Below are positions 1 to 25,668 of a stretch of DNA of 25,668 nucleotides, one piece after another. A program made the translations under genes and the position numbers. The first letter of the stretch is position 1. The number at the start of each line of letters is the position of its first letter. Below the pieces are notes generated by a model. That model saw nothing but the letters and a program-made list of their open reading frames with translations. It ran no database searches and was not told the DNA's origin. This DNA is from Promethearchaeota archaeon (lineage in GTDB: Archaea > Asgardarchaeota > Lokiarchaeia > Sigyniarchaeales > SOKP01): positions 1 through 25,668 of the forward strand of contig JAGXNO010000047.1 of the NCBI GenBank assembly GCA_019894975.1, written 5' to 3'.

Positions 1-672
1 GATCTACACAATCCAGATGGAGTTCCTCTTTCTGGTATATTTTATGGAGGAAGGGATAGTGATACAATGCCGCCTGTGCTCGAGAGCTTAAATTGGGAAC
101 ATGGGGTGGCCCTAGGGGCTTCGATTGAATCAGAGACTACCTCTGCAACATTAGGTGCAGAAGGTGTGAGAACACAGCAACCAATGGCTAATTTAGATTT
201 TATTGTAGTCAGTTTGGGAAAATATCTCAAAAATCATTATGAGTTTGGTAAGAGGTTAAAACATTGTCCGAAAGTATTTGCTACTAATTATTTTCTGAAG
301 AACAAAGATGGAAAGTATTTGAATGGGATTTTAGATAAGCTTTGTTGGGTAATATGGGCAGAAGGCCGAGTTCAAAATGATTACAAGGCTATTGAAACAC
401 CAATAGGATTTATACCTTTATATTCGGACTTAAAATCATTATTTAAAAAGTATCTCGAAAAAGATTATACAGAGGCAGAATATATCGAACAATTCTCTAT
501 TCGGACTAAAAAGATTTTAGAAAAAATAGATCGTATTGAATCCTTCTATAAGAAAGAAAAAGACATACCTGAATTCTTTTGGAATATGCTTAATAGTCAA
601 AAAGAAACTTTAATACGTCTAAAAGATGAATATGAGAAAGATATAATTTCACCTTTATTATTTGAAAGATAA
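1..672 (+). CDS. pckG: GTP-dependent phosphoenolpyruvate carboxykinase, C-terminal part (5' truncated by window edge)
   Basis: Frame is open from base 1: DLHNPDGVPLSGIFYGGRDSDTMPPV, then WEHGVALGASIESETTSA, PMANLDF, PKVFATNYFLK, ETPIGFIP, all characteristic of archaeal-type PEPCK(GTP). The ATG at 67 is internal. Confidence 0.93.
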   Translation, partial: DLHNPDGVPLSGIFYGGRDSDTMPPVLESLNWEHGVALGASIESETTSATLGAEGVRTQQPMANLDFIVVSLGKYLKNHYEFGKRLKHCPKVFATNYFLKNKDGKYLNGILDKLCWVIWAEGRVQNDYKAIETPIGFIPLYSDLKSLFKKYLEKDYTEAEYIEQFSIRTKKILEKIDRIESFYKKEKDIPEFFWNMLNSQKETLIRLKDEYEKDIISPLLFER

Positions 673-686
673 AAACCTATAGAAAT

Positions 687-1388
687 CTAAATAGTGACTA
701 AATATTTTAGCCCTGATCTTACTTTAAAAGTCTTCTGAATCCTGTCAAGTTCAATAAATCTTTTTACTTCAAGATTATTCAAGAAATCTCGCATTTCGCC
801 AACATCCTTGTTTAGCTCTTTCCCTAATCCGGGAATATCAGTTTCGTACGTTTTTAATACTTGAATAAGAGAAGAATATTCTTCATAAATTACATTAACT
901 AGGTGTGTTACTGACTCTCTAATGTTTAATCCTGTTGTTGTACTTGATGGAAAGATTTTACTATTTTCCGGTAAATAATTTTGGGAGCGAATTATTTCTG
1001 GAGGACGAGCACCCTCAATATCCTGCTTATTAGCTAGAAAAACTACTGGAGTATTCGAGGGTAATGATTTCCTAATAGAATTCAGTATTACAATTGCACT
1101 ATCATCCTTTTCAGGAGCTGCAGCATCAAAAATAAAAATGATACCGTCGCTCCCCTGGGTTACTATACTTCTCATGACCGAAAATCTAAGAAGTCCTGGA
1201 GTACCAAACAGATAACAATCAAAACCATTTAATTTTATTGACCCTAAATCCATCCCAACTGTATAATGTTTATTATCTTTTCCTTTCGCTTCTACATTCA
1301 GGGCATTCTGATCTAAGGCTTTTATGTAACATGATTTACCCGATTGTAATGGACCAGATACCAGAATTTTAATTATCGTTTCACCAAT
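687..1388 (-). CDS. Small GTPase (ATP_bind_1/CvnD/MglA-related) with C-terminal winged-helix-like extension; probable non-canonical ATT start at 1388
   Basis: The frame extends 45 codons upstream of the ATG at 1253 (IGETIIKILVSGPLQSGKSCYIKALDQNALNVEAKGKDNKHYTVG) to an in-frame TAA at 1392-1394. G1 GPLQSGKS, G2 region TVGMDLG, G3 FGTPGLLRF, G4 NKQD. Confidence 0.88.
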   Translation of the reverse strand: MGETIIKILVSGPLQSGKSCYIKALDQNALNVEAKGKDNKHYTVGMDLGSIKLNGFDCYLFGTPGLLRFSVMRSIVTQGSDGIIFIFDAAAPEKDDSAIVILNSIRKSLPSNTPVVFLANKQDIEGARPPEIIRSQNYLPENSKIFPSSTTTGLNIRESVTHLVNVIYEEYSSLIQVLKTYETDIPGLGKELNKDVGEMRDFLNNLEVKRFIELDRIQKTFKVRSGLKYLVTI

Positions 1389-1434
1389 TTTTTAGTAACG
1401 CAAGTGTAACTTAGATTTTACATTTTTATTTAGC

Positions 1435-1442
1435 TATTTAAA
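1435..1442 (-). promoter_or_regulatory. Putative TATA box (TTTAAATA) for the GTPase gene
   Basis: Exact archaeal TATA consensus ending 46 nt upstream of the ATT at 1388, the same spacing seen for several other genes in the window. Confidence 0.5.
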
Positions 1443-1599
1443 AGGATAATATATTTGGATAATATATTTCATTTTTTATTAAATAGTTAATTTGTGAATT
1501 AAATAATATTATCTTGGCTTTCATTTCAAGTTTTCGTCTCAAATTAAGAAAAAGAAGTAATGGTATTTATAAAACAAGCTTATTGTACCTTCAAAGTAG

Positions 1600-2730
1600 T
1601 CATTGAACTTCAAAACTTTCAGCTCTTTTTGACTTTCTTTCACTGAAACTAATAATCTGTGCTAACATTTTTGATTTTTCTACAGAACCATTTAAATCGT
1701 TTGGTTCAATGATATACCCCTTATTTTGAGCAAGATTATATATTTTTTCTCCTGTTTTGGTTCTTACCATAACAGTGGTATATCCGGTTTGAGAACCCAA
1801 TCCTCCGAAAGAAATATCCGAAAAATAATTTGAAAAGTTTTCACACACTCTACATGCATGTCTCATAATATCCTTAAGATCGGAGAATTCTATCTTAAGA
1901 GGATTATCATTAGTTTTGAGTTTTATGATCAAATCTTCTTTTATATTTATTTTTTCAATATCATTAAAAGAAAATTTGAATCTCTCTTCTATTCTTGCTC
2001 GAGCAATGTTATCAAATTTAAAATTCTCATAACAAAATAAACCTAAAGTATACTTTACAATATGAGCCGGAATAATATTGAGCTCTTGCATTTTTCTAAT
2101 AGAGTGGATCTGACAAGGAACTCCAACTACAGCAACTTTCATGGAATCAGAGTATTTAATCTTTTTTAATTCAGAAATCGTTGAAACGAAAGTATTATAG
2201 TTCCCTAATTCCGGAACAGGGCCTTTCAAGTCATAATAAGTCCCTGCTGCTTCAAGAATTTCTTCTTTACTTGTAGCAAAAAAAGGTACCCTCTGAAATG
2301 AATTAATTCTTTTTGAAATAAGTGCTCCATTTATTAAATTATCTTCTAAAAGTGCTATTAAAATAGCGGTAACAACACCTCCATCAGTAGCAACTTCCCT
2401 AATTCTAGGATCTTTCGCTTGAGCTGTTACAATCTTTAACCAATTTCCAATGGGTGCTCTAAAATCATATTTCTTATTTAGTTCTTTATCCAATTCAAAT
2501 GTTTCAGGGCAAATTAAGTAGCATATTCCACAATGCAAACAATTATCTTTATTCGCATAATGAGGAGGTCCATCCTCAGTCATTTCAATTGCCCCTATTT
2601 CTGCCGCGCTACAAAAACTTACACAACCCCCGCATTCTCCACATATATCTTTTTCATGGACATCTTTAATGAGGTCTTCAAAAGATTTAGGTTTGACTTC
2701 GCTTCTTTTTGCAGTAGGTTCTTCGGCCAT
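1600..2730 (-). CDS. Coenzyme F420 hydrogenase/dehydrogenase beta-subunit family protein with N-terminal 2x[4Fe-4S] ferredoxin (FpoF/FqoF-like architecture)
   Basis: CGECGGCVSFC and CLHCGICYLICP ferredoxin motifs, then FrhB motifs DGGVVTA, VGVPCQI, LGLFC, CRVC, SDISFGGLGS, GYTTVMVRT. Confidence 0.92.
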   Translation of the reverse strand: MAEEPTAKRSEVKPKSFEDLIKDVHEKDICGECGGCVSFCSAAEIGAIEMTEDGPPHYANKDNCLHCGICYLICPETFELDKELNKKYDFRAPIGNWLKIVTAQAKDPRIREVATDGGVVTAILIALLEDNLINGALISKRINSFQRVPFFATSKEEILEAAGTYYDLKGPVPELGNYNTFVSTISELKKIKYSDSMKVAVVGVPCQIHSIRKMQELNIIPAHIVKYTLGLFCYENFKFDNIARARIEERFKFSFNDIEKINIKEDLIIKLKTNDNPLKIEFSDLKDIMRHACRVCENFSNYFSDISFGGLGSQTGYTTVMVRTKTGEKIYNLAQNKGYIIEPNDLNGSVEKSKMLAQIISFSERKSKRAESFEVQ

Positions 2731-3237
2731 AAAAATATACCTTACTCATTTTTTCAAATGTTAGTTAATAATTCTATATTGTTTTCTAATATTATAATTG
2801 TTATCATAAAAAACAGATAAAATGACTTAAATCACATATTTCTTACCATAATAGTATAGGATTCTGAATTTAATTTCCTAATTTAATAATAATATCAAAA
2901 GAATTTTACCCTTTAAAAAAGATTACCTTTAAAGCATTTTGAACCTATATCCAAAAGAGACCAATAAAAAAGTTAAAGAATGTATAAAATTGTACATTAT
3001 TCGTAATTTTTTTCAGAAATCGTAAATAAAAATGTCAAATAATTTAAGATAATTACATAAATTCGAAATTCTGAAATATCTTTAAATATTAAGCTCGATC
3101 TTAATTATATTGTTGAAAAAAATTATTGTAATCCTTAATAATATAAGAAATAGCTTATTAAAAAGATCAATATTTATAAAATAGGAAAAATTGAATCTAA
3201 AACATAATACCTTAACAAGCTTATGGTTTGAAAAATT
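2731..3237. promoter_or_regulatory. Divergent AT-rich promoter region shared by the FrhB-like gene and the hdr-met operon
   Basis: About 500 nt non-coding between divergent starts. TATA-like TTTAAATA at 3081-3088 (preceded by purine-rich GAAATATC) and TTTATAAA at 3173-3180. Confidence 0.6.
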
Positions 3238-3744
3238 ATGCAAATGATTGATTTTGAATTTCGAAATGATCTTATAAAGGAAGATTTCTCTCTAAATTAT
3301 TGTTATCAATGTGGAACGTGTTCTAGCACCTGTCCTGTGGCTCTTATCACTGAAGGTGAATTTAATCCTAGAAAAATTATCGAACAATCACTTTTAGGGC
3401 TTAAAGACCTCTTATTAAAGGATCAAAATCCGAATGTATGGTTATGTAGTACATGTCAGATGTGTGTAGAGGAATGCCCCCAAAATGTTTTATTAACTGA
3501 AATTTTTGAGAAAATTAAAAATAAAATAATATCCCAAGGAGAATCTTACCCTGAGAGTTTTAAAGTGCAAGCTAAGAGTGTAATAGAAAATGGGGTGGCA
3601 ATTCCACTAACACCTCCAATCATTCGTAGAAGAGATCAATTGGGACTTCCAAAAGTAGAATCTGCTAGTACGGATGAGATAAAGAAATTACTAGATGCCA
3701 CTGGGTTTGAAAAAAAAATAAAAATATTAAAGGAGGAGAAATAA
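3238..3744 (+). CDS. hdrC: Heterodisulfide reductase subunit C
   Basis: CYQCGTCSSTCP ... FNPRKII ... WLCSTCQMCVEECP, C-terminal RRDQLGLP; directly upstream of hdrB. Confidence 0.95.
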   Translation: MQMIDFEFRNDLIKEDFSLNYCYQCGTCSSTCPVALITEGEFNPRKIIEQSLLGLKDLLLKDQNPNVWLCSTCQMCVEECPQNVLLTEIFEKIKNKIISQGESYPESFKVQAKSVIENGVAIPLTPPIIRRRDQLGLPKVESASTDEIKKLLDATGFEKKIKILKEEK

Positions 3745-3745
3745 A

Positions 3746-4621
3746 ATGACATATAATTTCTTCCTCGGCTGTGTAATTCCTGGAAGGTTGCCATTTTTAG
3801 AAGCCTCAGCTCGAAAAACTTTTGAAAAAATTGGTGTAAAAGTGGGGGATCAGGCTAAATGTTCATGTTGTCCAGATCCTACTGGTGTTGCTCAAATGGA
3901 TCATGAAACTTTCTTAGCTTTAGGTGCAAGAAATCTATGCCTTTATGAAGAAAGTAACAATCATATTTTGAGTCTTTGTTCTGGATGCACTGAATCTCTC
4001 AAAACAGTTAAACATATTTTAGATAATGATGATGAGATGAAAAAAGAAATTAATCTAAAGCTCAAGGTAATAGGAAAATCTTATGAAGGTACTAGTGATA
4101 TAAAACATTTTGCTGAAGTATTATATGAAAATATTGAAAAAATAAAAGGAATGGTTAAAAATCCATTAAAAAATTTAAAAATTGCAGGTCATCCTGGATG
4201 CCATTATTTACGTCCCTCTGAAATAATAAATTGGGATGATCCCCTCAATCCTAAAACACTAGATGAATTAATTGAAGCAATTGGAGCAGATCCCGTTGAT
4301 TATGAAATGAAGAACGATTGTTGTGGGAATCCATTAGAAAAATCTGATAAGGATATATCATTAAGCATGTTAGAGGCCAAACTAAGAAGCATGAAAGAAT
4401 CGGGGACAGATTGTATCGTTTGTGTTTGCCCTGCCTGTTATCAACAATTTGATTTCAATCAGAGAGAAATAAATAAAATTCATAATACAGAGTATAATTT
4501 TCCTGTTTTTTATATAACCGAATTAATTGCCTTAGCTCTAGGATTAAATAAAGAGGATCTCGGATTAAACTTCCATAGGATTAAGGTGAATGATATTTTA
4601 CAGAATGTAATAAAGGTATAG
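3746..4621 (+). CDS. hdrB: Heterodisulfide reductase subunit B
   Basis: Two CCG-type domains: FLGC / CCPDP / LCSGC and HPGCH / CCGNP / VCPACYQQFD; SD-like AGGAGG upstream. Confidence 0.95.
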   Translation: MTYNFFLGCVIPGRLPFLEASARKTFEKIGVKVGDQAKCSCCPDPTGVAQMDHETFLALGARNLCLYEESNNHILSLCSGCTESLKTVKHILDNDDEMKKEINLKLKVIGKSYEGTSDIKHFAEVLYENIEKIKGMVKNPLKNLKIAGHPGCHYLRPSEIINWDDPLNPKTLDELIEAIGADPVDYEMKNDCCGNPLEKSDKDISLSMLEAKLRSMKESGTDCIVCVCPACYQQFDFNQREINKIHNTEYNFPVFYITELIALALGLNKEDLGLNFHRIKVNDILQNVIKV

Positions 4622-4634
4622 GAGACGATGTATT

Positions 4635-5930
4635 TTGGGTCAAAATATAAAAAAAGTTATGATTATTGGTGGAGGTATTGCAGGAATTCAAGCCTCCTTA
4701 GATTTAGCTGAAAGAGGTATAGAAGTAGAACTAATTGAAAAAAATTCCTGTATTGGTGGTCGGATGGCTCAACTAGATAAAACATTTCCTACTAATGACT
4801 GTTCTATATGTATTTTAGCTCCTAAGCTCTCAGAATGTTCTCGGCATCCAAATATTACTTTACACACACTCTCAGAAGTAAAAAAATTGTCAGGTCAACC
4901 AGGAAATTTCAAAGTGAAAATTTACAAGAAAGCAAGATATGTAAAAGAAGATGAATGCATTAATTGTGGACAATGTGTAGAAAAATGCCCAATGAGAGTA
5001 GACGACGAATTTGATATGAAATTAAGGAAGCGTAGAGCAATCTATATTGATTATGTTCAAGGAGTGCCCTCAATAATGAGGATTGATAAAGAAAACTGTT
5101 TACTTTTCACCAAAGATTCTTGCAGGATCTGTGAAAAAGTATGTGAGAGAGAAGCAATTGATTTCGACCAAAAAGATGAAGAATTTGAATTAAACGTAGG
5201 ATCAATTATCGTAGCGACGGGATATGATATATTTGATCCTAGCTCACTTACAACTTTAGGATATGGACGATATCCCAATGTTGTTACTGCTTTAGAATTT
5301 GAAAGACTGATTTGTGCTTCTGGACCTTTGGGTGGACATCTAGAGAGACCCTCAGACAAAAAGGACCCTAAAAAACTTGCATTTGTTAATTGTGTAGGTT
5401 CAAGGGATGTAAAAAACAATCCATTTTGTTCATCTTGTTGCTGTATGTATACCACTAAAGAAGCAATGATTGCTTACGAGCATGATAATGAAATTGAGAC
5501 TTCAATATTTTATATCGATCTAAGAGCGGCTGGAAAAGGTTTTCGAGAATATATTCAGAGAGGAAGAGATGAATATTCAATTAAGTACATAAAAGGAAAG
5601 GTAGCAAAGATATTAGAAGATGATCAAAAAAATCCATTAATCGTATATGAGGATATTGATACTTTGCAAGTTAAACAAATTAAATTTGACCTTGTAATTT
5701 TAGCTACTACTATGATACCTAAAAAAGGTGCTGAAGAACTAGCCCAAACTTTAGGAATCAAAATGAATGATTTTAACTTTTACAAAGCAAATAGCTACCA
5801 ACCACAAAAATCCTCTAAAGAAGGAATTTTTCTCTGTGGTGCTTGTAGAGAACCTATGGATATTCCAAATTCTGTAATTGATGCAAGTGGGGCAGCTGCT
5901 AAAGCTGCTGAAATAATAATGAGGGGATGA
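4635..5930 (+). CDS. hdrA: HdrA-like flavoprotein, 'half A' (FAD domain + inserted 2x[4Fe-4S]; lacks N-terminal domain and C-terminal ferredoxin); TTG start
   Basis: [55 protein letters not shown]...CSSCCCMYTTK; AGGAG 10 nt before the TTG. Confidence 0.92.
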   Translation: MGQNIKKVMIIGGGIAGIQASLDLAERGIEVELIEKNSCIGGRMAQLDKTFPTNDCSICILAPKLSECSRHPNITLHTLSEVKKLSGQPGNFKVKIYKKARYVKEDECINCGQCVEKCPMRVDDEFDMKLRKRRAIYIDYVQGVPSIMRIDKENCLLFTKDSCRICEKVCEREAIDFDQKDEEFELNVGSIIVATGYDIFDPSSLTTLGYGRYPNVVTALEFERLICASGPLGGHLERPSDKKDPKKLAFVNCVGSRDVKNNPFCSSCCCMYTTKEAMIAYEHDNEIETSIFYIDLRAAGKGFREYIQRGRDEYSIKYIKGKVAKILEDDQKNPLIVYEDIDTLQVKQIKFDLVILATTMIPKKGAEELAQTLGIKMNDFNFYKANSYQPQKSSKEGIFLCGACREPMDIPNSVIDASGAAAKAAEIIMRG

Positions 5931-5935
5931 AAAAG

Positions 5936-7603
5936 ATGTCTGAAGAAGAAACTAGAATTGGTGTTTTTATTTGTCATTGTGGTACTAATATCGGTGGTGT
6001 TTTGGATATTCCTGAGTTAGAGAAATATGCCAAAACTTTACCAAATGTCGTATATAGCGGCGCTAACTTATATACATGTTCGGAAGTTGGATTAACTGAA
6101 ATCAGAGATAATATTAAGGAACATAATTTAAATCGAGTCATTGTAGCATCATGTTCTCCTCGAACTCATGAACCGTTATTTAGATCAACTTGTCAAGAAG
6201 TAGGTTTAAATCCCTATTTATTTGAAATGGTAAACATTAGAGACCAAGATTCTTGGGTTCATATGAAAGAACCTGAAAAAGGCACCGAAAAGGCTAAAGA
6301 TCTTATTAGAATGGGTGTTTATAAGGCTGCTTTATTAGAATCATTAGAAAAAATAAAGGTTGGAGTGACGCCTTCTGCTATTGTAATCGGTGGAGGGATT
6401 GCAGGGATGAATGCTGCATTAAATTTAGCAAATCAAAATTTTAAAGTAAGTTTAATAGAAAAGGAATCGGAGTTAGGTGGATTGCTCCGACAACTAAATA
6501 AAGTTTATCCTACCAATGAAGATGCTTCAAATTTATTAGAAACAAGAGAATTGGTAGAAAATCACAAAAAAATAGATATTTATAAGTCAGCTCTAATAGA
6601 AAAAATTGAAGGATACGTAGGGAACTTTAATGTAATTGTTCTCCAAGATAAAAAAAGAAATGAAATCAAAGTGGGTGCTATAATAGTTGCTACAGGTGCG
6701 AATGCTTTATCTCCAGAAGGATATTACAATTATAATGGAAAAACCATCATTAGTCAATTAGAGTTAGAGGGATTATTAAAAGATAATACAATTAATGCAC
6801 ACAATATTACGATGATCCAATGCGTTGGTTGCAGAAATGAGGAAAGAAAATATTGTTCAAATATATGTTGTATGACTGCCCTTAAAAATGCAATCCTGAT
6901 TAAAGAGCAAAAACCAGACACTAATATTACTATAATTTTTAGAGATATCCAAACTCAAGGTGTTACTTATGAAGAATATTATAGAAGAGCAAGAGAAATG
7001 GGAATAATATTTATAAAATATTTGCCAGAGAAACCTCCAATTATTAAGAAAAATCATATTGAAGTTTATAATGATTTTTTGAATCAAGTTATTGGATTTC
7101 CCTATGATCTTGTGGTATTATCTATGCCACTTATTGCTAATGAAGATTCAGAGCAATTAGCAAAATTATTGAAAGTTCCATTAGAGAAAAATGGTTTCTT
7201 TTTAGAAGCTCATGTGAAGTTAAGACCTGTAGATTTTGCTACAGATGGTGTATTTGTATGTGGCTCAGCTCATTGGCCCGCAGATATTGCAGAAAGTATA
7301 TCACAATCAAATGCAGCAGCTTCGAGAGCTAGTACGATAATCTCAAAAGAAATGATAGAAGTAGAAGGTTCTACCGCCGAAGTTAATGAAAATTTATGTG
7401 TGGGATGTGAAGCTTGTATTAAGATCTGTCCCTATAGTGCAATATCTAAAGATGAGGATACCGATACTGTTATAGTTAATAAAGTTGTTTGTAAAGGATG
7501 TGGAGTATGTGGTGCTAGTTGTCCGCACAATGCAATTATTATACACCACTTTACTAACGATCAGATACTAGCTGAAATTGCAACTTATGGAGGTGGGGAA
7601 TAA
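5936..7603 (+). CDS. hdrA: HdrA-like flavoprotein, 'half B' (N-terminal HdrA domain + FAD domain + C-terminal ferredoxin; lacks inserted ferredoxin)
   Basis: [86 protein letters not shown]. Start is either 5927 (ATGA overlap) or 5936 (GAGGGG 9 nt upstream, preferred). Confidence 0.92.
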   Translation: MSEEETRIGVFICHCGTNIGGVLDIPELEKYAKTLPNVVYSGANLYTCSEVGLTEIRDNIKEHNLNRVIVASCSPRTHEPLFRSTCQEVGLNPYLFEMVNIRDQDSWVHMKEPEKGTEKAKDLIRMGVYKAALLESLEKIKVGVTPSAIVIGGGIAGMNAALNLANQNFKVSLIEKESELGGLLRQLNKVYPTNEDASNLLETRELVENHKKIDIYKSALIEKIEGYVGNFNVIVLQDKKRNEIKVGAIIVATGANALSPEGYYNYNGKTIISQLELEGLLKDNTINAHNITMIQCVGCRNEERKYCSNICCMTALKNAILIKEQKPDTNITIIFRDIQTQGVTYEEYYRRAREMGIIFIKYLPEKPPIIKKNHIEVYNDFLNQVIGFPYDLVVLSMPLIANEDSEQLAKLLKVPLEKNGFFLEAHVKLRPVDFATDGVFVCGSAHWPADIAESISQSNAAASRASTIISKEMIEVEGSTAEVNENLCVGCEACIKICPYSAISKDEDTDTVIVNKVVCKGCGVCGASCPHNAIIIHHFTNDQILAEIATYGGGE

Positions 7604-8374
7604 ATGGTATTTGAACCAAAAATTTTAGGATTCTTATGTAATTGGTGCTCCTATGCAGGAGCAGACTTAGCAGGAACAAGTCGAATCCAGTATCCAACTA
7701 ATGTAAGAGTTATTCGTGTTATGTGTTCTGGAAGAGTTGATCCTGTATTTATAGCTGAAGCTTTCATGAATGGTATTGATGGAGTACTTATTTTAGGATG
7801 CCATTTAGGAGATTGTCATTATATTAGCGGTAATTATGAAGCAGAATTGAAAATGAAGATGTTAAGCAAGGCATTATCAACCATAGATTTTGCTGAACGA
7901 ATTCGCCTTGATTGGGTTTCTGCTGCTGAAGGAGCTAGATTTGCTCAAATAGTGGGTGATTTTACAGAACATATCCGCAAATTGGGACCTTCTCCCGTAA
8001 AAAATAAAAAAGTAAAAGACCTAATAATTGATAATCTTAATGCTGTTAAATTTACTTTAAGCGATAAAAGATTAAGAGCTTTAGTTGCGAGGCAAAGGGA
8101 GCTAACAACAGAGGGGAATGTATATGGGGAAATAATACCAACTGAAGAATTTGAGGAAATACTTGATAATGCTATTGAAAATGAGACAATTCGTCACAAA
8201 ATATTAGAAAAAATTAAAAAAGAAGGTAAATCCGTTCCTGATATTGCAAAGGAGATTGAAATAGAACCTTATAAGGTGTTACGACATATTGTGACTCTTC
8301 GAGCTCGAGGTTTGGTTGATGTTGACAAAATAAATGAAGAAATTCCCACTTTTATTTCTATTAAAGAGGTTTAG
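7604..8374 (+). CDS. mvhD: MvhD [2Fe-2S] subunit with ~120-aa C-terminal extension ending in a winged HTH-like domain
   Basis: [41 protein letters not shown]; tail [42 protein letters not shown]; SD GGAGGTGG. Confidence 0.93.
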
Positions 8375-8376
8375 AT

Positions 8377-11300
8377 ATGGAAAAAATTGGTTCAGTATTA
8401 GTAGTAGGTGGAGGAATAGCCGGCATTCAAGCTTCAATGGACTTAGCAGATTCAGGATATAAAGTTTATTTAGCTGAATCATCCATGAGTATAGGAGGAG
8501 TGATGTCTCAATTAGACAAAACTTTTCCTACAAATGATTGTTCTATATGCATACTTGCTCCAAAATTGGTTGCGGCAGGACGTCATGAAAATATCACACT
8601 TCTGATTAATACGAATTTAGAAAAAATTGATGGTGTTCCTGGTAACTTCACAGTTGAGTTGAAACAAACCTCTTTGTTATTAGATCAAGAAAACTGTACA
8701 GGTTGTGGCGTTTGTGCTCAAGAATGCCCTGTAGAAGCAATTGACTTCTTTAATGAGGGATTATCAAATAGAGCCGCAATATCAGTAAAGTTTCCACAAG
8801 CAGTTCCATTAGTTTTTTCAATTGATCAAGATCTCTGTATAGGTTGTGGATTTTGTAAAGGAGTGTGTAAAGCTAAGGCAATAGATTACACTCTTGAAGA
8901 TAAATTTACCTCTCTGAATGTTGGAGCTATTGTTTTAGCCCTTGGGTTTGATGAATACGATCCTAGCCTTACCCAACATTATGGATATAGCAAATATTTG
9001 AATGTGGTTACTAGTATTGAATTTGAACGTGTATTAAGCGCAAGTGGACCACATTCGGGACTTATTCTTAGACCATCTGATGGAATAATTCCTAAAAAAA
9101 TAGCATTCCTACAGTGTGTTGGATCAAGAGATAAAAAACATGGGGCAGAGTATTGTTCTTCAGTTTGTTGTATGTACACTGCTAAAGAAGCAGTAATTGC
9201 GAAAGAACATATGGATATTGTTAACCCAACGATCTTCTCAATGGATATAAGGGCTGTTGGCAAAGATTTCGATAAATACATTGAGCGTGCACAAGATGAA
9301 TATGGGATAAGATATGTTAGAAGCAGAATATCAGATATCAAGGAATTATCAAACACAAAAGACTTAGTTCTTCATTATGAAAATGAAGATGGAAAGGTAG
9401 TTAGTGAAATCTTTAATCTGGTTGTTTTAGCGGTAGGTGCTTTGCCAAATCGTAGCACAGCAGAAATAGCAAAGAAACTAAACATTGAATTGAATGAGTA
9501 TGACTTCTGCAAGACAAAACCATTTTCACCGGTTGAGACATCTAGAGAAGGAATATATGTATGTGGCATGATTTCAGAACCCAAAGACATTCCAGAAACA
9601 GTTGTAGAAGCGAGTGCTGCCGCAGGTGCTGTAAATCTCCTTTTATCTGAAGCTAGAAACACACTAGTTACTGAAAAAGAACTACCAAAAGAGATCGATG
9701 TAAGTGGAGAACCTCCTCGTATAGGCGTTTTTATATGTCATTGTGGTATTAACATTGGAGGGGTGGTAGACGTTCCTGAAGTTGTTGAATATGCAAGTAA
9801 ATTACCTGATGTAATCTATGCAGAAAGAAATTTGTATACATGCTCCGCCGATACCCAAACGAATATTAAAGAACAAATAAAAGAACATAACTTAAATAGG
9901 GTAATTGTTGCATCATGTACACCAAGAACTCATGAGCCCTTATTCCAAGCAACCATTAGGGAAGCAGGATTAAATAAGTATCTATTCGATTTAGCAAATA
10001 TTCGAGATCAATGTTCATGGGTACATATGCATGAACCAGAGAAAGCAACAGAGAAAGCAAAAGATTTAGTGAGAATGGCTATTGCCAAAGCTCGTAAATT
10101 AGTCCCTCTTCAAGAACAGCAAATAGAGGTTATTCATGAAGGAATGGTAATTGGAGGGGGCATTGCAGGTATGACAGCAGCATTGAATCTTGCAAATCAA
10201 GGATTTGAAGTATTCCTCGTGGAGAAAAGTGAAAAATTAGGAGGATTTTCTAATAATATATATCAAACGATAGAAAATCATGATGTACAAGAATTTCTAA
10301 AAGATTTAATAGATAAAGTTACTAATCATAAGCTAATTAATGTATTTCTTTATGCTAAAATTAACTCAATTGGCGGATATGTTTGTAACTTCACAACTAA
10401 CATCTCCTTTGGTGAAGATAAACAAGTTAAAGAATTTCAGCACGGCATTATTATTGTTGCTACTGGAGCTCACGAATATCAGCCAAAAGAGGGTGAATTT
10501 CTTTTTGATAAAGATGGTAGAGTCATATTACAATCAGATTTAGAGAAAATTCTGTTTACAGAAGAAAATAAAATTAATGAATTGAAATCAATAGTAATGA
10601 TACAGTGCGTAGGCTCAAGAAACGATGAAAACCCTTATTGCAGTAGGATGTGTTGCAGTGAAGCTATTAAGAACGCATTAAAAGCCAAAGAAATTAATCC
10701 GAAACTTAACATCACTGTTTTATATAGGGATATTAGAACCTACGGGTTTAAGGAAAAGTATTACAATTTAGCGAGAGAAAAAGGAGTTATTTTTCTAAGA
10801 TTTAAAGATGATAAACCTCCAGAAATTAAATTAGAAAATGGAAAATTAAATGTTTATGTTAATAAACCAGATATTGGGAATATCAAGATAAATGCTGACT
10901 TAGTTGCCCTAAGCGCAGGAATAGTCGCCGATGGTATAGCAAACGAAAATTTAGCAAAAATGTTGAAAGTTCCTACAAATGATGATAATTTCTTCTTAGA
11001 AGCTCATGTAAAGCTTCGACCTTCTGATTTTGCAACTGATGGTATCTTTTTATGTGGTACTGCTCGGGGAACAGCAACAATTAGAGAAAGTATTGCACAG
11101 GCAATGTCAGCTGCCTCCAGAGCCACCACAATATTATCTAAAGATATTTACATAACTGAAGGTGTTATTTCCAAGGTTGATCCTGCCTTGTGTATTGGAT
11201 GTAATAGATGTGCTGAAGTTTGTAGTTATGGGGCAGTTGGCGTAAAATATGAAGATGGTTTAATGATTTCTGAAGTTAATCCTTTACTTTGTAAAGGTTG

Positions 11301-11838
11301 TGGGGATTGTGCTGCTGAATGTCCCGCAGAAGCTATAACAATGAGTCATTTTGGACGTATTCAAATTGAACCAATGATAACCGAAGCTGCTAAAGTCACA
11401 GACACAGATGGGCAGCCCCGAATTGTTGCGTTTCTCTGTAACTGGTGTAGCTACGCAGGTGCCGATCTCGCTGGTGTGAGTCGCTATCAATACCCCCCGA
11501 ATATAAGAACGATAAGAGTTATGTGCTCAGGGGGCATTCCTAAGAGTTTTATATTACAAGCATTTTTAGAAGGTGCTGATGGCGTCTTTGTAGGGGGTTG
11601 TCATCTAGGTGATTGTCACTATATAGCGGGAAATCAAGATACTTTAAGAAGAACTGATGAGATTGTAAAAATTATAGGATCGCTAGGAATAAATCCAGAA
11701 AGATTCATGCGAAAGTGGGTTTCTGCAAGTGAAGGAAAAATCTTTGCGGAAACCATTACAGAATTTACCGATAGGTTAAAAAAACTCGGTCCTATTGAAA
11801 ATGATTATAAAAAAGAAGAAGTTCTAATAACAAAATAA
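8377..11838 (+). CDS. hdrA: Large HdrA(half A)-HdrA(half B)-MvhD fusion protein
   Basis: aa ~1-425 match half A ([17 protein letters not shown], inserted ferredoxin). aa ~448-1005 match half B ([22 protein letters not shown]-terminal ferredoxin). aa ~1013-1140 are MvhD ([24 protein letters not shown]). Confidence 0.94.
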
Positions 11839-11875
11839 AATAAATTCAAGTTCATAAAATTAGGAGTTTGGTAAT

Positions 11876-12574
11876 ATGATAATAACTAAACAGAAGGATA
11901 TTGAAGAAATATATGATATGATCAAACCATATTCAAAAATCTTGGTAACTGGGTGTGACGGTTGCTGTCAACCTCCACGCTCAATAAACGAAGCAAAATT
12001 ACTTGCACAAATGCTCGAATTGAAGGCAAGGAGTGAAGGAAAAGAACTACAATGGAAGGCTATCACTGTGTTAAGGCAGTGTGATGATAGGATTGCTGCT
12101 ACAACCCTTAGACCCTTTAGTGAAGAATATGATGCCATAGTCTCATTAGCGTGCGGTCTAGGAGTTGGCATGTTAAATAGAATTGTCCCCTCAATTCTTA
12201 CTTTTCCGGCACAAGATAGTATGTTTGGCGGAGCAGAAAATAACGGTGAAAATTATTTTGTAGAATATTGCGAGACATGCGGTGAATGTTTATTAGGAGT
12301 TACAGGAGGCATATGCCCTATGGCCGGATGTGCAAAAAACTTAAGCAATGGTCCCTGTGGCGGACAAGTTGAAGGAAAATGTGAGGTAGGAGGATATATA
12401 CATGAGTGCGCATGGGTAAAGATATTTACTCGCTTAAAACAATTTAACAGACTCGATCTATTTACAGTCTACAGACCTCCTCGAAACTACAATCTATGGT
12501 CAAGCCCAAGATTTATGCATATATACGAACCTGCTTCAAATGAGGAAGAACAAAAAAAGGAGGAGAAAACATAA
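11876..12574 (+). CDS. metV: Methylenetetrahydrofolate reductase Fe-S/Zn subunit MetV (MTHFR_C domain)
   Basis: MIITKQK start, GCDGC, RQCD, LACGLGV, CETCGECLL..TGGICP..GCAKNLSNGPCGG..GKCEV..CAW; adjacent to metF. Confidence 0.92.
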   Translation: MIITKQKDIEEIYDMIKPYSKILVTGCDGCCQPPRSINEAKLLAQMLELKARSEGKELQWKAITVLRQCDDRIAATTLRPFSEEYDAIVSLACGLGVGMLNRIVPSILTFPAQDSMFGGAENNGENYFVEYCETCGECLLGVTGGICPMAGCAKNLSNGPCGGQVEGKCEVGGYIHECAWVKIFTRLKQFNRLDLFTVYRPPRNYNLWSSPRFMHIYEPASNEEEQKKEEKT

Positions 12575-13507
12575 ATGACAAACAGACCAGCTTTTAGTAA
12601 TTTAGTAAAAACGATCAAAGAAGGAAAATTCGTATTCACGGGGGAATTAGAACCAGAAAAAGATTTTGATTTAACCCATGTTCTACATTCTGCCGAAGAA
12701 ATGAAAAACACTGGAAAAATAATTGCAGCGAATGTTACTGATGGCCCTCAAGGAGATGCATATACATGCTCCATGGTACCTTGTTACTTAGTTCAAGAAA
12801 AAGTTGGATTAGAAGCGGTTTGGCAAATGACTGTCAGAGATAGAAATCGAATTGCTTTATTTGGGGATATACTGGGTGGAGCGATATTGGGTCTAAAAAA
12901 CTTACTTGCTTTAACAGGAGATCATTCTGCTCTTGGAGATCATAAAGGTGCAAGAGCTGTGTATGATTTAGATTCCACTCAATTGATTGCATTAGTCTCA
13001 AAAATGGTTGATGAAGGAGTTGACTTAGAAGGAAATGAAATAAGAGGGGGAAAACCTCAAATAAATGTAGGTTGTGCCGCAAATCCAAATTCAAATCCAA
13101 GAGAACCAGAAATCTTAAAAGTCGGTAGAAAGGTAGAAGTAGGGGCAGATTTTGTTCAAACTCAAACTTCATTTGATATTGATGATGCTAAGGAATTCTT
13201 AAAAGAACTGGAAAGGTATAATATTCCTGTTTTACTAGGCTTATTCCCAATAAAAAACTATGGAATTGCGTGGTATTTTAATGAATATATACCTGGTGTT
13301 TCGGTTCCTCAAGATTTTCTTGATGCCCTAAAGAAGACTAAAAAAATAAAAGATAAAGCAGAAAAATATGCTGCAATAGATAAAATTAATCTAGACTTTT
13401 TCGAGCCATTTATCAAAGAAATCAAGAAAACTACGAAAGCCGCAGGAATTCATTGCATGGCAGTACATTATGAAAGATTATTCGACCCACTCCTGAAGGA
13501 TTTCTAA
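12575..13507 (+). CDS. metF: 5,10-methylenetetrahydrofolate reductase catalytic subunit
   Basis: FTGELEP, NVTDGP, QMTVRDRNRIAL, LALTGDH, VYDLDS, GADFVQTQ, PGVSVP, GIHCM; SD AAGGAGG. Confidence 0.93.
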   Translation: MTNRPAFSNLVKTIKEGKFVFTGELEPEKDFDLTHVLHSAEEMKNTGKIIAANVTDGPQGDAYTCSMVPCYLVQEKVGLEAVWQMTVRDRNRIALFGDILGGAILGLKNLLALTGDHSALGDHKGARAVYDLDSTQLIALVSKMVDEGVDLEGNEIRGGKPQINVGCAANPNSNPREPEILKVGRKVEVGADFVQTQTSFDIDDAKEFLKELERYNIPVLLGLFPIKNYGIAWYFNEYIPGVSVPQDFLDALKKTKKIKDKAEKYAAIDKINLDFFEPFIKEIKKTTKAAGIHCMAVHYERLFDPLLKDF

Positions 13508-13594
13508 AAAGAAGATTTTAGATTGGAAAAACACATTAGTATTTAATTTTACAATTTTTTACAATTTGTTAGTAAAAGGAAAAGGAGGTTAAAA

Positions 13595-14047
13595 ATGAAA
13601 AATTTGGATAGTAAAGATAAAAGAATTCTTGAAATGCTTCTTGAGGATTCAAGAAGACCATACCATGAAATTGCAGCAGATAAAGACGTAAATTTATCTG
13701 AATCTACTGTCAGAAAAAGAGTAATTAAATTACAGGAAGGGGGGATAATAGAAAAATTCACCATTAAGATCTGCCGTGAAGATGAGAGATGTATATATGC
13801 TTTCCTTACGCTTATACCTAAAAATGAATCGGAAATAAAAGATTTATTAAGAGAGACCGTTTTACTTCCACAATGTGAAGAAGTATTTAAACTAGATGGT
13901 AGATGTGGTATATTAATAAAAGTAAATGTGCCTGATACCAATGAATTAGATGCAATTTTGGAGATGTTTCGTTCCCGAACTGATATCGAAACTGTTGAAA
14001 GGATATGTGTAGTGTTAAAACCCATTAAAACAGTTACCCAAGCCTAA
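13595..14047 (+). CDS. Lrp/AsnC family transcriptional regulator
   Basis: LDSKDKRILEMLLEDSRRPYHEIA...LSESTVRKRVIKLQEGGIIEKFTI HTH followed by a RAM-like domain; SD AAGGAGGT. Confidence 0.93.
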   Translation: MKNLDSKDKRILEMLLEDSRRPYHEIAADKDVNLSESTVRKRVIKLQEGGIIEKFTIKICREDERCIYAFLTLIPKNESEIKDLLRETVLLPQCEEVFKLDGRCGILIKVNVPDTNELDAILEMFRSRTDIETVERICVVLKPIKTVTQA

Positions 14048-14079
14048 ATTCATGATAACTAATAAAAGTACTGAAAATA

Positions 14080-14108
14080 AGAGAAGAATAAAAGTCTTCT
14101 CTCTTTTT
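14080..14108 (+). terminator. Hairpin + T-tract, putative terminator of the hdr-met-lrp operon
   Basis: AGAGAAGA (14080-14087), 7-nt loop, TCTTCTCT (14095-14102), then CTTTTT; lies between convergent genes. Confidence 0.6.
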
Positions 14109-14231
14109 AGAATTGAGTGAAAATAGTGATCAAAAAACATAGTATCATTCAGTGGCAACTATTTAAAGTACTCGAAAATAATTATAGTAAAATATAATAC
14201 GAAAAATTACGATACGTTAGAACTTAGAATA

Positions 14232-14543
14232 CTAATATGGATTAGTCCATTTTTCTAAAAATTGCCCTAAGGTATTTGAATCTCTTGAAATTTCAATACT
14301 CTCAATAATTCCAATATTTCTTAACTTGATTTCCGAATTAACATAACACAATAGGGCATGTAGGGGATTCCCATGAAGATGAATGTGTGGAAAATACACA
14401 TTGGTTAATGATTTATGTTTCCTGACTACTTCTAATTCAACACCAATTTTTACTTTCTTATTACATTTAGGACATCTAACAACTCTCTCAACCGTTTTTT
14501 TAACATGGTCAACATCTTTAATTTTTCCGTAAACAATTACCAT
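14232..14543 (-). CDS. Small putative metal-binding protein (CPxC ... HxHLHGxPLH), resembles a hypothetical family common in Lokiarchaeia
   Basis: RCPKCNKKV...FPHIHLHGNPLHALLCYVN..LR; TTTAAATA 47 nt upstream. Confidence 0.8.
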   Translation of the reverse strand: MVIVYGKIKDVDHVKKTVERVVRCPKCNKKVKIGVELEVVRKHKSLTNVYFPHIHLHGNPLHALLCYVNSEIKLRNIGIIESIEISRDSNTLGQFLEKWTNPY

Positions 14544-14637
14544 GAATATCAGATTTATATAATTCTAATTATGATTTTTCAAAGTCAATTTATTTAAACA
14601 AAAAGATATGGGGTGTAATCTAAAAATAATTAAATTT

Positions 14638-14883
14638 CTAATTTTGATCATTTAAATCTTTCATTATTGAGTCAAAAAACTTTTTAGCTTTTTCTGGGTC
14701 TTTTAATTCATCAAAAGTCCCGATAAAGCTGTTCATTTCTGTAACTGCTAAAATATCTTTATCGGGTATGACTCCAATTTGCTTTTTGTCAAATTCTAAT
14801 AAGCATTCAGGACATTCAATTGAATTTGTGTATTCAATAACCTTTTTTGTCTTGCATCGCGGGCAATAAAACTTTTTAACCAT
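14638..14883 (-). CDS. Zinc-ribbon protein (81 aa), copy 1
   Basis: MVKKFYCPRC-x14-CPEC followed by an acidic helical tail; close paralog at 25449-25668. The 32-codon upstream extension in the ORF track is probably spurious. Confidence 0.85.
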   Translation of the reverse strand: MVKKFYCPRCKTKKVIEYTNSIECPECLLEFDKKQIGVIPDKDILAVTEMNSFIGTFDELKDPEKAKKFFDSIMKDLNDQN

Positions 14884-15226
14884 AACTCGTCCAAATCCAT
14901 TAAACAAGTATATGCTAACTAAAAATAAGTTCAACACACATATAAAACAATGGGTTGCGAGGATTTTCATTACACTCATACGACTAAAATAATCTAAACC
15001 TTTTTAAATAAAAATTAATACTAAACCCTTGCGTTTTTCCTTTAAAAACAACGAGCATTTATGTTTGATTCTGATAATAAAATTTTCTAAATGAGTGAAA
15101 CTATAATGAGATTTGGTTTTGAAAGATTTTGAATATGTTCATTTATTCAAAGATAAAAACTCACTAAATTTTTCTTTAAATACTTTCATTTTTGTACATT
15201 AACAAAAATAAAATTGTGATAAAAAA

Positions 15227-15478
15227 ATGAATTTAAGATTTGTTTTAAATAGAATAAAAAGAAAACTACACTCCCAAATAAAACTACGGGATGTAATGAG
15301 AAAAGTATGCTGGCTAGAATTTGAGAATGAGATTATCTTGAGCTTTCTAGAGAAATACAATATAGCTACATATAACCAACAGCCCCCCATCAACACAAGA
15401 CCGAAAATCCAAGATTTCGTAGGAATAGAAAATGAACCCGAATTTATTATAAATGTTATAGAGTCTTCACATAGCTAA
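15227..15478 (+). CDS. Hypothetical protein (83 aa)
   Basis: Fills the gap and converges on the 590-aa gene with a 3-nt gap; TTTTTCTTTAAATA ends 44 nt upstream of the ATG. No recognised domain. Confidence 0.55.
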   Translation: MNLRFVLNRIKRKLHSQIKLRDVMRKVCWLEFENEIILSFLEKYNIATYNQQPPINTRPKIQDFVGIENEPEFIINVIESSHS

Positions 15479-15481
15479 ATT

Positions 15482-17254
15482 CTACAGAACAAGCATCTTC
15501 TCATATAAAAGGTTTAACGGTAGCGTTGAGATATATTCAGCGTCAAAGTAGCTATCCCGAATATAGGCATAAATATTATCAGATAAGTTCCTATTATTTT
15601 TAATAAGGCTATTTAGCTGAGAAGTGATAAGCCCTGTGATAAACCGCATAATTATATTGTTTATCTTCTTTATGTTGATTCCCAGCATTACATCAACTTC
15701 CGAATCGCTATATCTATCATCATGTGTAAGTTTATTCCTGAAATTATTTAACCAGAGGAGATTACTTTCCATTTTTGTGGATAGATGAAAATATGTTACC
15801 AAGGCCTTTATTTTCGGAACTATTTTCTCATTAAACTGATCTCTACCAAATATATCATTATAGAGTCTTTCTACATATTTCCTAAAAATACTTACCATTC
15901 TATACTTATCTTGGATACCAAACAAGTCAACCCACTCTTTTATTCTGACCTGTTCTAGGTTTGTATCGATTTCCTTTCTTACACGATCTCCTAATTGGTG
16001 GGTTTGAGGGAGTTTTGGTGGTGTTACGAGTTGATTTAACCGTGATATCTCCTGAAGTAGATATGAGTATAGTTCCTTGTTCTGAATAAATATTTGGTTT
16101 TTAATAGCTTTGTCTATTACACGCGATAAGGAATCCAATCGATCCAGAAGCCATCGTTTATATTCCTTCCAGTTTTTATGTAAAGAAGGTTTTTCATTCC
16201 TCATAAAAAGTTCATCAGCAAGTTTAGGTTTAGTATTCACACTGATTGGTTCGGGAGTCGAAAATTCTACGATATCTCGAGAAATCCCTAATGTGCTACA
16301 AATATCTTCGAAATCGACAATATCTTCTTCAGAAAGTTCATAGCTTGAAAGCTTCATCTCAGACCAATTCTTAATAAATGTTTCAGGGATTCCCTCCTTC
16401 CAATGCCGATTTCGTAAATAATTATACAATTTTAGAGGGCTATACAGTTCTTCTAACTGTAAATGTGAAGCGTTCACTTTTGCACTTCTATAATCATGGA
16501 TGAGTTGGATAAATTCTTTGCCTAGTGCCTTGTTTTTTGAAACTATCAGCTCATATTCATCGGAAAAATCATGGAGATCTTTCTCTCGAGATTTTACAGA
16601 AGAGGCATCAGAGGAATATTTGAGCAACTCAGAAGCGTTTGGAAGCTCTACCTGATAATATTGGCTAGTGAAATCTAAAATTTTTTGCCAATACGTTGCA
16701 TTATAATCTTTGAGATGGATGGCAATCTTCTCAGGAGAATTATTGTGATTTACTTGTTCAAAAATTTTTGAAGAGGTATTTTTTATACTTTGAATAGAGT
16801 CTTGTAGGATCGTGGTACTCGTAGCCGAGGAGATAAGCAATCTTTCAAACTCAAGATCAGTTGAAGTCTCTGGGAAGTTTAAAAATGTTCCACTTTTCTT
16901 ATTATAGAATATAAAATCTGTCCCATTTACTAATTCGGTAATATTTTCATTGCTGTTTAATATGCAGCGAACTCCCTCTAAACTCATTATTTCTTGTATT
17001 TTAGGCTTATCTAAGTTATAGATGAAATAAAGGCTGGGAGATTGGGAATATGAATTAGAAGATTCAAACTCTAAAATATTTTTGAGATCATGTAAGACGG
17101 TAGATTCCAGATCAACTACCGTATATCCTGCGGTAAAGATTTCAAGGGCATGTAGGTGCTTAAGATCAACATAAGGAAATATCACTAGGTTTTTTTGCTG
17201 AAAAAATACAATGTTTAAAAATTCCGGTGTGAAAAAATCTTCTCCTGAATCCAT
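15482..17254 (-). CDS. Multi-domain protein with C-terminal HEPN/DUF4145-like domain (putative RNase effector)
   Basis: C-terminal pattern FRKYVE...KIKAL...LLWLNNFRNKLTH (RxxxxH at 15722-15739), after Pro-rich linkers. The N-terminal ~400 aa are unrecognised. Confidence 0.7.
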   Translation of the reverse strand: MDSGEDFFTPEFLNIVFFQQKNLVIFPYVDLKHLHALEIFTAGYTVVDLESTVLHDLKNILEFESSNSYSQSPSLYFIYNLDKPKIQEIMSLEGVRCILNSNENITELVNGTDFIFYNKKSGTFLNFPETSTDLEFERLLISSATSTTILQDSIQSIKNTSSKIFEQVNHNNSPEKIAIHLKDYNATYWQKILDFTSQYYQVELPNASELLKYSSDASSVKSREKDLHDFSDEYELIVSKNKALGKEFIQLIHDYRSAKVNASHLQLEELYSPLKLYNYLRNRHWKEGIPETFIKNWSEMKLSSYELSEEDIVDFEDICSTLGISRDIVEFSTPEPISVNTKPKLADELFMRNEKPSLHKNWKEYKRWLLDRLDSLSRVIDKAIKNQIFIQNKELYSYLLQEISRLNQLVTPPKLPQTHQLGDRVRKEIDTNLEQVRIKEWVDLFGIQDKYRMVSIFRKYVERLYNDIFGRDQFNEKIVPKIKALVTYFHLSTKMESNLLWLNNFRNKLTHDDRYSDSEVDVMLGINIKKINNIIMRFITGLITSQLNSLIKNNRNLSDNIYAYIRDSYFDAEYISTLPLNLLYEKMLVL

Positions 17255-17269
17255 TTTTGATAGGAACCT

Positions 17270-17920
17270 CTATTCACTAAAATAGTTAAAAATTACCTGC
17301 AAGATTATCTGCTTAAAACATTTCACGATATTTACTCCTTGTATTGCTTCTGCGTCATATACCACCTTAGAACCGTCCGGATAGGTATCAAGCAAAGGCA
17401 GTCCTAAAGCTATCTTAAATTTACTCAATTTAATCGCGTTTTCCAAATCTCTTTTGTTCAACTGAACAATGTATGGGATTTTCTTAGGAGAGGCAAAACT
17501 TACCAGTTCCCGAAAGCTTCTTTTATTTTGTTCTAATTTTTCAGGATTCGAATCCCCAACGAATACGATCCCGTCAGCACCGTCGAGTACATATTCTCGT
17601 GTTGATAGGAAGCGTTCTTGTCCTGTACAGGTCACCACATGGGCTATAATATTGAATTTAAGATCCTTTATTGCAAACTTAAACAAAAGATAGAGAGAGT
17701 CTTCCCATAAGGTTCTTCCTTCTGTGGTTTCGATGGAATATCCGTTCGATAATTTTAGGAGATCGAATTTTTCCTTCAAACGAAAAAAGTTGGTTGTCTT
17801 TCCACTTTCCCCAGGTCCCCAGTAGACAATTTTAAACTGAAGCATATTTTCAGCGTCGTTGAAATCGAACTCACCGCTGATTTCTAACTGACTTTCCCCT
17901 TCTTTATTGTGTAATTCCAC
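17270..17920 (-). CDS. MglA-family small GTPase (GTG start)
   Basis: KIVYWGPGESGKTTN, EGRTLWED (intrinsic Arg finger region), TCTGQERF, VLDGADGIVFVGDS, QLNKRDL, EAIQG; SD GGTGGTGA upstream. Confidence 0.92.
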   Translation of the reverse strand: MELHNKEGESQLEISGEFDFNDAENMLQFKIVYWGPGESGKTTNFFRLKEKFDLLKLSNGYSIETTEGRTLWEDSLYLLFKFAIKDLKFNIIAHVVTCTGQERFLSTREYVLDGADGIVFVGDSNPEKLEQNKRSFRELVSFASPKKIPYIVQLNKRDLENAIKLSKFKIALGLPLLDTYPDGSKVVYDAEAIQGVNIVKCFKQIILQVIFNYFSE

Positions 17921-17942
17921 TTTGGTTTCACCACCTGGCGAA

Positions 17943-18491
17943 TTAACTAATCTGCCCGAGTTTATCCGAAAAAATTTCTTTCTTTAACTCTTTAATGTGG
18001 TCTTTGATCTCTTTTTCCGTCATTTTCATGGTTCTTTGGGCTGCTTGATTGTTCTCGATTTCTTTTCTGATTTTTATCGCAAAATTGCTTAACTGGAGAA
18101 AGATGACGCCTAAATTGACATCGTTATCAGTTAACATTACGATTAAGATGTCTCGTTTCCCCTTCTTTTGGAGCTCTACTTTTCCGACTGACTTCACGAA
18201 TAACCGCATGTCATTATAGATTAATGTCGCCCTTTCTAATGATTCCGATTCGAAGAAATCTTGTCCTTGCCGTGCAACTCCATAGAGGGCAGCACCAATT
18301 GAACTTAGATCCCAATAATTTAACTTGCGATCAAAACGAGAATCGACCGCAATAATTTTAGCGTCTTGATCAATTGCAATGATACCATAGATATACCCTT
18401 TACGAACCAGTTGCCCGTGGTTATACCGTATCTCATCCAACACATCGGTTATGCTATTTTTATACAAAATTTTTGGTATGTGATTTATCAT
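17943..18491 (-). CDS. Roadblock/LC7 (MglB-like) protein with C-terminal helical extension
   Basis: Helix-IIAIDQDAKIIA-helix(LSSIGAALYGVA)-strands-VNLGVI-helix pattern; 22 nt upstream of the MglA gene. Confidence 0.85.
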   Translation of the reverse strand: MINHIPKILYKNSITDVLDEIRYNHGQLVRKGYIYGIIAIDQDAKIIAVDSRFDRKLNYWDLSSIGAALYGVARQGQDFFESESLERATLIYNDMRLFVKSVGKVELQKKGKRDILIVMLTDNDVNLGVIFLQLSNFAIKIRKEIENNQAAQRTMKMTEKEIKDHIKELKKEIFSDKLGQIS

Positions 18492-18551
18492 TTTTTTGCT
18501 TCTACTTTAATTTTTATGAGAAGATAGGGTGGAAGATATTTAAAGAAAAAA

Positions 18552-19181
18552 TTAATTAAGAATTCTTAGGCTTTTAATAATTCTTAAGAAAAAATAATTG
18601 TCTTGAGTAATTCTGCTCTTCTCTTGTCTAATATTTTCTTTAGGAAGAAAAATGGTTCCTGCTGATTCTCTCTTTGGATAACAAAGAACCCCATCTCTTT
18701 TAACAAATGATTTAACATCTTTGGTTTGTTGAATAACTATAAAAATGCAAGTGCGGTTAATCCCTTTTTCATCCGTTAAATTCACATCAACTATTTCAAA
18801 AACTTTGTTGTATTTTCGAATATTTGTCCGAAGAATCTCATGTAATTCTTTTTTTTTATTCTCAACATCCTCAAGTCCTACAATCTTCCTAGGTAAAATA
18901 TCTGTTATTCCGATCATCAGTACTCCACCTCTTTCGTTGGCAAAAGAGCAAACGTCCTTGCATACCTCTAGCTTGCTTTGCTTAATATTTCTCCTATTTG
19001 GAGTCCACCAATTATAAGTTCTTTTAAAATCAAAATAAACTCTCTCCTTCTTATTTGACACATTTTTAACAAACTTCTCCCAGAAGACATTACTCTGAAT
19101 AACTGATAGCCATCTTGCGGTTTCTTCTTTAGAATATTGAACTTCTTTTTTGTGCAATCTGAAATATTTTAAAGTCTTCAT
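18552..19181 (-). CDS. Schlafen/AlbA_2 domain protein; reading frame open a further 52 codons upstream (to 19337)
   Basis: ERVYFDFK...EVCKDVCSFANERGGVLMIGITD..RKIVGL...YPKR is the AlbA_2 signature. Confidence 0.85.
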   Translation of the reverse strand: MKTLKYFRLHKKEVQYSKEETARWLSVIQSNVFWEKFVKNVSNKKERVYFDFKRTYNWWTPNRRNIKQSKLEVCKDVCSFANERGGVLMIGITDILPRKIVGLEDVENKKKELHEILRTNIRKYNKVFEIVDVNLTDEKGINRTCIFIVIQQTKDVKSFVKRDGVLCYPKRESAGTIFLPKENIRQEKSRITQDNYFFLRIIKSLRILN

Positions 19182-19367
19182 TTTGCCTAGATCACTTAGG
19201 AAATTATTTCTTAATTCTGAAAGAGTGTGAAAAGCTCCAAAAATCTTCTCACCGGTAATAATATCAAATTCTTCTTTATCAACGATATAGTCTATGGCTT
19301 CTAAATAACCATCGATAATAACATTGTTGAGCAGAAATTAATCTAAGAGAAAAAAAATTAAAAAAAA

Positions 19368-20558
19368 TTATTTAACTCGTCTCTCAAATACCACATGAGT
19401 CCTGTTTGGGCGACAATGAGGAAATATAGAATTTACCGCTTCCTCGTTATTTACTCCTTTGGAATTTTTCGTCCAGATGGCAGTTCCTTCGAAATATTTT
19501 ATTCCCCACATGGAGCGATTGGTGGCCTGACCAAAATTGTTTAGTGAAGAAAACACTCCTTTTCCATTATATCCTGTTCTTACCATTGCGGTATGCACAT
19601 TCACTCGGGTGACGTACTCAGAATTCCAACATTCGTAATAATCGAGTACTCCGATTAAGATCCCAATAAGTCTATTTGTCTTTCGTTCCAGAACCATTGG
19701 AAACATCGTGACCATATTTTCCAGATCCGCATCCTTCCATGCCTCGATAAATTCAGGAACATCTTTATATGCATCGAAAGGATCATAGACTTGCTCGTAT
19801 CTGAAAAACTGTTTTGGTACATGCGTGGCAAGATGTAATAACTCTTCCACGTTTTCTCTACCTCCTCCCGACGTATCTGGAAGTAAAGAGCTAAAGGAAT
19901 CTCCTGCAAGTTCTACTATTTCATCTAATTTTTCCTCAACCTCGTCCACGGGAAGACAGCACAGTTTAAGGTTCTTGTCCAACGAGTTTCCTTTTTTCCA
20001 TGATTCCTCTACCACACTCATGCAGGTATATTCAGATTCAGGTTCATATCCTAAATTTACAAGATATTCGTAAATCTCAGCATTTTCATTACTGGGAGCG
20101 ACGCCATACAATTTTTGTTCCTCATTACCTGTAACTTGTAATCCAAATCCCATTTCGTTTTTAGGAAAATTAATTGGTCCGCGAATCTTACGTAGCCTAT
20201 TTTCTTTTACAAATAGTTCACATTGAGTCAGAAGAATCTCACATATTTCCTGACTTTGAGCAATTAACCAACCAAAGGTTCCACATTTTCTTCCATAACT
20301 CTTATATTCAGGATTTAGATCAGATATTACCATGCCACAAGGCATATCATTGTAATAAGCGATAAATACCTTAATTCTATAACTTGAAGTTTGAAATTTA
20401 CTCTTCAAATAGACCAAAAGGCTTTTAATGATATTGTCTTTTATGTGGGAATTATGTTGCTGGAGTAATTCTCCTAACACTTCCTTTATCTCTTCTAAGT
20501 CCTGAATATCACTTATTTTAATATAGTTCTTTTGTATTTCTTGAACGGTTTGAACCAT
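19368..20558 (-). CDS. Tandem-GNAT acyltransferase, YghO/bacterial ceramide synthase (bCerS)-like
   Basis: GTFGW..., CELFVKENRLRKIRGPINF...GLQVTG...YEYLVNLGY; second GNAT motif AMVRTGYNGKGV and late NNEEAVN. Confidence 0.7.
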   Translation of the reverse strand: MVQTVQEIQKNYIKISDIQDLEEIKEVLGELLQQHNSHIKDNIIKSLLVYLKSKFQTSSYRIKVFIAYYNDMPCGMVISDLNPEYKSYGRKCGTFGWLIAQSQEICEILLTQCELFVKENRLRKIRGPINFPKNEMGFGLQVTGNEEQKLYGVAPSNENAEIYEYLVNLGYEPESEYTCMSVVEESWKKGNSLDKNLKLCCLPVDEVEEKLDEIVELAGDSFSSLLPDTSGGGRENVEELLHLATHVPKQFFRYEQVYDPFDAYKDVPEFIEAWKDADLENMVTMFPMVLERKTNRLIGILIGVLDYYECWNSEYVTRVNVHTAMVRTGYNGKGVFSSLNNFGQATNRSMWGIKYFEGTAIWTKNSKGVNNEEAVNSIFPHCRPNRTHVVFERRVK

Positions 20559-20636
20559 TGTTTATTCAATCTCAAGTTAGTATTTTTTATTATACTTTTT
20601 CTAGCTAGTACTATATAAAGAAAAAATGGGAAAAGA

Positions 20637-21890
20637 TCATACCACTATGTTAATTATCGGAATTTTTACAACTGCTTCTTGTGCTACCTTTTCTTTTTTA
20701 TAATAAAAGTAAGGTAAAATCCAAAAGACTGAGCCGGCTAACCAAATCGACAAGACCACAGTGATCGAAATCGAGATCATACCAATATTTCCGTGAATAA
20801 GAGAAGATATTAGGGTATTGCCTACAATCCCTCCGAGATTAATCATGATTCCATTAAGTCCGTTTACTGTACTTTTAAGATTAGGAGAAACAACATCCAC
20901 ACAGAGCGCAAATTGATTACCGGTACTGAAGAAGACAAAAAAGTATCCGAACATCCCAAATAAGATAAAAGGATAACTGTAGAATAGGAGTAATAAGGAT
21001 GCACCGAGAATAACGCCTATAATTGAGACATAGATCCTTCCTTCTTTAGAGCGTTTACTAAGAATGTCTCCCAGCATCCCACCCATGACAGCGCCTAGAA
21101 GTGCGCCTACCCCTGCAATTGTATAGAGTAAAATAGCAGATGATTTACTTCCTAATCGAAGGGATAGATGAAAGATTGCCCAATAAGAAATTACTGAAGT
21201 TGCAATCCCCGAACAGAATACAAACAAAAGAATGCCTACTACTGTTTTAGTTTTCACTAACTCGCGGATATCATTATATGATATTTTATACCTATTTTTT
21301 TCCGAGGAGTTCACGTGTCTTTCTTTCCGTAACGGTTTAGTACTAAAATACATAAACCTAAATAAAGTAAGTATCCCTAAGATTGAGCCGATTGCAAAAC
21401 TTATTCTCCATCCTAATACCCCTCCGAGAATAATACCTACACCATTTCCTAAGAATTGACCAACCATCATACTTCCAAACTTTACACCTCTTTGTTCCGG
21501 TTCGTATAAGTCTCCTATAATTGAAAATCCTATGGGAAGAAATGCCCCATTCCCCGTCGCCCCTATGATAATGAAAAGCAAAAATATTGTATAGGTGGGA
21601 GCAAATCCTATAAAACCATAAGGGATTATCCAAAGTAAATTAGTGGCCAAGAACAGTTTCTTACGGGTAAATTTTTCTGAAAGATACTCACTAAAATACC
21701 CAAAGACAAGCATACTGATAGTACTCGTAATTAAGGCACTTACTAACACAATTCCGATCCCGAATTGAGCAAGATCATTAAAATCGGTCATTAAGGTATC
21801 GATATTGGCAGGAATCGTCCCCAAGCAAAAGTAGATGCAAAAGTAAAAAGAAAGGATGAGTTGAAAGGTGGTATTTTTTTGAGATTTCAT
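20637..21890 (-). CDS. MFS transporter (417 aa from the ATG at 21890)
   Basis: About 12 hydrophobic segments; motif-A variants GYFSEYLSEKFTRKK and GMLGDILSKR; IIGDLYEPEQRG, GWRISF; SD AAGGTG before 21890. Confidence 0.92.
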   Translation of the reverse strand: MKSQKNTTFQLILSFYFCIYFCLGTIPANIDTLMTDFNDLAQFGIGIVLVSALITSTISMLVFGYFSEYLSEKFTRKKLFLATNLLWIIPYGFIGFAPTYTIFLLFIIIGATGNGAFLPIGFSIIGDLYEPEQRGVKFGSMMVGQFLGNGVGIILGGVLGWRISFAIGSILGILTLFRFMYFSTKPLRKERHVNSSEKNRYKISYNDIRELVKTKTVVGILLFVFCSGIATSVISYWAIFHLSLRLGSKSSAILLYTIAGVGALLGAVMGGMLGDILSKRSKEGRIYVSIIGVILGASLLLLFYSYPFILFGMFGYFFVFFSTGNQFALCVDVVSPNLKSTVNGLNGIMINLGGIVGNTLISSLIHGNIGMISISITVVLSIWLAGSVFWILPYFYYKKEKVAQEAVVKIPIINIVV

Positions 21891-21900
21891 GTAAAACACC

Positions 21901-22134
21901 TTATTCAAAAACAATAGGACATACTGGTTTCTTAAAGAATTCAAAAAGCTTAAAATTTACACTAGGTGAACAGTTGCCTTTCCTTTCAGCTAAAGGATTG
22001 ACACAGTTCCACTCATAACGGCTTCTATCAGGAGAAAATACTACCCCAAAAGGCATTGATGCGTGAGTACATATGAAGACATGATTTCTTCCTGATGGAA
22101 CTTCTTTTCTACATGTAGGGCACTCTAATGACAT
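21901..22134 (-). CDS. Small Cys/His-rich putative metal-binding protein (77 aa)
   Basis: MSLECPTC...HVFICTH...C...C...C; ends 10 nt before the MFS start; TATA-like element 44 nt upstream. Confidence 0.65.
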   Translation of the reverse strand: MSLECPTCRKEVPSGRNHVFICTHASMPFGVVFSPDRSRYEWNCVNPLAERKGNCSPSVNFKLFEFFKKPVCPIVFE

Positions 22135-22209
22135 TATGATCAATTCTTCTTATAATTAGATATGATAGAAGGCAAGAATATATAAAGAAAAAAAGGTGAA
22201 TTGCACAAG

Positions 22210-22797
22210 TTAAGGATAAAAATTTTTACTTCCGATCCCAATTTTATTTCGAGTCCTATGAAACGCATAGGCACTACAATTACAAAGCAATCGTAAGTTA
22301 GCCTGAATAATATTTTTCTCGGTGGATTGATCATTAATATCTGTCACAAACAGTACGACCGCAAGCTGGGTGGTAAATTGAGGTAAGAAACATCGTTTAT
22401 CAAGAATATTTTTCAAAATTCTTGCATTCTCTCTGGCTCGAGAAAAACTGAACACAGGTACCAGTCGATGAAGCCTATGAAGGTAGATCCTTAATTTTCT
22501 AAGGCTTTTCGTATAATCATAAGTAAATTTGTGGGAGCGAAGGAACCTTCTAAAATAGACAAAATTAACCAAAAATCTGGTAATTATAGTACGAACCAGG
22601 TTATACGGAAGTCTCACTATAGAGGCTACCCGCCTCATTTCGGATTCAGGAACCGCCCTAATCTTTTCAAAATCCTCAACAAAACAAATCTCACGACAAA
22701 GGCAATTAAGGACGGCGCTTTCCACTTCTCTCCGAGTTGTATGTAACTCAGATATTGGAGTAATCCACGTATGGTCTTTTTTTATTATTTGCGTCAT
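22210..22797 (-). CDS. Basic helical protein with C-terminal TFIIB/cyclin-box-like repeat
   Basis: PQFTTQLAVVLFVTD...IIQANLRLLCNCSAYAFHRTRNKI resembles the TFB repeat P..LAAA.LY.A...TQ..IA....VS..TIR.R...L. Confidence 0.55.
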   Translation of the reverse strand: MTQIIKKDHTWITPISELHTTRREVESAVLNCLCREICFVEDFEKIRAVPESEMRRVASIVRLPYNLVRTIITRFLVNFVYFRRFLRSHKFTYDYTKSLRKLRIYLHRLHRLVPVFSFSRARENARILKNILDKRCFLPQFTTQLAVVLFVTDINDQSTEKNIIQANLRLLCNCSAYAFHRTRNKIGIGSKNFYP

Positions 22798-22889
22798 AAC
22801 AATTGGGAAAAATATAATTAAATCTAAATATCTTTACAACTCATTCTATTTAAATAAAAAATAGTATAACGGTGTAACATTATATTTTT

Positions 22890-23981
22890 TTAGAATTTGA
22901 GTATGGCTTTCTGAACCCGTTTAGGGTTTTGTGGCAACCTGAGAAAGTAAGCCCTACACTGTTTGTAATTATACACTACCTTTTCAAGATTATTTTCCAC
23001 TCGTTCTTTATTGAGATGGTGGTCATTACATAATAAATCCATTACACGAGGTTTTAAGGGAAAGTTCCAATAAAAATCTTGATCTGAGGTATTTACATCT
23101 GGAAATAAAAATATTCTCCTAATTTTTTTAATAAGTTCAGGAGTAAGTTTATTAAAATCATATTTTTTTTTCTCTTGGATAAGAACTTTTTCTATCTGTT
23201 TGTATTTTTGTATATAGGTTAAAGCTTTTTTAGGCCCAATTCCTTTTATCCCTGAAAAATAATCAGTTCCGATCATTAACCCCATATCGACCAGTTGAAA
23301 TTGACTGATTCCTAATCTCTTTAGGTTTTTTCGCAAGTTAATACGAAAAGGAGTTATCTTGGTGTAACTCCATTTTCCCTGCACTTTCCTCCGAAGCGAT
23401 TTAGAAAGATTCTGTATTATTCGAGGGCAACCGAACAACAATGAATCAAAATCTTGGGAATTGGAATAACGAGCAATTTTTTGTCTCACTAAATAGGCAC
23501 ATTGCGATTCTGCCGAGGCAGGAGAGTCTATGCAGGGTACTCCTAACGCACTAAGCAGTTCTTTCGATTCTTTGATTATGTTTTGCCATAGATATTCTTT
23601 ACTTAAGGCTATTTGTCGCGCACTCTCTTTGTCTCCACTTGAAATTGCCTGCTCATACAATTGCTGAGTAAACCGAAAATCATTGAGTCGATCCTTAGTA
23701 ATCAATTTTTTTAGTTCAGAATCCCTTCCATCAAAGCAAAAAATGGGAAATATTCTTTTGGTATAATATAATTTCACCCGATATAATAGACCATAGAGAT
23801 GTGAAATCGGTCTTTGGGTTCTGTCTAATATCAAACCGGCATAATTTCCATCGTGATCCTTCCGTGCGAAATTAAACAGCCCCATAATAATATTAGGAGC
23901 GTCGACAGCAATAATCTTACCCGATAAATCACTGAAGCCAATAACTTCCCGTTCAATGATATTTTGAAGTTTAACTCCCAT
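22890..23981 (-). CDS. fen: Flap endonuclease-1 family nuclease, divergent
   Basis: MGV, GKIIAVDA, ISHLYGLLYR, FCFDG, AESQCAY, SQDFDSLLFG, IGTDY..GIKGIGPKKA (H3TH), degenerate C-terminal PIP box QKAILKF. Confidence 0.92.
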   Translation of the reverse strand: MGVKLQNIIEREVIGFSDLSGKIIAVDAPNIIMGLFNFARKDHDGNYAGLILDRTQRPISHLYGLLYRVKLYYTKRIFPIFCFDGRDSELKKLITKDRLNDFRFTQQLYEQAISSGDKESARQIALSKEYLWQNIIKESKELLSALGVPCIDSPASAESQCAYLVRQKIARYSNSQDFDSLLFGCPRIIQNLSKSLRRKVQGKWSYTKITPFRINLRKNLKRLGISQFQLVDMGLMIGTDYFSGIKGIGPKKALTYIQKYKQIEKVLIQEKKKYDFNKLTPELIKKIRRIFLFPDVNTSDQDFYWNFPLKPRVMDLLCNDHHLNKERVENNLEKVVYNYKQCRAYFLRLPQNPKRVQKAILKF

Positions 23982-24228
23982 ACTAAGTAATTGAAAAACT
24001 GATTTATTAAAAAGAAAAAGAATATCATAAAAAAGAATATATTATAATCGTGATGGTATTCAAGATAATAATAACTCGACAAGTAAGTTTAAAAGAATGT
24101 TACAAGAAATATCCAGTTCATATACCTAGTTTCCCTTTTATATCTTTGAGATTGTGGCAGACAATATCGATATTCCGAGCTCTGAACTATTTTATGATAG
24201 TGTATATTAAGAAAACAAAAATGTTAGT

Positions 24229-25146
24229 TTAAACCTCTGTTTCTTTTTTGAATTCAAAAGTGATAACAGCAGTATCTTGAATCCCTAACTTCTTACTTAT
24301 CTTTCTAAGGTAATTTATCCTTTTTTTCTTTAATAAATCATTAATGATAACGGTAGGCACAAAAGCTACTATCAAATAAAGCGGCATTCCCGACCATAGG
24401 ATTAAGCTTGGAATGTTAAAAATATTTCCAGGTAATCCATAATTAGCAACAAACCTATTAATAAAATCGCTTACAACTAAAATATAAGTAATAATAGCCC
24501 CAATACCAGCATAGCTTCTAAGAATTGTCTGAAACCAATCTCCTACGGAACGTAGTACAATTGGTTCTGAAGAATTCTCTACTTTCTTCTTATTTGAATA
24601 GATTATTCCAGAGTCTCTTAAAAACCAAACTGAAGAAAATAAAATTGAAGCTAATCCAAAAGTTAACATTAATAAAATTGCATCGGCGAAAAATCTTGTT
24701 AACATAGGGATTTTAGAAACATTGTCAAAAGTATTTGTTACATCTGCAGATAAGATAAATTGAACTACGGTAGGTGTTAAAAAAATAGAAGAAAGATTAA
24801 TAGCCATTAGTACTGGAAAAAAGCTTTGAGAAAATAGTTTTTCTGTTCGTTGTTCCTGTTGAATGCCATAATGCATCTTTGAACCATAAAATTTTTTGTG
24901 TAAGTATAAAATAATCGGACTTATTAGATAACCTCCAATAAATAATCCCACTAATGCAGAAAGAGGGAGTATAATAATGAATATAATTCCAAGTTCCAAA
25001 AGCACATCATTTAAAGGTACAAATCGAGTTAACGTTATTGGAATGACTGGTCTAAATAATATTTCTAGAATACTTATTATTACTATCCAAAAAATGATAT
25101 AAATAAAAAATAACATTATTAACTTTCTGTATTTAAGAGCATTCAT
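24229..25146 (-). CDS. Hypothetical integral membrane protein (about 6 TM)
   Basis: Long ORF with multiple hydrophobic helices; BRE/TATA-like AAAAACTTTATTAT ending 43 nt upstream. Confidence 0.85.
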   Translation of the reverse strand: MNALKYRKLIMLFFIYIIFWIVIISILEILFRPVIPITLTRFVPLNDVLLELGIIFIIILPLSALVGLFIGGYLISPIILYLHKKFYGSKMHYGIQQEQRTEKLFSQSFFPVLMAINLSSIFLTPTVVQFILSADVTNTFDNVSKIPMLTRFFADAILLMLTFGLASILFSSVWFLRDSGIIYSNKKKVENSSEPIVLRSVGDWFQTILRSYAGIGAIITYILVVSDFINRFVANYGLPGNIFNIPSLILWSGMPLYLIVAFVPTVIINDLLKKKRINYLRKISKKLGIQDTAVITFEFKKETEV

Positions 25147-25225
25147 GAAATCTAAAACGTTGGATAATTTTTTAAGAGTTTCTTATTAGATAATAAAGTT
25201 TTTGATTAATTTAATAATTTCACTT

Positions 25226-25388
25226 CTAGTCAAGTGTAGTTTTTTTTAAATAGCGTTTAAATTCTAACTGGATAAAAATTATTCCTATTATTAAACTAAT
25301 CGATCCAACAAAAATCTTAAAATAGTAGCTACCATCCTTTAACCAGATGGTATAACCAGCATAACCTCGAAAAAATCTTTATCTTCAT
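25226..25388 (-). pseudogene. Frameshifted or remnant small membrane-protein gene
   Basis: TATA 44 nt upstream, SD AAGGTGA and ATG at 25388 give MKIKIF. A +1 shift in a T6 run (25370-25375) joins it to RGYAGYTIWLKDGSYYFKIFVGSISLIIGIIFIQLEFKRYLKKTTLD*. Confidence 0.45.
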
Positions 25389-25390
25389 AA

Positions 25391-25414
25391 TTCACCTTCA
25401 TAATTATAGGTGAA
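25391..25414. repeat. Near-perfect inverted repeat overlapping the SD of the 25388 gene
   Basis: TTCACCT(TC)ATAA|TTATAGGTGAA: 11-bp arms with a 2-nt bulge. Confidence 0.6.
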
Positions 25415-25448
25415 CTTTAGATCTGTCTCCAATATTTAAATAAAAAAA

Positions 25449-25668
25449 TTAGCAATCATCTTCTAAGTCATCCATTATCGAATCGAAAAATCGCTTGGCA
25501 GTCTTAGGATCTTTTAGCTCTTCGAAGCCGTCTATAAATGCACCTGTCTCTCCAAAGGTTAAAATCTCATCGTCAGGGATTACACCAATGTGCCTTTTAT
25601 CAAACTCTAATAAACATTTAGGGCACTCGATTGAATCGGGATATTCAATTACTTCTGTTGCCTTACAT
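25449..25668 (-). CDS. Zinc-ribbon protein, copy 2 (5' truncated by window edge; absent from the ORF track)
   Basis: CKATEVIEYPDSIECPKCLLEFDKRHIGVIPDDEILTFGETGAFIDGFEELKDPKTAKRFFDSIMDDLEDDC*; 46 of 72 residues identical, ungapped, to 14638-14883 by manual alignment. Confidence 0.88.
   Translation of the reverse strand, partial: CKATEVIEYPDSIECPKCLLEFDKRHIGVIPDDEILTFGETGAFIDGFEELKDPKTAKRFFDSIMDDLEDDC

Follow-up and report, generated by a model that had tools for sequence, protein, structure and literature searches.

Where do the electrons of the MetVF reductase encoded in this stretch of archaeal DNA come from or go to, and does the FrhB-like gene beside it take part in their transfer? The Hdr-type ("fourth type") methylene-THF reductase HdrCBA-MvhD-MetVF has been described for Moorella thermoacetica and Sporomusa ovata (Mock 2014; PMC9430772; PMC5861303). 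It is already known as a type and is biochemically unsolved, and the Asgard locus is a further variant of it. A MetVF-Hdr locus with a probable F420 plug-in subunit would supply this type with an electron partner that can be put to the test. In the window, i.e. the whole stretch of 25,668 nucleotides that was analyzed, Pfam and NCBIfam give the gene order: a divergent frhB-like gene, then hdrC, hdrB, two half-hdrA genes, mvhD, a fused tandem hdrA-mvhD, metV and metF. The features are:

1600..2730, reverse strand: FrhB-like F420-reductase module (putative), N-terminal 2x[4Fe-4S], then FrhB_FdhB_N and FrhB_FdhB_C
2731..2907, no strand: frhB-proximal spacer (identity comparison of loci)
2908..3237, forward strand: conserved 330-nt region 5' of hdrC, candidate promoter, operator or leader (identity comparison)
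3238..3744, forward strand: HdrC with two CxxCxxCxxxC motifs (TIGR03290, 99.5 bits)
3746..4621, forward strand: HdrB, both CCG motifs (non-cubane cluster sites) complete (TIGR03288, 300 bits)
4635..5930, forward strand: HdrA half "a" (HdrA2 model positions 139-563, NCBIfam, and alignment)
5927..7603, forward strand: HdrA half "b" (NCBIfam and alignment)
7604..8374, forward strand: MvhD, [2Fe-2S] adaptor, with C-terminal HTH-like tail (FlpD, 176 bits)
8377..11838, forward strand: HdrA-HdrA-MvhD fusion of 1153 aa: half a, half b, C-terminal MvhD (alignment to 5ODC_A)
11876..12574, forward strand: MetV, Fe-S/zinc subunit of MetVF (PF12225, 99.6 bits)
12575..13507, forward strand: MetF, flavin-dependent methylene-pterin reductase (PF02219, 103.7 bits)
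13595..14047, forward strand: AsnC/Lrp-type regulator directly 3' of metF (HTH_AsnC-type, E 2e-11)

The co-oriented genes from hdrC to metF are separated by 1, 13, -4, 0, 2, 37 and 0 bases. A sequence-only reading had named these genes, and ORFs, Pfam and NCBIfam confirmed all of them at their positions; the gene content also bears out its proposal of a Moorella-like Hdr-MvhD-MetVF cluster in an archaeon, which is a Loki-type Asgard. Its statement that mvhAG, fdhA and flx are missing from the window held as well: no hydrogenase, FdhA or Flx was found among the family-matched ORFs, the remaining ones being PEPCK, two Ras/Arf-type GTPases, AlbA_2/Schlafen, an MFS transporter, a FEN1-type nuclease and the AsnC regulator. 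In HdrB the cysteines follow the pattern 9/41/42/78/81 and 152/192/193/228/231. The MvhD tail of ~120 aa is winged-helix-like (Pfam HTH_20, E 4e-4), and the length of MvhD/HTH is kept in 37 homologues.

The FrhB-like protein matches PF04432 with 129 bits and PF04422 with 65 bits (Pfam). Its nearest solved relatives over the full length are FwdI (8RJA_E) and CODH zeta (8RIU_B) of Ca. Ethanoperedens thermophilum (PMC11493965), with E 9e-43. A fold search gave the same two (TM 0.71/0.73 for 8RIU_B, 0.66/0.70 for 8RJA_E), and the best-ranked 14 among the matches listed are all chains of F420-handling enzymes. The protein shares their three-part build of a ferredoxin domain, an FrhB core with one [4Fe-4S] and a flavin; the core has four conserved Cys and a flavin site, and Cys 30/33/36/40, 64/67/70/74 and 206/233/293/296 are invariant across 27 homologues. 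Identity to FwdI and CODH zeta is only about 28%, and unlike them the FrhB-like protein would dock on an Hdr/MvhD complex instead of Fwd or CODH. Judged by its sequence, the divergent gene encodes a FwdI/CODH-zeta-like F420-reductase module with putative F420 use. The earlier assignment to an F420-handling family thus stands, dockable F420-reductase modules being nearest in sequence and fold. HCAR (5DQR) is a member of the FrhB family that does not use F420, which counts against an F420 assignment made from sequence.

When aligned, the separate hdrA genes turn out to be complementary halves of a pseudo-dimer and not duplicates. Half "a" has Cys194/Cys197 and a TrxR/FAD domain into which a ferredoxin domain is inserted; neither the N-terminal domain nor the C-terminal ferredoxin domain is present. 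In half "b" a TrxR/FAD domain is combined with the N-terminal cluster domain and the C-terminal ferredoxin domain, Cys197 and the inserted ferredoxin domain are missing, and the equivalents of E356 and K409 are retained. The large fusion gene joins an equivalent pair of halves a and b, with identical complementarity, to MvhD: relative to 5ODC_A, residues 7-370 correspond to 146-510, 445-623 to 2-180 and 859-1001 to 504-646, and residues 1013-1142 are MvhD. The alignments thus place MetV and MetF behind two predicted asymmetric HdrA pseudo-dimers, one split and one fused, each with its own MvhD, and the bifurcation signature E356/K409 is kept in all four flavin domains. Complementarity of Cys197 loss and N-terminal-domain loss, with E356/K409 in both flavin domains, has also been described for HdrA of the tandem or "type II" kind in ANME and further archaea with a methane metabolism (PMC9012536, PMC12054007). 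In contrast to ANME HdrA3/4 the order of the halves is reversed, the Asgard first half having Cys197 and no N-terminal domain; split and fused pair in one operon and MvhD fused to the tandem protein also set the locus apart from type II HdrA.

Like the Moorella/Sporomusa cluster, whose plan was found in many bacterial loci sampled, the locus has hdrC, hdrB, mvhD and the gene for a two-flavin HdrA in a single cluster with, and in the same orientation as, metV-metF. The Asgard HdrA differs in having no GltD/NADH domain (Pfam, NCBIfam). Furthermore, pseudo-dimer and MvhD each occur twice rather than once, the cluster is adjoined by an F420-type module, HdrCB is dispensable in natural variants, and the substrate is likely an H4MPT-type pterin. 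In methanogen Elp-Hdr and Fdh-Hdr (8RVU, 7BKB; PMC12350162) F420H2 electrons reach HdrA by way of a flavoprotein of the FrhB/FdhB family and a [2Fe-2S] adaptor of the MvhD type, a route that the Asgard proteins would share. Compared to these, the Asgard locus has no ElpA/FdhA-like bridging subunit, its FrhB-like protein carries its own N-terminal two-cluster domain, its HdrA is an asymmetric pseudo-dimer, and the acceptor module includes MetVF.

Between frhB and hdrC lies an AT-rich spacer of 507 bases with two separate conserved segments. The hdrC-proximal 330 nt, for which Rfam gave no match, show a mean pairwise identity of 77% across 14 loci of the same genus, whether frhB-bearing or not, compared with only 66% at third codon positions of hdrC. 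For the frhB-proximal 175 nt the mean pairwise identity is 74% in frhB-bearing loci and 49-54% otherwise. The idea that frhB and the hdr operon share the same promoter region is weakened by this comparison: the 330 nt are independent of frhB, and the 175 nt are kept only where frhB exists.

Synteny gave a mixed answer on the proposed tie of frhB to the cluster. Divergent frhB occupies the same position in 15 of the 21 complete loci of the window architecture. It is missing from the other six, which are otherwise near-identical, from ~30 loci of the commoner simple architecture, and from 78 of 80 loci sampled around Syntrophoarchaeum-type MetV in the species-genome collection. FrhB therefore cannot be an obligatory subunit. 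Its tie to Hdr recurs elsewhere: C109 of the same genome carries the operons FrhB-HdrD-like-tandem HdrA-MvhD and tandem HdrA-MvhD-FrhB, and a tree places the tandem HdrA of the window together with the C109 copy that is linked to FrhB (support 96), outside the clade of simple frhB-less clusters (support 100). Relatives contain a paralogous 11-gene operon, HdrC-HdrB-HdrAa-HdrAb-MvhD/HTH-HdrAA-MvhD-FeS-FeS-FNR-like-FrhB, whose co-transcribed terminal FrhB is the nearest paralogue of the window FrhB (55-63% identity; genus g3: 71%). In one Loki genome (L038) a different FrhB paralogue abuts the head of a simple Hdr-MetVF cluster. Ca. Syntrophoarchaeum, for which a MetFV-HdrA-MvhD gene cluster and a genome without Mer have been described (PMC9012536), and a related MAG have the co-oriented order metV-metF-hdrA-frhB (L097, L098); we found no published statement on this FrhB link. 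Their MetVF belongs to the same sequence group and also adjoins HdrA; the gene order and the conventional-length HdrA differ, and their FrhB is only distantly related to the window FrhB (about 125 bits). The FrhB-Hdr link is thus still supported by paralogous operons and other lineages, though frhB is facultative. Four alternative cassettes precede MetVF at one shared place in the chromosome: a tandem HdrA-MvhD, which may be accompanied by HdrCB or not; the double cassette; one pseudo-dimer alone; and a fusion of a GltD/NfnB-like protein with MvhD. An MvhD domain is present in all four; MvhD domain, MetV and MetF are the constant parts over all variants.

The FrhB-like gene might be a mere neighbour that serves another Hdr complex or acts as a general F420:ferredoxin oxidoreductase, which we regard as somewhat unlikely. 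Hdr-MetVF would then draw electrons from a group 3 [NiFe] hydrogenase via MvhD, from ferredoxin or from modules of the paralogous operon, and the genome does have two loci for [NiFe] hydrogenases that adjoin Hdr genes, besides ~12 FrhB paralogues. The absence of frhB from six loci of the window architecture and from all simple clusters but one speaks for this, as do its divergent orientation and own conserved upstream segment, which count against FrhB as part of the complex. However, its position is constant wherever it occurs, its closest paralogue lies in one operon with this Hdr cassette, and there are two further separate FrhB associations with Hdr-MetVF clusters. Moreover, all six genomes without adjacent frhB retain the FrhB of the paralogous operon (56-58% identity), which could act in trans. 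Alternatively, one operon could encode two independent enzymes: an F420H2- and ferredoxin-linked heterodisulfide-type reductase of the Elp-Hdr kind (FrhB, HdrCB, split HdrA, MvhD-HTH) and a separate tandem HdrA-MvhD-MetVF reductase. Minimal loci consisting of tandem HdrA-MvhD and MetVF only (L024, L052, L079) agree with such a division, and so does the distant family G008, in which FrhB|HdrCB-HdrAa-HdrAb-MvhD-HdrAA stands apart from its own simple MetVF cluster. We nevertheless consider it unlikely. The block HdrAa-HdrAb-MvhD/HTH-HdrAA-MvhD recurs as a unit in the paralogous operon and precedes MetVF in a Thermodesulfobacteriota MAG (L173); five genomes lost HdrCB yet keep FrhB, both pseudo-dimers and MetVF, which would leave the proposed first enzyme without its disulfide site; and in G075 a deletion has turned the two pseudo-dimers into a single one, with all else kept.

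The genome was also inspected for F420 and one-carbon genes. F420 biosynthesis is encoded: CofE, CofH and CofD are present, with a likely CofG beside CofH, as would be expected from the suggested use of F420. The proposed folate-type C1 branch fared less well: FolD is encoded, whereas Fhs was not found in the genome; Ftr, Mch and Mtd are present, and no Mer scored above cut-off (best 95 bits vs 349). Since Ftr, Mch and Mtd occur without Fhs or true Mer, it is more likely that MetVF replaces Mer in an H4MPT-type branch than that it serves a folate branch; replacement of Mer is the role that the literature proposes for ANME-1-type MetF (PMC9012536). The H4MPT-type carrier is a tentative assignment, given the presence of FolD and a search of the genome for RFAP synthase that had no hit. 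The Hdr-linked copy is also not the sole candidate Mer substitute, as the genome has a second MetF gene in a stand-alone MetVF pair, and some relatives, one of them a single-contig genome, carry only the latter. Together with FolD and the missing RFAP synthase, this would suit a MetVF that works on tetrahydrofolate for biosynthesis (methionine or methyl-group supply), as proposed for MetF in Methanosarcinaceae, outside the Wood-Ljungdahl methyl branch. We judge this very unlikely: Fhs is lacking, no folate genes are clustered with metVF at the locus, Ftr, Mch and Mtd occur without Mer, an anabolic enzyme would not usually be coupled to so large a bifurcation-type module, and MetV and MetF fall into the ANME-1/Syntrophoarchaeum/Asgard-type group with a proposed catabolic role (PMC9012536). 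Overall, cluster type, F420 genes and FrhB family of the sequence-only reading stand, while folate branch and shared promoter region are weakened.

The product of the locus is probably an Hdr-type MetVF reductase that corresponds in archaea to the Moorella/Sporomusa type, with MvhD as adaptor and an optional F420 port. MetVF would convert methylene- to methyl-pterin or the reverse and fill in for the missing Mer in an H4MPT-type Wood-Ljungdahl branch, probably the same pathway step as that of Mer and possibly the same cofactor pool. Unlike Mer, the F420-dependent methylene-H4MPT reductase, MetF belongs to a different protein family and is a flavin enzyme; it cannot accept hydride directly from F420, so that an electron-transfer module is needed. 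MvhD may join MetVF to the flavoprotein cassette that a given locus carries, the ferredoxin site may lie in the inserted domains of that kind in HdrA, and HdrBC may be an optional disulfide-type site, FrhB an optional port to the F420/F420H2 pool. Flavin-based bifurcation or confurcation would then link F420(H2), ferredoxin and the C1 couple, a disulfide being an optional further partner, and the carrier would set its direction. Methylene-H4MPT has a potential of about -320 mV, at which passing F420H2 electrons to ferredoxin by bifurcation is unfavourable under standard conditions; the favourable course would be methyl oxidation together with ferredoxin oxidation, feeding F420. With a folate-like couple (-200 mV; PMC5861303), two F420H2 could reduce methylene-pterin and ferredoxin. 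The suggestion of F420H2 as donor for bifurcation to ferredoxin is thereby weakened, being thermodynamically comfortable only for the folate-like couple. Precedents for single steps are the docking of F420 modules on Fwd and CODH (PMC11493965) for a FrhB-like role, the FdhB-like subunit and MvhD homologue of Elp-Hdr (PMC12350162), and pull-downs from S. ovata, in which MetVF contacted HdrA, HdrB and MvhD (PMC9430772).

MetV orthologues with at least 65% identity occur in more than 100 of the 127 family genomes sampled, G000 among them. In nearly all related loci the next gene after metF is an ORF of 150-190 aa in the same orientation; given this conservation of the AsnC/Lrp gene, the unit reaches to 14047.

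Contig C117 of the genome assembly (3.93 Mb in 175 contigs, 95% complete, 8.6% contamination, GC 30-35%) forms the window, and the ORF list together with Pfam and NCBIfam searches confirmed the presence of all genes named in the sequence-only reading.

Genes of the Hdr-MetVF locus (all but the last assigned by Pfam and NCBIfam)
1600-2730, minus strand: FrhB-like protein
3238-3744, plus strand: HdrC
3746-4621, plus strand: HdrB
4635-5930, plus strand: HdrA gene, half a
5927-7603, plus strand: HdrA gene, half b
7604-8374, plus strand: MvhD with an HTH-like C-terminal tail (MvhD-HTH)
8377-11838, plus strand: HdrA-HdrA-MvhD fusion of 1153 aa
11876-12574, plus strand: MetV
12575-13507, plus strand: MetF
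13595-14047, plus strand: AsnC/Lrp regulator, 3' of metF here and in nearly all relatives

The co-oriented genes are spaced by -4 to 37 bases, and the spacer between frhB and hdrC comprises 507 bases. Both metV and metF adjoin hdrC, hdrB, hdrA and mvhD in the same orientation, which is the gene plan of Hdr-type (type IV) MetVF methylene-THF reductases; this plan recurs in about 60 related Loki loci and in many bacterial loci. As had been read before, neither a hydrogenase nor FdhA or Flx is found among the window ORFs with a family match. The closest MetV homologues among the matches listed are Promethearchaeota/Lokiarchaeota proteins; together with the Ras/Arf-type GTPase genes of the window they identify the source as an Asgard archaeon of Loki type. 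An ORF of 158 aa on the minus strand (13549-14025), which has no family match and overlaps nearly the whole AsnC regulator gene in antisense, is probably not a gene. Further minus-strand genes (687-1253, 17270-17920, 18552-19181 and 22890-23981) encode two Ras/Arf-type small GTPases, an AlbA_2/Schlafen-domain protein and a FEN1/XPG nuclease.

An HdrA with two TrxR/FAD domains occurs twice in the window, once split over two genes and once fused. The HdrA genes were compared in alignments with the solved HdrA 5ODC_A and with one another. Half a (4635-5930 and fusion residues 1-440) retains Cys197 within its NDCSIC motif as well as the inserted ferredoxin domain with two clusters; missing are the N-terminal cluster domain and the ferredoxin domain at the C-terminus. 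In half b (5927-7603 and fusion residues 441-1010) both of these terminal domains are present, and Cys194/197 and the inserted ferredoxin domain are missing. Because the two halves are complementary in the alignments, the window encodes two asymmetric HdrA pseudo-dimers, and an MvhD of its own goes with each. For the two separate genes we rejected a plain duplication of hdrA, since they complement each other in their domains as well as in Cys197. Equivalents of E356 and K409, which serve as a bifurcation signature (PMC9430772, PMC12054007), are kept in all four flavin domains.

HdrB contains both complete CCG motifs and HdrC both [4Fe-4S] cluster motifs, as in methanogen-type HdrABC. The symmetric four-domain HdrA homodimer of that complex is in contrast not matched, as the window HdrA domains are split over complementary halves. 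The same complementarity characterizes the tandem or 'type II' HdrA of ANME and has also been noted for Moorella (PMC9012536, PMC12054007). Elp-Hdr and Fdh-Hdr complexes differ in their bridging ElpA/FdhA-like subunit, which is absent here together with any molybdopterin-oxidoreductase-like gene in the window. The GltD/NAD(P)H insertion of the Moorella form was likewise not detected: no window HdrA gave a Fer4_20/GltD-type match in Pfam or NCBIfam. The MvhD at 7604-8374 carries a winged-helix-like C-terminal extension of about 120 aa (residues ~135-256; HTH_20, E 4e-4), kept in all 37 aligned homologues from the window cluster type and from a paralogous 11-gene Hdr operon. MvhD proteins of similar length occur in a Methanosarcinales-labelled MAG (locus L098) and a Thermodesulfobacteriota MAG (locus L173).

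The FrhB-like protein has FrhB_FdhB_N and FrhB_FdhB_C domains. Two CxxCxxCxxxC motifs lie at its N-terminus, and its FrhB core contains the four invariant Cys of the core [4Fe-4S] cluster. Over the full length its best solved relatives are FwdI (8RJA_E, E 9e-43) and CODH zeta (8RIU_B) of Ca. Ethanoperedens. The alignments to both chains begin at residues 16-18 and thus include the N-terminal 2x[4Fe-4S] docking-type domain. FwdI and CODH zeta are F420-reductase modules in which the N-terminal domain docks onto Fe-S enzymes and confers F420-reducing activity (PMC11493965). The AlphaFold model reaches a mean pLDDT of 66, with low quality in the Fe-S domain; a fold search with this model again ranked the same two chains first, and the best 14 listed are F420-handling subunits. 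We regard the protein as a candidate F420 module, F420 binding being unreadable from sequence alone; support for binding and turnover is indirect and comes from these fold matches and from the CofD, E, G, H and Mtd genes of the genome. A complex prediction of MvhD-HTH with the FrhB-like protein (own alignments) gave a score of 0.00, which carries no weight for or against a contact.

Of 151 genomes sampled from the class (G-numbers), 138 contain a MetV orthologue, and about 75 loci (L-numbers) were fetched. Several architectures occur at one chromosomal site, which lies between PEPCK with a small GTPase to the left and the AsnC regulator to the right. The first GTPase of the window and PEPCK form this conserved left flank in most relatives.

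Architectures at the MetVF site
Simple form, about 30 loci: tandem HdrA-MvhD, HdrC, HdrB, MetV, MetF; without FrhB
Window form: [FrhB divergent] HdrC, HdrB, HdrAa, HdrAb, MvhD-HTH, HdrAA-MvhD, MetV, MetF
Minimal forms, G121, G010 and G134: tandem HdrA-MvhD and MetVF only
Single pseudo-dimer form, G075 (L068): HdrAa and a 703-aa HdrAb-MvhD fusion; FrhB, HdrCB and MetVF kept
NAD(P)H-type form, G148 (L031:9729-12473) and G069 (L083): without HdrA; instead a 915-aa fusion of GltD/NfnB-like NAD(P)H flavoprotein, two-cluster ferredoxin domain and MvhD

Only the MvhD domain, MetV, MetF and the regulator are common to all forms. The single pseudo-dimer form is a deletion variant that lacks MvhD-HTH together with the front half of the tandem gene. 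For the window form we tallied the 21 loci that are complete on the upstream side: ten contain FrhB and HdrCB, five (all from one genus) FrhB without HdrCB and six HdrCB without FrhB. The frhB gene behind the F420 link that had been claimed is facultative. A frhB gene is found at the locus in 15 of the 21 complete window-form loci and in none of the roughly 30 simple-form loci apart from the Loki genome G033 (L038), where another FrhB paralogue abuts the head of the simple cluster. We consider it more likely than not that FrhB is a true, facultative partner of Hdr-MetVF.

We also scanned species genomes with the Syntrophoarchaeum-type MetV and sampled 80 loci. A Ca. Syntrophoarchaeum MAG shows the order metV-metF-hdrA-frhB, all co-oriented, and a related MAG metV-metF-hdrA-frhB-hdrA-hdrA-mvhD-hdrA. 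FrhB is absent from the other 78 loci, which stem mostly from bacteria and Bathyarchaeia, and many of the bacterial loci follow the Moorella plan. The Thermodesulfobacteriota locus L173 contains HdrA, an MvhD-HTH-like protein (265 aa), a 1010-aa tandem HdrA, MvhD, MetV and MetF, i.e. a double cassette before MetVF; its tandem HdrA matches that of the window with 1206 bits. This arrangement suggests a transfer between domains.

Hdr-type MetVF clusters have already been described in Moorella and Sporomusa, as have a MetFV-HdrA-MvhD cluster in Syntrophoarchaeum (PMC9012536), FrhB-HdrA-MvhD clusters in ANME, Korarchaeia and Bathyarchaeia (PMC10667645, PMC7886697) and an F420-fed Hdr (PMC12350162). 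In the literature searched we found no account that links FrhB or F420 to an Hdr-MetVF cluster, and none of the double-cassette form or of a series of swappable inlets at one Asgard locus.

The window Hdr genes could have arisen in place from the simple cluster or have been brought in from elsewhere. In relatives, the nearest homologue of the window FrhB is the last gene of the 11-gene operon (55-63% identity, 71% in one genus). This operon comprises HdrC, HdrB, HdrAa, HdrAb, MvhD-HTH, tandem HdrA, MvhD, two Fe-S proteins, an FNR-like protein and FrhB. Against the 11-gene operon, window HdrC and HdrB score 200-470 bits; their scores with the simple MetVF clusters are only 77-237 bits. A maximum-likelihood tree built from 74 tandem HdrA sequences places the simple clusters in a clade of their own (support 100). 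The sister of the window clade is a copy on contig C109 of the same genome, located in an FrhB-HdrD-like-HdrAA-MvhD operon (support 96), and the 11-gene-operon clade branches near the window clade in an unresolved polytomy. We therefore rejected an origin in place on account of the HdrC/HdrB scores and the separate tandem HdrA clades. Scores and tree together indicate that the window cassette belongs to FrhB-associated lineages; by this evidence it displaced the simple cassette before MetVF, and FrhB arrived with it. The 11-gene operon was found at L064 and L075, L065 and L073, and L059 and L074; in the own genome (C10:1020-4952) it is cut by the contig end. One of its Fe-S proteins is of the Fer4_22 type and the FNR-like protein is a FAD/NAD(P)/2Fe-2S protein. 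The operon appears to combine an Flx-like NAD(P)H module with an F420 module, both on one double Hdr cassette.

A promoter region shared by frhB and hdrC, as had been proposed, was not borne out. The 330 non-coding nt directly 5' of hdrC (2908-3237) show 77% identity across 14 loci of the same genus, with frhB present or not, compared to 66% at the third codon positions of hdrC. Next to frhB, 175 nt are conserved solely among frhB-bearing loci. Because the hdrC side is conserved regardless of frhB and the frhB side only together with it, we distinguish two separate conserved control segments. The 330-nt segment may represent a long leader or an array of operators, with the nearby AsnC regulator or the HTH-like tail of MvhD as candidate binders. 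Rfam gave no match in the whole window, and inverted repeats in the frhB-hdrC spacer were dropped as weak and AT-rich. In one sediment metatranscriptome, assembled contigs from a relative (90-95% alike) extend from hdrC to the tandem hdrA (~3155-9870) and include parts of metV. These contigs, which cannot show transcripts, cross four gene junctions; none lies on frhB, which the relative may not carry.

Use of F420 in this genome, on which the proposed link depends, is well supported because of its gene content: CofD (315 bits), CofE (276 bits), CofH (450 bits, adjoined by a likely CofG) and Mtd (348 bits) were all found. The folate-type C1 branch was not supported. Mtd shares contig C131 with Mch (338 bits) and Ftr (183 bits), Fhs has no match in the own genome, and the best genome match to the Mer model TIGR03555 reaches 95 bits against a cut-off of 349; FolD is present. 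Most plausibly MetVF replaces Mer, with MetF as a functional analogue only. ANME-1/Asgard-type MetF has been proposed as such a Mer substitute (PMC9012536). The pterin carrier is not obvious from the genes: TIGR00144 finds no RFAP synthase in the 95%-complete genome, which means not found with this query and not absence of methanopterin, yet Ftr, Mch, Mtd and FolD are present.

By analogy to the solved Mvh-, Fdh- and Elp-Hdr complexes (PMC12350162) and to S. ovata pull-downs for the MetVF contacts (PMC9430772), MvhD would connect HdrA with MetVF and with the dehydrogenase modules. Ferredoxin would react at the domain inserted in half a, HdrBC would be an optional disulfide-type site and FrhB an optional F420 port. 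The Asgard disulfide substrate is treated as unknown (PMC11291895). The reaction direction would be limited by the potential of the pterin couple. This potential is about -320 mV for methylene-H4MPT/methyl-H4MPT; that of F420 is about -340 to -360 mV. For methylene-H4F/methyl-H4F the value is -200 mV (PMC5861303). If the couple is folate-like, both the C1 unit and ferredoxin could be reduced by two F420H2; with H4MPT the reverse would be favoured, methyl oxidation and reduced ferredoxin leading to F420. We lean towards the general model of an Hdr-type MetVF reductase with optional ports. Only tentatively do we put forward the specific version, a rather unlikely one at present, in which the locus encodes an F420H2-dependent, ferredoxin-reducing (or reverse) bifurcating methylene-pterin reductase, with MvhD as universal adaptor for F420, NAD(P)H or bare tandem HdrA inlets. 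If true, it would be the first Hdr-type MetVF reductase with both partners identified.

Electron donor and second acceptor of Hdr-type MetVF have been unknown since 2014, which limits the understanding of energy conservation at the methylene-to-methyl step in acetogens and Wood-Ljungdahl archaea. The Loki site offers a natural variant series, with or without FrhB, with or without HdrBC, with one or two pseudo-dimers or with an NAD(P)H-type module in place of HdrA. Across these variants MvhD stands out as the constant adaptor, and F420 as one concrete candidate partner. The finding also bears on the models of Asgard energy metabolism behind eukaryote-origin scenarios.

The genome contains a second, stand-alone MetV-MetF pair (C147:3921-5522) with about 44% identity to the window pair. 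In relatives the stand-alone pair is usually located 10-40 kb from the Hdr-linked one, or directly beside it and divergent in one genus (g3; L037, L038); some genomes, one of them single-contig, carry only the stand-alone pair. The own genome also has about 12 FrhB-family genes and many HdrA paralogues, as well as two loci in which a [NiFe] hydrogenase neighbours Hdr genes. An Hdr/FrhB-dense island (C109:17-37 kb and 76-99 kb, C110, C103) holds five tandem or fused HdrA, HdrD-like CCG proteins, four FrhB paralogues and a [NiFe] hydrogenase. A single in-frame TGA interrupts each of four HdrA genes (C110:26481, C109:98041, C109:34655 and C103:9528), a pattern that fits the published selenocysteine HdrA of Asgard archaea.

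Follow-up and report, generated by a model that had tools for sequence, protein, structure and literature searches.

An Asgard roadblock-MglA GTPase operon, confined to one order, whose third protein here carries a HEPN-fold, putative RNase tail

The window analysed here is the whole of a 25,668-nucleotide stretch of DNA from a Promethearchaeota archaeon (GCA_019894975.1, JAGXNO010000047.1:1-25668). Four ORFs, all on its minus strand and at the positions given by an earlier sequence-only reading, encode from 5' to 3' an AlbA_2 protein, a roadblock protein, a small GTPase and a 590-aa protein, here termed the partner (Table 1). The intergenic gaps are 60 nt (AlbA_2/roadblock), 22 nt (roadblock/GTPase) and 15 nt (GTPase/partner), and the Shine-Dalgarno-like motifs GGTGGTGA and GAGGT were found by inspection 5' of the second and third genes, confirming the tight packing, shared orientation and SD-like motifs described for the last three genes in the sequence-only reading. 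The TATA-box-like element 5' of the roadblock gene, recognised by its resemblance to the consensus, is likely the promoter of the three-gene operon, and comparable T-rich TTTAAATA elements lie at approximately equal distance 5' of o195 and zn103.

Table 1. Positions of the genes, domains and sites of the operon and its 5' neighbour, counted from the first nucleotide of the window
Feature	Position	Strand	Basis or remark
AlbA_2 gene, 209 aa	18552-19181	-	PF04326, E 5.6e-13
TATA-box-like TTTAAATA	18537..18544	-	about 45 nt 5' of the roadblock ATG; read from the sequence
MglB-like roadblock/LC7-superfamily protein, 182 aa	17943..18491	-	core aa 29-143, then C-terminal helical extension
MglA-family small GTPase, 216 aa, GTG start	17270..17920	-	phmmer against the PDB, invariant motifs
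Partner protein, 590 aa, whole ORF	15482-17254	-	
Partner N-terminal module, aa 1-330	16265..17254	-	P-loop-less alpha/beta sandwich (aa 1-125) and helical domain; possibly DENN-like
Helical hairpin linker, about aa 355-420	15995..16192	-	flexible Pro-rich segments on both sides
HEPN-fold domain, aa 431-550	15605..15964	-	VIA-align, Foldseek, profile match to HepS
Invariant N503	15746-15748	-	
RNKLTH, putative catalytic Rx4H (R506, H511)	15722..15739	-	translation, alignment

The AlbA_2 gene does lie 60 nt 5' of the roadblock gene on the same strand and does match PF04326, but its proposed membership in the system was rejected. It was absent from all other loci of the operon, it sits within a lineage-specific insertion of about 3.4 kb that splits the gene cluster in this window, and the roadblock gene has a TATA-like putative promoter of its own.

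By sequence, the GTPase is closer to MglA than to Arf, Rab, Ras or Rag proteins. A phmmer search of the PDB matched MglA chains at E values from 1.2e-21 to 9e-21 (3t12_A at 1.2e-21, M. xanthus MglA at about 8e-21), while the best Arf stood at 4e-5 and Thor-Rab at 3.4e-4; the Pfam match was to Arf (E 8.3e-9). Every catalytic motif of MglA is kept. The P-loop GPGESGKT, the switch-I Arg-Thr (R69-T70), TCTGQ (T99-x-x-G-Q101) and NKRD were invariant among 15 orthologues, so the intact G1, Arg, Gln and NKxD motifs reported earlier were upheld. EGRTLWED pairs with DERTLFFD of T. thermophilus MglA, which contains the intrinsic switch-I Arg, and TCTGQ pairs with TVPGQ; G3 has the form TxxGQ, with Thr where Asp is usual and the catalytic Gln present. 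One close paralogue of MglA occurs as a fusion with TFB.

No Pfam match was obtained for the roadblock protein, and a profile search of the PDB was also empty. The roadblock fold was assigned from an hhalign comparison with 12 PF03259 proteins encoded in the same genome, in which aa 29-143 aligned over 104 columns (probability 92%, E 6.4e-7). Together with homologues that bear the JGI and NCBI names roadblock/LC7/MglB and Atlas feature neighbours that carry Robl_LC7 or MAPKK1_Int, this agrees with the MglB-like identity first suggested. The gene is located 5' of the GTPase gene in 16 of 16 loci and then in 23 of 24 further loci, and the protein may be a GAP for the neighbouring MglA, as MglB is.

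The C-terminal domain of the partner is HEPN by fold, keeps its RNxxxH site intact and is a putative RNase. When its model was compared with 48,161 chains by VIA-align, the top seven were all HEPN (5yep_B, Z 10.4; 7ae2_A, 9.9; 1ylm_B, 9.8; 8xdj_A, 9.7; 1wwp_B, 9.1; 1jog_A, 8.9; 2hsb_A, 8.8), over 103-118 residues at rmsd 2.9-4.2; the Z values of 8.8-10.4 are below the VIA-align caution line for helical bundles (about 13), yet one family fills the top ranks and Foldseek, with best matches that are likewise HEPN, concurs. The nearest sequence relative was HepS (9oij_A, E 0.0019 with the family profile), in which RNKLTH of the partner aligns with RNKxxH and of which an H105A mutant exists as a deposited entry. 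N503, R506 and H511 were invariant in alignments of 20 and of 24 homologues, and R[NDHSQ]x3-5H was kept in 32 of the 33 family tails of this HEPN type. Both the HEPN-like domain with RNKLTH and the Pro-rich linkers ahead of it, as foreseen in the sequence-only reading, were recovered, the latter as low-confidence segments at about aa 332-343 and 413-419. In the C-terminal model the linker forms helices at 13-36 and 44-61, with low pLDDT at 64-70, and it is common to the long forms of the family, its HMM matching 100 of 106 long members. Formation of a HEPN active site requires two copies of the domain, and induced dimerisation is the general rule of HEPN activation (Anantharaman et al. 2013, PMC3710099).

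The N-terminal module of about 340 aa, previously called unrecognised, could be given a candidate fold: the best structural matches of the whole module are DENN modules, and the fold is possibly DENN-like. With the AlphaFold model (pLDDT 80.5), VIA-align gave the folliculin DENN 3v42_B (Z 9.4, 163 aa), SMCR8 (8.9), DENND10 (8.8), DENND1A (7.9) and C9orf72 (7.7); these five matches, of middling Z, span aa 1-205 with 163-175 residues at rmsd 3.6-4.8 Å. Sequence comparison gave no match to Pfam, NCBIfam or PADLOC, and none to Pfam DENN or Folliculin even at E 10. Across 400 Asgard genomes no DENN match of the N-module family was above the cut-off, and hhalign of its profile against Asgard folliculin/DENN-like proteins gave a probability of only 0.1%. 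The module could instead be a degenerate AAA+/clamp-loader-delta-like or STAND-like domain, an NTPase-derived scaffold with a merely genomic link to the GTPase. Such an origin would agree with the lack of any sequence link to DENN, with the best Foldseek matches in the PDB (Vps4, clamp-loader subunits, ORC and Rif2, E 2e-3 to 2e-2), with the ESM Atlas neighbours (DNA pol III delta and AAA proteins) and with the AAA+/STAND chains that reach Z values equal to those of DENN in VIA-align, on aa 1-120 only (Avs5 STAND, Z 9.4; RFC/Cdc6, about 8). However, these matches span just the alpha/beta part (110-125 residues), or have a TM of about 0.2 at rmsd 15-20 Å, whereas the DENN matches take in the subsequent helices too. 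The module also has no Walker A motif, and genes as strictly linked as those of the partner, the small GTPase and the roadblock protein would be expected of a DENN/longin-type regulator. We consider an AAA+ or STAND origin rather unlikely, if still deserving some weight.

In eukaryotes, DENN modules (folliculin-FNIP, C9orf72-SMCR8, DENND1/DENND10) have small GTPases and roadblock or longin proteins as partners. Residues 1-205 superpose on their c-DENN/d-DENN parts, but the N module has no detectable sequence similarity to them and no fused N-terminal longin (u-DENN) domain, the model opening directly with the alpha/beta sandwich. A separate roadblock gene sits two genes 5' of the partner gene. 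Its product may stand in for the missing fused longin. We know of no RNase domain on a eukaryotic DENN protein.

The variable C-terminal effectors predicted for the homologues were found, as NYN, as several HEPN-like types or as no tail at all. In a census of 199 family members with a complete N module, in which truncated metagenomic proteins may pass for tail-less, about 93 had no tail, 51 had NYN, 33 had HEPN of the partner's type, 11 had a third, HEPN-like type in which R and H are invariant, and one was HepT-like. The NYN-tailed forms retain their acidic residues. When tail type was mapped on a tree built from the N modules of 80 tailed proteins, at least 18 changes were required, compared with 27-31 for shuffled labels, a parsimony count that depends on the FastTree topology. 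The tails look like exchangeable output domains. Since an RNase is missing from about half of the family, it is dispensable for the core function. The core switch predates the RNase tails and is independent of them. The partner shares the four-helix HEPN fold and the conserved RNxxxH with known HEPN RNases (HepT/MntA toxins, the prophage defence protein HepS, and enzymes coupled to a sensor such as RNase L and Ire1), but its operon has no MNT antitoxin or phage-sensing domain, and its HEPN follows a GTPase-linked module in a fusion protein, where NYN can take its place.

The N module is a single-copy feature of one order of Asgard archaea only. The partner family is narrow, with 120 cluster representatives in 1.84 billion proteins, drawn from one GTDB family and divergent relatives in the same order, and at the family level its presence is patchy (94 of 134 genomes). 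In the test set out by the sequence-only reading, homologues of the 590-aa protein were found to adjoin roadblock and MglA genes in nearly all loci examined: the order roadblock-GTPase-partner was kept in 16 of 16 loci and in 22 of 24 further loci (at least 8 genera), that is, in 38 of 40. Three near-complete genomes without the partner were also without the GTPase orthologue, and in a sister family the gene for a divergent form of the partner (probability 96.6%, E 6e-10 by hhalign) lies directly 5' of those for the roadblock protein and the GTPase. All three genes of the operon share one orientation, nearly abut one another and are co-inherited.

The flanking genes (FEN1, o195, RPA-like OB, AsnC, MetF) are constant across genera and the chromosomal position is fixed. 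A co-oriented string of zinc-ribbon, FEN1, o195, RPA-like OB, roadblock, MglA and partner genes recurs in at least 8 genera, with FEN1 within 8.2 kb in 20 of 24 loci and the OB gene within that distance in 17 of the 24. In a single genus of another class FEN1 lies directly 5' of a roadblock-MglA pair, and MglA and the roadblock protein equal or exceed FEN1 in conservation when the same pairs of genomes are compared. All this, along with the single copy of the gene, would fit a housekeeping switch of replication or repair, in which the triad works with the FEN1, RPA-like OB-fold and zinc-ribbon genes and the RNase tail provides accessory processing and is not a toxin; removal of RNA at DNA intermediates would be one example of such an activity. 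The TFB-fused paralogue likewise hints at nucleic-acid-related roles of the GTPase family. Nevertheless, synteny inside one family may be inherited without functional linkage, the case from another class concerns one genus, the roadblock gene has a promoter-like element of its own 5' of it, and the cluster is broken in this window by the 3.4-kb insertion, with no sign of decay. Swaps between catalytic folds as unrelated as NYN and HEPN within a set of close relatives, or loss of the domain, are rare for housekeeping enzymes, and the HEPN substrate, single-stranded RNA, has no obvious role beside FEN1. Such a housekeeping function is rather unlikely.

The idea of a defence system from the sequence-only reading can be spelled out as a defence or toxin system resembling abortive infection. 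In it the GTPase pair would detect either an invader or a disturbed process of the host and free a non-specific RNase, HEPN here and NYN elsewhere, leading to dormancy or death. The frequent replacement, across the tree, of one RNase fold by an unrelated one at the same site, the patchy presence with loss of the whole triad from near-complete genomes, and the anti-phage HepS as nearest sequence relative and HepT toxins as best structural matches of the HEPN domain could all be explained in this way. MglA-MglB pairs have also been proposed in other candidate anti-selfish-element systems (bioRxiv 10.64898/2026.10.19.760177). One of these, made up of MglA, an MglB-like protein and a wHTH-ABC-ATPase, resembles the present operon in that an MglA/MglB pair stands beside a third, effector-like protein, but that protein is an ABC ATPase with a wHTH, where here it is a DENN-like module with an RNase. 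Against this reading, PADLOC had no match to the three operon proteins and only weak, sub-significant matches to AlbA_2, no variable defence island or mobile-element context of the operon was found, and its place beside core genes is fixed; no antitoxin-like partner is evident, and AlbA_2, the sole other conflict-type gene nearby, belongs to the lineage-specific insertion. Conservation of the GTPase and roadblock genes at the level of FEN1, unusual for immune sensors, and the absence of the effector from about half of the family argue against a typical immune island, and a defence system appears quite improbable.

The explanation we prefer, held at somewhat less than even confidence, is a conserved GTPase switch of one Asgard order that is equipped here with a HEPN output. 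The arrangement suggests a Ras-like switch steering an RNase. The roadblock protein would act on the GTPase as a GAP, as MglB does. Like a DENN module, the N module of the partner would read or set which nucleotide state the GTPase is in, and this state would control how the HEPN RNase dimerises, is activated or is positioned. A more specific version, a prokaryotic DENN-type regulator that is split from its roadblock/longin partner and links an MglA-type switch with RNA cleavage by way of exchangeable HEPN/NYN outputs, is speculative and rather unlikely. As to the biological role, a stress or conflict RNase has the largest share of the probability, well short of half, followed by nucleic-acid housekeeping with the FEN1/RPA-like neighbours and then by other roles.

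The MglA-MglB polarity switch of M. xanthus and Thermus thermophilus (PDB 3T12, 3T1Q) has the same P-loop, switch-I Arg, TxxGQ and NKxD (E 1e-21) and the same placement of a roadblock-fold gene immediately 5' of the GTPase gene. The operon described here differs in being archaeal, in having an obligatorily linked third component, the partner with its putative RNase tail, and in lacking RomR/RomX or a motility context; its roadblock protein has diverged too far to be matched by Pfam and is extended at both the N and the C terminus. An operon of a LAMTOR1-like roadblock protein, a small GTPase and a DENN protein was predicted in Asgards by Liu et al. (bioRxiv 10.1101/2020.10.19.343400; Nature 2021), who proposed a GEF-like role analogous to folliculin. 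Both consist of three genes of like kinds in Asgard archaea, the third protein being DENN in theirs and possibly DENN-like here, and the two are most likely the same operon; we infer this identity only, because their GTPase was termed Rab-like and the one here is of the MglA family. The coupling that the sequence-only reading did not recognise as described is therefore not wholly undescribed, although the RNase tails are absent from the running text of Liu et al., in which, figure aside, neither NYN nor HEPN nor another nuclease is named.

Membrane traffic and nutrient signalling in eukaryotes depend centrally on DENN, longin/roadblock and small-GTPase modules, and the predicted RNase output of the operon offers an assayable handle on an archaeal module of the roadblock/GTPase/DENN-like kind, as RNA cleavage or toxicity against GTP state. 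If the GTPase gates the RNase, this would be a new mode of control for HEPN and NYN nucleases and a function not expected of proteins related to trafficking regulators. If the DENN-type coupling is true, the ancestry of folliculin/C9orf72-type regulators would be tied directly to nuclease-based stress, immune or nucleic-acid-processing responses. If there is no gating, the operon would still be a well-delimited, lineage-specific Asgard switch with a link to FEN1/RPA-like genes.

The 216-aa GTPase matched Arf in Pfam (8.3e-9), and among solved structures it matched MglA from T. thermophilus (E 1.2e-21) and M. xanthus (about 8e-21), whereas no Arf there did better than 4e-5. Alignment to MglA placed the P-loop, the switch-I Arg-Thr, a TCTGQ facing TVPGQ of MglA, and NKRD, all of which were invariant in 15 orthologues. 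The Arg-Thr of switch I serves in MglA as an intrinsic arginine finger, and the MglA/MglB structures 3T12 and 3T1Q reportedly come from Miertzschke and colleagues in 2011. The E values against structures and the invariance of the motifs bear out the sequence-only reading, which had called an MglA with intact motifs, and by its sequence the protein clearly belongs to the MglA family. Sequence searches of Pfam, NCBIfam and the PDB with the 182-aa protein encoded upstream gave no match, and the roadblock profile found chance helical matches only among PDB sequences. The profile of its family, compared with 12 genuine PF03259 proteins encoded in this genome, aligned over aa 29-143 (probability 92%, E 6.4e-7), its homologues bear roadblock/LC7/MglB names at JGI and NCBI, and its language-model neighbours contain Robl_LC7 or MAPKK1_Int. 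These three lines place it in the roadblock superfamily, upholding the MglB-like gene claimed earlier, and it is accepted from these comparisons as a divergent member of that superfamily, extended at its termini. A close MglA paralogue (E 9e-76, family profile) was also observed C-terminal to a complete TFB, composed of the TFIIB zinc ribbon and two cyclin repeats, in a single ORF present in two genomes, both of the window's family. The joining of a small GTPase to a transcription initiation factor is unusual.

The gaps between the partner, GTPase, roadblock and AlbA_2 ORFs are 15, 22 and 60 nt, and the Shine-Dalgarno-like sequences GAGGT and GGTGGTGA lie ahead of the second and third genes of the trio. 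A TTTAAATA element was found ~45 nt before the roadblock ATG, inside the 60-nt spacer that follows the 209-aa AlbA_2 gene. Since it resembles the TTTAAATA elements found at about equal distance from two other genes of the window, the trio probably has a promoter of its own. No 9-mer was shared as an exact promoter word by the upstream regions of the cluster genes, which had in common only generic T-rich TTTAAATA elements.

Features of the window and of comparison loci (L; G:C, genome:contig; f3 and f5, other Asgard families)
Feature	Location	Strand
Partner ORF, 590 aa	15482-17254	minus
GTPase ORF, 216 aa, GTG start	17270-17920	minus
Roadblock ORF, 182 aa	17943-18491	minus
AlbA_2 ORF, 209 aa	18552-19181	minus
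Insertion, ~3.4 kb	18552-21944	
Slot of the insertion in relatives	L004:2987-4297; L001:1802-4285	
Conserved gene string	L057-L076, L001, L004; window 22210-23981	
Flanking zinc-ribbon genes	window 14232-14979, 25449-25667; L001:77-364, 6781-7020; L004:182-520, 6872-7180	
FEN1 upstream of pair, another class	L053:5243-6217	
f3 permuted loci	L052:4071-6835; L051:4079-6749	
Locus with 304-aa protein	L045:502-2151 (G222:C48)	
f5 proteins, 355-389 aa	L036:1033-2199; L038:1030-2094	
TFB-GTPase fusion, 508-aa ORF	L056:3195-4718 (G170:C7)	minus
TFB-GTPase fusion, second genome, 529-aa ORF	G173:C271:4869-5477	

Searches of Pfam, NCBIfam and PADLOC with the 590-aa partner gave nothing significant. The model of aa 350-590 (pLDDT 82) showed, in this order, a helical hairpin, disordered Pro-rich sequence and a helical bundle. 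When it was compared with 48,161 chains in a structural search of all against all, the top seven matches were all HEPN proteins (Z 8.8-10.4, aa 431-550), namely the HepT toxins 5yep_B, 7ae2_A and 8xdj_A, YutE, HI0074, AF_0298 and a HEPN protein from Thermus. Las1, Csm6, Csx1, Cas13b and the sacsin HEPN ranked lower; Foldseek likewise put HEPN first. The family profile matched the prophage defence protein HepS (E 0.0019) exactly at N-x-x-R-N-K-x-x-H, and N503, R506 and H511 were invariant in 24 homologues whose identity over this part of the protein was only 21-38%. The HEPN domain proposed earlier for this terminus is thus supported by both model and motif, R506 and H511 being kept throughout, and we infer that it acts as an RNase.

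The N-terminal module was modelled over aa 1-345 (pLDDT 80.5) as a five-stranded alpha/beta sandwich (aa 1-125) followed by a helical domain. Its longest structural matches were DENN modules, all over aa 1 to about 205: the folliculin C-terminal domain (Z 9.4, 163 residues), SMCR8 (8.9), DENND10 (8.8), Rab35-bound DENND1A (7.9) and C9orf72 (7.7). AAA+, STAND and clamp-loader domains gave Z values similar to these but covered aa 1-120 only, and a fold search of the ESM Atlas brought up nothing but AAA+/pol III delta alpha/beta matches (TM about 0.29), so that the module could also be read as an AAA+ remnant rather than a DENN; the Walker A motif is absent from it. The Pfam DENN and Folliculin models did not match its sequence, the DENN model gave nothing above cut-off over 400 Asgard genomes, and a protein atlas search with the module yielded no usable match. 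Because the DENN matches are the longest, the AAA+ matches lie on aa 1-120 and a sequence link to DENN is absent, the module is regarded as DENN-like with moderate confidence. Proteins of 355-389 aa in f5 matched the DENN and the Folliculin models below threshold (E about 1e-4 to 1e-3) and probably correspond to the folliculin-like proteins described from Asgards in the literature; by hhalign the module was unrelated to them, and no GTPase gene lay beside them within the 1.5-kb flanks examined.

The module is single-copy in the window's genome. Within the window's GTDB family it occurs in 94 of 134 genomes, and 266 genomes from the rest of the phylum had none; when 1.84 billion cluster representatives were searched exhaustively by HMM, only 120 N-module proteins came up. 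Depositor names of the MAGs concerned (Promethearchaeota, Thor-, Hermod-, Odin- and Hodarchaeota) are broader than the GTDB placement suggests. Linkage to mglBA, whose absence would have refuted the earlier reading, was strict: the order roadblock, GTPase, partner was found in all 16 loci first collected and, in a second survey across at least eight genera, in 22/24, the other two having a GTPase below the identity filter of that survey or a rearrangement. Five genomes of the family that lack the partner were compared: three, 94-99% complete, have no GTPase orthologue either, one has a contig break, and in one the GTPase is followed by a longin-like protein. In this last locus, from the window's genus, an MglA orthologue 72% identical is directly preceded by an OB-fold gene, no roadblock gene is present, and a 304-aa protein with a longin/roadblock-like N-terminus replaces the partner. 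Three distant homologues (P0336, P0341 and P0328) sit on short contigs or have no GTPase neighbours and are uninformative. MglA orthologues accompany the partner in its genomes and extend to two sister families and to one family belonging to another class. Gene order is permuted in the sister family f3: the roadblock-GTPase pair there directly follows, and does not precede, a divergent homologue of the partner that has no RNase motif (515 or 495 aa; hhalign probability 96.6%, E 6e-10, 290 columns). Since GTPase orthologues and this divergent triad occur outside the window's family, the triad is, by these comparisons, older than the family.

Tails were counted for the 199 members of the family whose N module is complete. 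In about 93 the protein stops soon after the module, 51 carry a Zc3h12a-like NYN tail (PF11977) retaining the acidic D438, D477, D509 and D527, 33 a HEPN tail of the window's type, 11 a third type with invariant Arg and His, and one a HepT-like tail (PF01934, E 1.8e-4); variable effectors on homologues of the module, which had been anticipated, were thus found. The third type (alignment A5: P0046, P0049, P0064, P0086, P0091, P0093, P0103, P0241, P0254, P0319) precedes the shared linker helix instead of following it, has RNxxxH in some members and only R-x-x-H in others, and might represent another HEPN variant that is partly degenerate. In a FastTree phylogeny of the module, RNase type required at least 18 changes among 80 tailed proteins, a count made rough by tree error and truncated genes, versus 27-31 with shuffled labels. 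Tailed forms dominate in the window's genus and short forms in several other genera. Given the varied types, the changes on the tree and this spread, the tails appear to have been added later to an older core and exchanged repeatedly.

The 209-aa gene encodes AlbA_2 (PF04326, E 5.6e-13) and had earlier been noted beside the trio. It was rejected as a component, having no counterpart in 39 other loci, while the roadblock gene has its own promoter-like element. AlbA_2, a 396-aa gene and an MFS gene form an insertion between the roadblock gene and o195, a gene without a Pfam family; at this position most relatives have either an RPA-like OB-fold gene or no gene. A co-oriented string of zinc-ribbon, FEN1, o195, RPA-like OB, roadblock, GTPase, partner and often a second zinc-ribbon gene is conserved in at least eight genera, with FEN1 at most 8.2 kb away in 20/24 loci and the OB gene in 17/24. 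In another class FEN1 lies directly upstream of the roadblock-GTPase pair, and on the opposite flank AsnC and MetF are common to the window and at least one other genus. In many genomes the FEN1-to-partner cluster is bordered by small zinc-ribbon genes, paralogues of the zn113 and zn103 types, which lie on the strand of the partner gene in some cases and convergent to it in others; at the end of the window, an ORF open on its 5' side is a zn113 paralogue (64% identical). For the same genome pairs, identity was 74-84% for the GTPase, 75-85% for the roadblock protein, 61-70% for FEN1 and 44-60% for the N module, so GTPase and roadblock are at least as conserved as FEN1, and the module less. With this conservation and gene order, the setting is not like that of a mobile defence island.

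The three-gene operon type is already known as a prediction: Liu et al. (bioRxiv 10.1101/2020.10.19.343400) predict a roadblock/small GTPase/DENN operon widespread in Asgards, a statement that the age of the triad fits. MglA-MglB pairs are noted in other candidate conflict systems (bioRxiv 10.64898/2026.10.19.760177). None of the running texts searched, that of Liu et al. among them, describes a HEPN or NYN tail for this third protein. In the mechanism we propose, the roadblock protein would regulate GTP hydrolysis by the GTPase, the N module would bind the GTPase or set its nucleotide state, and this state would decide whether, in a dimer of the partner, the two HEPN domains meet, or where they act; HEPN enzymes require dimerisation (PMC3710099). 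Drawn from how MglA/MglB, DENN modules and HEPN enzymes are known to work, this mechanism as a whole is a tentative idea, which we hold slightly on the doubtful side. A complex prediction for GTPase, roadblock and N module, run without controls, scored 0.01 and speaks neither for nor against binding. The system may serve as a stress or conflict RNase, may take part in nucleic-acid housekeeping beside FEN1 and RPA, or may be a core switch to which the tail is incidental.
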